A DNA stretch of 32,000 nucleotides from Halogeometricum borinquense DSM 11551 (GTDB lineage Archaea > Halobacteriota > Halobacteria > Halobacteriales > Haloferacaceae), in assembly GCF_000172995.2 (NCBI RefSeq), contig NC_014729.1, positions 900,001 to 932,000 on the forward strand. The letters run 5' to 3'. Shown here in pieces: positions 1 to 32,000 of the stretch. The position numbers and the translations under genes are program-made. The notes under the pieces are model-generated. The model saw only the letters and a list, made by a program, of their open reading frames with translations, was not told where the DNA came from and searched no databases. Numbering within the stretch: position 1 is the first letter of the stretch; the number at the start of each line of letters is the position of its first letter.

Positions 1-972
1 GAGTCTGGCCTCCCGGCCGACCTGTTCGCCGTCGTGACTGGCCGCGGCGACGACATCGGCGAAACCGTGGTCGAAGAATCCGACTACGTCTGCTTCACCG
101 GTAGCACGGAAGTGGGCCGCACTGTCGCAGCAGCGGCCGGACGGAATTTGATCGACTGTTCGCTCGAACTCGGCGGGAAGAATCCGATGCTCGTCCTCTC
201 GGACGCCGACGTGGACGCCGCCGCCGAGAACGCCGCACAGGCGTGTTTCTCGAACGCCGGTCAACTCTGTATCTCCATCGAACGCATCTACGTCGATAGC
301 GACGTGCGCGAGGACTTCCTCGATGCCTTCGTCAGAGAGACACAGCGACTCACGCTTGGCGCGGGGTACGACTTCGACTACGACGTGGGGACGCTCGCGT
401 CCGAAGCCCAGTTAGAAAAAGTCCAATCGCACGTCGAAGACGCCGTAGAGAAAGGTGCGTCAGTACAGACCGGCGGGCGGCGACGCGACGATGTCGGCCC
501 GTACGCGTACGAACCAACAGTGCTGACCGGCGTGACCGACGAAATGCTGTGTGCTGATGCGGAGACGTTCGGACCGGTCGCCGCAGTGTATGAGGTGTCG
601 GGTATCGCTGACGCCGTCGAACGTGCGAACGAGGGACCGTACGGTTTGAACGCGAGCGTCTGGTCGGGTGATACAGCGCGCGCCGAACAGGTCGCCGCAC
701 GCATCGAAGCGGGCACCGTGAACGTCAACGACGGCTACGCCGCAGCGTGGGGGTCGGTGGACGCACCGATGGGCGGCATCGGTGACTCCGGAATCGGCCG
801 ACGGCACGGCGAAGTAGGAATGACGCGGTTCACTGAGTCGCAGACAGTAGCAACCCAGCGTGGACGGCCGCTTACCCGCCCATCGGGTGTCCCCCCGCGG
901 CTTTGGACCTTCCTGCTGAACGCCAACGAACGGCTAGCGAATCGGCTCACTGCTTGGCGACGGAGCGGCTGA
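1..972 (+). CDS. NAD(P)-dependent aldehyde dehydrogenase, C-terminal ~323 aa (5' end lies outside the window)
   Basis: Frame 1 is open from base 1 (ESGLPADLFAVV precedes the GTG at 34 that the track uses as start). ALDH signatures are present: LELGGKNP (catalytic Glu) and NAGQLCISIERIYV (catalytic Cys). TGA at 970-972. Confidence 0.88.
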   Translation, partial: ESGLPADLFAVVTGRGDDIGETVVEESDYVCFTGSTEVGRTVAAAAGRNLIDCSLELGGKNPMLVLSDADVDAAAENAAQACFSNAGQLCISIERIYVDSDVREDFLDAFVRETQRLTLGAGYDFDYDVGTLASEAQLEKVQSHVEDAVEKGASVQTGGRRRDDVGPYAYEPTVLTGVTDEMLCADAETFGPVAAVYEVSGIADAVERANEGPYGLNASVWSGDTARAEQVAARIEAGTVNVNDGYAAAWGSVDAPMGGIGDSGIGRRHGEVGMTRFTESQTVATQRGRPLTRPSGVPPRLWTFLLNANERLANRLTAWRRSG

Positions 973-981
973 ACGCCTTTC

Positions 982-1290
982 TCAGCGGCGTTCGATTCGG
1001 TCGGGGTTTGGAGTCGGCACACATCCGCCGCTGACCGGCGGGAAGAGGGCGAGTTCGTCGCCGTCGCTCACTTCCTCCGAGAGCGACGTGTCCGCACCGT
1101 TTCGCAGGAGGTTCACGTGGTCTGCGAGCACGCCGTCGTCGAAGACACGGGTGCGAAGACCGTCGTGGTTGTCCAAGAGTGCGTCCAGTGCGTCTTCGAC
1201 TGTCGCATCGTCGGCGACGGTGACAGCGGTTTCTCTCTCCCCCGCCACTTCTGCGAGATCGGCGAACAAGCGCCACCGTACGGTCGTCAT
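982..1290 (-). CDS. samp1: Ubiquitin-like small archaeal modifier protein (MoaD/ThiS fold, SAMP1-like) with a 13-aa extension after the diglycine
   Basis: ATG at 1288-1290 gives MTTVRWRLFADLAEVAGE...DELALFPPVSGG. This closely matches my recollection of H. volcanii SAMP1 (MEWKLFADLAEVAG...DELALFPPVSGG). Codon-by-codon reading shows GG (1024-1029) followed by TGT and 12 more sense codons (CVPTPNPDRIERR) before TGA at 982-984. Confidence 0.8.
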   Translation of the reverse strand: MTTVRWRLFADLAEVAGERETAVTVADDATVEDALDALLDNHDGLRTRVFDDGVLADHVNLLRNGADTSLSEEVSDGDELALFPPVSGGCVPTPNPDRIERR

Positions 1291-1357
1291 ACGTCGATGT
1301 TCTCCGCCGCGGCGTGATGAGTATTGCGCCACGAGCGAGGAGTTCGGCTATCGACCC

Positions 1358-2596
1358 TCAGTCGTCGTCCGAAAGGTCGGTCCCCGCTACCTCGCCCCGT
1401 TCATCCATCTCTGCTGACTTGCCTTCGGGTGCCGTCGCCGCCCGCGCGATGCGCCGAATCGTCTCGGGGCGAGCAACGAGGAACAGGATGTCGCCAGCGG
1501 CAAGTTCCCGCGACCGGGATGGGATCGTTTCGACCGCACCGACGGACGGCCGGACGGCGATGACGGTTGCGTCGAGACTTCGCAACGTCTCTCCGACGAG
1601 TTCACTCCCTGTTTCGACGGGCACCGTCTCCATCGTTTCGTCGGCGCTCCGGAGCAGGGAGGTAAACTCGTGTTCTGCGCCGGGGTCCGACGGAAGCGTC
1701 ACGAGGCGGTACGGCTCCTCATAATCGAGTTGTTGGGCGTCGCTCTCGTCTACGATGACTGTTGCGACGTCGTCCGCCGTCGCACGGAGTTCCGCGCCGA
1801 CGACTCGTTCGGGCGTCCCGTCCTCGCCCGTTCGCCACAGTTGGACGGCGTCACCCGCAGATGCACCGGCACCGGGATCCGCGTGGACGGCGACGGCGGC
1901 GACACCCGGCGGCATCGTCGGCCCCAACCCGGCGACGCGGCGGCCGAGCGCCAGATACGAGACGTTTCCTGCGTCGTCGAGTTCTGCGTCTACGTGGCCG
2001 ACGCCGTAGTCTTCTTTGATGCGAGTCACCAAGCGGTCCGTCAGTGCTTCGCGTGTGAGGCGACGCGGAAACAGGAGCCGTTTGCCCGCCATCTCCGCTT
2101 TCCTGTCTACGGGAACGGGGTCGTAGCCGTCGATGTCAGCTATCTCGGACGCTTCTTCCGGCAGTTCGACCGCCGTGACACGCCCAACTGTTCGGACGAT
2201 GCGACTCACTTCGGCGTCTATCGACCGCGCACCGGCGACGGCGAACACGTCGGTGGCGATTCGGTCACCGACGGACCGCCCGACGGGCGAGGCGACGAGA
2301 GCGGCAAGGAGAATGGTCGAGTTCAGAAGAACCGTCGCCGGATCGAACACCTCCGTCGAGCGCTCCGTCGTCGTTCTGAGGAGCCCAACAGCGTTGAGGT
2401 AGAGTGCCGCCGAAGACCCACCGAACAGGGCGGCCAACCACCGCGGAATGAGTTCGCGGGTGTACCAACGGTATACGATTGCCGCCGTGGCGGAAAGCCC
2501 GGCTGAGAGGGCGGCGAGTCCGACGACCAGCGGAATCTCTTGTAGGAGACCGCCAACCAGTCGAAGGACCGAATCGAGTTGGAGAGGGAGGCTCAC
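1358..2596 (-). CDS. Membrane protein with C-terminal TrkA-C (RCK_C) domain, paralog 1
   Basis: The GTG start at 2594-2596 overlaps the upstream TGA (GTGA). The resulting N-terminus SLPLQLD... parallels the paralog's N-terminus ESLPVELL. It has N-terminal TM helices and a C-terminal TrkA-C-like segment (ETGSELVGETLRSLDATVIAVRP...AAGDILFLVARPE). No in-frame ATG is available near the N-terminus. Confidence 0.75.
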   Translation of the reverse strand: MSLPLQLDSVLRLVGGLLQEIPLVVGLAALSAGLSATAAIVYRWYTRELIPRWLAALFGGSSAALYLNAVGLLRTTTERSTEVFDPATVLLNSTILLAALVASPVGRSVGDRIATDVFAVAGARSIDAEVSRIVRTVGRVTAVELPEEASEIADIDGYDPVPVDRKAEMAGKRLLFPRRLTREALTDRLVTRIKEDYGVGHVDAELDDAGNVSYLALGRRVAGLGPTMPPGVAAVAVHADPGAGASAGDAVQLWRTGEDGTPERVVGAELRATADDVATVIVDESDAQQLDYEEPYRLVTLPSDPGAEHEFTSLLRSADETMETVPVETGSELVGETLRSLDATVIAVRPSVGAVETIPSRSRELAAGDILFLVARPETIRRIARAATAPEGKSAEMDERGEVAGTDLSDDD

Positions 2597-3897
2597 GACA
2601 CCACCTCCGTGAACGTCGTGAGGTCGGAGTACGCGCCGACAACGATCAACTCGTCGTCGGATTGTACCGGTTGGTCGCCGCGGGGGGCAACGGTCCACCG
2701 GCCATCGCGTCTGACCGCCAAGACCACCACATTGTACGTCTCTCGGACGTTCGCCTCTCCCAGCGTCGTGCCGTCGAGGACGCCGTCTTCGCGGGTGGTA
2801 AGCCGACGGAACCGGTTGCCTGTGCGGCGGAGCAGCGTCACAAGTTCGAACTCACGGCGCACGCCACGCGAGCGGACGAGAAGGGCGACATCGTCGGCTG
2901 AGAGTATCTCCGAGGCGTCCTGCCGTCGGACTGCAAGCGTGACCCGCGCCTCGCCACCTGCCGCTGTGGGAACCGCTGCGGGCGGCAACGGAGCGTCGGT
3001 ACGATCACCACCGTCAGACCGGAGGTCCGACGAAGCACGCGAATCAGCGGGTTGTTTCCAACCAGAGCGACGACTTTGCCCGCCGTCTGTGGCGGCCACG
3101 TCTCCGGACTGGGTTTCTTTCGTTCCGTCTACGCCGTCTGCGACGCCGAGAACCGTGGCGTGGAACGTCTCTTCGCCCGCGAGAACCATCACCTCGTCGC
3201 CGCGAGTGGTCCCCGTCGGGACGAGCGCGGTGGTTGAGACAGCACGCTCACCGGGACTGAGTCGTTTCGAGAGCCCGCTCATCGCCGGCGCGGCCGCAAT
3301 CGTCGCCCGAGCGCGTTCGTCCAGCGTCACATCGGCCTCCGCGAGATCGAACTCCGTTCTGAGGCGATCCTCGACCCGTGTCTCCAGTTCCAAAAGCGGT
3401 ACGTCAGCCGGAAACGTCCACTCACTCGTCCGAATCTGGTCACGGAGTGTCGCCGGAAGTGGCGGATAGCCCTCCACGTCCGCAACTTCACCGACCACGG
3501 TCACACGGACCTGTCCGCGTCCGCCGACGAGTTCGACCACGTCCGAAGACAGCGTCCGGGCGGTGAGTTCGCGCAAGGAGAGTTTTCGCGGGAGGTTCGC
3601 CCCCATCTTGTCACCGAGGCTGTGCGCGTACAGCGTCACCATCAGCACGACGAGGAGGGCGACAGTGAGACGAACTTGGTCGTCCGAGACGGTGACCGCC
3701 GGATCAGCGAGGGCGAGGAGGCCGCCGTTGAGCCCCGCGATAGCGACACCGAGACCGACGACAGCTAACCCCGGAATCGTGATGCCGGTGAAGTACCGGA
3801 AGGTAAAGCCGAGCGCCCACGCGATGAGTGCCGGAACGAACCCCGTGAGGACGCCGAGGTAGAGACCGTAGAGCAGTTCGACTGGGAGCGACTCCAT
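2593..3897 (-). CDS. Membrane protein with C-terminal TrkA-C (RCK_C) domain, paralog 2
   Basis: ATG at 3895-3897 (MESLPVELLYG...); the track start at 3903 is a GTG. It has 3-4 N-terminal TM helices. The C-terminus GTTLGEANVRETYNVVVLAVRRDGRWTVAPRGDQPVQSDDELIVVG is TrkA-C-like. Confidence 0.78.
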   Translation of the reverse strand: MESLPVELLYGLYLGVLTGFVPALIAWALGFTFRYFTGITIPGLAVVGLGVAIAGLNGGLLALADPAVTVSDDQVRLTVALLVVLMVTLYAHSLGDKMGANLPRKLSLRELTARTLSSDVVELVGGRGQVRVTVVGEVADVEGYPPLPATLRDQIRTSEWTFPADVPLLELETRVEDRLRTEFDLAEADVTLDERARATIAAAPAMSGLSKRLSPGERAVSTTALVPTGTTRGDEVMVLAGEETFHATVLGVADGVDGTKETQSGDVAATDGGQSRRSGWKQPADSRASSDLRSDGGDRTDAPLPPAAVPTAAGGEARVTLAVRRQDASEILSADDVALLVRSRGVRREFELVTLLRRTGNRFRRLTTREDGVLDGTTLGEANVRETYNVVVLAVRRDGRWTVAPRGDQPVQSDDELIVVGAYSDLTTFTEVVS

Positions 3898-3987
3898 CTG
3901 CACACGTTTCTCGGCGGGAACGGCTTACGCTTATCGCCCACTGTCACTGTCGCGTCCGTTAAGTAGTAAAGTCGCCACCGGTCGGGT

Positions 3988-5205
3988 ATGGTGATCGAAC
4001 GGGAGTGGGTTGGTGCACGCGCGTCGATGGTGTTGACGTTCCTCGTGGGCGCACTCTCCGTCGCAACGGGTATCGCCAATATCACCGTCACTATCGACGC
4101 TCCCGACTTCGTACTGTTCGGTATCACCCTGCCCGGCTACGTCCAGCAGATCACCGCGTTCACAGGCACGCTTACCGGCTTTCTCCTTCTCGTCACCGCG
4201 TTCGGCCTTCGCCGACGCCTTCGAGTCGGGTGGTATGCAACGATGGTGCTGTTTCCCGTCACTGTCGCGCAGGGGGCGTTACAGTCAACTGAGCAGTCGA
4301 TTCCGCTCATCGGTCTCTCGACGATTGCGTTCGTCGTCGTCGGCTTGAACTTCCGGGCGTTCGACCGCGAGTTGCAACTGACGACGACGCAGGTCGCCGC
4401 GTTGACTGCCCTCGCTGGCGCACAGGCGTACGGAACCGTCGGCGCGTTTGCCTTGCGTGATCCTCACTTCGACGGTATCCACAACCTCTTGGACGCCTTT
4501 TACTTCTCGTTGGTCACCGGCAGTACGGTCGGCTATGGCGATATCACACCGGCACCGACCTCGGCCGTCGGCGAACTGTTCACTCTCTCGGTGATTCTAG
4601 TCACCGTTTCGTCGTTCGCCGCCGTCCTCGGTGTCGTCTTCACGCCACTCATCGAAGCGCAACTCTCCAAAGCACTCGGACGCATGACAGAAGAACAACT
4701 CGACCTCCTCGAAAACCACGTTCTCGTCCTCGGTCACGGGGACCTGACGGAACCGATTCTCGAAGAACTCACGCAGAAGACGGACGTTCTCATCCTCACG
4801 CCTGACGAGGAGCGAACGCGTCGGTTGACAGACCGTGGGTACACCGTCCTCACCGCCGATCCGAGCGACGAAGACTCACAGATTCGCGGACGCGTGAAGT
4901 CCGCACAGGCCGTCGTCACGGCGACGAACAACGACGCCGAGGACGCGCTCGCCATCCTCACGGCACGGCAACTCAACCCCGAGGTGACTATCGTCGCCGC
5001 CGCCACCCACCGCGAGAACGTGAACAAACTGAAGCGGGCGGGTGCGGATACCGTCATCAGTCCGGCGGCGTTGGGTGCGCACTTCCTCGCGGAATCCGCT
5101 CTCGGAGGCGAGGGCGTCGAAGAGTTAGCACAACGGCTGATGGCTGAAGAACCGTCGCAAGACGGTGACGCACAGGACGTTCTCAGAGACGAGGACGACG
5201 CTTAA
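3988..5205 (+). CDS. Potassium channel protein (pore TVGYGD) with cytoplasmic TrkA-N/RCK domain
   Basis: K+ selectivity filter GSTVGYGDITP. Rossmann-like RCK segment HVLVLGHGDLTEPILEEL...VTATNNDAEDALAILTAR. ATG at 3988. Acidic C-terminal tail. Confidence 0.9.
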   Translation: MVIEREWVGARASMVLTFLVGALSVATGIANITVTIDAPDFVLFGITLPGYVQQITAFTGTLTGFLLLVTAFGLRRRLRVGWYATMVLFPVTVAQGALQSTEQSIPLIGLSTIAFVVVGLNFRAFDRELQLTTTQVAALTALAGAQAYGTVGAFALRDPHFDGIHNLLDAFYFSLVTGSTVGYGDITPAPTSAVGELFTLSVILVTVSSFAAVLGVVFTPLIEAQLSKALGRMTEEQLDLLENHVLVLGHGDLTEPILEELTQKTDVLILTPDEERTRRLTDRGYTVLTADPSDEDSQIRGRVKSAQAVVTATNNDAEDALAILTARQLNPEVTIVAAATHRENVNKLKRAGADTVISPAALGAHFLAESALGGEGVEELAQRLMAEEPSQDGDAQDVLRDEDDA

Positions 5206-5235
5206 CGAACTAACTCGGGACCGCCGGCGACACCC

Positions 5236-6708
5236 TCAGAGGTCGCCGCGGTCGAACACGGCCACGTCGCACTCGACTTCTCGAATCCGCTCGAACGTCG
5301 GCGGAGCGACGAACCGCGAGGCCGCAGAGCGGTTCTGACTCGATCCGAGGACGACGAGGTCGTACGACTCCGCGTTTGCGGTGAGGAACGACTGCACATC
5401 GGAGCGCGAGACGCGCGTCTCAAGCGGCGTGTCAACCGTTTCGACGAGGTTCGCCAGCCGCGTCTCGGCCCGCCGCCGCTCTACCTCGCTGTTGATACAG
5501 GTCGTGACGCTCACGACGCCGTTGCGCCCGGTGAGGCGGGTCGCGAAATCGATCATCGCGTGGGCGGTGTCACCCGGCCGCGACACCAACACGAGGATCC
5601 GCTTCCAGCGCCGCGTCTCACACACTGAGCGAAACGCCACCGCGTCCATCGGACTGCGGAAGATACCACGGACGTAGTCCGAGAGCAAGCCGCGGTCTTC
5701 CTCGTAGGGCGTTACGATGAGGTCACAGTTGGCGTTCTGTGCGGACTGAATCGTCGTCGAAAGCGGGTCGCCCGCGGCGACGACGACTTCGCAGGGAACA
5801 CCGACGTGGGTGCGGATGTCGGCGGCACACGACTCCAACTCTGCGACCATTTCGTCCGCTTCGACCGGGAGGTTGTCATCGTCGTCACCGTCACTCGTAG
5901 CGATATCGACCGCCTCGGTTTCGGGCGATTGCCCGGGATCCGACTCGTTGACGATGCCGAGTAACACCACTTTCCCGGCGTCGTGGGCGGCGGCGAGGCG
6001 CGAGCCGAACAGGGCCGTCCGCTCGGCGTCTTCGCCGCGCATCGGAATGAGGACGTGGTCGTCGCCGCGAACCGTCTCGTAGAGGTACTGTGCGCGTTCC
6101 TCGTAGAACTCCTCGCGCCAGACGACGAACGCGCCCGCGACGATCAGCGAGGCGAGAAAGATGTTGACGACGTACGCGACGGCACTCTGTGTCTGCGAGA
6201 GTTCAGTCGCCGGATTGGAAACGAGCGTCAGCAGCGCGGTCGAGAACGCCGATGGTGCCTCTACGCCCGCACCCCACGTGACGACCCCGGTGAGGAATAC
6301 CGCCAGTACGGCGCTCTCGGGATGTGGTATCGTTGTCTGCGGCGCGCCGTACACCATCTCGGTGAACCCCACCGACGCGAGACCGCACACCGCACCGGTA
6401 GTGAGGCTGCCGACGAACTTCTTCGGACTCGCGTACTGTCCCTCGGGGTCGGAGAACAGCGTGTACGTCCCCGACGCCAACGGCGGGAACAGGAGGTACG
6501 AGAGTTTATCGATAGTGGCGGTGAGGAACGTGACGAACCCGATGAGAAGCGGGACAAAAAGCAGGATCGAGAGATGCAGTAAGTTGTTCGTGTTCTCTAG
6601 CCAGCGACGAAACTCCGACAGTTCCCGGCGTTCGATTCGCCGGAGGCGGGCGACGAACGTGGACAGTCGGGCCACGAGGTCGGCCGCGAGTCGTCGGAGT
6701 CGAATCAT
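5236..6708 (-). CDS. HPP-family membrane domain fused to tandem universal stress protein (USP) domains
   Basis: The N-terminal polytopic region LLFPPLASGTYTLFSDPEGQYASPKKFVGSL...VEAPSAFSTALL resembles the HPP family. The C-terminal half has two USP-like alpha/beta units (VVLLGIVNES..., ILVLVSRPGDTAHAM...VVLGSSQ). The ATG at 6706-6708 is only 2 nt after the udp stop. Confidence 0.75.
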   Translation of the reverse strand: MIRLRRLAADLVARLSTFVARLRRIERRELSEFRRWLENTNNLLHLSILLFVPLLIGFVTFLTATIDKLSYLLFPPLASGTYTLFSDPEGQYASPKKFVGSLTTGAVCGLASVGFTEMVYGAPQTTIPHPESAVLAVFLTGVVTWGAGVEAPSAFSTALLTLVSNPATELSQTQSAVAYVVNIFLASLIVAGAFVVWREEFYEERAQYLYETVRGDDHVLIPMRGEDAERTALFGSRLAAAHDAGKVVLLGIVNESDPGQSPETEAVDIATSDGDDDDNLPVEADEMVAELESCAADIRTHVGVPCEVVVAAGDPLSTTIQSAQNANCDLIVTPYEEDRGLLSDYVRGIFRSPMDAVAFRSVCETRRWKRILVLVSRPGDTAHAMIDFATRLTGRNGVVSVTTCINSEVERRRAETRLANLVETVDTPLETRVSRSDVQSFLTANAESYDLVVLGSSQNRSAASRFVAPPTFERIREVECDVAVFDRGDL

Positions 6709-6710
6709 GC

Positions 6711-7439
6711 CTACGCGAGCGTCGTAACCGCGTCTAGTGTCAGCGTGATCGCTCGCTCGACGTTATTCTTCGCCTTCTCGGGGAGTTCCTCGTCGGAGTC
6801 TGCGCCTTTCTGCGTCCCTTTCACGAGATTGCCGTCAACAGTACAGATTGCACCCGCACGGAGGCCCCTGCGTCGCGCAAGGGAGAACACCGTAGCCGCC
6901 TCCATCTCGATGCCGAGGAGACCGGCCTCGTTCCACGCTTCGACGTAGTCGTCGGACTCGTTGTAGAACGCGTCGTCGGAGACGATGGGTCCGACGTGGA
7001 CCTCCTCGTCGTTCGCTTCCGCCGAATCGACAAGGGAGGTGAGTACGTCGTAGTCCGGCACTGCCGGGATAACTTTCGACTCGTAGCGTCTGGTGGTTCC
7101 TTCCTCCTTTGCGGCACCCGTCGCCACGATCATGTCGCCGATTTCGACGTGTTCCTGCAAGGCACCGATAGTGCCGACGCGGATGAACGTCTCGACACCG
7201 ACGCGCGACAGTTCCTCGATAGCGATAGCGGCGGAGGGACAGCCGATACCCGTCGAGCAGATCGTGAGCGGGACGCCATCGTACGTCGCGTTAACAACCT
7301 TGTACTCTCGGTTCTGCGCGACTTCTTCGACGTTCTCACACTGCTTTGCGATGCGGTCCACACGGCCGGGGTCGCCGGGGATAAGTGCGATCTCTTCGAC
7401 GTCGCCTTCCTCGACGAGCAGATGCGGTTGCTTGGCCAT
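6711..7439 (-). CDS. udp: Uridine phosphorylase / PNP-UDP family nucleoside phosphorylase
   Basis: MAKQPHLLVEEGDVEEIALIPGDPGRVDRI...CSTGIGCPSAAIAIEEL...IEMEAA is typical of the PNP_UDP_1 family. ATG at 7437-7439. A TTTTTCAG box lies about 30 nt upstream on the minus strand. Confidence 0.88.
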   Translation of the reverse strand: MAKQPHLLVEEGDVEEIALIPGDPGRVDRIAKQCENVEEVAQNREYKVVNATYDGVPLTICSTGIGCPSAAIAIEELSRVGVETFIRVGTIGALQEHVEIGDMIVATGAAKEEGTTRRYESKVIPAVPDYDVLTSLVDSAEANDEEVHVGPIVSDDAFYNESDDYVEAWNEAGLLGIEMEAATVFSLARRRGLRAGAICTVDGNLVKGTQKGADSDEELPEKAKNNVERAITLTLDAVTTLA

Positions 7440-7635
7440 ATGTGAGCCTCACGCGATGGCCTGAAAAACGACGCGATCCGAGAAGCGACAGTCGGATTCG
7501 ACGTGATCGATGCCAACACACAAACGGATGATTTCGGCCGGTTCATCGCTCCCTAACCGATAGCGACCACAGTTTAACGTCCGTGAGAATCACTGTATCC
7601 AACTGATAACTAAGACTATTGGTGTCTTCCCACAT

Positions 7636-7895
7636 AGTGGCCGTCGAAGGCCGTTCCGCATCCGGGAAAATCCATCCCATCCCCGCCGGGCAGGCGTTTG
7701 CCCCACGTCCCCCTGCGTACGAATCCCGGGCGGAACTGTCCGGTCACCGTCCGACACACCGGCGCATCGGAGCGCGCAACGAGGCTCGGTTCGCACCGAC
7801 ACGAGTTTCCCCGGTTCACTCGCGTGTCCCCGATTCGCCATCACGGCTCTCGGCACGGTGCGTCGTCGGTGACCACTTCGGCGGTATTCCCCCTT
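7636..7895 (+). ncRNA. Candidate structured non-coding RNA or structured leader (family unresolved; may extend to about 8007)
   Basis: No credible ORF; all local ORFs are Arg/Pro/Ser-rich. Hand folding gives four elements. There is a hairpin at 7636-7655. A 17-bp interrupted long-range helix pairs 7742-7761 with 7856-7874. A hairpin lies at 7798-7828. A closing helix pairs 7664-7672 with 7883-7891. Wobble pairs favour the + strand 5 to 1. An AT-rich box at 7605-7620 lies about 26 nt upstream. Confidence 0.3.
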
Positions 7896-7899
7896 CAGC

Positions 7900-8400
7900 A
7901 TGTCACTCACACGGGAGTCGAACGGAGCAGACGTACAGCGGACTGCCCCCGAATGGCAGTTCGTCGTTGCGAGTATCGCAACGCGTCGCACGCTGGCGAT
8001 TGCGACGGTGTTCGCCGCCGCGCTCGGTTTGCTCCCGCTTTACGAGTCCGTGTGGTGGTGGGACCTGCTCACTCACACGCTCGCCGGTGCGGTCATCACC
8101 GGGTGGCTCCTCATCTCTCGCTGGCGCATCACGGCCGTCCTCCTCTTTGTCGCATGCTGTTCGGGCGCGTGGGAAGTCGCCGAATACGCGACCCCGACCT
8201 ACGTCTTCATCGCCGGAAATCCGACAGATACCGCACTCGACGTGATGTGTAACTTCGTCGGGTCGGCCACCGCCGTGGCCGCCTTCGGTCTGTATCAGTC
8301 ACGGCTTGGCCGGACCGCCGATGGCGGTCGCAGTCACAACGCCCGTCGTCCGTACAACTCCCGTCGTCCCGAATCGAACACTGCCTCGACTGATGATTGA
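7900..8400 (+). CDS. Hypothetical polytopic membrane protein (start uncertain: ATG 7900 or in-frame GTG 8008)
   Basis: TM helices (TLAIATVFAAALGLLPL, LTHTLAGAVITGWLLI, ITAVLLFVACCSGAW, FVGSATAVAAFGL). By my count GC3 is high from about 8010 onward but only about two thirds in the first 36 codons, which also contain three stem-loops. The C-terminal 40 aa are basic and low-complexity. Confidence 0.5.
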   Translation: MSLTRESNGADVQRTAPEWQFVVASIATRRTLAIATVFAAALGLLPLYESVWWWDLLTHTLAGAVITGWLLISRWRITAVLLFVACCSGAWEVAEYATPTYVFIAGNPTDTALDVMCNFVGSATAVAAFGLYQSRLGRTADGGRSHNARRPYNSRRPESNTASTDD

Positions 8401-8578
8401 CGGCCTGTGTGAAATCCTCACTGCGAGCGTGTGCTACCCCCGAACTCGGTTTCGAGAAGCTCATCTGTTTTTCACGTTCGACTGCATGTCCCTCAAAACG
8501 GAATATCCGGTGACATGAACGCTCTCAGCGCTGAAAATCGGGGCGTTGCTATTATGTATCCCAACCTCGCAGGCACAG

Positions 8579-8908
8579 ATGAGAATGCGGGACAGATCGC
8601 ATCTGAACATCGATAATCGGGCGAGAGTGTGGGGGCACATTCTCGAGGCACTGTGGCGTCGTGGAAACGTCGAAGCCGAAAGTATCGCAACTGAGTTCGA
8701 ACTAAGCGTCCGCGAGATACGTAGTATCTGCTCGGAGATGGCGGATTTGGGGTGGTTAGAACTTCGAGCGGAGAGTCAAAAGTGGGTTGCTGGCGAGTCT
8801 GCGGACGAACTGCTGAGCAGTTATCCGGCGCTCAAAGCTGATGTCGAAGCAAGCGGTACTTCACACCGTGAACACGAGTCGGGTCGTCAAGAGCAGCTCG
8901 CCCATTAG
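8579..8908 (+). CDS. Small winged-helix-like DNA-binding protein (hypothetical) in an AT-richer islet
   Basis: ATG at 8579 (the track start 8546 is a TTG). The segment RVWGHILEALWRRGNVEAESIATEFELSVREIRSICSEMADLGWLEL looks like an HTH plus wing. Codon usage is visibly less GC3-biased than in neighbouring genes. Confidence 0.45.
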   Translation: MRMRDRSHLNIDNRARVWGHILEALWRRGNVEAESIATEFELSVREIRSICSEMADLGWLELRAESQKWVAGESADELLSSYPALKADVEASGTSHREHESGRQEQLAH

Positions 8909-8980
8909 CTGACTCGCTGGTTCGCTGGGGTGTCCGTTTCTGTGAATTAGTTCGTGAGTACAGAACTGGGACGGCGGCCG

Positions 8981-9490
8981 CTACAAGCCTGCCGTGAGCA
9001 GTGGCAACACCACGACCAACGTCAGGCCGAACACGAACGACGACCGTAGCCACTGCCCTCTGACTGCGGTCGAACGCTCCTCGTAGACGCGCTTGCCCGC
9101 CCTCGGGAGGACGAGATGTGCGAAGAAGCTGTAGACAAACCCGACGACGACCACCGTCGCAACCGCGTGTGGAAGTACCAGCATCGATCCGACGGAGACG
9201 AGTGGCGGGAGTAGTGCCGCGAGCGCCGTGTACGCGACAGCGTAGAGAATACCCGCGAGGACGCCAGCGCCGTAGTGCGTGACGTATGCGTCACCCTCCG
9301 ACACTTCGTCAGGCGTGGTACCTCGGAGGATCGAAGCGGCGATATAGGCGGGTGTGAACCCATCTTCCTGCCTCGACATCGGGACGCCCATGACGAGGGC
9401 GGCGACGAAACCCGAGAATGCGCTCAAGACGACGAAGACGAGCATACTCTCGAGTGACCCGGAAAACGGACCGGGTAGTGTGAACGACAT
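8981..9490 (-). CDS. Hypothetical membrane protein (4 TM)
   Basis: ATG at 9488-9490. Hydrophobic helices alternate with short charged loops. GC3-rich codons. Confidence 0.6.
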   Translation of the reverse strand: MSFTLPGPFSGSLESMLVFVVLSAFSGFVAALVMGVPMSRQEDGFTPAYIAASILRGTTPDEVSEGDAYVTHYGAGVLAGILYAVAYTALAALLPPLVSVGSMLVLPHAVATVVVVGFVYSFFAHLVLPRAGKRVYEERSTAVRGQWLRSSFVFGLTLVVVLPLLTAGL

Positions 9491-9533
9491 TAACCCACCT
9501 ACGAGGGGGTGAGGGAAAAGCGGTCGGTCGATA

Positions 9534-10397
9534 TCACTCGCCGAGGAACGCCTCTATCTCATTCCACGAGAGTCCTTCACGCGCGCCGGGGACGCGCGAG
9601 ATGAACGCCCCACAGGCGTTAGCGACGGCTAAGGCACGTTCGAAGTCGTCTCCGGCAACGCGCGAAGCGATGAATCCCGCAGCGAACGCGTCGCCCGCGC
9701 CAGTCGTATCGACGGCGTCGATTGGATAACCGGGATGTGCGACGCGACCGTCCGGCCGTCGAACCTCCGCACCGTCGGGTCCGTGTTTGAGGACGAGCGT
9801 CTGGCCGTCGAGGTCGAACGCGTCGAGAGCGAGGGCGGCTTCGCGGTCGTTCAAGAACAGGTAATCAACATCGGAGATCATCACTTCGTATCCGCGGTCG
9901 CCGATGCGCCTGCCGGGGTCGAAACTGACCGGGACGCCGACGCTCGCCGCTCGGTCTGCGAGTTGCTTGGCCGTCTCCGGCCGTTGGCTCGTGAGATGGA
10001 GATGGTCTGCGTCCTGCAGCACTGATTCGGGGAGGTCCGCGGCGTCGAACGCCTCGTTCGCGCCCGGACACCCTAATACCATCACCTCACCAGTGGGCTG
10101 GACGACGATGTACTTCGTCGTCGTCTCCAGTTCGTCCGTGGTGACGACGTGGTCGCAATCGACGCCCTCTGCGACTAACTCCGCACGCGCGGCGCGTCCG
10201 TGTTCGTCGTCGCCGACGCTCCCCAGTAAGGAGACATCCAGACCGAGGTCAGAGAGACCGACGGCGACGTTGGAAGCGCTTCCGCCGCCCGCCGTAGAGC
10301 GGGATTCGACGGTCGCTTCACCGTCGAGTTCGGGGATCGAATCGACACGGAGGGTCACGTCCCAGTTGACGTGACCAGCGCAGACGACGCGTGGCAT
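9534..10397 (-). CDS. PfkB-family carbohydrate/nucleoside kinase (ribokinase-like)
   Basis: ATG at 10395-10397 (MPRVVCAGHVNWDV...). PfkB motifs GGSASNVAVGLS and DTTGAGDAFAAGF are present. The track ORF is over-extended upstream into Arg-rich sequence. Confidence 0.87.
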   Translation of the reverse strand: MPRVVCAGHVNWDVTLRVDSIPELDGEATVESRSTAGGGSASNVAVGLSDLGLDVSLLGSVGDDEHGRAARAELVAEGVDCDHVVTTDELETTTKYIVVQPTGEVMVLGCPGANEAFDAADLPESVLQDADHLHLTSQRPETAKQLADRAASVGVPVSFDPGRRIGDRGYEVMISDVDYLFLNDREAALALDAFDLDGQTLVLKHGPDGAEVRRPDGRVAHPGYPIDAVDTTGAGDAFAAGFIASRVAGDDFERALAVANACGAFISRVPGAREGLSWNEIEAFLGE

Positions 10398-10500
10398 AGT
10401 CAGATCAACATACTTCTGCCGGCACCTACAAAAAGCCAACTGCAGATCCGGGGGCGGTGGCAAGCGTCTCAACGACTTGCCGTGCCGAGCGGCGACTCGA

Positions 10501-10701
10501 CTACCTGATACGCCGAGTGACTTCGTAGGCGACCGTCGCCGGCAGAGTCACCGCGAGGAGAACGAACGTTATCTCTTCGACCGTCGGCCCGGAACGGGTC
10601 AACGTACTGTAGAAAACGAGTGCGCCAGCGGCGAGGACGCCGACGACGGTGGCCACGTACTTCGGGTCGAACCACGAGGCGGTCGTCTTGGAGGGAGACA
10701 T
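10501..10701 (-). CDS. Small two-TM membrane protein (hypothetical)
   Basis: ATG at 10699-10701. Two hydrophobic helices (YVATVVGVLAAGALVFY, ITFVLLAVTLPATVAY). GC3-rich codons. Confidence 0.55.
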   Translation of the reverse strand: MSPSKTTASWFDPKYVATVVGVLAAGALVFYSTLTRSGPTVEEITFVLLAVTLPATVAYEVTRRIR

Positions 10702-10802
10702 ACCTGAAATGACAGTCGCCGCGAAGGAAATAAGCGGCGCTCAAAACCGGTGTGTCCCGGCGGCGGTCACGGACTCAGATTGAGTTCCGTCACAGATGAC
10801 CC

Positions 10803-11621
10803 TCACGCCCCACCGAGAATCGTGAACAGGATCAGGTTGTGTACGCCCGGCCCGAGACCGACTGCGGCGACGAATCCGAGCAGGAGGTTCCCTTCCGTCG
10901 GATCCTCGCGTACGTAGTCTGCAAACAGCGCGACGATGCCCGAGACGATGACGAGTTTGACGAGGACGAACAGCCACACCGTCCCGAAGAACGGTTCCGT
11001 CGGGAGCGTGGCCGCGAACTCGATGATCGCTCGTGAGAGCGGCGTCCGTTCGGAGAAGCCGAGAAGATCGATGCCGACAGCGGTTGAGACGGCATCGAGA
11101 GCATGTCCGAAGACGGTGAGGATACCGACGGGAGCAGTGATACGCGCGTCGGGGAGGACGCGGGTCAAGATAACCCACGCGCCCGCGCTGACGACGGTGG
11201 CAACGACGAGGCCGATAGCTGGGACAACGGGAGCGAGCGTGCCTTCAGACGCTCCAACGAGAAACGCGGCGGCAACGGCGACCGCCGAGAGAACGGTTCC
11301 GACGCCGGTGAGAAGAGGAACGAGCGCTTCTTCGGCCCACTCCGCCGCCGCGACGAACGTGCCGATTCCGAGGACGCCGACGGAGAGATAGACGGCGGGC
11401 GTGCCGCCGAGTGGGTGGATGACCGGTGGGAGCGCGTTCACGACGTAGAGAACGTGAACGGCGGACCCGAGGATCATCCACGGCACAAACGCGAGGATAC
11501 GTTGCGGCGTGACTTCGGGGCGGCGGCGGGCCACCGCGGCGACGACGACGCCGACAGCGACGAGGAGACCGACGAGGTACGGAAGTGGCGGCAACGCGAA
11601 CCCTTCGGGAAGTATCGCCAT
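10803..11621 (-). CDS. Polytopic membrane protein, DUF63-like (family assignment from memory)
   Basis: ATG at 11619-11621 ([18 protein letters not shown]...). About 8 TM helices. The 116 residues the track places upstream are Arg-rich out-of-character sequence. Confidence 0.75.
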
Positions 11622-11752
11622 GCTCTGTGGCGCGGCGGGTGGCGGTGAAAGCCTTACGAAACCCCCGTCGCCTTGCGCTGCAACTGTACTGCCTGCCCCC
11701 TCGAACTCGGGTATTCGAGTCGCTTTTAGGTCCTGTCGCCGTCGCTTCACGC

Positions 11753-12391
11753 ATGGACCGCACCGAGTTCGCCGCACGCATCGATCACACCGTCCTCGGC
11801 CCGGAGACGACGTTCGCGGACGTGCAGACCGTTCTCGACGAAGCCGACGAGTACGGCATGAACGCTTGTATTCCGCCGTGCTACGTCGCGGAGGCGTCCG
11901 AGTACGCGCCCGACGTGACGGTCGCAACCGTTGTCGGCTTCCCGCACGGCCAGCACTCGACGGCCGCAAAACGCGAGGAGGCAGTCGATGCGTGGGAGAA
12001 CGGGGCCGACGAGTTAGACATGGTGATCAATATCGGGCGTCTGAAAGCCGGCGCGGACGACGCCGTCGAAACCGACATCGCGGAAGTCGTCGCCGCCGTT
12101 CCGATTCCGGTGAAGGTCATCATCGAGACAGCACTGCTCACCGACGACGAGAAACACCGCGCCTGCGAGGCGGCCGCCGAGGCGGACGCCGACTTCGTGA
12201 AAACCTCGACCGGGTTCGCCGACGGCGGCGCGACGGTCGAAGATGTCGAACGCATGGCCGAGTACCTGCCCGTGAAGGCCAGCGGTGGCGTCGGATCCTA
12301 CGAGGAGGCGATGGCGATGTTCGACGCGGGCGCGGAGAGAATCGGCGCGTCGTCGGGTGTCGAAATCGTCTCGGGCATCCCCGAAGCGTAG
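11753..12391 (+). CDS. deoC: Deoxyribose-phosphate aldolase
   Basis: ATG at 11753 with a CTTTTAGG box about 25-30 nt upstream. [20 protein letters not shown]...ELDMVINIG...DFVKTSTGF contains the Schiff-base Lys motif. Confidence 0.92.
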
Positions 12392-12531
12392 TCACTACAG
12401 CCGCTCACTTGTCGTTGGGAAGCCCTCTTTGGTGGGCGGAAAACGGTCCGGCCCGTGCCATCCCGTCGCTCCTGTGTTCGGCCCCAACCGTCGGCCTTTT
12501 GGCCGCGCACGCGTGACCTCAGTACGACCGA

Positions 12532-13785
12532 ATGGCCCGATACCATATCGAGACGTACGGCTGTACCTCGAACCGCGGTGAGAGCCGAGCCATCGAGAGC
12601 GCGCTCCGCGATGCCGGCCACTACCGTGTCGAGGAACCCGAGGAAGCCGACGTCGCCATCATGAACACCTGTACGGTCGTCGAGAAGACGGAGCGCAACA
12701 TGCTCCGCCGGGCCAAAGAGTTAGAGGAGGAGACGGCCGACCTCATCATCACCGGCTGTATGGCCCTCGCGCAGGGCGAGGAGTTCCACGAGGAGGACGT
12801 AGACGCCCAGATACTCCACTGGGACGACGTTCCTTCGGCGGTGACGAACGGGGAGTGTCCGACGCCCGGTCCCGGAACCGAACCCGTCTTGGACGGCGTC
12901 GTCGGTATCCTCCCTATCGCTCGCGGCTGTATGTCGAACTGCTCGTACTGCATCACGAAGTTCGCCACCGGGCGCGTCGATTCCCCGCCCGTCGAGGAGA
13001 ACGTCGAGAAGGCGCGGGCACTCGTCCACGCCGGAGCGAAGGAAATTCGCATCACCGGGCAGGACACCGGTGTCTACGGCTGGGACAAAGGCGACCGAAA
13101 GCTTCCGGAACTGCTCGATAGGATCTGCTCGGAAATCGAGGGCGACTTCCGCGTCCGCCTCGGGATGGCGAACCCCGGCGGTATCCACGGCATCCACGAG
13201 GAGTTAGTCGAAGTGTTCGACCGGCACGACAAACTGTATAACTTCATCCACCTGCCGGTGCAGTCGGGGTCAGACACGGTTCTCGAAGCGATGCGCCGCC
13301 AACACCGCGTGGACAAGTTCGTCGAAATCGTCGAGACGTTCGATGAGACGCTCGACTACTGGACGCTCTCGACGGACTTCATCGTCGGCTTCCCCACCGA
13401 GACGGAGGCAGACCACGAACAGAGCATGGCGCTCTTCAGAGAAGTTCGTCCAGAGAAGGTGAACGTCACGCGCTTCTCGAAGCGACCCGGCACCGACGCC
13501 GCAGACATGAAGGGTCTCGGCGGGACGGTCAAGAAGGAACGCTCGAAGGAGATGTCCGAGTTGAAGATGGACATCGTCGCCGAGGCGTACGAGTCGATGA
13601 TCGGTGAGACGCACCGCGTCATGGTCGTCCGAGAGGGGACGGGCGACTCGGTGAAGTGCCGCGACGAGGCCTATCGGCAGATAATCGTCCAGAACGCCTC
13701 CGAACACGGCATCGAACCCGGCGACTTCCTCGACGTGGAAGTGACGAGTCACCAGACAGTGTACGCGTTCGGAAAGCCGGTCTGA
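12532..13785 (+). CDS. Archaeal MiaB-like / CDKAL1-type radical-SAM tRNA methylthiotransferase
   Basis: N-terminal UPF0004 cysteines (YGCTSN, MNTCTV, TGCMA). Radical-SAM motif CMSNCSYC. C-terminal TRAM-like region. Confidence 0.92.
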   Translation: MARYHIETYGCTSNRGESRAIESALRDAGHYRVEEPEEADVAIMNTCTVVEKTERNMLRRAKELEEETADLIITGCMALAQGEEFHEEDVDAQILHWDDVPSAVTNGECPTPGPGTEPVLDGVVGILPIARGCMSNCSYCITKFATGRVDSPPVEENVEKARALVHAGAKEIRITGQDTGVYGWDKGDRKLPELLDRICSEIEGDFRVRLGMANPGGIHGIHEELVEVFDRHDKLYNFIHLPVQSGSDTVLEAMRRQHRVDKFVEIVETFDETLDYWTLSTDFIVGFPTETEADHEQSMALFREVRPEKVNVTRFSKRPGTDAADMKGLGGTVKKERSKEMSELKMDIVAEAYESMIGETHRVMVVREGTGDSVKCRDEAYRQIIVQNASEHGIEPGDFLDVEVTSHQTVYAFGKPV

Positions 13786-13889
13786 ATTCGGTTCTCATAC
13801 CGGCTAAAGAACGGGGTCTCGGGGACCTCCCAGCGATGGTGGACCCGACGGTAACGGCGCTGACGCGGTTCGTCGGATAAAGCAGGAAC

Positions 13890-14342
13890 TCACTCGTCAC
13901 CCTCACTGCCGCCATCACCGCCGATCCGGCGGTACATCCCGCGCGAGGCGGGAGCCGTCGGTTCGAATCCCCACCGCTCGTAGAATCCGTCTACGTCCGC
14001 CATGAGGTTCACGTAGGCGTATTCGGGCGCTTCTCGGTCGAGGTAGGCGACGAGTTCGTCCATCATCGCCGTGCCGAGTCCCTCGCCCTGATGTTCTGGG
14101 TGGACAACCATATCCGTGATCTGGTAGACGGTTCCGCCGTCACCGACGATTCGTGCCATCCCGACGACCTCGCGTCCGTCGCCGCTCTCGCTCCCGGATT
14201 CCACGCGGACGCCGAAGACGGAGTTCGGCAGGCCGCGTCGGACACCGTCGAGACTGCGGGGTGACATCCCGGCCGCTTCGCGGAGGGCGCAAAACGTCTC
14301 TGCGTCGGGAACGTCGCGGACGAGTTCGTAGTCGTTGTCCAT
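13890..14342 (-). CDS. GNAT-family N-acetyltransferase
   Basis: Acetyl-CoA binding motif VHPEHQGEGLGTAMM. ATG at 14340-14342. C-terminal FYERWGF. Confidence 0.87.
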   Translation of the reverse strand: MDNDYELVRDVPDAETFCALREAAGMSPRSLDGVRRGLPNSVFGVRVESGSESGDGREVVGMARIVGDGGTVYQITDMVVHPEHQGEGLGTAMMDELVAYLDREAPEYAYVNLMADVDGFYERWGFEPTAPASRGMYRRIGGDGGSEGDE

Positions 14343-14428
14343 GTCTGGGCGTCACGGTGGGAGCGCAAGACAATTTGCATCCGGGCGAACCGCCGACCTT
14401 TTGCCGGTTGTTCGCGGACAGTTGGTCG

Positions 14429-15022
14429 ATGGCTGACGACTCTGGGTCTCGAATCCCTGTGTACGTCCGCGACACTCTCCAAACTCTCGCGGCCGTCGTT
14501 TTCGTGGGTCTCCTCCTGTTTGCCCTCACGGGCGTCTGGCCGCCGATGGTCGCCGTCGAAAGCGGAAGCATGGAACCGCATATCGACACCGGCGACATGG
14601 TGGTCGTCTCCGACGCCGGTCGCTTCTCCGGCGCGTCTGCCGACGAACATGGTATCGTCACGTACGCCGAATCCGACGGCTACTCCCGGTTCTCCGGCAA
14701 AGGTGACGTGATCGTCTACATGCCGCCCGAGCGGACGGGATCACCAATCATCCACCGCGCGCGGTTCTACGTCGAGAGCGGTGAGAACTGGTACGACAGG
14801 GCCGCTCCCGACGCTATCGCGCCGGGAATCGACAACTGCGACGAACTGACGAACTGTCCGGCCCCGAACGCAGGCTACATCACGAAAGGTGACAACGTGA
14901 GACAGTACGATCAGGCCCGCGGTCTCGCACGGCCGGTCAAGCCCGAGTGGGTCCGCGCGAAAGCACAGGTCCGCGTTCCCTTCCTCGGGTGGGTCCGACT
15001 CGCTATTGCCGGCAAAGCCTGA
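14429..15022 (+). CDS. sec11: Signal peptidase I, archaeal Sec11 type
   Basis: ATG at 14429 (MADDSGSRIP...). An N-terminal TM helix is followed by catalytic VESGSMEP (Ser), IIHRA (His) and ITKGDN (Asp) boxes. The track ORF is over-extended by 92 Arg-rich residues. Confidence 0.88.
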   Translation: MADDSGSRIPVYVRDTLQTLAAVVFVGLLLFALTGVWPPMVAVESGSMEPHIDTGDMVVVSDAGRFSGASADEHGIVTYAESDGYSRFSGKGDVIVYMPPERTGSPIIHRARFYVESGENWYDRAAPDAIAPGIDNCDELTNCPAPNAGYITKGDNVRQYDQARGLARPVKPEWVRAKAQVRVPFLGWVRLAIAGKA

Positions 15023-15040
15023 GACCGACGTGCGAACCCG

Positions 15041-15973
15041 TCACTTCTCTCCGGTTCGTTGCTCGAATAGCTGTTCTGTCCGGTCGTCTTCTTTCCACTC
15101 GCCGAGTTCCTTCGGGTCGATGTGGACGAACACGTCGTCCACTTCGGGGAGTTCTCCGATCGATTCGACGACTTTGCTTTCGATATCGTGAGCCTCGAAC
15201 AGCGTCATATCGCCTTCCACCTCGATGTGGAGGCTCACGTCGATTTCCGGACCGACGTAGTGAGCGACCACGTCGTGTGCGCCTTTCACCTCCGGGTGTT
15301 CGAGCGCGCGGCTGAGAATCTCGGCCGTCAGTTCGTCCGGCGGTGCCGCGCCCACGAGATAGTTCACGTTGTCGCGGACGATTTCGTACCCCGTGTAGAT
15401 GATGCCGAGCGAGACGACGCCTGCGGCGATGGGGTCGAGGATCGGAACGCCTGCACTGGCACCGAGGACGCCGACGAGAGCGGCACCGGCCGTGAGGATG
15501 TCGTTTCGGTTGTCGAGTGCCGTCGCAATGATGGCGGGTGAATGCGTTTGTTCCCCAACCCGGAGGCAGTAGCGATAGAGGCCGTACTTTACGCCGCCGG
15601 AGACGACGAGGACAGCGACGCCCGTAACACCGGCAGATCCGCCGTACGTGCCGTTCAATACGGATGTGCTGGCGTTCCAGAGGACGCCCGCACCGGCGGC
15701 GAAGACGCCGACCGCGACGAACAGCGAGACGAACGGTTCGATTCGCTCGTGTCCGTGGGGGTGTTCGAAGTCCGGCGGTTGCGTCGTCAGGTAGAGACCG
15801 GCCAGAACGATGACGCTGTAGACGGCGTCGGACGCACTGTTGACGGCCTCGGAACCGACGGCGAGGCTCCCGGTCGTCCACCAGACGCCCGCTTTCGCCA
15901 GCGCGAGACCGACGTTCACTGCGAGGATGACGAGCCCGACCCGTCGCATCACTCGGCTTCGGTCTCCATTCAT
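15041..15973 (-). CDS. Cation diffusion facilitator (CDF) family metal efflux transporter
   Basis: ATG at 15971-15973 (the track start at 15976 is a GTG). Six TM helices, with HPHGHERIEP after TM2. The C-terminal cytoplasmic domain contains HDVVAHYVGPEIDVSLHIEV. Confidence 0.9.
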   Translation of the reverse strand: MNGDRSRVMRRVGLVILAVNVGLALAKAGVWWTTGSLAVGSEAVNSASDAVYSVIVLAGLYLTTQPPDFEHPHGHERIEPFVSLFVAVGVFAAGAGVLWNASTSVLNGTYGGSAGVTGVAVLVVSGGVKYGLYRYCLRVGEQTHSPAIIATALDNRNDILTAGAALVGVLGASAGVPILDPIAAGVVSLGIIYTGYEIVRDNVNYLVGAAPPDELTAEILSRALEHPEVKGAHDVVAHYVGPEIDVSLHIEVEGDMTLFEAHDIESKVVESIGELPEVDDVFVHIDPKELGEWKEDDRTEQLFEQRTGEK

Positions 15974-16064
15974 CACCGAACCGTACCGACGGCAGGCAAA
16001 TGATGTTTCCTACTCGCCACCGGCGGTGCAGTTCAGTTTGCCCGCCACCGCTGACAAAACCGGT

Positions 16065-16634
16065 TCAGCTGTCGGACGGGAACTCGAAGTCGAGTTCGAC
16101 GGCGTCGTTCGAACCGTCTACGCTGGCACCTTCTTGGGCGGCAAACGCCTCGTGGAGGCGGTCGAACGTATCATCGAGGGCTTCGACGATGACCTTCGTG
16201 TCGCCGATGACGGGCATGAAGTTCGTATCGCCGTTCCACCGGGGAACGATGTGCGTGTGCAGGTGATCCTCGATGGATCCGCCAGACGCGCCGCCACCGA
16301 GGTTCTCACCGGCGTTAGCGGCGTCCGGTCCGAGAGCGTCGTTGAGGGCATCCACTGTCCGTGCTTTCAGTCGCGCGTGATCCAACAGTTCCTCGTCTGA
16401 TAAGTCGCTCCACGACCCGGAGTGCCGATACGGGATGACCATCACGTGACCGGGATTGTACGGATAGTTGTTCAGTAGGACGAACGAGTGATCGCTCCGC
16501 GCGACGACGCGGTTTTCTCTGTCGTCGTCCGCGTCGGGGAGGGCACAGAACGGGCAGGCGTCGCCGCCGTCCGCGTCACTCTCGCCGTCGCGTTCCACCC
16601 ATTCAATACGCCACGGGGCGAAAATTTGATCCAT
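16065..16634 (-). CDS. HIT (histidine triad) family nucleotide-binding protein
   Basis: HIT motif HLHTHIVPRW. ATG at 16632-16634 (the track start at 16643 is a TTG). The N-terminus contains a CPFC element. Confidence 0.86.
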   Translation of the reverse strand: MDQIFAPWRIEWVERDGESDADGGDACPFCALPDADDDRENRVVARSDHSFVLLNNYPYNPGHVMVIPYRHSGSWSDLSDEELLDHARLKARTVDALNDALGPDAANAGENLGGGASGGSIEDHLHTHIVPRWNGDTNFMPVIGDTKVIVEALDDTFDRLHEAFAAQEGASVDGSNDAVELDFEFPSDS

Positions 16635-16721
16635 ATCCCCCAATCGGAACTGACAGATTTAGTGGCGACGAATTAGTGGCGGTAGATCAGCGGTACCGAA
16701 GTCGCAGGAGAGACGTGACGA

Positions 16722-17612
16722 TTACTCGGTCAGAATCTCACAGCCGTCTTCGGTGACGATGATCGTGTGTTCGGCCTGACTCACGAGTTCACCGTCGTCT
16801 TCCTTCAGGACGGGGTAGCCGTGCAGGACGTTCTGCTGTTTGAGACGCTGGATAGCGATATCAGCACGCGGGGCGTCGATCCACCGCGCGGCGAACGGGA
16901 GCGTCTTGTACTCGTCTTTGACCTGTTCGAGAACCTGTCGCGCCGAGCGGTTGCGGACCGACCGGTCGCGTTCGAGGCTGTAAATCTCCTCTTTTGCACC
17001 TTCGGTGACTTTGCCGGATCCCGTCGTGGCGAACGGTTCGATAGCGACCACGTCGCCGACTTCGAACTCGATGCCGCGTTCTGCGCCGCGGTTCGGAACG
17101 TTCGGACCCGTGTGGGCGTCCCACTGTTCGACGCCGTGCCCGGAGAGGTTCAGGACGGGCGTGTAGCCGTACCCGCGAATCACGTCTTCGATCTCCGCGC
17201 CGACGGCACCTGTCTGGACGCCGGGGGCGACGGCATCGAGGGCGGCGTCAAGCGCCTCCTCTGCGGCTTCTTTCAGTTCGGCGTTACCGGAGAGGTCCAC
17301 TGTGACCGCCGCGTCGGCGATGTAGCCGTCCACGTGGACGCCGCAGTCGAGACAGACCATGTCCTCGCCGAACTCGGTCTCGTCGTCGCGCCCCGGACTC
17401 GCGTGCGACGCTTCCTCGTTCACGCTGATGTTGACCGGGAACGCACAGCCGTCTGCGAGTTCGTAGATTCTGTCTTCGGCGTACTCGGCGACTTCCAAAT
17501 GCGTCACGCCCGGTTCGACCATCTCGGCCGTCTCGTCGAGAACCTGCCGGAGGATCTGTCCCGCCTCCCGGTATTTCTCGACCGTCTCCTCGTCGAGGGG
17601 TCCGATGCTCAT
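16722..17612 (-). CDS. map: Methionine aminopeptidase, type 2
   Basis: ATG at 17610-17612 (MSIGPLDEETVEKYREAG...). It has a pita-bread fold with metal ligands (DCGVHVDGYIAD, SGHGV, AIEPFAT, AEHTIIV). Confidence 0.93.
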   Translation of the reverse strand: MSIGPLDEETVEKYREAGQILRQVLDETAEMVEPGVTHLEVAEYAEDRIYELADGCAFPVNISVNEEASHASPGRDDETEFGEDMVCLDCGVHVDGYIADAAVTVDLSGNAELKEAAEEALDAALDAVAPGVQTGAVGAEIEDVIRGYGYTPVLNLSGHGVEQWDAHTGPNVPNRGAERGIEFEVGDVVAIEPFATTGSGKVTEGAKEEIYSLERDRSVRNRSARQVLEQVKDEYKTLPFAARWIDAPRADIAIQRLKQQNVLHGYPVLKEDDGELVSQAEHTIIVTEDGCEILTE

Positions 17613-17831
17613 GCCCTCTCGTTTGCGCGAGCGAATGAAAGAGGTTGCGGACCCCGCTCCGTCCGCCGAACACGGCGATTCGAGAGGGAACGCTGTGGGT
17701 GTTCGAGTCGGCTCTGACGCTGCGAGCAACCTGCACCGGACAGAGTTTCGATTCCTCGCGTGTCTATATACCGCACATACGCGCTCCTAGCAACGGTTTA
17801 TTAGCTTCGTACCATCCCGTCAGAGGAAACG

Positions 17832-18521
17832 ATGAGTCAGCCAAGGTTCGACGCGGACGTACCACACCGACGAATCGACGTGGACGACTGGGACGGCGTC
17901 TACGTCGTCGGCGACGTCCACGGATGCCGGGCGGAATTGGAGCAACTGCTTGACGAACTCGGCGTCACGGAGGACGATTTGGTCGTCTTCGTCGGCGACT
18001 TGGTCCGCAAGGGTCCCGACAGCGCAGGCGTCGTCTCGTTGGTTCGCAATGCGGACAACATGTTCACCGTCCGCGGCAACAACGAGGAAAAGCTCATCCG
18101 CGGGACGAAGGAACTCGATGCACTCTCCGGAGAGCAACTAGCGTGGATTCGGAACCTCCCCGTCGCCATCTCGTGGGAAGATTCGCTCGTTGTCCACGGC
18201 GGCGTGGACCCGCGGAAACCGTTGGCTGACCACACCATCGATGAGTTAGAGAACGTCCGAGCACTTTCCGATGCGGACGGCGAACCCTACTGGTGGGAAG
18301 TGTACCAAGGACCGTCCCGCGTTTTCTTCGGCCATACGCCGCTGTCTGCCCCTGTCGCCCGTCGTCACGCCGTCGGACTCGACACCGGGTGCGTCTACGG
18401 CAACGAACTCACCGCTTACGACTGGCGCGAGGACGAGTTCGTCACCGTCGCTCCCGATAAGACGGTACAAGAACGCGCGGAGTCCAAGTGGGTCAAACCG
18501 GTCGTCGTCCCGATGCAGTGA
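17832..18521 (+). CDS. Metallophosphoesterase, ApaH/PrpA-like Ser/Thr phosphatase or diadenosine tetraphosphatase family
   Basis: PPP-family motifs GDVHGC, GDLVRKGPDS, GNNE, VHGG and GHT. A GGTTTATTAGC box lies about 30 nt upstream of the ATG. Confidence 0.86.
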   Translation: MSQPRFDADVPHRRIDVDDWDGVYVVGDVHGCRAELEQLLDELGVTEDDLVVFVGDLVRKGPDSAGVVSLVRNADNMFTVRGNNEEKLIRGTKELDALSGEQLAWIRNLPVAISWEDSLVVHGGVDPRKPLADHTIDELENVRALSDADGEPYWWEVYQGPSRVFFGHTPLSAPVARRHAVGLDTGCVYGNELTAYDWREDEFVTVAPDKTVQERAESKWVKPVVVPMQ

Positions 18522-18582
18522 ACGGTGTTGTGAGATAACGCACCTGCCGTTCGTTTGTGCCTGTTTGTGAGTGAGACCAGTC

Positions 18583-19347
18583 CTACGCGGCGTTTGCCTC
18601 GGGAGACGCATCGGCATCGTCTTCGTCGAGGAGCAACACGGTGTACTGCCCCGAAAGCCACGCGAGACCGTTCAGGATGTTCAACGTCACGATACCGAGG
18701 ATCACGCCGAGTCCGGCAACAGCAAGCGCCTCCGAGAGCGTCGTCACCTGCCACGAGGTGAGTCGGAAAGCGGTACGGACGCCGACAAGGAGACCGTCCC
18801 AGCCGAGGAGCATCTGGGGTCTGAAGACGGCCGGTTCGGAGGTGACGATGCCGACGTACACGCCCGGTTGGTCGTAGACGAACGGGATCATGAGAAACGA
18901 GACGGCCGTCGTGAGAAGCGACATAATGGCGGTAAAGGAGATAAGTCCCAAGATGAGTTTGCTGGCCAGATAGAAGACCGCCTTCCACGTCCGCTGGCTG
19001 ACGACGAGTTGTTTCACTCGTTCGACGAGCGGGCCGTCGCTGGATGTCGTCGGTGAACGAACCGAGACGCCCAACAGGAGCGTCGCTAGTTTCCGTTCGA
19101 CGGAAGCGAGACCGAGCGCGGCCGCGAGGACGAACAGGAGGATTGGGATCCCGATGACGACGAACGTGAGACTGACGCCGACGCTAAAGCCGATAGAGAA
19201 GAACAGAAAGTAGAGCAGACCGAGCGGAAACGCCAGTGAGAGATACAGCAGATTCCGGTACGTTTGGAGCCGCAGTGGCGCGGTAACCGCTGACCGGACA
19301 GAAAGCGTCGGCCCAACTGACGCGCCGGAAAGAGCGTCGCTTAACAT
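18583..19347 (-). CDS. Sensor-like polytopic membrane protein, paralog A (resembles the putative-sensor TM domain family; to be verified)
   Basis: ATG at 19345-19347 with a GTTTATTT box about 30 nt upstream. It shares the blocks LRLQTYRNLLYLSLAFPLGLLYF, VVIGIPILL and LASVERKLA with the ORF at 20608-21282. About 6 TM helices and an acidic tail. Confidence 0.72.
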   Translation of the reverse strand: MLSDALSGASVGPTLSVRSAVTAPLRLQTYRNLLYLSLAFPLGLLYFLFFSIGFSVGVSLTFVVIGIPILLFVLAAALGLASVERKLATLLLGVSVRSPTTSSDGPLVERVKQLVVSQRTWKAVFYLASKLILGLISFTAIMSLLTTAVSFLMIPFVYDQPGVYVGIVTSEPAVFRPQMLLGWDGLLVGVRTAFRLTSWQVTTLSEALAVAGLGVILGIVTLNILNGLAWLSGQYTVLLLDEDDADASPEANAA

Positions 19348-19553
19348 GGTTTACGAGTGACACTCTCGCCGGGAGAAATAAACGTTCCGCGCAGTCGCTG
19401 AGCGAGAAAGTGACCGAACACTGTTACAGAGAGCGGCGTCAATGCCCCTGACGGAGCCGGATACGTGTGGAACATCAGCAGCCGCCATCGCTGCCAAATC
19501 AGCCATCGTCACTCTCTCAGCCGTCGTCGTGAGTTGCGTCCGAGGTGTACAGG

Positions 19554-19560
19554 TTTTTAT
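19554..19560 (+). promoter_or_regulatory. TATA-like box (TTTTTAT) for a leaderless wHTH operon transcript
   Basis: The box is centred about 28 nt upstream of the ATG at 19585, which is the usual haloarchaeal TATA-to-TSS spacing. Confidence 0.45.
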
Positions 19561-19584
19561 CGAATGACAGGAAAGCAGGAATCG

Positions 19585-19950
19585 ATGAGTACGGGCGACC
19601 GGGACACGGACGAGGAACTCGTAAGTCTCCTCGACGACCGGTACGCCCGCGAAATACTGGTCGAGACCCGTGAGGAACCACGGTCGGCCGACGCACTCAG
19701 CGAGGCGTGTGACGCGTCAGCTTCGACCATATACCGTCGCATCGAACGACTCCGCAAGCACGACCTGTTGGAGGGACAGCAGCGACTCGACCCGGACGGA
19801 CACCATTACGAGGTGTACGCCGCACGCCTCCGCAAGGTTACGATTGAACTGACGCCCGACGGGTTCACCGTGACGGTCGATTGCGAGGAGGACGAGGAAA
19901 CGGCCGCAGATCGGTTCACAAGCCTGTACGAGGAGTTGTCCGGAACATGA
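19585..19950 (+). CDS. Winged helix-turn-helix transcriptional regulator (ArsR/PadR-like, haloarchaeal type)
   Basis: ATG at 19585 (an alternative ATG is at 19564; the track start is a GTG at 19465). LLDDRYAREILVETREEPRSADALSEACDASASTIYRRIERLRKHDLL forms the HTH, followed by a wing and an acidic C-terminal domain. The stop overlaps the next start (ATGA). Confidence 0.78.
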   Translation: MSTGDRDTDEELVSLLDDRYAREILVETREEPRSADALSEACDASASTIYRRIERLRKHDLLEGQQRLDPDGHHYEVYAARLRKVTIELTPDGFTVTVDCEEDEETAADRFTSLYEELSGT

Positions 19951-20252
19951 TAGGCCAAGTGTCGGTAACGGGCGGGTCAGCTCCGGTGGTTCTCTCCGTC
20001 TTTACCCTGTTTGCAGCCTCGCTCGTCCTCTCGGTGTTGGTGACGTATCGCTTCGCACGCGGCTACCTCCGGACGGGAACTCGTCCGCTGTTACAACTGG
20101 CCGTTGGGATGCTCCTGCTTGCGGTGGTCCCGATACTTCTCAGAGTCTCTCTGACGACCGCTGGTATCGATTCGAATATGCGCATTCTCGCAACGAGCGT
20201 CAGCGAGTTGTTCGGTCTCCTGACTATCCTGTACACGATTTACGACCAATGA
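19947..20252 (+). CDS. Small 3-TM membrane protein, first of two tandem paralogs
   Basis: The ATG at 19947 overlaps the regulator's TGA (ATGA). After TM1 comes the motif TYRFARGYLRTG. The product is hydrophobic, about 100 aa. Confidence 0.7.
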   Translation: MIGQVSVTGGSAPVVLSVFTLFAASLVLSVLVTYRFARGYLRTGTRPLLQLAVGMLLLAVVPILLRVSLTTAGIDSNMRILATSVSELFGLLTILYTIYDQ

Positions 20253-20518
20253 CAATAGCCGTACTCTCCACCGTCACGACCGCACTCACCGTCGTCGTCG
20301 GCGTGTTCGTCGCGTCGCTGGCCTACCGCGGCTACCGTCGCAACGACAGCGAGACGATGCGTGCGCTCGTCGTCGGTATCGTCCTCATCGCTGTCGTTCC
20401 CGGTCTCGCCACGACCGGTCTGCCGGCCGTCGTGGAGGTAAACGACGCGGGAGTCCTCCTTGTCGCCCTTCTATCGCACACGCTTGGCCTCGTCGCAATC
20501 TATCGTTCGCTGGACTAA
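20249..20518 (+). CDS. Small 3-TM membrane protein, second of two tandem paralogs
   Basis: The ATG at 20249 overlaps the previous TGA (ATGA). After TM1 comes the motif AYRGYRRNDS, matching the position of the TYRFARGY motif in the preceding protein. Confidence 0.7.
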   Translation: MTIAVLSTVTTALTVVVGVFVASLAYRGYRRNDSETMRALVVGIVLIAVVPGLATTGLPAVVEVNDAGVLLVALLSHTLGLVAIYRSLD

Positions 20519-20521
20519 TCG

Positions 20522-20535
20522 TATTTATATTTTTA
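20522..20535 (+). promoter_or_regulatory. AT-rich element TATTTATATTTTTA (oligo-T terminator for the operon and/or TATA box for the next gene)
   Basis: This is the only strongly AT-rich run in the locus. It lies 4 nt after the stop at 20518 and about 75 nt upstream of the ATG at 20608. Confidence 0.4.
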
Positions 20536-20607
20536 GACGAGTTGCCCGCCCGGCGAGTCGTCGGGAGTGTATACCACCTTCTTGACCGATGTATCGAGTA
20601 GAGGCAG

Positions 20608-21282
20608 ATGACAGACACAGCATCTTCCACCGACAAAGGACTGATACGCCGATTTTTCGGCGTTCCGTTCCGCGTACAGACGTACAAGAACCTGGTGTAT
20701 CTCGCGCTCGGCTTCCCGTTCGGACTCGTCTCGTTCGTCACGTTGACATCCGGACTGACTGCCGGAGCGGGGCTTTCGGTAACGCTCATCGGCATTCCCA
20801 TTCTTTTGGCGACCATCGCCGCGGGAACTGCCTTGGCGAGCGTCGAGGCCGGACTGACTCGCGCCCTTGTCGGCGTGAACGCGTCGCCGCCTAAGGCTGC
20901 CGCTGCTGTCTCGAACGGAACCGCGTCCGATGACGATATCATGGCGGCGATCAAGCGGTTCCTCGCCGAGCCGTCGACATGGACGAGCCTCCTCGTCGCC
21001 TTCCTGTGGTTCATCTTCGGACTCGTCGGATTCGTCGCCCTGACGACGCTCTCGTCGCTGTCCCTCTCGATGCTCGGTGCGCCCGTACTCCACCTCTTCG
21101 CGCCGGGCGTGGATATGATGGTCGGCCCGTACGTCGTCGATACGCTGTCGGAGTCGGCCGCACTCACCGCCGTCGGTATCCCCCTGACGCTCGTCTCCCT
21201 CCACGCATTGAACGCGCTCGCGTACGCCTTCGGTCGTATCACGGCCTCGCTTCTCAACGTGGGCCAAACGGCCGAGAACTGA
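20608..21282 (+). CDS. Sensor-like polytopic membrane protein, paralog B
   Basis: ATG at 20608. The blocks FRVQTYKNLVYLALGFPFGLVSF, TLIGIPILL and LASVEAGLT are shared with 18583-19347. About 6 TM helices. Confidence 0.72.
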   Translation: MTDTASSTDKGLIRRFFGVPFRVQTYKNLVYLALGFPFGLVSFVTLTSGLTAGAGLSVTLIGIPILLATIAAGTALASVEAGLTRALVGVNASPPKAAAAVSNGTASDDDIMAAIKRFLAEPSTWTSLLVAFLWFIFGLVGFVALTTLSSLSLSMLGAPVLHLFAPGVDMMVGPYVVDTLSESAALTAVGIPLTLVSLHALNALAYAFGRITASLLNVGQTAEN

Positions 21283-21352
21283 TCTCCCGGTTCAGTTGCG
21301 TACCGCAGAAGAGTGATTTTGACGACCGACGACCGAGTTTCAGAACAATCGT

Positions 21353-22504
21353 CTACGAGATTTTCACGTCGCCGTTTTCCGACTGGACGCGGAGCGTCGG
21401 ACCACCGTCACCGACGGTACCCGACACGTGTTCGTCCGAGACTTCTGAGTCGTCGAGCGTCGCAGAGACGGATACGTCGCCGTGAGCGGTCTTCCCGACG
21501 ACGCGGGCGTTGAGTGACTCACCGAGCGACGCCCGGGCATCACCGTTTTCCGTCTCGATACGGGTATCAGACCGCAGGGCGGAGACCTCGGCGTCTACAT
21601 CCCCGTTCTTCGAGCTCACACCGAGGATACCGTCGCACGACTCCGTTCGCGCGTCCCCGTCCGTCGTGTGGACCCGAACGAATCCCTTGACACCGATGGC
21701 AGTCGCATCGCCGTCCTCGGTTCGAACATCGGCGTCTCCTGTCGTCTTGCGGGCGGTGGCGTCGCCGTCCTTGGTTCGAACATCGGCGTCCCCTGTCGTC
21801 TTGCGGGCGGTGGCGTCGCCGTCCTTGGTTCGAACGACGACGTTACCCGTCGTTTCGTGGGCCATCGCATCGCCGTCCTCGGTTCGAACATCGGCGTCTC
21901 CTGTTGTCTTGCGGGCGGTGGCGTCGCCGTCCTTGGTTCGAACGACGACGTTACCCGTCGTTTCGCGGGCCGTCGCATCGCCGTCCTCGGTTCGAACGAC
22001 GAGGGACTCGCTCGAATCCGAGTCGGAGCGACTCCCGGGTCCGACGAGGTCCTCCACGAGCACGTCACCGTTCTCCACTCGCGCCGATTCGACAACGATG
22101 GACGGATGGGCTTCGACCCGAAGTTGGACCGTCGGCAACGACCACAGTCTGATTCCGTCCTCGGTCTGGGTTCGCACGGTAGCCCGACCCTCTTCCGCCG
22201 TTGCTGAGAACGCCACCGCAGAGAGCGAACTGAGTATCGAGGACGACTTCTTTTCGACGTGCGCCCGAACGGTCCGCTCAGAAAGGTCGTCGTTCGGCGT
22301 GACCGTCACGTTACCGACATCGGCGGCAACCACTACTGATTGTACGTCCGTCAGGGTCTTTTCGTCCGTATCTCGCTTGCCGACGAACGGCCTTACTTTA
22401 CCGGTACAGCCCGACAGTCCGCCGATTCCGATAGCAGCAGCCGATAGAAATGCGCGGCGGCGGAGGGAGGGACTGCGAGAAACGTCAGTGGTAGCGTCGT
22501 CCAT
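21353..22504 (-). CDS. Tat-dependent lipoprotein with repetitive beta-helix-like domain (DUF4097 / putative adhesin-like)
   Basis: ATG at 22502-22504. Twin-arginine motif SLRRRAFLSAAAIG followed by a lipobox LSGC. The rest consists of repeated rungs of the type VRTxDGDATARxTTGD, ending GDVSVS...NGDVKIS. An ATATAATAC box lies about 75-85 nt upstream on the minus strand. Confidence 0.78.
   Translation of the reverse strand: MDDATTDVSRSPSLRRRAFLSAAAIGIGGLSGCTGKVRPFVGKRDTDEKTLTDVQSVVVAADVGNVTVTPNDDLSERTVRAHVEKKSSSILSSLSAVAFSATAEEGRATVRTQTEDGIRLWSLPTVQLRVEAHPSIVVESARVENGDVLVEDLVGPGSRSDSDSSESLVVRTEDGDATARETTGNVVVRTKDGDATARKTTGDADVRTEDGDAMAHETTGNVVVRTKDGDATARKTTGDADVRTKDGDATARKTTGDADVRTEDGDATAIGVKGFVRVHTTDGDARTESCDGILGVSSKNGDVDAEVSALRSDTRIETENGDARASLGESLNARVVGKTAHGDVSVSATLDDSEVSDEHVSGTVGDGGPTLRVQSENGDVKIS
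21702..21997 (-). repeat. In-frame tandem repeat: 54-nt unit x about 5.5, organised as a 108-nt higher-order repeat
   Basis: Units start at 21702, 21756, 21810, 21864 and 21918, plus a partial sixth. Units 21810-21863 and 21918-21971 differ at a single base by my reading (21858 t versus 21966 c). Each unit encodes an 18-aa rung. Confidence 0.9.
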
Positions 22505-22598
22505 ACCGACTGTATCTTGTCGAAGTGTCACTTCAATATCCCCCGTTCGTTGCTGATTGGACGACCGACCCCCACGTATTATATGGGAGAAACTGCGC

Positions 22599-23246
22599 TC
22601 AGGGGAGTACCGATGCAACGAGTGTTCGCAGATACTCGATTTCTTCGGGGAAAATGCCGTGTCCACGGCCCTCGTACAGATCGAACCTCGTGTCGGCGTC
22701 CATCCGGTCGAACGCCGCGATGGTTTCCTCCGCACGCGATTGGGGCACGTGCGGGTCGTCGTCGCTCACGCCGAGGAAGACCGGTGTGCCCGCCATCGAT
22801 CCCTCGAAGTCGAATGCCGCTCCCTCAGGTCCGACGAATCCGCCCGAGAGAAGGACAACACCGCCGTAGCGACTTGGGTGCTGCGCCACGTACGAGGAGG
22901 CGAGACAGGCACCCTGCGAGAAGCCGACGAAGATGATCTTCTCGTCGTCGAGGCCAGTCGTCTCGCGCGCCTGTTCGACTGCCCGATTGAGATGCAACAG
23001 CGCCGACTGGTAGTGCGGTTGGTTCGACTCGGTCGGTGCCATAAACGAGTTCGGGTACCACGTTCCGCGCTGGGCCTGTGGAGCGACGTAGTGGACACCG
23101 TCATCGTGGAACTCATCTGCAAATGCTAGCATTCCGCGCGCTGTCGCACCGCGGCCGTGGACGAGAACGACGACGGCTTCGGCGTCTTCTGGCTCTGTGC
23201 CCCCAGTCAGAATCGGCTGGTCAGCGTGTGGATCAGCGGCCGACAT
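22599..23246 (-). CDS. Phospholipase/carboxylesterase-family alpha/beta hydrolase
   Basis: The ATG at 23244-23246 shares one base with the upstream TGA. Nucleophile elbow GFSQGA. VVLVHGRGAT and the C-terminal GRGHGI motif are present. Confidence 0.85.
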   Translation of the reverse strand: MSAADPHADQPILTGGTEPEDAEAVVVLVHGRGATARGMLAFADEFHDDGVHYVAPQAQRGTWYPNSFMAPTESNQPHYQSALLHLNRAVEQARETTGLDDEKIIFVGFSQGACLASSYVAQHPSRYGGVVLLSGGFVGPEGAAFDFEGSMAGTPVFLGVSDDDPHVPQSRAEETIAAFDRMDADTRFDLYEGRGHGIFPEEIEYLRTLVASVLP

Positions 23247-24184
23247 CAGTTGGACACCTCTCCGGCGACGGCATCGAGTGGTGGCAGGTGCGCCGCAATC
23301 TCCTCGCGGTCGTCCGCCAACCACGGGGGAAGTTTGAGTTCGGAGCCGAGCGATTCGACCGACTCGTCGGCGGTGAATCCGGGCCCGTCGGTGGCTATCT
23401 CGAACAGCACGCCCCCGGGTTCGCGGAAGTAGATCGACTCGAAGTACTGCCGGTCTTTCTGCTGTGTGACGTACTGCCCCGCCGCAGTGAGTTTTTCGCG
23501 CCATTCCATCTGCGTCTCCGTGTCGGGCGCGCGAAACGCGACGTGGTGAACCGTCCCGGTACCGGGGCGGCCGCGAGGCGGTTCCCGTTTCAGCAGGTCT
23601 ACGACGGTTGCTCTGTCGCCGTGGGCGACGTAGCGCACGCGGTCGTCCGCTTCGTCGCCGCGTTCGAATCCGAGGAGTTCGAGGACGCGACCCGTCGCAT
23701 CGGGGGCTTTAGATTGGAGCGTCACGCCGAAGAACCCGCGAATCGCGGCCGCTTCGGGAACTGGGCCGCCTACCCACGGTTCGATATCCGTCTTCCCTTC
23801 GATCAGTTCGAGCGGCTGACCGTCGTCGTCCTCGAACGGGAGCACCTCCGCACCGAATCGGTCTTCGACTTCGCCGACGGTCACATCGTGATCGGCGAAT
23901 CGCTCCCGCCAGTAGTCAAGGCTCCCTTCGGGGACGGCAAACGACGTTGCGACTGCCTGTCCACGGCCGGGACGACCGGGGCGGCCTTCTCCGAACGGGA
24001 AGAACGTCAGAGCGGTTCCGGGCGACCCCGTCTCGTCACCGTAATAGAGGTGATACGTGTGCGGGTCGTCGAAGTTGACTGTGCGCTTGACGAGGCGAAG
24101 TCCGAGAACGTCAGTGTAGAATCGGACGTTCTCGTTCGGATCGTCCGCAATCGCGGTGACGTGGTGGATTCCTGTTGTGTTCAT
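23246..24184 (-). CDS. VOC/glyoxalase-family ring-cleaving dioxygenase (MhqO/MhqE-like)
   Basis: ATG at 24182-24184 (MNTTGIHHVTAIADDPNENVRFYTDVLGLRLVKRTVNFDDPHTYHLYYGD). A second VOC module contains VHHVAFR. Confidence 0.85.
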   Translation of the reverse strand: MNTTGIHHVTAIADDPNENVRFYTDVLGLRLVKRTVNFDDPHTYHLYYGDETGSPGTALTFFPFGEGRPGRPGRGQAVATSFAVPEGSLDYWRERFADHDVTVGEVEDRFGAEVLPFEDDDGQPLELIEGKTDIEPWVGGPVPEAAAIRGFFGVTLQSKAPDATGRVLELLGFERGDEADDRVRYVAHGDRATVVDLLKREPPRGRPGTGTVHHVAFRAPDTETQMEWREKLTAAGQYVTQQKDRQYFESIYFREPGGVLFEIATDGPGFTADESVESLGSELKLPPWLADDREEIAAHLPPLDAVAGEVSN

Positions 24185-24248
24185 CGTGATCGAGGACTGG
24201 CGCGTTGCCAGTTTCACTCTGATACTTAGTACGGAACCGAAACCATAT

Positions 24249-24266
24249 GTACGTTCCCGGACGTAC
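24249..24266. promoter_or_regulatory. Inverted repeat GTACGT-N6-ACGTAC in the divergent promoter region (candidate HxlR operator)
   Basis: Perfect 6-bp arms. Additional GTACG-containing copies lie at 24230-24238 and 24262-24269. The element sits between the dioxygenase start (24184) and the regulator start (24286). Confidence 0.35.
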
Positions 24267-24285
24267 GGGACACCAGGTGACACGA

Positions 24286-24690
24286 ATGCCCCCGGAAGCA
24301 GACGACAAATACAACGAGCAGGCGTGCAGCGTCATCGACTCCATCCAACAGATCGGTTCGCAGTGGCGACTTATCGTCCTGCACGACTTACAGGACGGTG
24401 AAAAGCGGTTCAACGAACTGAAACGCTCTACCGGATCGAGTTCGCGGACGCTCTCGCGCGTCCTCGACGACTTACAGGAACTCGGATTCGTCTCGCGGCG
24501 ACTCGAAGAGGATGCCCCCGTGGCGACGTACTACTCACTCACGCCGAAAGGCGAGTCGCTCGCACCCGTCTTCGATGAGATAAACTGCTGGGCCGACGAG
24601 TGGTTGACCGAGACGCCCGCGGGCGAGGATCCAGCAACAGTCGATGGCGAAAGCGAGCACGCCGAGACGGCGACCGCCGAAAGCGAGTAA
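24286..24690 (+). CDS. HxlR-family (DUF24) winged-helix transcriptional regulator
   Basis: CSVIDSIQQIGSQWRLIVLHDLQDGEKRFNELKRSTGSSSRTLSRVLDDLQELGFVSRR is typical of HxlR. An alternative ATG at 24247 lies inside the palindrome. Acidic C-terminal tail. Confidence 0.85.
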   Translation: MPPEADDKYNEQACSVIDSIQQIGSQWRLIVLHDLQDGEKRFNELKRSTGSSSRTLSRVLDDLQELGFVSRRLEEDAPVATYYSLTPKGESLAPVFDEINCWADEWLTETPAGEDPATVDGESEHAETATAESE

Positions 24691-24707
24691 CTCGTCGGAT
24701 CCGGGGG

Positions 24708-26546
24708 TCAGTCGCTCTGTTCGGCACCCGAATCCTCGCCACGGCGGGCGCGGAGACCTTGTCTCGTAAACTGTGGGTCACCGCGAACACGAACGCCGCG
24801 TTCGCCTCGGAACGCCCGATAGAGGAGGAACGCGAGCGGTGGGACGCCGAGGGCGACGACGCCAGCGGTGAGTTGGTTCTCTAACGCGTACAAGAGGGTT
24901 ACAGCGAGGAGGTTGCCGCTCAAGAGGATGCCCGAAACGATCTTTTTCCCGAACGCGGTGACGGCGTCGGAGTCTTCGAGGACGACGTTCACCCGCACGT
25001 CCTCGCGCTCGACCAACCCGAGCACCGAGTTCAGTTTCGGCGGTACTGATAGAACCGTTCGCGCTGTTTCCTGTACTTGAGCGGCCGCGTCTTCGGCGTA
25101 CTCGCGGACAAACCGTTCTTGGACCGAGGAACCGCCTGCCTCACCCTCGATACCGCGTTCGCGGACGTACTCCGTCACCTCGTCTACGAAGTCGAACTCG
25201 GGAACGAGTGTCCGGCAGACACCCTCTAATACCGTCGAAACGCGGACGACGAGAGCGAGGTCCTGCGGGAGTCTGAGTGGGAAATCGTACAGCGTTTCCT
25301 CAAACTGCGACACCAACTGTTGGATGCGGTATTGGTCTACGTCCTGCCCCCGAAGCGTCTCGATAGCGACGGTGAACGTCTCACGCATCAGTTCTCTGTT
25401 GGCCGTCGGGTCCAACGCCTCCATAGCGATGAACGCGTCTATCACCCGGTCGATGTCGTCGCGGGCGACACCGACGTAGAAATCGTACATGTGGTCACGC
25501 GTTGCGGGACCGATGCGACCGGTCATTCCGAAGTCGTAGAAAATGAGCGTGCCGTCGGACTGGACAGCCAAGTTTCCCGGGTGAGGGTCGGCGTGGAACG
25601 CGCCGTCTTCGAGTATCATCTGGATATACGCGCGTTCGAGGCGGCGAGCGAGTTCTTCACGGTCGATTCCAAGCCGTTCGATCTCCCGCACACGGTCGAT
25701 TTTGACCCCTTCGACGTACTCCATCGTGAGAACGTTCTTCGTCGAGTACGCCTCGCGTGGCACGGGAACGCGAATTTTCGGGTTGTCCGAGAAGTTCGAG
25801 CGAATCTCACGAAGCATCGCCGCCTCGTGGGCGTAATCCATCTCCTCGTGAATCGTGTCGGCGAACTCGTCGGCGAGATTCTCGAACGTGAACCGCTGGC
25901 CGGGATGGGCGAACCAGAGGAGAACAGGCATCAACGTCTCCACGACGCGCAGGTCCGCCGCTACGACGCGGCGGATGTCCGGTCTGAGTATCTTGACGGC
26001 GACCTCCTCGCCGTCGACAACCGCGGTGTACACCTGACCGAGACTCGCACCGCTGATTGGTTCGCGGTCGAAGTGGTCGAACACCTCCTCGACGGGACCC
26101 AGTTCCTCCTCGATGCGCGGGTGGACCGTCTCCCAGTCGTCCGGCGGCACCTTGTCTTGCAGTGAGGAGAGTACTTCGACGTACTCGCCCGGGAGCGCGT
26201 CAGGGTGCGTCGAGAGAATCTGCCCGAGTTTGATGAACGTCGGACCGAGTGAGATGAGACTGTCGCGGAGATACGTCGCTCGTTGCCGTCGCGTCGCGGA
26301 GTCGGGTCGGCGGCGACGCCCGAACAGGAGGAATCGCCGCCTGTCTCGCGCGATGCCGACAAACAGCGGGAGGAACGTGCGGATGACGACGAGAAGTCGC
26401 CACAGCGACCGAAGCGTAACACGCAGACCGGACGGCCGCTCCGCGTCTGGCTCGGGGACGTCAGCGGGAGCGGAACCATCGGTAGACCCGGTAGCGTCAG
26501 CGTGTTCGGCCGCCTCGGCGGACCTCTCGGAATCGGGTGCCGACAT
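24708..26546 (-). CDS. ABC1/UbiB-family atypical protein kinase (AarF domain) with C-terminal TM helices
   Basis: ABC1 motifs SGASLGQVY, VAVKILRP and FHADPHPGNL. ATG at 26544-26546. Confidence 0.9.
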   Translation of the reverse strand: MSAPDSERSAEAAEHADATGSTDGSAPADVPEPDAERPSGLRVTLRSLWRLLVVIRTFLPLFVGIARDRRRFLLFGRRRRPDSATRRQRATYLRDSLISLGPTFIKLGQILSTHPDALPGEYVEVLSSLQDKVPPDDWETVHPRIEEELGPVEEVFDHFDREPISGASLGQVYTAVVDGEEVAVKILRPDIRRVVAADLRVVETLMPVLLWFAHPGQRFTFENLADEFADTIHEEMDYAHEAAMLREIRSNFSDNPKIRVPVPREAYSTKNVLTMEYVEGVKIDRVREIERLGIDREELARRLERAYIQMILEDGAFHADPHPGNLAVQSDGTLIFYDFGMTGRIGPATRDHMYDFYVGVARDDIDRVIDAFIAMEALDPTANRELMRETFTVAIETLRGQDVDQYRIQQLVSQFEETLYDFPLRLPQDLALVVRVSTVLEGVCRTLVPEFDFVDEVTEYVRERGIEGEAGGSSVQERFVREYAEDAAAQVQETARTVLSVPPKLNSVLGLVEREDVRVNVVLEDSDAVTAFGKKIVSGILLSGNLLAVTLLYALENQLTAGVVALGVPPLAFLLYRAFRGERGVRVRGDPQFTRQGLRARRGEDSGAEQSD

Positions 26547-26713
26547 CTAGGGTGGGTTTCATTCGGGGGCGCGAAGGTAAAAAGGACCCCGCCACGGCGT
26601 GCGTCGAAACCCTCCGAGAAAGTGGAGACTAATGCTTTCCCCGGACCGAACAGAGTGTACATCTGAGTACACTGCTGAGCTACACACCAACAGTTACTGC
26701 AATTGACGATAAT

Positions 26714-27166
26714 ATGGTGAACAGTGTGTTGACAAATAACGGATCTCGAATACGGATCGTAGAACTGTGTCTCTCAGTCGCTTGTTTAGTGGTCTTCTCT
26801 TCGGTTTTCTTCGTTCCGCCAGCCGTGCAGACGGCACTCTCCGATACGCTACTTGGCAGTGTATTTGGTGTGCTGATTTGGGCTTCTCCAGCGTTACTCG
26901 GTGGAGTCACCCTCTATAGAGCTGTCTCTCACGGCCGCAGTTTGGGTTCCTATGTAACCGGCATCCTCAGCGTCATGATACTTCTACTCGTGATTCTAAA
27001 CGTTCGAGCAGTGATTACCACAGACGGTCTCTTCTCCTACGGTGGCAGAGGGATGTTCTTCGGTCCGCTGATCGCCCTCTGTATCGGTTCGGTCCTCGGA
27101 TTGGTCGTGCTGATCGAAGAGTTGCTTACGAACGACACCGACCAACAGCGGAAAAGAACTGCGTGA
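26714..27166 (+). CDS. Hypothetical 4-TM membrane protein with atypical (AT-richer, non-acidic) composition
   Basis: ATG at 26714. Hydrophobic helices with a basic C-terminal tail QQRKRTA. Many A/T-ending codons, unlike flanking genes. Confidence 0.55.
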   Translation: MVNSVLTNNGSRIRIVELCLSVACLVVFSSVFFVPPAVQTALSDTLLGSVFGVLIWASPALLGGVTLYRAVSHGRSLGSYVTGILSVMILLLVILNVRAVITTDGLFSYGGRGMFFGPLIALCIGSVLGLVVLIEELLTNDTDQQRKRTA

Positions 27167-27210
27167 CTACTGGGTAACGGTCATCCAGCCGCTCACCCCA
27201 CGAGAAACCC

Positions 27211-27220
27211 TATATTTTTT
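27211..27220 (+). promoter_or_regulatory. TATA-like box TATATTTTTT upstream of the MBL hydrolase gene
   Basis: Located about 30 nt upstream of the ATG at 27245. Confidence 0.4.
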
Positions 27221-27244
27221 GCGTCGTCCCATGTCGAAGATGGC

Positions 27245-28003
27245 ATGAGATTTACATTACTCGGGACTGGTGACGTACTTGGTGTCCCACCGCCGTTTCA
27301 GACACTGGCAGATGCTAATGCGGCAGCGCGTCGCCGTCGATGTGGCGCGCTCATTGAGACCGAGACGACAACACTCCTGCTCGATGTTCCACCGGAGTTC
27401 CGTGACGGGATTCGACAGGCTGACGTCGGTAGCGTAGACGCGGCGTTCGTGACCCACTGGCATCACGATCACGTCGGCGGCATCGATGACTTAGCTCTTA
27501 CCGCCCGGTTCCTCGATATTCCACTCTATTTGACGGCGACTGCGCAGGACCGGTTTGCCCAGGAGAAACCGTACCTAACCGATTCGGTCGCCATCCGCAA
27601 CCTCATGCACGGGGAACCGGTCACAGTGGGTGATATCGAAATCACTCCCATTCCGGTCGCTCATGATCGCCCGGAGTGTGATACGCTCGCGTTCCGACTT
27701 GAAACGGGCACGGAAACAATGGTATACGCGCCGGACTTCGAGAACTGGTGTCCCGATATGCCGGGCGGTAAGATGTATACCAACGCTGATCTCGCGGTTC
27801 TCGAAGCCACGCCAGCCATCGCCCCAGAGCTGTTGTCGTCAGACGTACCAACCCCGGACCCAGTGACAAAAGCGGCGGCATCACGAACGGTTCTGACCCA
27901 TCTCAACGAATACATGCTGGGGAAGAGTACGGCGACGTTGGAAGCAATGGCGGCTGAGGAGGGGTACGAGTTGGGCGAGGATTTTGCCAGTTACACGGCC
28001 TAA
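27245..28003 (+). CDS. MBL-fold metallo-hydrolase (PhnP/PqqB-like)
   Basis: Metal-binding motif THWHHDHVGG. N-terminus LLGTGDVLGVPPP. Later residues: AHDRPE and VLTHLN. Confidence 0.85.
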   Translation: MRFTLLGTGDVLGVPPPFQTLADANAAARRRRCGALIETETTTLLLDVPPEFRDGIRQADVGSVDAAFVTHWHHDHVGGIDDLALTARFLDIPLYLTATAQDRFAQEKPYLTDSVAIRNLMHGEPVTVGDIEITPIPVAHDRPECDTLAFRLETGTETMVYAPDFENWCPDMPGGKMYTNADLAVLEATPAIAPELLSSDVPTPDPVTKAAASRTVLTHLNEYMLGKSTATLEAMAAEEGYELGEDFASYTA

Positions 28004-28073
28004 GAAAGACTGCTGTGTGAACCACTACTGAACGGCCGCTTCTGGAAGGTGAACGGAAACCGCTCCCGGGGGA

Positions 28074-28718
28074 TCAGACGCCTTCGACCAGTCGCTCCAG
28101 ATGCTCCGGCGGCACCGCACCGCGCGCCCCGTATCCGTCGTAGGCGAACGTCGGCACGCCCGTCACGCCCTGTTGGTGAGCCTCGGTGAATTGCGCACGA
28201 ACCTCCTCGCGGAGGGCATCGTCGTCCAGCGCCGAGCGTATCTCGTCGCCCACAACGCCGGCGTCTTCGGCAAGTTTGACGAGCAGTTCTTCGTCACCGA
28301 TATCCGCGCCGTCCTGCCAGAGCGCGTCGAAGATGGCAACGTCGAAGTCGAGCCACGTCTCGTAGTCGTAGTGCTGTTTGACGTAGTAGGACGCCATCTG
28401 CGCGGGAAGCGAGTCGATGTCGGTATCGACGTCGAGGTCCATCTCCACGCCGTACTTCTCCTGTAGGCGACGGACGTTCTCTTTGGCCTGTTCGTAGTAC
28501 TCGTCGTCCTTACCGTCGTCCACCGAGTGGTCGATGGTGCCGTCGGGATTGCGCTTTTGACTCCGGAGGTCGAACGGATGCCAGTCGATTTCGAGTTCGT
28601 CTTCGCGGGTCGATTGATACCGTCGGAGCGATTCGCGCCCCAGATAGCAGAACGGACAGACGTAGTCGGAGTAGACTGTGATTTGCTCCGCGTATTCGGC
28701 GGACTCAGAGTCGCTCAT
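28074..28718 (-). CDS. DsbA-family (FrnE-like) thiol:disulfide oxidoreductase
   Basis: ATG at 28716-28718 (MSDSESAEYAEQITVYSDYVCPFCYLG). CPFC active site. C-terminal GVTGVPTF motif. Confidence 0.86.
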   Translation of the reverse strand: MSDSESAEYAEQITVYSDYVCPFCYLGRESLRRYQSTREDELEIDWHPFDLRSQKRNPDGTIDHSVDDGKDDEYYEQAKENVRRLQEKYGVEMDLDVDTDIDSLPAQMASYYVKQHYDYETWLDFDVAIFDALWQDGADIGDEELLVKLAEDAGVVGDEIRSALDDDALREEVRAQFTEAHQQGVTGVPTFAYDGYGARGAVPPEHLERLVEGV

Positions 28719-28822
28719 AGATTCGGTAGGAGACGACGACGGTAAAAGAACGCGTCCGGGGAGCGACTCGCCGGTAGCTCTACCGACGTAGCGATCACCG
28801 GAACGGGAAGACAACCTCCGTA

Positions 28823-29758
28823 TCAGATGCCGTACGTCACGCCCGTCAGATCTTCCGAGAGTTCCCACAAGCGGTGGGCATCGTCCTCGTCGTGCGACGC
28901 CTCGCTGGATGCTGCAGTCCCGGGGGAGCCGCGCATGCCGAACAGTCCCGTCGGACCGATGTACGACCCGCCGCGAACGTCATCAGCAGTGGCGGCGTAC
29001 AGCATCGGTAGCGCGCCCATCTCGGCGCTCTGTGCGAACACACGGTTTGCGAGTCCCATCCCCAGCTTTCGGACGAACGACCCCGCCATCTCCGGGCCGC
29101 GACGTTGCAGATTTGTCGCGGCGTATCCGGGATGACAGCCGACGCTGAGGACGCCTCCCTCGCCGACGCGTTCGAGTCGCCGCTGGAGTTCGTAGGCGAA
29201 CAGGAGATTCGCCAGTTTGCTCTGCGCGTACGCTGCCCACTTATCGTAGGAGTGTTCGGCCATCGGGTCCGAAAAGTCCATCTCGCCGTTCTGATGGATG
29301 CCACTAGACTGGGTGACGACGCGCGTTTCGGCCTCGGTTTCGCGGAGTCTATCGAGGAGGAGACCGGTGAGCGCGAAGTGGCCGAGATGGTTGACGCCGA
29401 ACTGCATCTCGAAGCCCTGTTCGGTTTCGCGGCGCGGAATCGCCATCACGCCTGCGTTGTTGGCGAGGACGTGCAGTTCGTCGAACGTGTCGTGGAACCA
29501 CTCGGAGAACCGACGGACTGAGTCGAGGTCCGCGAGGTCGAGTTTCGCCAACGTGAGGTCGGCATCGGCCACCGCGTCCTGCACCGCGTGGGCGGCCTCG
29601 CGGCCGCGTTCGGGACTCCGGACGGCCATCACGACGTGTGCGCCTTTCGCCGCCAACGCCTTCGTCGCCTCGTAGCCGAGGCCGCTGTTCGCGCCGGTCA
29701 CTACCACCGTCTTCCCCGAGCAGTCTGGAACGTCGTCGGCAGTCCACTGCGATGACAT
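28823..29758 (-). CDS. Short-chain dehydrogenase/reductase (SDR) family oxidoreductase
   Basis: ATG at 29756-29758 (the track start at 29776 is a GTG). Cofactor motif TGANSGLG and catalytic YAQSK. Confidence 0.9.
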   Translation of the reverse strand: MSSQWTADDVPDCSGKTVVVTGANSGLGYEATKALAAKGAHVVMAVRSPERGREAAHAVQDAVADADLTLAKLDLADLDSVRRFSEWFHDTFDELHVLANNAGVMAIPRRETEQGFEMQFGVNHLGHFALTGLLLDRLRETEAETRVVTQSSGIHQNGEMDFSDPMAEHSYDKWAAYAQSKLANLLFAYELQRRLERVGEGGVLSVGCHPGYAATNLQRRGPEMAGSFVRKLGMGLANRVFAQSAEMGALPMLYAATADDVRGGSYIGPTGLFGMRGSPGTAASSEASHDEDDAHRLWELSEDLTGVTYGI

Positions 29759-29834
29759 GAGACAACTATACGACACGACGGCAGGTAAGTTCGTGGCTCG
29801 TGGGGGCCACGCGACTCGCCGCGAGTCTCGAAGA

Positions 29835-30722
29835 CTACCGTTCGGCGACGCCGGTCTGCATCCCTTCGGTGTTGTACGCGCTGCCGACGCCTTCGTCGTC
29901 CGCGACGATGACGCCCGCCCCCGACCCGGTGAGTTCGGCGAACTCCTCGATAGCTAACTCGGCGGCCGACTGCGCGTCCTCGCCGCGTTCGAGGTGCCGA
30001 ACCGCACGCCGGGTGAGCGTCGTCTTGGCGATATCCTCGCCCGCACCCGTCGCAGAGGCGGCCCCCGCGGGAGCCGCGTAGAACCCGGAGCCGACTTGCG
30101 GCACGTCGCCGACGCGTCCGGCGAGTGCGAACCATCGCCCGCCGGTGGAGGTGGCGGCAGCGAAGTCCCGCCCGTCGAAGGCGACGGCACCGACGGTGTC
30201 GTGATCCGAGAGGTCCGCATCGTTCGAGGCGGTGGCACTCGACTGACCGAATTTGTCGTCTAACCACGCCAAGTGATCCTGAGACGTTCCTTCTGGCGGG
30301 GTCGCGTCGTTCCAGCGTTCGCGCGTCTCGGGCGTGAACAGGTTCACGTCCGTCTCGATACCGAAATCGGCCGCGACATCCACGGCAGGGTCGCCCGCGA
30401 CGAAGATATGCGGCGTCTCTTCCATGACGACGCGGGCAACGGAGACAGCGTGTTCGACACCGTCCATGCCCGCCACCGCGCCCGTCTCGCGGTCGCTCGT
30501 CATCACGCCGGCGTCCGTTCGGACCCGGCCATCGGATTGGACTGCACCGCCGACGCCAGCGTTGAACGCGGGGTCCGACTCCATGACCCGGATAGCTGCC
30601 TCGACGGCGTCGATTGGCGTTTCACGGGCGGCACCCGTTTCAGCCGCTTCGTCAACTGTCTGTTGTCTCGGATCCGGTTCGTCTGGGACGCCACCTGCGC
30701 CCCCGTGAACGATAACTCGCAT
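29835..30722 (-). CDS. Isoaspartyl peptidase / plant-type L-asparaginase (Ntn hydrolase)
   Basis: ATG at 30720-30722 ([11 protein letters not shown]...). Autoprocessing site [14 protein letters not shown] is present. Confidence 0.9.
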
Positions 30723-30882
30723 GGCACCGGCGACGATAGGGGAGGTCAAAACAGCAACGACTCCGGTTCTCGGCGTGGCGGTCGAGTCACGATTGCCGTA
30801 CAACAGGGATGAAGCGGCGACGCTCGCCGGAAGCGAGAGAACGGCAATACTTTACCGTCGGTCAGGAAACAGGGGATTGTTC

Positions 30883-32000
30883 ATGAGCTACGACCAGATC
30901 GAAGTTCCCGAGAACGGGGAGAAGATCACGCTCGCCGACGAGGAGACGGGTGAGCTGTCGGTTCCCGACAACCCGATTATTCCGATTATTCACGGCGACG
31001 GTATCGGCACGGACGTCGGTCCGGCCGCACAGAAGGTACTTGACGCCGCCGCAGAGGCGACCGGTCGCTCCATCGAGTGGCTCCGCGTATACGCAGGCGA
31101 GTCCGCCCGCAAGAAGTACGACGAGAACCTGCCCGAGGACACGGTGCAGGCGATCAAAGACCACCGCGTTGCGATCAAAGGCCCGCTCACGACGCCTGTT
31201 GGTGCTGGTTTCCGCTCGCTCAACGTCGCGCTCCGCAAAAAGCTCGACCTCTACGCGAACGTCCGCCCGACGTACCACCTCGACGGCGTCCCGTCGCCCG
31301 TCAAGAACCCCTCGGCGATGGACATGGTCACGTTCCGTGAGAACACCGAGGACGTGTACGCCGGCATCGAGTGGGAAGCCGGTACCGACGAAGTCCAGCA
31401 GGTCAAGGAGTTCGTCGAAGAGGAGATGGGCCACGACGACGTCATCCACGACGGCCCCGTCGGCATCGGAATTAAGCCTATCACCGAGTTCGGAACGAAG
31501 CGTCTCGTCCGCGAGGCCATCGAGTACGCCATCGAGAACGACCGCGACTCCGTCACCCTCGTCCACAAGGGTAACATCATGAAGTTCACCGAGGGTGCCT
31601 TCCGTGACTGGGGCTACGAACTCGCCGCAGAGGAGTTCGGCGACGTCACCATCACCGAGGACGAACTCTGGGAAGAGTACGACGGCGAGAAGCCAGAGGA
31701 CAAGATTGTCGTCAAGGACCGCATCGCGGACAACATGCTCCAGCAGCTTCTCACCCGCACCGCCGACTACGACGTCATCGCCACGATGAACCTGAACGGC
31801 GACTACATGTCTGACGCCGCAGGTGCTCAGATCGGTGGTCTCGGCATCGCACCCGGTGCGAACTTCGGTGAAGGTCTCTGTCTCGCAGAACCGGTCCACG
31901 GCTCTGCACCCAAATACGCCGGCGAAGACAAGGTCAACCCGACCGCGATGATTCTCTCCGGCCGTCTCATGTTCGAGTACATGGGCTGGAAAGACGCTGG
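30883..32000 (+). CDS. icd: Isocitrate dehydrogenase (NADP), N-terminal about 372 aa (3' end outside window)
   Basis: This gene is not in the ORF track because no stop occurs before the window end. My own translation from the ATG at 30883 gives [56 protein letters not shown]...[33 protein letters not shown]...[19 protein letters not shown]. Confidence 0.95.

Follow-up and report, generated by a model that had tools for sequence, protein, structure and literature searches.

A complete minus-strand reading frame for SAMP1 lies in the window analysed here, the whole 32-kb stretch of DNA from Halogeometricum borinquense DSM 11551, between a convergent aldehyde dehydrogenase gene and a gene for a DUF8167/TrkA_C membrane protein (Table 1). 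The frame starts with ATG at 1290-1288 and reads MTTVRW...DELALFPPVSGG, with a tail after this motif; in full, MTTVRWRLFADLAEVAGERETAVTVADDATVEDALDALLDNHDGLRTRVFDDGVLADHVNLLRNGADTSLSEEVSDGDELALFPPVSGG is followed by CVPTPNPDRIERR and then by TGA at 984-982. The first-pass annotation had described a diglycine followed by 13 residues and a TGA stop, and all of this was found as described. The translated protein is identical to ADQ66552.1 / WP_006053777.1 of the same strain. It matches the NCBIfam SAMP1 equivalog NF041918 with 109.9 bits (cut-off 60) over residues 4-89, where the profile stops at the second glycine, and it scores 61.3 against TIGR01687 moaD_arch (cut-off 49.5), while Pfam ThiS covers residues 7-89 (E=4.7e-15). 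The best PDB matches are structures of H. volcanii SAMP1 (3PO0, 2L83 and 4HRO, E about 1e-27), whose native sequence stops at GG. An AF2 model from 20 homologues (mean pLDDT 82) places the strands and helices of a beta-grasp fold at residues 2-83 (block-mean pLDDT 80-93 for residues 1-80) and gives coil after residue 83 up to residue 102 (pLDDT ~57-64). By its sequence and predicted fold, the H. borinquense protein is a SAMP1 orthologue, and its tail is predicted to be accessible and unstructured. The diglycine is Gly88-Gly89 within the invariant DELALFPPVSGG motif (Ser87 at 1032-1030, Gly88 at 1029-1027 and Gly89 at 1026-1024). A free C-terminal GG in the primary translation product is the sole textbook feature of SAMP1 that the gene does not have.

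Table 1. Features of the SAMP1 locus in the H. borinquense DSM 11551 window (positions are those of the window).
Feature	Position	Strand	Basis or remark
Convergent aldehyde dehydrogenase gene, 3' part	1..972	+	Pfam Aldedh E=1.2e-86; stop 970-972
Complete pro-SAMP1 ORF	982..1290	-	102 codons + TGA stop
TGA stop of pro-SAMP1	982..984	-	Kept in 4/4 H. borinquense genomes
13-codon C-terminal tail CVPTPNPDRIERR, predicted propeptide	985..1023	-	Predicted cleavage site Gly89/Cys90
Predicted mature SAMP1, beta-grasp core, residues 1-89	1024..1290	-	End ...FPPVSGG
DUF8167/TrkA_C membrane-protein gene, immediately upstream of SAMP1	1358..2596	-	Pfam TrkA_C

Only 9 nt separate the stop codons of SAMP1 and of the aldehyde dehydrogenase gene, so the tail occupies what would otherwise be intergenic space. 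Gene calls in three other H. borinquense assemblies repeat this convergent arrangement, and DUF8167 domains are precomputed for the upstream gene in another assembly of the species. By tblastn, a DUF8167/TrkA_C gene lies directly upstream of SAMP1 in 77 of 83 loci, three loci of H. borinquense strains included. Pfam searches found no genes for a protease partner (JAMM/desampylase), for the E1 (UbaA) or for MoaE in the 32-kb window, and no JAMM motif lies closer than 4 kb to SAMP1 in any of 80 related loci. The window also holds no Rfam matches and no tRNAs, and no intrinsic-terminator-like or sigma-70-like sites were detected between positions 800 and 1500 by a scan designed for bacterial signals, whose bearing on archaea is limited. 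Elsewhere in the window, a gene for an M24 metallopeptidase lies at 16722-17729; enzymes of this type work on N-termini.

The tail is encoded by the codons TGT GTG CCG ACT CCA AAC CCC GAC CGA ATC GAA CGC CGC (1023-985), and in the 102-residue form a tryptic peptide, ...PPVSGGCVPTPNPDR, would bridge the junction between GG and tail. The first codon past GG, TGT (1023-1021), is a single substitution away from TGA, as the first pass had pointed out, and this proximity is what speaks for a sequencing, assembly or annotation artefact in a gene that truly stops at GG. Such an artefact has a negligible probability. The same 102-codon ORF, its TGA and the convergent neighbour recur in three other H. 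borinquense assemblies (GCA_004150395, GCA_010692885 and GCA_011765365), the codon after GG is CGT (Arg), likewise no stop, in two of the four assemblies, and tails occur widely in other genera. Since ORF length and stop agree in four independent H. borinquense genomes, the tail is a real sequence and not a read or assembly error, and we excluded sequencing error, one of three explanations offered initially. Other strains carry the tails CVPTPNPDRTERR and RAPTPNPDRTERR. In the four-genome DNA alignment, one of the 89 core codons is changed (E73T) and six differ synonymously, and the 13 codons of the tail contain three amino acid changes (C90R, V91A and I99T) and four synonymous ones. Amino acid variability among strains is therefore 3/13 in the tail vs 1/89 in the core (Fisher p=0.006), which indicates a constrained core and a much faster-evolving tail whose length is kept. 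The ratio of amino-acid-changing to silent differences in the strain tails is, from very small counts (3 vs 4), not clearly 1, and the PTPNPDR.ERR part of the tail is invariant among the four strains. These alignments show purifying selection on the core and a tail that is unconserved in sequence.

A second explanation offered initially, a recent stop-loss allele, stands in part. The tail is indeed species-specific, with congeners having either none or unrelated tails of 6-7 residues; it is also common to all four H. borinquense genomes and so is no allele of a single strain. Within the genus, the protein stops at GG in H. pallidum and in Halogeometricum strain S1BR25-6 and continues with AGRRRV in H. 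rufum, with ASSHHRV in H. limi and with the 13 residues in H. borinquense. In a DNA alignment of Halogeometricum and Halopelagius, homology ends exactly at the GG codons, and the Halogeometricum tails are therefore of independent origin; a tail shared and conserved with relatives was rejected on the same evidence. The other 13-residue tail, from a Haloquadratum MAG (SGVSPGPGTVDRR), shares ~16/39 nt with that of H. borinquense by hand count, which is near chance for GC-rich DNA. The 4-residue tail conserved in Halorubrum overlaps with a promoter-like DNA motif that is itself conserved, and part of the apparent conservation of this tail may reflect constraint at the DNA level.

We assessed how widespread residues after the diglycine are among SAMP1 homologues and in the wider MoaD family. 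Of the 120 closest homologues, 60 stop at GG; a single further residue, mostly Arg, follows in 30, and 2-13 residues follow in the remaining 30. With one genome per GTDB species, 546 SAMP1-like loci were detected and the best 80 were examined, 79 of which could be scored: 38 stop at GG and 41 are tailed. Tail lengths at these 41 loci were one residue (six loci), two (four), three (four), four (18), five (one), seven (three) and eight (two), with tails of 13, 17 and 66 residues at one locus each. The orthologue comparison suggested in the first-pass annotation reveals post-GG residues in 41 of 79 species loci, and these residues are unconserved. With so many tailed loci, the SAMP1 orthologue group is not defined at the gene level by a product that ends in GG. 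When clusters at 50% identity were searched exhaustively, tails also turned up in more distant archaeal MoaD-type relatives, along with some long fusions. When 341 sequences were pooled into 210 clusters at 80% identity, tails were present in 69 of the 210. A tail of a single residue, mostly Arg, accounts for about a third of tailed sequences, and the longest extensions scanned comprise two MoaD-MoaE fusions, one MoaD-LysR-HTH fusion and six extensions with no recognised domain after GG. In Haloferax, 11/11 loci stop at GG, as does the solved H. volcanii SAMP1, and this may be the reason the model organism gave no hint of tails. The sequences surveyed indicate that short, unconserved tails are common in the SAMP1/MoaD family and that the H. 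borinquense tail is not unusual. They also contradict the premise that MoaD/ThiS carriers and SAMPs always end in a free GG, given tails in around half of the haloarchaeal SAMP1 orthologues examined and around a third of the wider family.

Tail length and the residue that follows GG both bear signs of selection. Real tails have a median of four residues vs a median of ~50 for read-through of the stop of tail-less genes in these GC-rich genomes (Mann-Whitney p=8e-13, a value overstated because the species are related), and long tails have evidently been purged. Proline directly after GG was found in 0/79 semi-independent cases, compared with 7.8% of other tail positions (p about 0.002), and it makes up about 13% of codons past the stop in the scanned loci. 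It is tolerated inside tails, and the H. borinquense tail contains three. The residue after GG is small (G, A, S, T or C) in 56% of cases vs 36% elsewhere in tails (p=4e-4), and Arg ranks second in frequency at this position. The missing proline could arise in part from mutational paths out of stop codons, which account for Ser, Arg, Cys, Gly, Leu and Gln after GG. However, such paths are insufficient to explain its absence, because Ala (11 cases) and Thr (seven cases) need two changes, like Pro, and yet occur directly after GG. The patterns of length and post-GG residue in these sequences fit the expectation for a required single endoproteolytic cut at GG/X.

Such a cut is also suggested by the chemistry of SAMP1 activation. 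UbaA adenylates the carboxylate of the terminal glycine of SAMPs, as established for H. volcanii SAMP1, and MoaE requires the glycine thiocarboxylate of SAMP1 for molybdopterin synthesis (PMC4443979). With adenylation and thiocarboxylation both at the terminal glycine, the tail would therefore have to go by a cut between Gly89 and Cys90. The reading we favour, and hold to be probable while leaving substantial room for others, is that pro-SAMP1 comprises a normal core and a lineage-specific disordered tail that is cut off after GG, most likely by the desampylase. SAMP1 would be translated as a pro-form, with residues 1-89 maintained and a dispensable 13-residue tail that has no sequence-specific function, and a single endoproteolytic cut at Gly89/Cys90 would precede activation by the E1. 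The most likely cutter would be the haloarchaeal desampylase, a Zn-dependent JAMM/MPN+ protease orthologous to HvJAMM1. If processing is constitutive, the position of the stop after GG would be weakly constrained and nearly neutral, and tails could drift in and out neutrally as long as they are short and the post-GG residue is cleavable. Proteolytic maturation, for example by a JAMM/MPN+ desampylase, was the third initial explanation and is the best supported of the three, with both the cleavage of the H. borinquense tail and the enzyme responsible inferred by analogy with characterised systems.

The activity assumed in this reading is known for related enzymes. In vitro as well as in vivo, HvJAMM1 cuts the linear fusion SAMP1-MoaE precisely behind GG, and this cut activates MPT synthase (PMC4443979). 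Linear cleavage by a haloarchaeal enzyme has so far been shown only with this engineered substrate because Haloferax lacks tails, the SAMP1 of H. volcanii itself being translated with a free GG. The role of JAB domains in such processing was predicted by Iyer et al. 2006 (PMC1779556). With the Caldiarchaeum JAMM protease CsRpn11, cleavage of the ubiquitin precursor is faster if the residue after GG is small, and certain bulky substitutions immediately past the cut site (Cys79Glu and Gly80Trp) block it (PMC6043591), which agrees with the post-GG pattern of the surveyed tails. The post-GG residue of SAMP1 in H. borinquense DSM 11551 is Cys, as in CsUb-pre; the analogy with the preference of CsRpn11 is nevertheless imperfect, because Arg, which is not small, follows GG in other H. 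borinquense strains and elsewhere.

To look for the candidate protease, two queries were used, first a synthetic MPN+ bait whose validity had been confirmed with JAMM structures from the PDB and then the real desampylase of Halobellus limi. More than 1000 desampylase-like proteins matched, and every one with an organism name was haloarchaeal, desampylase equivalogs being widespread in Halobacteria. NF041370 desampylase equivalogs (149-155 bits, cut-off 130) were present in four organisms with a tailed SAMP1, namely Halobellus sp. Atlit-31R (tail SERCDPVA), Halobellus sp. EA9, Halorubrum ezzemoulense (tail AADR) and Halorubrum sp. DTA98 (tail S). A desampylase of H. borinquense was not among the best 120 proteins listed in either of two protein searches, nor was one found in the 32-kb window.

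This result is one of the points in favour of removal by an enzyme other than the desampylase, either a different endopeptidase or a carboxypeptidase that trims stepwise, which we consider quite unlikely. One-residue tails, mostly Arg, could suit a basic carboxypeptidase, and the M24 metallopeptidase gene in the window could be cited in the same vein, though its N-terminal mode of action does not match. An exopeptidase would, however, need to halt exactly at GG, and in archaea the GG cut has so far been demonstrated for JAMM proteases only. Proline residues usually stall exopeptidase trimming, and the occurrence of Pro inside tails but never directly after GG points to a single cut at GG/X rather than to exopeptidase trimming. 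It is less likely still that the tail simply stays in place, which would leave a SAMP1 copy disabled for adenylation and either decaying while a paralogue takes over or acting non-covalently. Haloarchaea do have several MoaD/ThiS-type paralogues, H. volcanii having SAMP1-3, and a paralogue could in principle substitute. Against this, the core is strongly conserved (six synonymous differences vs one changed codon), the DELALFPPVSGG motif is intact and the score is far above the SAMP1 equivalog cut-off. A short tail with a Pro-free post-GG position would make no sense for a dead C-terminus, and SAMP1 is tailed in around half of the examined haloarchaeal species, where parallel pseudogenisation is implausible. 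The breadth of the phenomenon and the conservation of both the core and the gene order with DUF8167/TrkA_C therefore make pseudogenisation unlikely.

The tail could instead be a functional gate, with inactive pro-SAMP1 awaiting a regulated cleavage that times molybdopterin synthesis and sampylation, a possibility we regard as unlikely. Since adenylation is necessarily blocked by whatever residue follows GG, every tail ties activity to a protease (PMC4443979); tail length and stop are kept in the four strains, in which PTPNPDR.ERR is invariant, and eukaryotic ubiquitin-like precursors, which are also variable-tailed, are nonetheless processed. However, the presence, length and sequence of the tail differ within one genus, two Halogeometricum species and 11/11 Haloferax species examined have no tail, and about a third of tailed sequences have a single residue only. 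The neighbourhood gives no sign of a dedicated regulator or protease, either in the window or within 4 kb of SAMP1 in the 80 related loci. Because close relatives freely gain and lose the tail, a gate is not favoured and the tail is unlikely to be an important control point. The proposal in the first-pass annotation that the tail adds a regulatory step to SAMP1 function accordingly found no support, since its sequence, length and presence vary freely among close relatives.

The favoured reading, constitutive removal of the tail after GG, places H. borinquense SAMP1 beside several published systems. The SAMP1 (HVO_2619), UbaA and HvJAMM1 system of H. volcanii has an orthologous core and the identical C-terminal motif DELALFPPVSGG; it differs in that SAMP1 is translated with a free GG, whereas the H. 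borinquense extension is natural, 13 residues long and without a folded domain. The statement that only eukaryotic ubiquitins are made as precursors cannot be upheld, given CsSAMP/CsJAMM and CsUb-pre/CsRpn11 (PMC6043591) as well as QbsE/QbsD and CxnE/CxnF (PMC5925218). [quoted passage not shown] C. subterraneum belongs to another phylum, and the locus tag of its JAMM gene (Csub_C0703) adjoins that of the SAMP gene Csub_C0702, unlike the haloarchaeal loci with no JAMM motif in the 4 kb around SAMP1; cleavage of its precursors is demonstrated, whereas for haloarchaeal tails it is a prediction. QbsE (GG+CF) and CxnE (GG+SEAARAEESR, ten residues) are likewise MoaD/ThiS-type carriers with 2-10 post-GG residues, which the JAMM metalloproteases QbsD and CxnF, respectively, remove before adenylation and thiocarboxylation (PMC5925218). 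Unlike SAMP1, these two are encoded in secondary-metabolite clusters with their own protease and serve sulfur insertion into a siderophore or antibiotic, not MoCo synthesis or conjugation. Natural MoaD-MoaE fusions (Deinococcus DRMoaD-MoaE with DRJAMM, PMC8832034; others in PMC4443979) share the blocked GG and the JAMM cleavage, although their extension is a functional folded partner domain and not a short disordered peptide. The precursors of eukaryotic ubiquitin, SUMO and NEDD8 also have short, poorly conserved post-GG tails that are removed before E1 activation, whereas the SAMP1 core is of MoaD type and is also a sulfur carrier. For the eukaryotic precursors, the processing enzymes are mainly cysteine proteases, namely deubiquitinases and ubiquitin-like-protein-specific proteases. 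By analogy with the published JAMM-matured precursors of ubiquitin-like and sulfur-carrier proteins, H. borinquense SAMP1 most likely works in the same way, as a real and fairly ordinary precursor.

Tailed SAMP1 does not reveal a new kind of system. We found no description of natural haloarchaeal SAMP1 tails in the literature, the coverage of which was incomplete and makes this weak evidence that they are unreported, and the survey together with the pattern of post-GG residues may be a modestly useful new observation. It corrects the common assumption that a free C-terminal GG is the rule at the gene level for archaeal SAMP1/MoaD, and C-terminal trimming would be needed in a third to half of the sequences examined. 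The tails also offer a candidate for the natural substrate of linear cleavage by the haloarchaeal desampylase. A stronger version, in which the desampylase acts beyond deconjugation as an obligatory SAMP1-activating protease in about half of the Haloferacales species examined, seems to us doubtful. If it were true, a tail of any sequence would tie molybdopterin synthesis and sampylation to desampylase activity, lineages would repeatedly have gained and lost a controllable maturation step, and the linear-peptidase activity of HvJAMM1-type enzymes would have its natural substrate. In tailed species, annotation and proteomics that assume either an end at ...GG or the full-length ORF would mis-predict the mature protein, and the absence of Pro and the favouring of small residues after GG make a testable prediction about the specificity of the desampylase.

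Across the four aligned H. borinquense genomes, the sequence encoding the tail of SAMP1, the predicted propeptide that follows Gly-Gly, varied more than the rest of the gene, with 8 nucleotide differences in 39 nt of tail compared with 9 in 267 nt of core. Substitution density in the tail was several times that of either the core or the adjoining 3' end of the aldehyde dehydrogenase gene. The only amino acid difference in the core was E73T, for which the codon change from GAA to ACG required three neighbouring nucleotide changes (alignment columns 227-229; window 1072-1074; positions 3217-3219 in strain loci L082 and L083). The aldehyde dehydrogenase gene converges on SAMP1 with only 9 nt between the two stop codons, and the H. 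borinquense tail fills what would otherwise be an intergenic spacer before this neighbour. No terminator-like structure was found between the convergent ends in a bacterial-type scan of window 800-1500, an approach of limited relevance to archaea, and 3'-terminal overlap of the two transcripts is probable.

Coordinates of features at and around SAMP1, in the putative sensor-gene cluster, and of a plasmid-borne desampylase gene
Feature	Record	Coordinates	Strand	Family
Stop codon, convergent aldehyde dehydrogenase gene	window	970-972	+	
Stop codon, SAMP1	window	982-984	-	
Membrane-protein gene proximal to SAMP1	window	1358-2596	-	DUF8167/TrkA_C
Membrane-protein gene, tandem paralogue	window	2593-3903	-	DUF8167/TrkA_C
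'Putative sensor' membrane-protein gene	window	18583-19347	-	PF13796
Regulator gene	window	19465-19950		HTH_20 / HVO_A0261_N type
'Putative sensor' membrane-protein gene	window	20608-21282	+	PF13796
Halobellus limi desampylase	L084, plasmid NZ_CP031312.1	3001-3408		NF041370

Of the 79 species loci scored (from the best 80 of 546 SAMP1-like loci), those with the longest tails were from Halorubrum sp. SY-15 (L075), with an Arg-rich tail of 66 residues, and Halorubrum xinjiangense (L040, about 4270-4330), with one of 17 residues. In the latter, a 4-nt deletion (GGCCGAT[AGAT]CGGTCG) eliminates the SAMP1 TAG, and the reading frame runs on through the promoter motif of the deoxyhypusine synthase gene. 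Both are candidates for natural stop-loss events or, alternatively, for assembly errors.

Extensions beyond Gly-Gly also included natural fusions: two SAMP1 relatives carry MoaE there (P0206, P0241), and a third (P0191) carries an HTH_1 domain of the LysR type. A domain scan found no recognised domain in the 80-175-residue extensions of P0193, P0220, P0221, P0229, P0243, and P0267. Separately, SAMP1 residues 36-71 matched 16 separate stretches of a 4282-residue protein (P0140, E=2.9e-17). This is probably either an acidic repeat protein whose repeat unit resembles a portion of the beta-grasp sequence, or a match of compositional origin.

Halobellus limi, two Halorubrum species, Halolamina, and Natrononativus carry genes for the desampylase, the proposed processing enzyme, on plasmid-classed records of 248-768 kb (matches H1-H5); the Halobellus limi gene is flanked by Nramp and MFS transporter genes. 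Elsewhere in the window, divergent PF13796 genes lie either side of a regulator gene and a small ORF, a putative sensor cluster that bears no relation to the tail.

Directly 5' of SAMP1, across a 67-nt gap, are the tandem DUF8167/TrkA_C paralogues. In a tblastn search of 83 SAMP1 loci, the proximal gene was immediately upstream in 77, from many genera, making this a gene pair under strong conservation. We know of no functional link between the two, and they may be co-transcribed.

A 4-residue tail (xxGR, xxER or xxDR) followed by TAG was common to approximately 18 Halorubrum loci (e.g., L024, L026, L031, L047, L057, and L028 at 4270-4335). Directly after this TAG is a conserved sequence, ATCGGTCGTTTCAAACG, situated ~27-30 nt upstream of the deoxyhypusine synthase ATG (PF01916), which is probably a BRE/TATA promoter for a leaderless transcript. 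The SAMP1 tail and stop codon in Halorubrum overlap this putative promoter, and may therefore be under DNA-level constraint.

Follow-up and report, generated by a model that had tools for sequence, protein, structure and literature searches.

A candidate structured leader RNA in the spacer between udp and a membrane-protein gene of Halogeometricum

Genomic Context of the Element

The window analyzed here is a 32,000-nt stretch of Halogeometricum borinquense DSM 11551 (contig NC_014729.1), and the region of interest is the spacer between udp, a uridine phosphorylase family gene on the minus strand, and a membrane-protein gene on the plus strand (Table 1). The original prediction had estimated that roughly 460 nt separate the udp start (7439) from the next coding sequence, and this figure is exact, since the spacer measures 460 nt up to the ATG at 7900. 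It had also described the region as lying downstream of udp, which needs correction: the two genes are divergent, and the spacer lies upstream of both, in a divergent promoter region. Within this spacer we delimited an element of 261 nt (7639–7899). The neighborhood is one of nucleoside catabolism, with udp (80–92% identical in Haloferacaceae), a PfkB-type kinase and a DeoC-type aldolase.

The protein encoded at 7900–8400 is 100% identical to C499_02339 of H. borinquense DSM 11551, a hypothetical protein, and its ATG and first codons are conserved in relatives. Sources call the product VanZ-like and a precomputed tag assigns it to PF09997/DUF2238, an assignment that we did not reproduce with hmmscan. 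A connection to the bacterial yjdF riboswitch through the DUF2238/YjdF name was considered and rejected, both because of this unreproduced match and because the riboswitch-associated YjdF is presumably a member of a different family (DUF2992).

The T-run near the udp start is probably the udp promoter, a role suggested by its conservation and by a spacing read directly from the sequence. That spacing to the ATG implies a leaderless udp mRNA, for which the remaining spacer would be unneeded. Two further conserved boxes, CCTAAC (present in Haloferax too) and GTTTAAC, may be regulator binding sites or an alternative TATA box.

Table 1. Window coordinates of the genes, conserved boxes and predicted RNA features in and around the spacer.
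Feature	Position	Strand	Remarks
udp, uridine phosphorylase family	6711–7439	−	PF01048, E = 7e-47; divergent neighbor of the element
T-run GTTTTTC, probable udp TATA box	7463–7469	−	About 27 nt from the udp ATG; in block GAAAAACGACGCGGTCC, conserved in all relatives
Boxes CCTAAC (7552–7557) and GTTTAAC (7572–7578)	7552–7578		Invariant or nearly invariant in the alignment
Box GATAACTAAG, putative TATA/promoter element of the membrane-protein gene	7605–7614	+	Nearly invariant in 14 loci
Predicted transcription start, G after a pyrimidine	7639	+	Within a few nt; placed by the identity jump and the box spacing
P1, 5′ strand GCCGUCGA	7640–7647	+	Pairs with 7878–7885 in the consensus
Arm I	7650–7739	+	P2, large C-rich internal loop, hairpin P3
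P2, arm-I basal helix	7650–7667 / 7724–7739	+	82–94% paired across relatives
C-rich motif 1 CCAUCCCAUCCCC	7672–7684	+	Arm-I internal loop; unpaired probability 0.74–0.99
P3, arm-I hairpin	about 7688–7712	+	Consensus fold
Arm II	7742–7874	+	P4, inner helices, apical hairpin
P4, arm-II basal helix	7742–7757 / 7860–7874	+	89–92% paired in relatives, compensatory changes
Arm-II apical hairpin	7798–7805 / 7818–7827	+	GACACG...CGUGUC; C-rich loop UUUCCCCGGUUC
P1, 3′ strand UCGGCGGU	7878–7885	+	Partner of 7640–7647
Unpaired 3′ tail AUUCCCCCUUCAGC	7886–7899	+	Directly before the AUG
Membrane-protein gene, 166 aa	7900–8400	+	Directly 3′ of the putative leader

Coding Potential, Rfam Matches and Conservation

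The stretch had been described as GC-rich and non-coding, and both properties hold. Positions 7650–7900 have 65–71% GC and are C-rich (GC skew about −0.2), and the adjoining 7500–7650 have only 47–56% GC. Across 7660–7900 the GC content is equal over the three codon phases, and both flanking genes are strongly periodic. None of the overlapping open reading frames resembles an acidic haloarchaeal protein. Among the homologues described below, 34 of the 39 different indel runs have lengths not divisible by 3, which indicates that the constraint is not on a protein. Given this and the lack of codon periodicity, we rejected a protein-coding gene or pseudogene.

The original prediction had considered either a known RNA not recognized by eye or an undescribed structured RNA or cis-regulatory leader, and had seen no sign of SRP or RNase P RNA. 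Searches with the covariance models of Rfam 15 returned nothing at gathering score in the whole 32-kb window or in eight homologous loci; the families unmatched at this threshold include Archaea_SRP, RNaseP_arch, fluoride, TPP, PyrR and yjdF. When the cutoff was relaxed to E ≤ 10, positions 7400–8000 matched only MEG3_2, at a noise level of 14.7 bits against a threshold of 60, and neither SRP nor RNase P RNA appeared. At E ≤ 1, the eight homologous loci produced only a miRNA noise match elsewhere. A known RNA is thus excluded as far as Rfam 15 can tell. The undescribed structured RNA or leader is supported by the conservation, fold and compensatory changes reported in the following sections. 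We also looked by eye for C/D-box, H/ACA, BHB-intron and K-turn features and set these readings aside, finding no conserved box motifs.

The whole spacer can be aligned across relatives, and its conservation is markedly uneven. Identity between the window and its relatives is 0.69–0.74 within 7639–7887, compared with 0.51–0.57 at the four-fold degenerate sites of udp and with 0.33–0.49 (7481–7545) and 0.26–0.48 (7616–7638) in the neighboring spacer. Conservation of the element thus exceeds that of synonymous sites and sets in abruptly at its 5′ boundary, 7639. Judged by these comparisons, it is under purifying selection.

Homologues and Distribution of the Element

Relatives of the locus were gathered by scanning species-representative genomes for Udp, which gave 80 loci. 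In Halogeometricum limi (L001) and H. pallidum (L004), udp and the membrane-protein gene again form a divergent pair, and the spacers measure 460 and 444 nt, respectively. The same pairing occurs in four Haloferax species (L005, L007, L009, and L017), where the spacers are far shorter. A search with the membrane protein found only 11 clusters of close homologues; the contigs of these homologues added Halogeometricum sp. S1BR25-6 (L081) and the metagenomic lineages L082–L093 and L214. Other H. borinquense assemblies have a spacer identical to that of the window and add no information. Overall, the comparison set amounts to about nine distinct lineages in four or five clades.

The alignment was then turned into an HMM and a covariance model to search for the element itself. 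Both found one copy in the window. Among the fetched loci, the element occurs only in those of the Halogeometricum type, always immediately before the same orthologous gene. Neither model matched any of the other Haloferacaceae udp loci fetched, about 70 in number, and the element is missing from the orthologous Haloferax loci, which keep the gene pair and the promoter box. A blastn search of a plasmid database gave no match to the element. Viral contigs yielded no element, only three chance matches to the pattern GGCCGYCGAANNCNG..YCCATCCCC. In metagenomes the same pattern returned at least 120 stretches, all attributable to chance, and nhmmer gave none at E ≤ 0.1; these candidates were rejected.

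One locus deserves separate mention. In Halopelagius fulvigenes (L021), which lacks the membrane-protein gene, the promoter box precedes a GC-rich stretch of about 270 nt that abounds in C-runs and has P1-like ends. The covariance model scores this stretch at only 6 bits. We regard it as a doubtful remnant and did not accept it as a diverged homologue or as evidence for an independent RNA.

Evidence for a Conserved Fold

Folding of the single sequence gives a modest signal against dinucleotide shuffles (z = −2.4 for the plus and −2.6 for the minus strand). A much stronger one was obtained from a plain MAFFT alignment of ten sequences (A3), for which RNAalifold returned a consensus energy of −65.4 kcal/mol. 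Relative to column-shuffled alignments, in which each column's phylogeny is preserved, this corresponds to z = −6.4 (plus) and −6.9 (minus). The adjacent coding sequence of the same ten species served as a control at matched mean identity (0.73–0.78, against 0.78 for the element) and gave z = −2.8 to −0.05. The folding signal beyond chance comes from the comparison with relatives and not from the single sequence.

In the consensus, 93% of cells form standard pairs. Two-sided changes affect 12 pairs, a number reached in 0 of 500 shuffles (5.0 ± 1.3) and well above the 1–4 obtained with slid partners. We do not lean on raw covariation counts of this kind because clade structure and shared ancestry inflate them: in an all-against-all scan of columns, 418 unrelated column pairs also look compensatory. 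More informative are the folds of individual homologues and the lineages in which changes occur. Folded separately, 11 of 11 homologues adopt the same architecture, with P1 and two arms around a three-way junction. In a model-fitted alignment, about 12–14 lineage-specific compensatory changes are distributed over P1, P2, P3, P4 and the apical hairpin, so that all main helices have them; this alignment leans toward structure, and most of the changes are seen in the plain alignment as well. They occur in H. limi, in the window, in the metagenomic lineages L091 and L082, and within clades. We consider it quite probable, from the combined comparative evidence, that the element is a selected, structured, plus-strand RNA that belongs to no described family.

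Predicted Architecture

P1 is an 8-bp closing helix around the two long arms of the three-way junction, with a pair probability of at least 0.9 in all 11 homologues. At its fifth pair, one clade has C-G, another clade and H. limi have U-A, and the window and the metagenomic variant L085 have U.G, an intermediate between these two; at its first pair, ten sequences have G.U and L085 has A-U. Arm I is present in every single-sequence MFE fold of the homologues and has compensatory changes in H. limi, the window and L091. In arm II, the inner helices are more weakly conserved. About 100 nt inside this arm are replaced by a short loop in L085, which keeps P1, arm I and the P4 pairing as a P4-like hairpin; this is the pattern expected of a modular RNA.

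This consensus agrees in part with the fold first drawn by hand. Two of the helices proposed there are real: the long helix 7742–7761/7856–7874 corresponds to P4, and the hairpin at 7798–7828 is conserved as the apical hairpin of arm II. P1 and the arm-I helix P2 had been missed. A hairpin at 7636–7655 can be drawn in the window but is absent from its MFE fold and impossible in five relatives (GGCCGCCGAACACCG); the 5′ strand of this hairpin belongs to the long-range P1, where it pairs with 7878–7885. Complementarity exists for two more proposals, the helix 7664–7672/7883–7891 and the hairpin 7726–7743, but both are in neither the MFE fold nor the consensus.

Downstream of P1, the tail and the AUG are unpaired in all folds, and the tail (7886–7899) contains no Shine-Dalgarno-like sequence. 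By eye, a possible alternative pairing of GGGA (7664–7667) with UCCC of the tail is inconsistently supported in relatives.

C-Rich Motifs in the Loops

Every homologue contains three to six runs of four or more C, and runs of four or more G are absent from 10 of the 11. Four of the C-runs are conserved in position and share a context of (A/U)U followed by C4–7. One run lies in the internal loop of arm I, one in the loop of P3, one in the apical loop of arm II and one in the 3′ tail. No other stretch of the element is as well conserved as UUCCAUCCCAUCCCCCC, in the internal loop of arm I. The predicted unpaired probability of the C-runs is mostly 0.7–1.0, against an average of 0.34–0.39 over the whole RNA. 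The fourth run (7889–7893) stops 6 nt short of the AUG in the window and 5–9 nt short of it in the other carriers, with an unpaired probability of 0.97–1.0 in every homologue that has the run. Individual runs are missing in some lineages: the tail run in H. limi, the P3-loop run in L091 and L092, and the arm-II loop run in L085.

We also considered TTCCCCC as a genome-wide signal and rejected it. Elsewhere in the window the motif is not enriched (2 matches vs. 3.3 expected), and neither is its complement.

Predicted Promoter, Transcription Start and Strand

The AT-rich box originally noted at 7605–7620 is real, and its first part, GATAACTAAG (7605–7614), is the best-conserved motif of the spacer. 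In four Haloferax species a homologous box, GAGTAACTAAC, lies 25–26 nt before the orthologous ATG and is separated from it by poorly conserved nucleotides, the geometry of a leaderless promoter. In Halogeometricum, 24 nucleotides of low conservation separate GATAACTAAG from the point where conservation of the element begins. As the box has a matching distance to the ATG in Haloferax and to the element in Halogeometricum, the element is best read as a 5′ leader. In the simplest reading, transcription would start at about G7639, and about 260 nt would have been inserted between the start site and the start codon, or lost in Haloferax. As an alternative, other AT-rich boxes could place the start near 7604 or 7621, with the element still in the leader. 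The TAACTAA box is a poor match to the haloarchaeal TATA consensus TTWT (PMC4983044), and the alternative TATA candidates GTTTAAC and GATATT would shift the start 18–35 nt further upstream.

Wobble pairs in the consensus bear on the strand, as they did in the original prediction. The G.U and U.G pairs of P1 turn into A-C mismatches when read on the minus strand, and the same is true of another pair outside P1 that is U.G in 8 of 10 sequences. Energetically, the minus strand folds at least as well (z = −6.9). The G-U pairs and the orientation of the promoter point to the plus strand as the better explanation of the element. No T-run or terminator-like site is present between the element and the ATG. 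From these features we infer the start site, the strand and co-transcription with the membrane-protein gene.

Interpretation and Alternative Explanations

We lean, with moderate confidence, toward reading 7639–7899 as a structured cis-acting 5′ leader of roughly 261 nt on the plus-strand mRNA of the membrane-protein gene. Transcription would begin about 24 nt past GATAACTAAG, and the first eight bases of the transcript would pair with 7878–7885, such that P1 closes a three-way junction with two long arms. This scaffold would show up to four C-rich motifs, (A/U)U followed by C4–7, in single-stranded loops, and the last of them would sit in the unpaired tail before the AUG, the normal site of a ribosome-binding signal. 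What the C-runs might do is offered purely as a hypothesis. A factor that recognizes C-rich motifs could bind the displayed sites, including the one beside the start codon; candidates are an RNA-binding protein, a G-rich RNA, or a small ligand in the junction. Its binding would set the translation or stability of the downstream message and would thus constitute post-transcriptional control in cis.

The same features could also belong to an RNA that acts in trans. A stand-alone or processed sRNA might share the promoter and be set free upstream of the ATG, by processing or by termination, with the C-rich motifs serving either as seeds against G-rich targets (in the manner of RsaE/RoxS) or as a sponge that soaks up a C-binding protein (the role of CsrB/RsmZ toward CsrA). 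The four conserved C-runs, displayed on a molecule depleted in G-runs, provide the repeated single-stranded short motif that marks trans-acting sRNAs and sponges. The architecture is compact and closed, with the 5′ and 3′ ends paired in P1, and the Halopelagius locus keeps the box and a C-run-rich stretch with P1-like ends without the membrane-protein gene. Yet the homology of that stretch, at 6 bits, is doubtful, P1 and the ATG are only 14 nt apart with no T-run or terminator between them, the same gene directly follows the element in every case, and TTCCCCC and its complement lack enrichment elsewhere in the window. We consider an independent sRNA unlikely. A passive 5′ UTR or spacer, left by a decayed gene or by an old MITE-like insertion whose terminal inverted repeats are now seen as P1, would account for the Haloferax loci, in which the gene pair and the box occur without the ~260 nt and an insertion or deletion must have taken place. 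It would also account for a distribution limited to one lineage and for the resemblance of P1 to terminal inverted repeats of 8–10 bp. Against such an origin as a mere relic, the element exceeds synonymous sites in conservation, and the flanking spacer by far, and its internal helices are maintained by compensatory changes. The window contains one copy, none was found in about 90 other Haloferacaceae loci, plasmids or viral contigs, and the sequence has neither a visible target-site duplication or flanking direct repeat nor a coding signal. Taken together, these observations make a relic quite improbable.

Finally, the constraint might act on DNA, as an extended regulatory region of the divergent promoters, or on a G-rich RNA of the minus strand. 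The equal or better alifold z of that strand (−6.9) would fit the latter, and several conserved spacer boxes do resemble factor binding sites. Those boxes are outside the element, however, at 7552–7614, and conservation within it tracks partners of helices separated by 240 nt, a pattern that DNA-binding sites leave unexplained. The pairs that become A-C mismatches on the minus strand (G.U in P1, and elsewhere a U.G found in 8 of 10 sequences) speak against a minus-strand RNA, as does the lack of an AT-rich promoter-like box on the right-hand side, and udp already owns a conserved T-run 27 nt from its ATG. Both versions appear very improbable to us.

Discussion

The element is a computational candidate, found at one locus in one genus, for a structured cis-regulatory leader or non-coding RNA motif. 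Such an RNA would stand out in its lineage. Leaderless transcripts make up 72% of the mRNAs of Haloferax volcanii, where 5′ UTRs longer than 150 nt are very rare, and control by structured leaders has been judged not typical of haloarchaea (PMC4983044). The sole archaeal riboswitch shown experimentally is the fluoride riboswitch of Thermococcus kodakarensis (PMC8241225).

The closest parallels are with riboswitches and other structured leaders. Like these, the element is a multi-helix junction closed by P1 and situated between a putative promoter and the start codon of a membrane-protein gene, its helices are maintained by compensatory changes, and conservation is concentrated in unpaired junction and loop nucleotides. 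A 5′ structured domain with covariation-supported helices, as in a riboswitch class, is therefore present, in what would be an untranslated region. The differences are also clear. Riboswitch classes are broadly distributed or precede several related genes, whereas this element occupies one locus in one genus; at about 250 nt it is larger than most aptamers and has no Rfam family. We recognized no expression platform in it, with neither a terminator nor a Shine-Dalgarno sequence to mask, and its host lineage makes mostly leaderless mRNAs.

Other comparisons are instructive with regard to the C-rich motifs. CsrB/RsmZ sequester CsrA through GGA motifs, and RsaE/RoxS use C-rich regions to pair with G-rich ribosome-binding sites. 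Our element resembles CsrB/RsmZ, CsrA-regulated leaders and RsaE/RoxS in presenting copies of a short motif, single-stranded, on a helical scaffold, and resembles CsrA-repressed leaders in having one copy beside the start codon. In contrast to CsrB/RsmZ, its motif is C-rich and not GGA, and neither a CsrA homologue nor a partner is known from haloarchaea. Shine-Dalgarno pairing is rare among haloarchaeal mRNAs, and the target logic of RsaE is therefore not directly transferable. With haloarchaeal MITEs the element shares the appearance of a ~250-bp non-coding insert, relative to Haloferax, that has inverted repeats of 8–10 bp at its ends; unlike them, it is single-copy, under purifying selection with compensatory changes, located at the orthologous position in all species and without a visible target-site duplication. 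Archaeal SRP RNA and RNase P RNA are similarly GC-rich, 250–400 nt long and built from long-range helices, but the element differs in its gene-proximal leader position in one genus and in having no covariance-model match.

The narrow distribution limits the immediate reach of the finding. It also comes with a natural experiment, as Haloferax orthologues are without the element and L085 is without the interior of arm II. The most far-reaching interpretation, which we regard as rather unlikely, is that haloarchaea have here their first natural class of regulatory leader RNA, one that originated when a previously leaderless gene received an insertion and that would sense a signal through its junction and C-rich loops and control a membrane protein linked to nucleoside catabolism. 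The signal could be a metabolite or ion, in the sense of a riboswitch, or a poly-C-binding regulator. If this were true, the element would offer a handle on how leadered haloarchaeal mRNAs that are devoid of a Shine-Dalgarno sequence start translation. A leader of ~250 nt with a selected fold and displayed motifs would be a rare natural case of RNA-based cis-control in haloarchaea.

Natural variants of the predicted leader and its spacer

A natural deletion variant of the predicted structured leader RNA occurs in a metagenome contig (ERR11420197_3824; locus L085, 253-471), in which about 100 nt are gone from the interior of arm II. The variant retains the closing helix P1, arm I, a hairpin resembling the basal helix of arm II (P4) and the tail C-run, the C-rich motif just before the membrane-protein AUG. 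The gene context 3' of this variant is also different, with an acetyltransferase where the wHTH gene otherwise sits.

At the Halopelagius fulvigenes locus (L021, 3395-3830), a promoter box, GGTAACTAAC, is followed by approximately 270 nt of GC-rich sequence that carries eight C-runs, P1-like ends and a CCCCCTTTTCC stretch. This sequence was not recognised by the covariance model built from homologues of the leader. The membrane-protein gene is missing here, and the next gene is convergent and encodes a 182-aa membrane protein.

Spurious plus-strand ORFs were called within or over the GC-rich spacer in three metagenomic loci (L089 1-270, L090 2-265 and L092 2-193), and the called start of the L089 membrane-protein gene (position 516; P0005, 164 aa) is a GTG 18 nt upstream, within the leader tail. 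Because reading frames stay open at high GC, annotation of the spacer is unreliable.

Conserved boxes between udp and the membrane-protein gene

Three conserved boxes in the spacer (7552-7614) have a TAAC core in common and lie approximately 21 and 33 nt apart in the window. Of the four Haloferax loci, three (L005, L007 and L009) also keep the first and third boxes. A regulator of the divergent udp and membrane-protein promoters might bind at these boxes.

Features of the window
Feature	Position (strand)	Description
Box CCTAAC	7552-7557	conserved, TAAC core
Box GTTTAAC	7572-7578	conserved, TAAC core
Box GATAACTAAG	7605-7614	conserved, TAAC core
Gene 3' of udp	5236-6708 (-)	490-aa protein that joins an HPP-type transmembrane region to a universal stress protein domain
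Conserved neighbourhood	8546-10472	small wHTH protein, 169-aa membrane protein, PfkB-family kinase
Tandem repeat	21703-22002	54-nt period, super-periods of 108 and 162 nt; ~5.4 copies, 81-90% matches

The tandem repeat may lie inside a coding region, given that 54 is a multiple of 3.

Gene neighbourhood

For the protein encoded at 7900-8400, precomputed Pfam tags give PF09997/DUF2238, and the name in its source is "VanZ-like." Its placement in a family is uncertain, since hmmscan of this protein and two homologues against current Pfam-A gave no match better than E = 0.05. The HPP/universal stress protein fusion gene is syntenic with udp in most of 80 Haloferacaceae loci, a wider synteny than that of the membrane-protein gene.

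In relatives, the neighbourhood also includes a DeoC-family aldolase (gene tables of L081, from Halogeometricum sp. S1BR25-6, and metagenomic L082). Together, udp, the wHTH protein, the 169-aa membrane protein, the PfkB-family kinase and the aldolase look like a nucleoside/ribose catabolism cluster, and this setting is a possible clue to what the putative leader-controlled gene does in the cell.

Follow-up and report, generated by a model that had tools for sequence, protein, structure and literature searches.

A recurrent six-gene locus of Halobacteria resembling a signalling route without a histidine kinase

Introduction

Ravi et al. (2024, PMC11237479) described a bacterial dyad of a HAAS protein and a PadR-like winged helix-turn-helix (wHTH) regulator, accompanied by PspC, LiaI-LiaF-TM or Toastrack partners, and proposed that it could serve instead of a two-component system. 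A first, sequence-only reading of the DNA studied here had stated that PadR-type regulators sit beside membrane partners and Toastrack (DUF4097) proteins, and that publication agrees. The literature also agrees that LiaG is the DUF4097 protein of the Bacillus lia locus; it is membrane-anchored, and its DUF4097 domain is described as extracellular. In Pyrococcus, the heat-shock regulators Phr and PH1932 bind palindromic operators and autoregulate. Sulfolobus ArnR and ArnR1 are membrane-bound transcription factors (PMC6396743).

The locus analysed here lies in a 32,000-nt stretch of the Halogeometricum borinquense DSM 11551 genome (the window). It encodes two PF13796 proteins (SensorA and SensorB; Sa and Sb), a regulator (R), two DUF7521 proteins (D1 and D2) and a Toastrack protein (T; Table 1), and has been seen in Halobacteria only. 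It is similar to the HAAS-PadR dyad, described in bacteria, in that a small standalone wHTH protein is always beside a membrane-linked partner, often together with Toastrack and multi-TM sensors. However, this likeness is without homology: the HAAS families (DUF1700, DUF1129, DUF1048) and PadR remain below thresholds here, the haloarchaeal partner is a bare 3-TM DUF7521 protein and the regulator is ArsR/Phr-like. Toastrack is argued to be intracellular in the bacterial description (PMC11237479), whereas it is a Tat lipoprotein in the haloarchaeal module. With Bacillus LiaIH-LiaGFSR the module would have in common that a single autoregulated locus brings together an intramembrane-type sensor, Toastrack (LiaG/LiaF) and a transcription output, but it lacks a histidine kinase, response regulator, PspA/LiaH and LiaI. 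At 41 bits, Toastrack stays far below the LiaG equivalog cut-off (285 bits), and therefore the domain alone is in common with LiaG. Phr and PH1932 (2P4W, 1ULY), archaeal ArsR-like wHTH proteins, are the best fold and profile matches to R. Their sequence identity to R is ~18-24%. Phr differs in its length (~200 aa versus 121 aa with a short tail in R) and is not known to have a membrane partner. ArnR and ArnR1 provide an archaeal precedent for an HTH regulator coupled to the membrane, although they combine HTH and TM segments in one polypeptide, whereas these are separate proteins in the haloarchaeal module, and the families are unrelated.

Results

The six genes

The six open reading frames predicted from the sequence are all present and are called as genes in H. 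borinquense DSM 11551 and in other strains. Pfam searches established that the initial domain guesses (two PF13796 proteins, a wHTH protein, two small TM proteins and a Tat-exported DUF4097 lipoprotein) were all correct. The description of the locus as free of enzymes also held, with enzyme families matching none of the six proteins. Defence families gave no match to the six proteins either, apart from Csa3/CARF models, whose generic HTH part matched the regulator, and no Rfam family matched across the region. On either side lie genes for unrelated enzymes, with a metallophosphoesterase encoded upstream of the locus and a carboxylesterase downstream of it. The sequence-only reading had known of no functional description of such a gene set, and our literature search likewise found no published account.

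Table 1. Features of the locus (positions within the window)
Feature	Position	Strand	Details
SensorA (Sa)	18583..19347	-	254 aa; PF13796 'Putative sensor', E 1.1e-30, 107 bits vs cut-off 28
SensorA BRE/TATA	19376..19388	-	GGAACGTTTATTT on minus strand, centred ~32 nt upstream of ATG
Candidate operator 1	19390..19414	.	CGCAGTCGCTGAGCGAGAAAGTGAC; matches family palindrome; 1 nt from SensorA BRE
Regulator-operon TATA-like box	19554..19560	+	TTTTTAT; centred ~28 nt upstream of ATG 19585; read from sequence
Alternative regulator start	ATG 19564	+	Gives 128 aa
Regulator (R)	19585..19950	+	121 aa; HTH_20, 34.8 bits vs cut-off 27
DUF7521-1 (D1)	19947..20252	+	101 aa, 3-TM; 36.6 bits vs 27 (Pfam)
DUF7521-2 (D2)	20249..20518	+	89 aa, 3-TM; 46.8 bits vs 27 (Pfam)
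Candidate operator 2	20537..20561	.	ACGAGTTGCCCGCCCGGCGAGTCGT; D2-SensorB spacer, directly after AT-rich TATA-like stretch 20522-20535
SensorB (Sb)	20608..21282	+	224 aa; PF13796, E 1.3e-27
Toastrack/DUF4097 (T)	21353..22504	-	383 aa; 61 bits vs 22.9 (Pfam); convergent with SensorB
Tandem 54-nt (18-aa) repeat	21708..21997	-	5.4 copies; TRF, 81% matches, no indels
Tat signal peptide and lipobox	22406..22504	-	Residues 1-33, ...SLRRRAFLSAAAIGIGGLSGC; read from sequence

Conservation across Halobacteria

We found 407 regulator relatives in GTDB species genomes and analysed the best 80 loci, all from other haloarchaeal species; Sensors and Toastrack were counted in the 70 loci with enough flank. 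The set is clearly co-conserved, being kept across many genera. Because the 80 loci were chosen by closeness to a single regulator and include several species per genus, the following counts are not phylogenetically independent: the regulator is accompanied by two DUF7521 genes in 78/80 loci, at least one Sensor is present in 62/70 and two or more in 45/70. Toastrack is found in 37/70 and never without a Sensor (Fisher p 0.0015, kinship ignored). The exact architecture of the window recurs in 22 other loci, and Sensor and Toastrack occur together in 19 of 35 genus-level groups. The set is retained in Halorubrum with a rearranged gene order, and the flanking genes vary between loci. Eight of the 70 loci have R and the two DUF7521 genes with neither Sensor nor Toastrack nearby, and both are wholly absent from the more distant R-DUF7521 dyads; Sensors and Toastrack are therefore dispensable for dyad function. 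The locus had been proposed to signal without a histidine kinase, and among the loci examined such a kinase is not a conserved member. In Halosimplex, the gene after Sa encodes a PAS histidine kinase, so 'kinase-free' may not apply everywhere.

The regulator and the DUF7521 pair

R is an ArsR/Phr-like winged-helix protein, with homologs at 50-83% identity in many haloarchaeal genera. Its predicted structure (AF2, pLDDT 86) has a wHTH, an extended 4-strand β sheet and no ligand-binding domain, and the C-terminus carries a short conserved amphipathic helix (AADRFTxLYEEL). Profile searches match R to PH1932 (1ULY; E 3e-7), and the top Foldseek match is Phr (2P4W; E 1e-5, TM 0.64). An assignment to PadR was rejected, given 17.5 bits against a cut-off of 27 and Phr as the best fold match.

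R is tightly linked to DUF7521. In the window, the R/D1 and D1/D2 gene pairs each overlap by 4 nt (ATGA), as read from the sequence. In 70/79 loci the reading frames of R and D1 share 4 nt where R stops and D1 starts (ATGA/GTGA), compared with an ATG or GTG frequency of ~2% of positions, and D1 and D2 overlap or are separated by at most 2 nt in 62/79. A DUF7521 gene directly follows each of six more distant R paralogs examined on plasmids. In Haloferax volcanii, co-transcription is documented for the pair HVO_B0192/B0193 (PMC8406309). Topology analysis places the D1 N-terminus outside and a basic loop (GYLRTGTR) in the cytoplasm; the D2 cytoplasmic loop (AYRGYRRNDS) is nearly invariant. At least 22 representative clusters contain natural D1-D2 fusions, including one that has a 4-nt overlap with its own regulator gene. 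D1 and D2, duplicated in this subfamily, probably form a 6-TM pair. Among the matches inspected, none had DUF7521 fused to Sensor or Toastrack.

Sensors and Toastrack

SensorA and SensorB share 32% identity (E 3e-30) and are paralogous. SensorA is predicted to have four long TM helices (residues 27-63, 66-92, 118-152 and 204-240; AF2, mean pLDDT 85). Charge distribution and the AF2 model place both termini inside and a ~50-aa β-rich loop between TM3 and TM4 outside, whereas this loop is short in SensorB. Sa orthologs are divergent from the regulator in 45/70 loci, and 52/70 have a sensor gene downstream of D2. PF13796 had been named in the initial reading as an N-terminal domain of histidine kinases, and it is indeed fused N-terminal to HisKA_3/HATPase in P0257. 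The same four-helix membrane sensor domain is thus N-terminal in these kinases, which we presume to be actinobacterial, whereas it is standalone in the haloarchaeal module, with no kinase except the neighbour in Halosimplex. On four bacterial contigs with differing flanks, genes for an ECF sigma factor and a single-pass anti-sigma-like protein of 106-108 aa precede that of a standalone PF13796 protein. In these Anaerolineales-like triads, too, a PF13796 protein of ~225 aa is encoded directly behind a transcription factor and a small membrane partner. However, the output is a sigma factor, the partner is a one-TM anti-sigma-like protein and no Toastrack is adjacent; their function is likewise putative. 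We know of no published description of these triads.

The Toastrack N-terminus (SLRRRAFL...GGLSGC) combines a twin-arginine signal with a lipobox. Both are present in 43 of 45 Toastrack orthologs (related loci and window), which by these predicted export signals are extracytoplasmic. The 'β-helix-like rungs' noticed in the initial reading are real and consist of tandem 18-aa units detected by TRF. They extend the β-helix by about five rungs beyond the orthologs, which are ~280-370 aa long, mostly ~300, judged by stop-to-stop frames.

Promoters and a common palindrome

The strongest motif of the Sa/regulator intergenic regions is a BRE/TATA: CGAACGTTTATTT, with at most 3 mismatches, faces Sa at a fixed distance in ~30/55 loci. 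In the window, its spacing from the SensorA ATG implies a leaderless or near-leaderless mRNA. The TATA-like box similarly implies a leaderless regulator transcript from ATG 19585, and related loci have a T-run at the same distance upstream of the regulator.

Module promoters are abutted by a 25-bp family palindrome, cACnGTT(T/G)C-N7-G(A/C)AACnGTg (GTTTC-N7-GAAAC type). Candidate operator 1 has a PWM score of 14.9, against 8.9 for the background 99th percentile, with weak symmetry of its own; candidate operator 2 scores 8.1, between the background 95th (4.6) and 99th (8.9) percentiles, and has counterparts upstream of Sb in other genera. A scan with the same PWM found no palindrome upstream of the window's Toastrack gene. 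Upstream of R or Sa the palindrome was found in 32/81 loci, against ~1.2 expected at the threshold, a circular count because the PWM was trained on those sites. As an independent test, the same PWM was applied upstream of the Sb and Toastrack genes. Sites exceeded the background 95th percentile in 24/54 and the 99th in 13/54 cases for Sb, and in 13/44 and 5/44 for Toastrack; none of 200 column-permuted palindromic PWMs attained these counts. Four of eight untrained loci, mostly distant paralogs, have sites scoring 11.1-17.3 at 29-40 nt upstream of R. A site scoring 22.3 upstream of HVO_B0193 is compatible with its 1,077-nt mRNA (PMC8406309). The palindrome is detected in only ~40% of loci; the relatives nearest to the window (loci L001-L005) have a weak copy or none.

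Discussion

Gene content, conservation, translational coupling, export signals, predicted folds and topologies, and motif enrichment lead us to favour, with a probability of about 0.45, an explanation in which the six genes act as one unit in Halobacteria, a transmembrane signalling module that regulates its own expression and has no histidine kinase. Its universal core would be the dyad of a small ArsR/Phr-like R and a DUF7521 protein with three TM segments, both made by coupled translation from one mRNA. This dyad would be joined by the two four-helix PF13796 proteins and by the Tat-exported Toastrack, lipid-anchored on the outer face of the membrane. R would bind the palindrome abutting the BRE/TATA of the module promoters, and the D1/D2 pair may hold or modulate R at the membrane through the conserved basic cytoplasmic loop. 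A membrane or cell-surface cue would cause Sa and Sb to change the state of D1/D2, with Toastrack as an extracytoplasmic partner or co-sensor that may contact the Sa outside loop. The resulting shift in R occupancy of the palindrome would change expression of the whole module, providing feedback. In this scheme we infer the protein-protein contacts, R as the palindrome binder, what the signal is and whether regulation is positive or negative; the envelope as the sensed quantity would be only an analogy.

The palindromes upstream of Sa, Sb and T suggest that these genes are probably targets, and outputs (effectors) fit them as well as inputs. R could thus be a Phr-type stress regulator that senses a cue directly and autoregulates, with Sa, Sb, D1, D2 and T as products that repair, stabilise or remodel the envelope. 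We consider this possible, although less probable than a signalling module. It is consistent with the heat-shock regulator Phr being the top fold match of R; to our knowledge Phr, the closest structural relative of R, needs no membrane partner. No fusion of R to any membrane partner, DUF7521 included, was found among the matches inspected, and no regulatory role has been assigned to LiaG, which is the best-known Toastrack from an envelope-stress locus. Strong induction of the H. volcanii paralog pair in a cdrS-knockdown and in a delta-qarA strain also fits. Against this, PF13796 appears to be a signal-input domain for transcription outputs elsewhere (kinase fusions and ECF triads), which we count in support of the signalling module. 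The pairing of R with DUF7521 is invariant, and its translational coupling persists regardless of the surrounding genes, as is typical of a regulator with its partner but not of a regulator with one among many effectors. DUF7521 itself consists of little more than three TM segments, with a conserved basic loop in the cytoplasm, and shows no obvious effector domain.

It seems improbable that the locus serves metal or small-molecule homeostasis, with R as an ArsR-type ligand sensor, Sensor and DUF7521 as a channel or exporter and the lipoprotein as an extracellular binder. R does belong to the ArsR/SmtB-like HTH_20 group and its fold also resembles CzrA, SmtB and NolR. Its Cys42 is invariant and His74 nearly so, but in the AF2 model these lie in the HTH turn and at the wing tip, positions that we take to be DNA-contacting rather than known ArsR metal sites. 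The NCBIfam metalloregulator model gives 14 bits against a cut-off of 55, and transporter families match none of the module's membrane proteins. One distant dyad, in Halobacterium hubeiense, lies ~1.5 kb from a heavy-metal P-type ATPase, but the neighbours of distant dyads are heterogeneous. A chance neighbourhood of unrelated hypothetical genes has a negligible likelihood; it is refuted by conservation in multiple genera with differing flanks, survival of rearrangement, the common promoter motif and the conserved translational coupling.

The six genes are found together in many haloarchaeal genera and have a DNA control motif in common. They therefore look like an apparently undescribed signalling route from the cell surface to gene expression that has no histidine kinase.

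Gene content of the module

Open reading frames and Pfam matches showed that the block at window positions 18583-22504 contains exactly the genes that a sequence-only reading had assigned to it (see table). Exact look-up retrieved all six proteins and placed their origin on the chromosome of Halogeometricum borinquense DSM 11551. Their public names are ‘hypothetical’, ‘sensor domain-containing’, ‘ArsR family/winged helix-turn-helix’, ‘DUF7521 family’ and ‘DUF4097 family’. The gene of the regulator, R, and the first DUF7521 gene overlap at stop and start codon as ATGA, and so do the two DUF7521 genes. The same reading had described the block as free of enzymes, and this was borne out: none of the six proteins matches an enzyme family. 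None matches transporter families or the core families of the Psp and Lia systems, and Pfam searches found no two-component pair of a histidine kinase and a receiver-domain regulator in the block. In a PADLOC search for defence families, only the generic HTH part of Csa3/CARF models was matched, and a defence-island reading was rejected on this ground. A structured-RNA reading was also rejected, as the region has no Rfam match.

Features of the module and candidate operators, in window positions
Feature	Position	Strand or orientation	Match or remark
SensorA	18583-19347	minus	PF13796, E 1.1e-30
Candidate operator	19390-19414		score 14.9; 1 nt from SensorA BRE
Regulator R	19585-19950	divergent from SensorA	HTH_20
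DUF7521-1	19947-20252		Pfam DUF7521 (PF24365)
DUF7521-2	20249-20518		Pfam DUF7521 (PF24365)
Candidate operator	20537-20561		score 8.1; spacer before SensorB
SensorB	20608-21282		PF13796, E 1.3e-27
Toastrack (DUF4097)	21353-22504	minus, convergent with SensorB	E 1.4e-16

The flanking genes encode an M24 peptidase, a metallophosphoesterase, a carboxylesterase, a glyoxalase-fold protein and an HxlR regulator. The HxlR-type regulator (24247-24690, plus strand) also passes the HVO_A0261_N model, with 35.2 bits against a cut-off of 35. It is divergent from the two-domain glyoxalase-fold gene at 23246-24283, and the two look like a separate small regulatory pair.

Conservation across Halobacteria

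One genome per GTDB species was surveyed, and 407 stretches were found to encode a relative of R. The best 80 loci, with up to 10 kb of flank on each side, were translated in all frames and searched with profiles grown from the six window proteins. Close homologs of R, with 50-83% identity, are present in many haloarchaeal genera. R is followed by two DUF7521 genes in 78 of these 80 loci, which are the closest relatives of one regulator with several species per genus, so that this and the following fractions describe that orthologous group and not all Halobacteria. Enough flank was available for 70 loci; one or more PF13796 genes occur within a few kb in 62 of these, two or more in 45, and a Toastrack gene in 37. 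Toastrack never occurs without a Sensor (0/70), and eight loci have neither (Fisher p 0.0015, ignoring relatedness). Exactly the arrangement seen in the window (<Sa R> D> D> Sb> <T, where Sa and Sb are the Sensors, D the DUF7521 genes and T Toastrack) was found again in 22 other loci, and Sensor and Toastrack are present together in 19 of 35 genus-level groups. Halorubrum keeps the set in a different order, either <T <Sb <Sa R> D> D> or R> D> D> Sb> T> Sa>. Outside the module, all-against-all clustering of neighbouring ORFs gave no gene family common to more than about 18 loci; this clustering lumped the families of the module together with their antisense ORFs in one big cluster and shows only the absence of another widely conserved family. 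Because the set recurs across loci while its flanks are not conserved, and is rearranged in Halorubrum, we conclude that the module travels as a unit. It is specific to Halobacteria.

Haloarcula has the form with Sensors, both in the genomes of three species and on a plasmid of Har. marismortui. Haloarcula and Natronomonas have another, paralogous wHTH gene directly behind SensorB (L082:5671-6006; likewise in loci L008, L063, L064 and L032). It has no DUF7521 gene of its own and sits where other genera have the Toastrack gene.

The regulator and its DUF7521 partners

R matches HTH_20 (PF12840) with 34.8 bits against a cut-off of 27. Its AF2 model (64 sequences, pLDDT 86) is a winged helix in which the wing runs into a four-strand sheet; the short C-terminal helix behind it bears a conserved AADRFTxLYEEL motif. 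The model has no ligand-binding domain. In fold, R comes closest to Phr, a heat-shock regulator of Pyrococcus (2P4W; E 1e-5, TM 0.64), with the ArsR/SmtB-type repressors CzrA, SmtB and NolR next, and the sequence profile of R matches PH1932. The PadR model (PF03551) gave 17.5 bits, below its cut-off of 27.

DUF7521-1 and DUF7521-2 score 36.6 and 46.8 bits against the DUF7521 model (PF24365; cut-off 27), and each has three hydrophobic segments. The first loop is basic and conserved, reading GYrrt in DUF7521-1 and AYRGYRRNdS in DUF7521-2, and by the positive-inside rule it is predicted to face the cytoplasm. The family is small: among 1.84 billion representative proteins, the DUF7521 profile matched no more than 251 clusters. 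Of the best 150, at least 22 are fusions of 176-267 residues with two DUF7521 stretches (for instance L094:4651-5735 and proteins P0287, P0290, P0291, P0304 and P0338), which argues that the two proteins work as a pair. One such fusion gene has a 4-nt overlap with its own HTH_20 regulator gene, and Sensor and Toastrack are absent nearby. DUF7521-DUF7521 was the only fusion seen in a Rosetta-stone check; none among the R, Sensor or DUF7521 matches joins R to DUF7521, Sensor or Toastrack.

R and DUF7521 also form a tight genetic dyad. The stop codon of R overlaps the start codon of DUF7521-1 by 4 nt in 70 of 79 loci, where ATG or GTG makes up about 2% of positions, and the two DUF7521 genes overlap or lie at most 2 nt apart in 62 of 79. 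Distant paralogs of R on plasmids are directly followed by a single DUF7521 gene, with no Sensor, in all six cases examined (Haloferax volcanii pHV3 and pHV4, Halorhabdus tiamatea, Halorubrum PV6, Halobacterium hubeiense and Haloterrigena turkmenica), and their neighbours vary. A tblastn search of plasmids with DUF7521-2 was too insensitive and gave two matches. The pHV3 pair, HVO_B0192/B0193 (L083:23141-24171; record positions 223140-224170), matches the R profile with E 2.5e-35 and the DUF7521 profile with E 2.5e-20. The two genes share one mRNA of about 1,077 nt, and repression of cdrS induces them (PMC8406309). In a delta-qarA quorum-sensing mutant, no other genes are up-regulated as strongly (bioRxiv 10.1101/2025.11.10.687552).

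SHOCT-domain genes occur near the distant dyads on the Halorubrum and Halobacterium plasmids (L091:1968-2372, L092:320-691 and L092:2878-3273). A survey of PSP systems links SHOCT-like domains with Toastrack systems (PMC11237479).

PF13796 sensors and their association with transcription

SensorA and SensorB match PF13796 over the whole length of the model with 107.2 and 97.3 bits (cut-off 28.2) and are paralogs with 32% identity (E 3e-30). A second BLAST segment aligns SensorA residues 101-146 with SensorB residues 6-51, revealing an internal 2+2 duplication. In the AF2 model of SensorA (51 sequences, pLDDT 85, pTM 0.76), four helices of 27-37 residues form two pairs, each preceded by a short helix, and helices 3 and 4 are separated by a beta-rich insert of lower confidence. 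Judged by where Lys and Arg are placed, both termini and the central loop are probably cytoplasmic and the insert is outside. SensorB is without most of this insert. A Foldseek search of the PDB with the SensorA model gave no similar structure (best E 0.9), and sequence searches of the PDB with SensorA and Toastrack gave no match.

Neither Sensor has a HisKA_3 or HATPase_c domain, and their haloarchaeal homologs, of 214-282 residues, consist of PF13796 only. Beyond Halobacteria, a search with SensorA yielded one kinase of the PF13796-HisKA_3-HATPase type (P0257), as well as standalone proteins of about 225 residues. Four bacterial standalone genes were located, and all four lie directly behind the genes of an ECF sigma factor and a protein of 106-108 residues, with different flanks in each case (L084:5127-6693, L087:4123-5681, L088:4129-5684 and L089:4120-5678; one contig is labelled Anaerolineales). 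One copy of the small protein was translated. Its N-terminal segment resembles an anti-sigma factor domain and is followed by a single C-terminal TM helix. We know of no description of such a triad of ECF sigma factor, anti-sigma-like protein and standalone PF13796. PF13796 is thus tied to three kinds of transcription output, and its standalone form adjoins a transcription factor and a small membrane partner. These ties are the best reason to regard the haloarchaeal Sensors as inputs to the R-DUF7521 dyad.

The proposal that the module works without a histidine kinase fits the window, where Pfam searches found none in the block, but may not hold for Halosimplex. Of 81 loci, 18 have kinase-like ORFs nearby, in positions that vary; Halosimplex alone shows consistent adjacency. 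In eight Halosimplex species, the module reads R>D>D>Sa> and a PAS-HisKA-HATPase gene follows about 85 nt downstream of SensorA. This arrangement is a genus-specific link of the module to a histidine kinase. The kinase has 677 residues, with PAS_4-HisKA-HATPase_c domains and a DUF1349-like tail (L072:12143-14176, plus strand), and is found at the equivalent position in L037, L050, L056, L065, L068, L073 and L074.

A predicted extracellular Toastrack protein

The Toastrack protein matches DUF4097 (PF13349) in two stretches with 61.1 bits (cut-off 22.9). Its N-terminus, SLRRRAFL...GGLSGC, combines a twin-arginine signal with a subsequent lipobox. Both elements are present in 43 of 45 copies from the window and related loci (consensus TRRRLL...LAGC[ST]G). 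The Toastrack domain of the module is therefore predicted to be outside the cell and lipid-anchored. In general, Toastrack has been proposed to be intracellular and sub-membrane (Ravi et al., 2024, PMC11237479). The location predicted here differs from that proposal and agrees with the extracellular placement suggested for LiaG. Against the LiaG equivalog model NF049997, the protein scores 41 bits (cut-off 285), and only its C-terminal 105 residues align.

The beta-helix-like rungs suspected in this protein are reflected in its gene, which carries 5.4 near-identical tandem 54-nt repeats (21708-21997). Each repeat encodes 18 residues, about one beta-helix rung. The protein has 383 residues in all three H. 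borinquense members of its cluster and most orthologs have about 300; the repeats make it about 80-100 residues longer than most of them.

A palindromic motif at module promoters

Automated searches (k-mer, dyad and EM) of the spacer between SensorA and R recovered the BRE/TATA of SensorA, CGAACGTTTATTT, about 30 nt upstream of its ATG. A CGAC-N12-GTCG ‘palindrome’ from the same searches was discarded as an artefact, as it lies inside the N-terminal coding sequence of R. A 25-bp palindrome of the GTTTC-N7-GAAAC type was found by reading the sequences upstream of R by eye. It abuts the BRE/TATA in several genera; in a Halosimplex example, 7 nt separate CACGGTTTCCGAGTCGGAAACCGTG from the TTTTATA behind it. 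Six sites served as seed for a 25-column matrix, which was then refined on the regions upstream of R. The matrix found a site in 32 of 81 loci, with about 1.2 expected at the threshold, a count that is circular because these are the training regions.

We therefore tried the matrix on regions never used for it. Upstream of SensorB genes, 24 of 54 regions scored above the 95th percentile of the background and 13 above the 99th; for Toastrack genes, the numbers were 13 and 5 of 44. None of 200 column-permuted matrices, palindromic and of the same composition, reached any of these SensorB or Toastrack counts. In untrained loci, mostly distant paralogs, 4 of 8 have a site that scores 11.1-17.3 and ends 29-40 nt upstream of the R start. 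On pHV3, a site with a score of 22.3 lies just downstream of a LolA-like gene, some 320 nt ahead of the annotated HVO_B0193 start, a position that fits the length of the 1,077-nt mRNA (PMC8406309).

The window has two candidate operators (see table) and no matrix site upstream of its Toastrack gene. A further hit at 27549-27573 (score 12.0) is probably due to chance, being inside the ORF of a metallo-beta-lactamase-fold hydrolase (27245-28003). The palindrome is weak or absent in the closest relatives of the window (L001-L005) and is thus, as modelled, not universal. No DNA-binding protein other than R goes with the motif in every case, and the recognition helix and wing of R are nearly invariant, which makes it the obvious candidate for the palindrome-binding protein.

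Discussion

Membrane control of a transcription factor through a small partner is a known principle, and the module builds it from different parts. HAAS-PadR dyads with Toastrack or PspC partners, the Lia locus and sigma/anti-sigma pairs share a similar logic. In HAAS-PadR dyads, the regulator is PadR and the partner carries HAAS, whereas R is not PadR and its partner has no HAAS; no HAAS domain (DUF1700, DUF1129 or DUF1048) was matched by any of the six proteins at E 0.1 or better. The defining families of the Lia locus and of sigma/anti-sigma pairs are likewise missing from the module, and none of its proteins matches PspA/LiaH, PspC or LiaI-LiaF-TM components. The PSP survey reported only occasional transfers of Toastrack to Euryarchaeota (PMC11237479). 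The literature searched holds no account of the module, in line with the sequence-only reading; DUF7521 is mentioned there in a single paper, in passing, and PF13796 in two unrelated ones.

The module is most likely an autoregulated, kinase-independent signalling unit. R would bind the palindrome at module promoters, and the co-translated DUF7521 pair would keep R at the membrane or modulate it there. The PF13796 sensors, with the exported Toastrack as outside partner, may set the state of the DUF7521 pair upon a membrane or surface cue. The main rival to this signalling unit is that R, like Phr, detects its cue unaided, and that the proteins of membrane and surface are no more than its products. 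The palindrome upstream of Sensor and Toastrack genes fits such a regulator, and equally fits the signalling unit; the two could both be true within a feedback loop. The association of PF13796 with transcription outputs elsewhere speaks for the Sensors as inputs.

A metal or ligand homeostasis system has little support. ArsR/SmtB-type repressors are among the fold matches of R; it scores 14.4 bits against the ArsR/SmtB metalloregulator model NF033788 (cut-off 55), and neither CxC nor an alpha-5 His/Asp cluster is visible in the alignment. That the genes are neighbours by chance is excluded, and the co-conservation expected of a module is seen in other haloarchaea, where the core, with Sensor and often with Toastrack, recurs across many genera.

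A broader reading, to which we give a probability of roughly 0.3, is that the dyad represents a general kinase-independent form of transmembrane signalling in Halobacteria with interchangeable membrane inputs, an archaeal counterpart of sigma/anti-sigma pairs. In the subfamily of the window, the Sensors and the extracellular, lipid-anchored Toastrack would report the state of the membrane/S-layer space to R, which would control the module through its palindromic operator. PF13796 would then be a portable input for histidine kinase, ECF sigma/anti-sigma and wHTH/DUF7521 outputs.

How archaea sense the condition of their membrane and surface layer is very poorly understood. To our knowledge, archaea have no sigma/anti-sigma pairs, and no haloarchaeal envelope-stress pathway is described in the literature searched. 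The module would be a concrete and widely conserved candidate for such sensing. PF13796, DUF7521 and DUF4097 are families without an assigned function, and the predicted operator and clear genetic targets make the module directly testable. In Haloferax volcanii, which has the core dyad HVO_B0192/B0193, a strong response of this pair is already on record for cell-division and quorum-sensing mutants. From the module, PF13796 would also gain a role as a portable input domain in the membrane, and Toastrack domains would be shown to work extracellularly, qualifying the current intracellular proposal.
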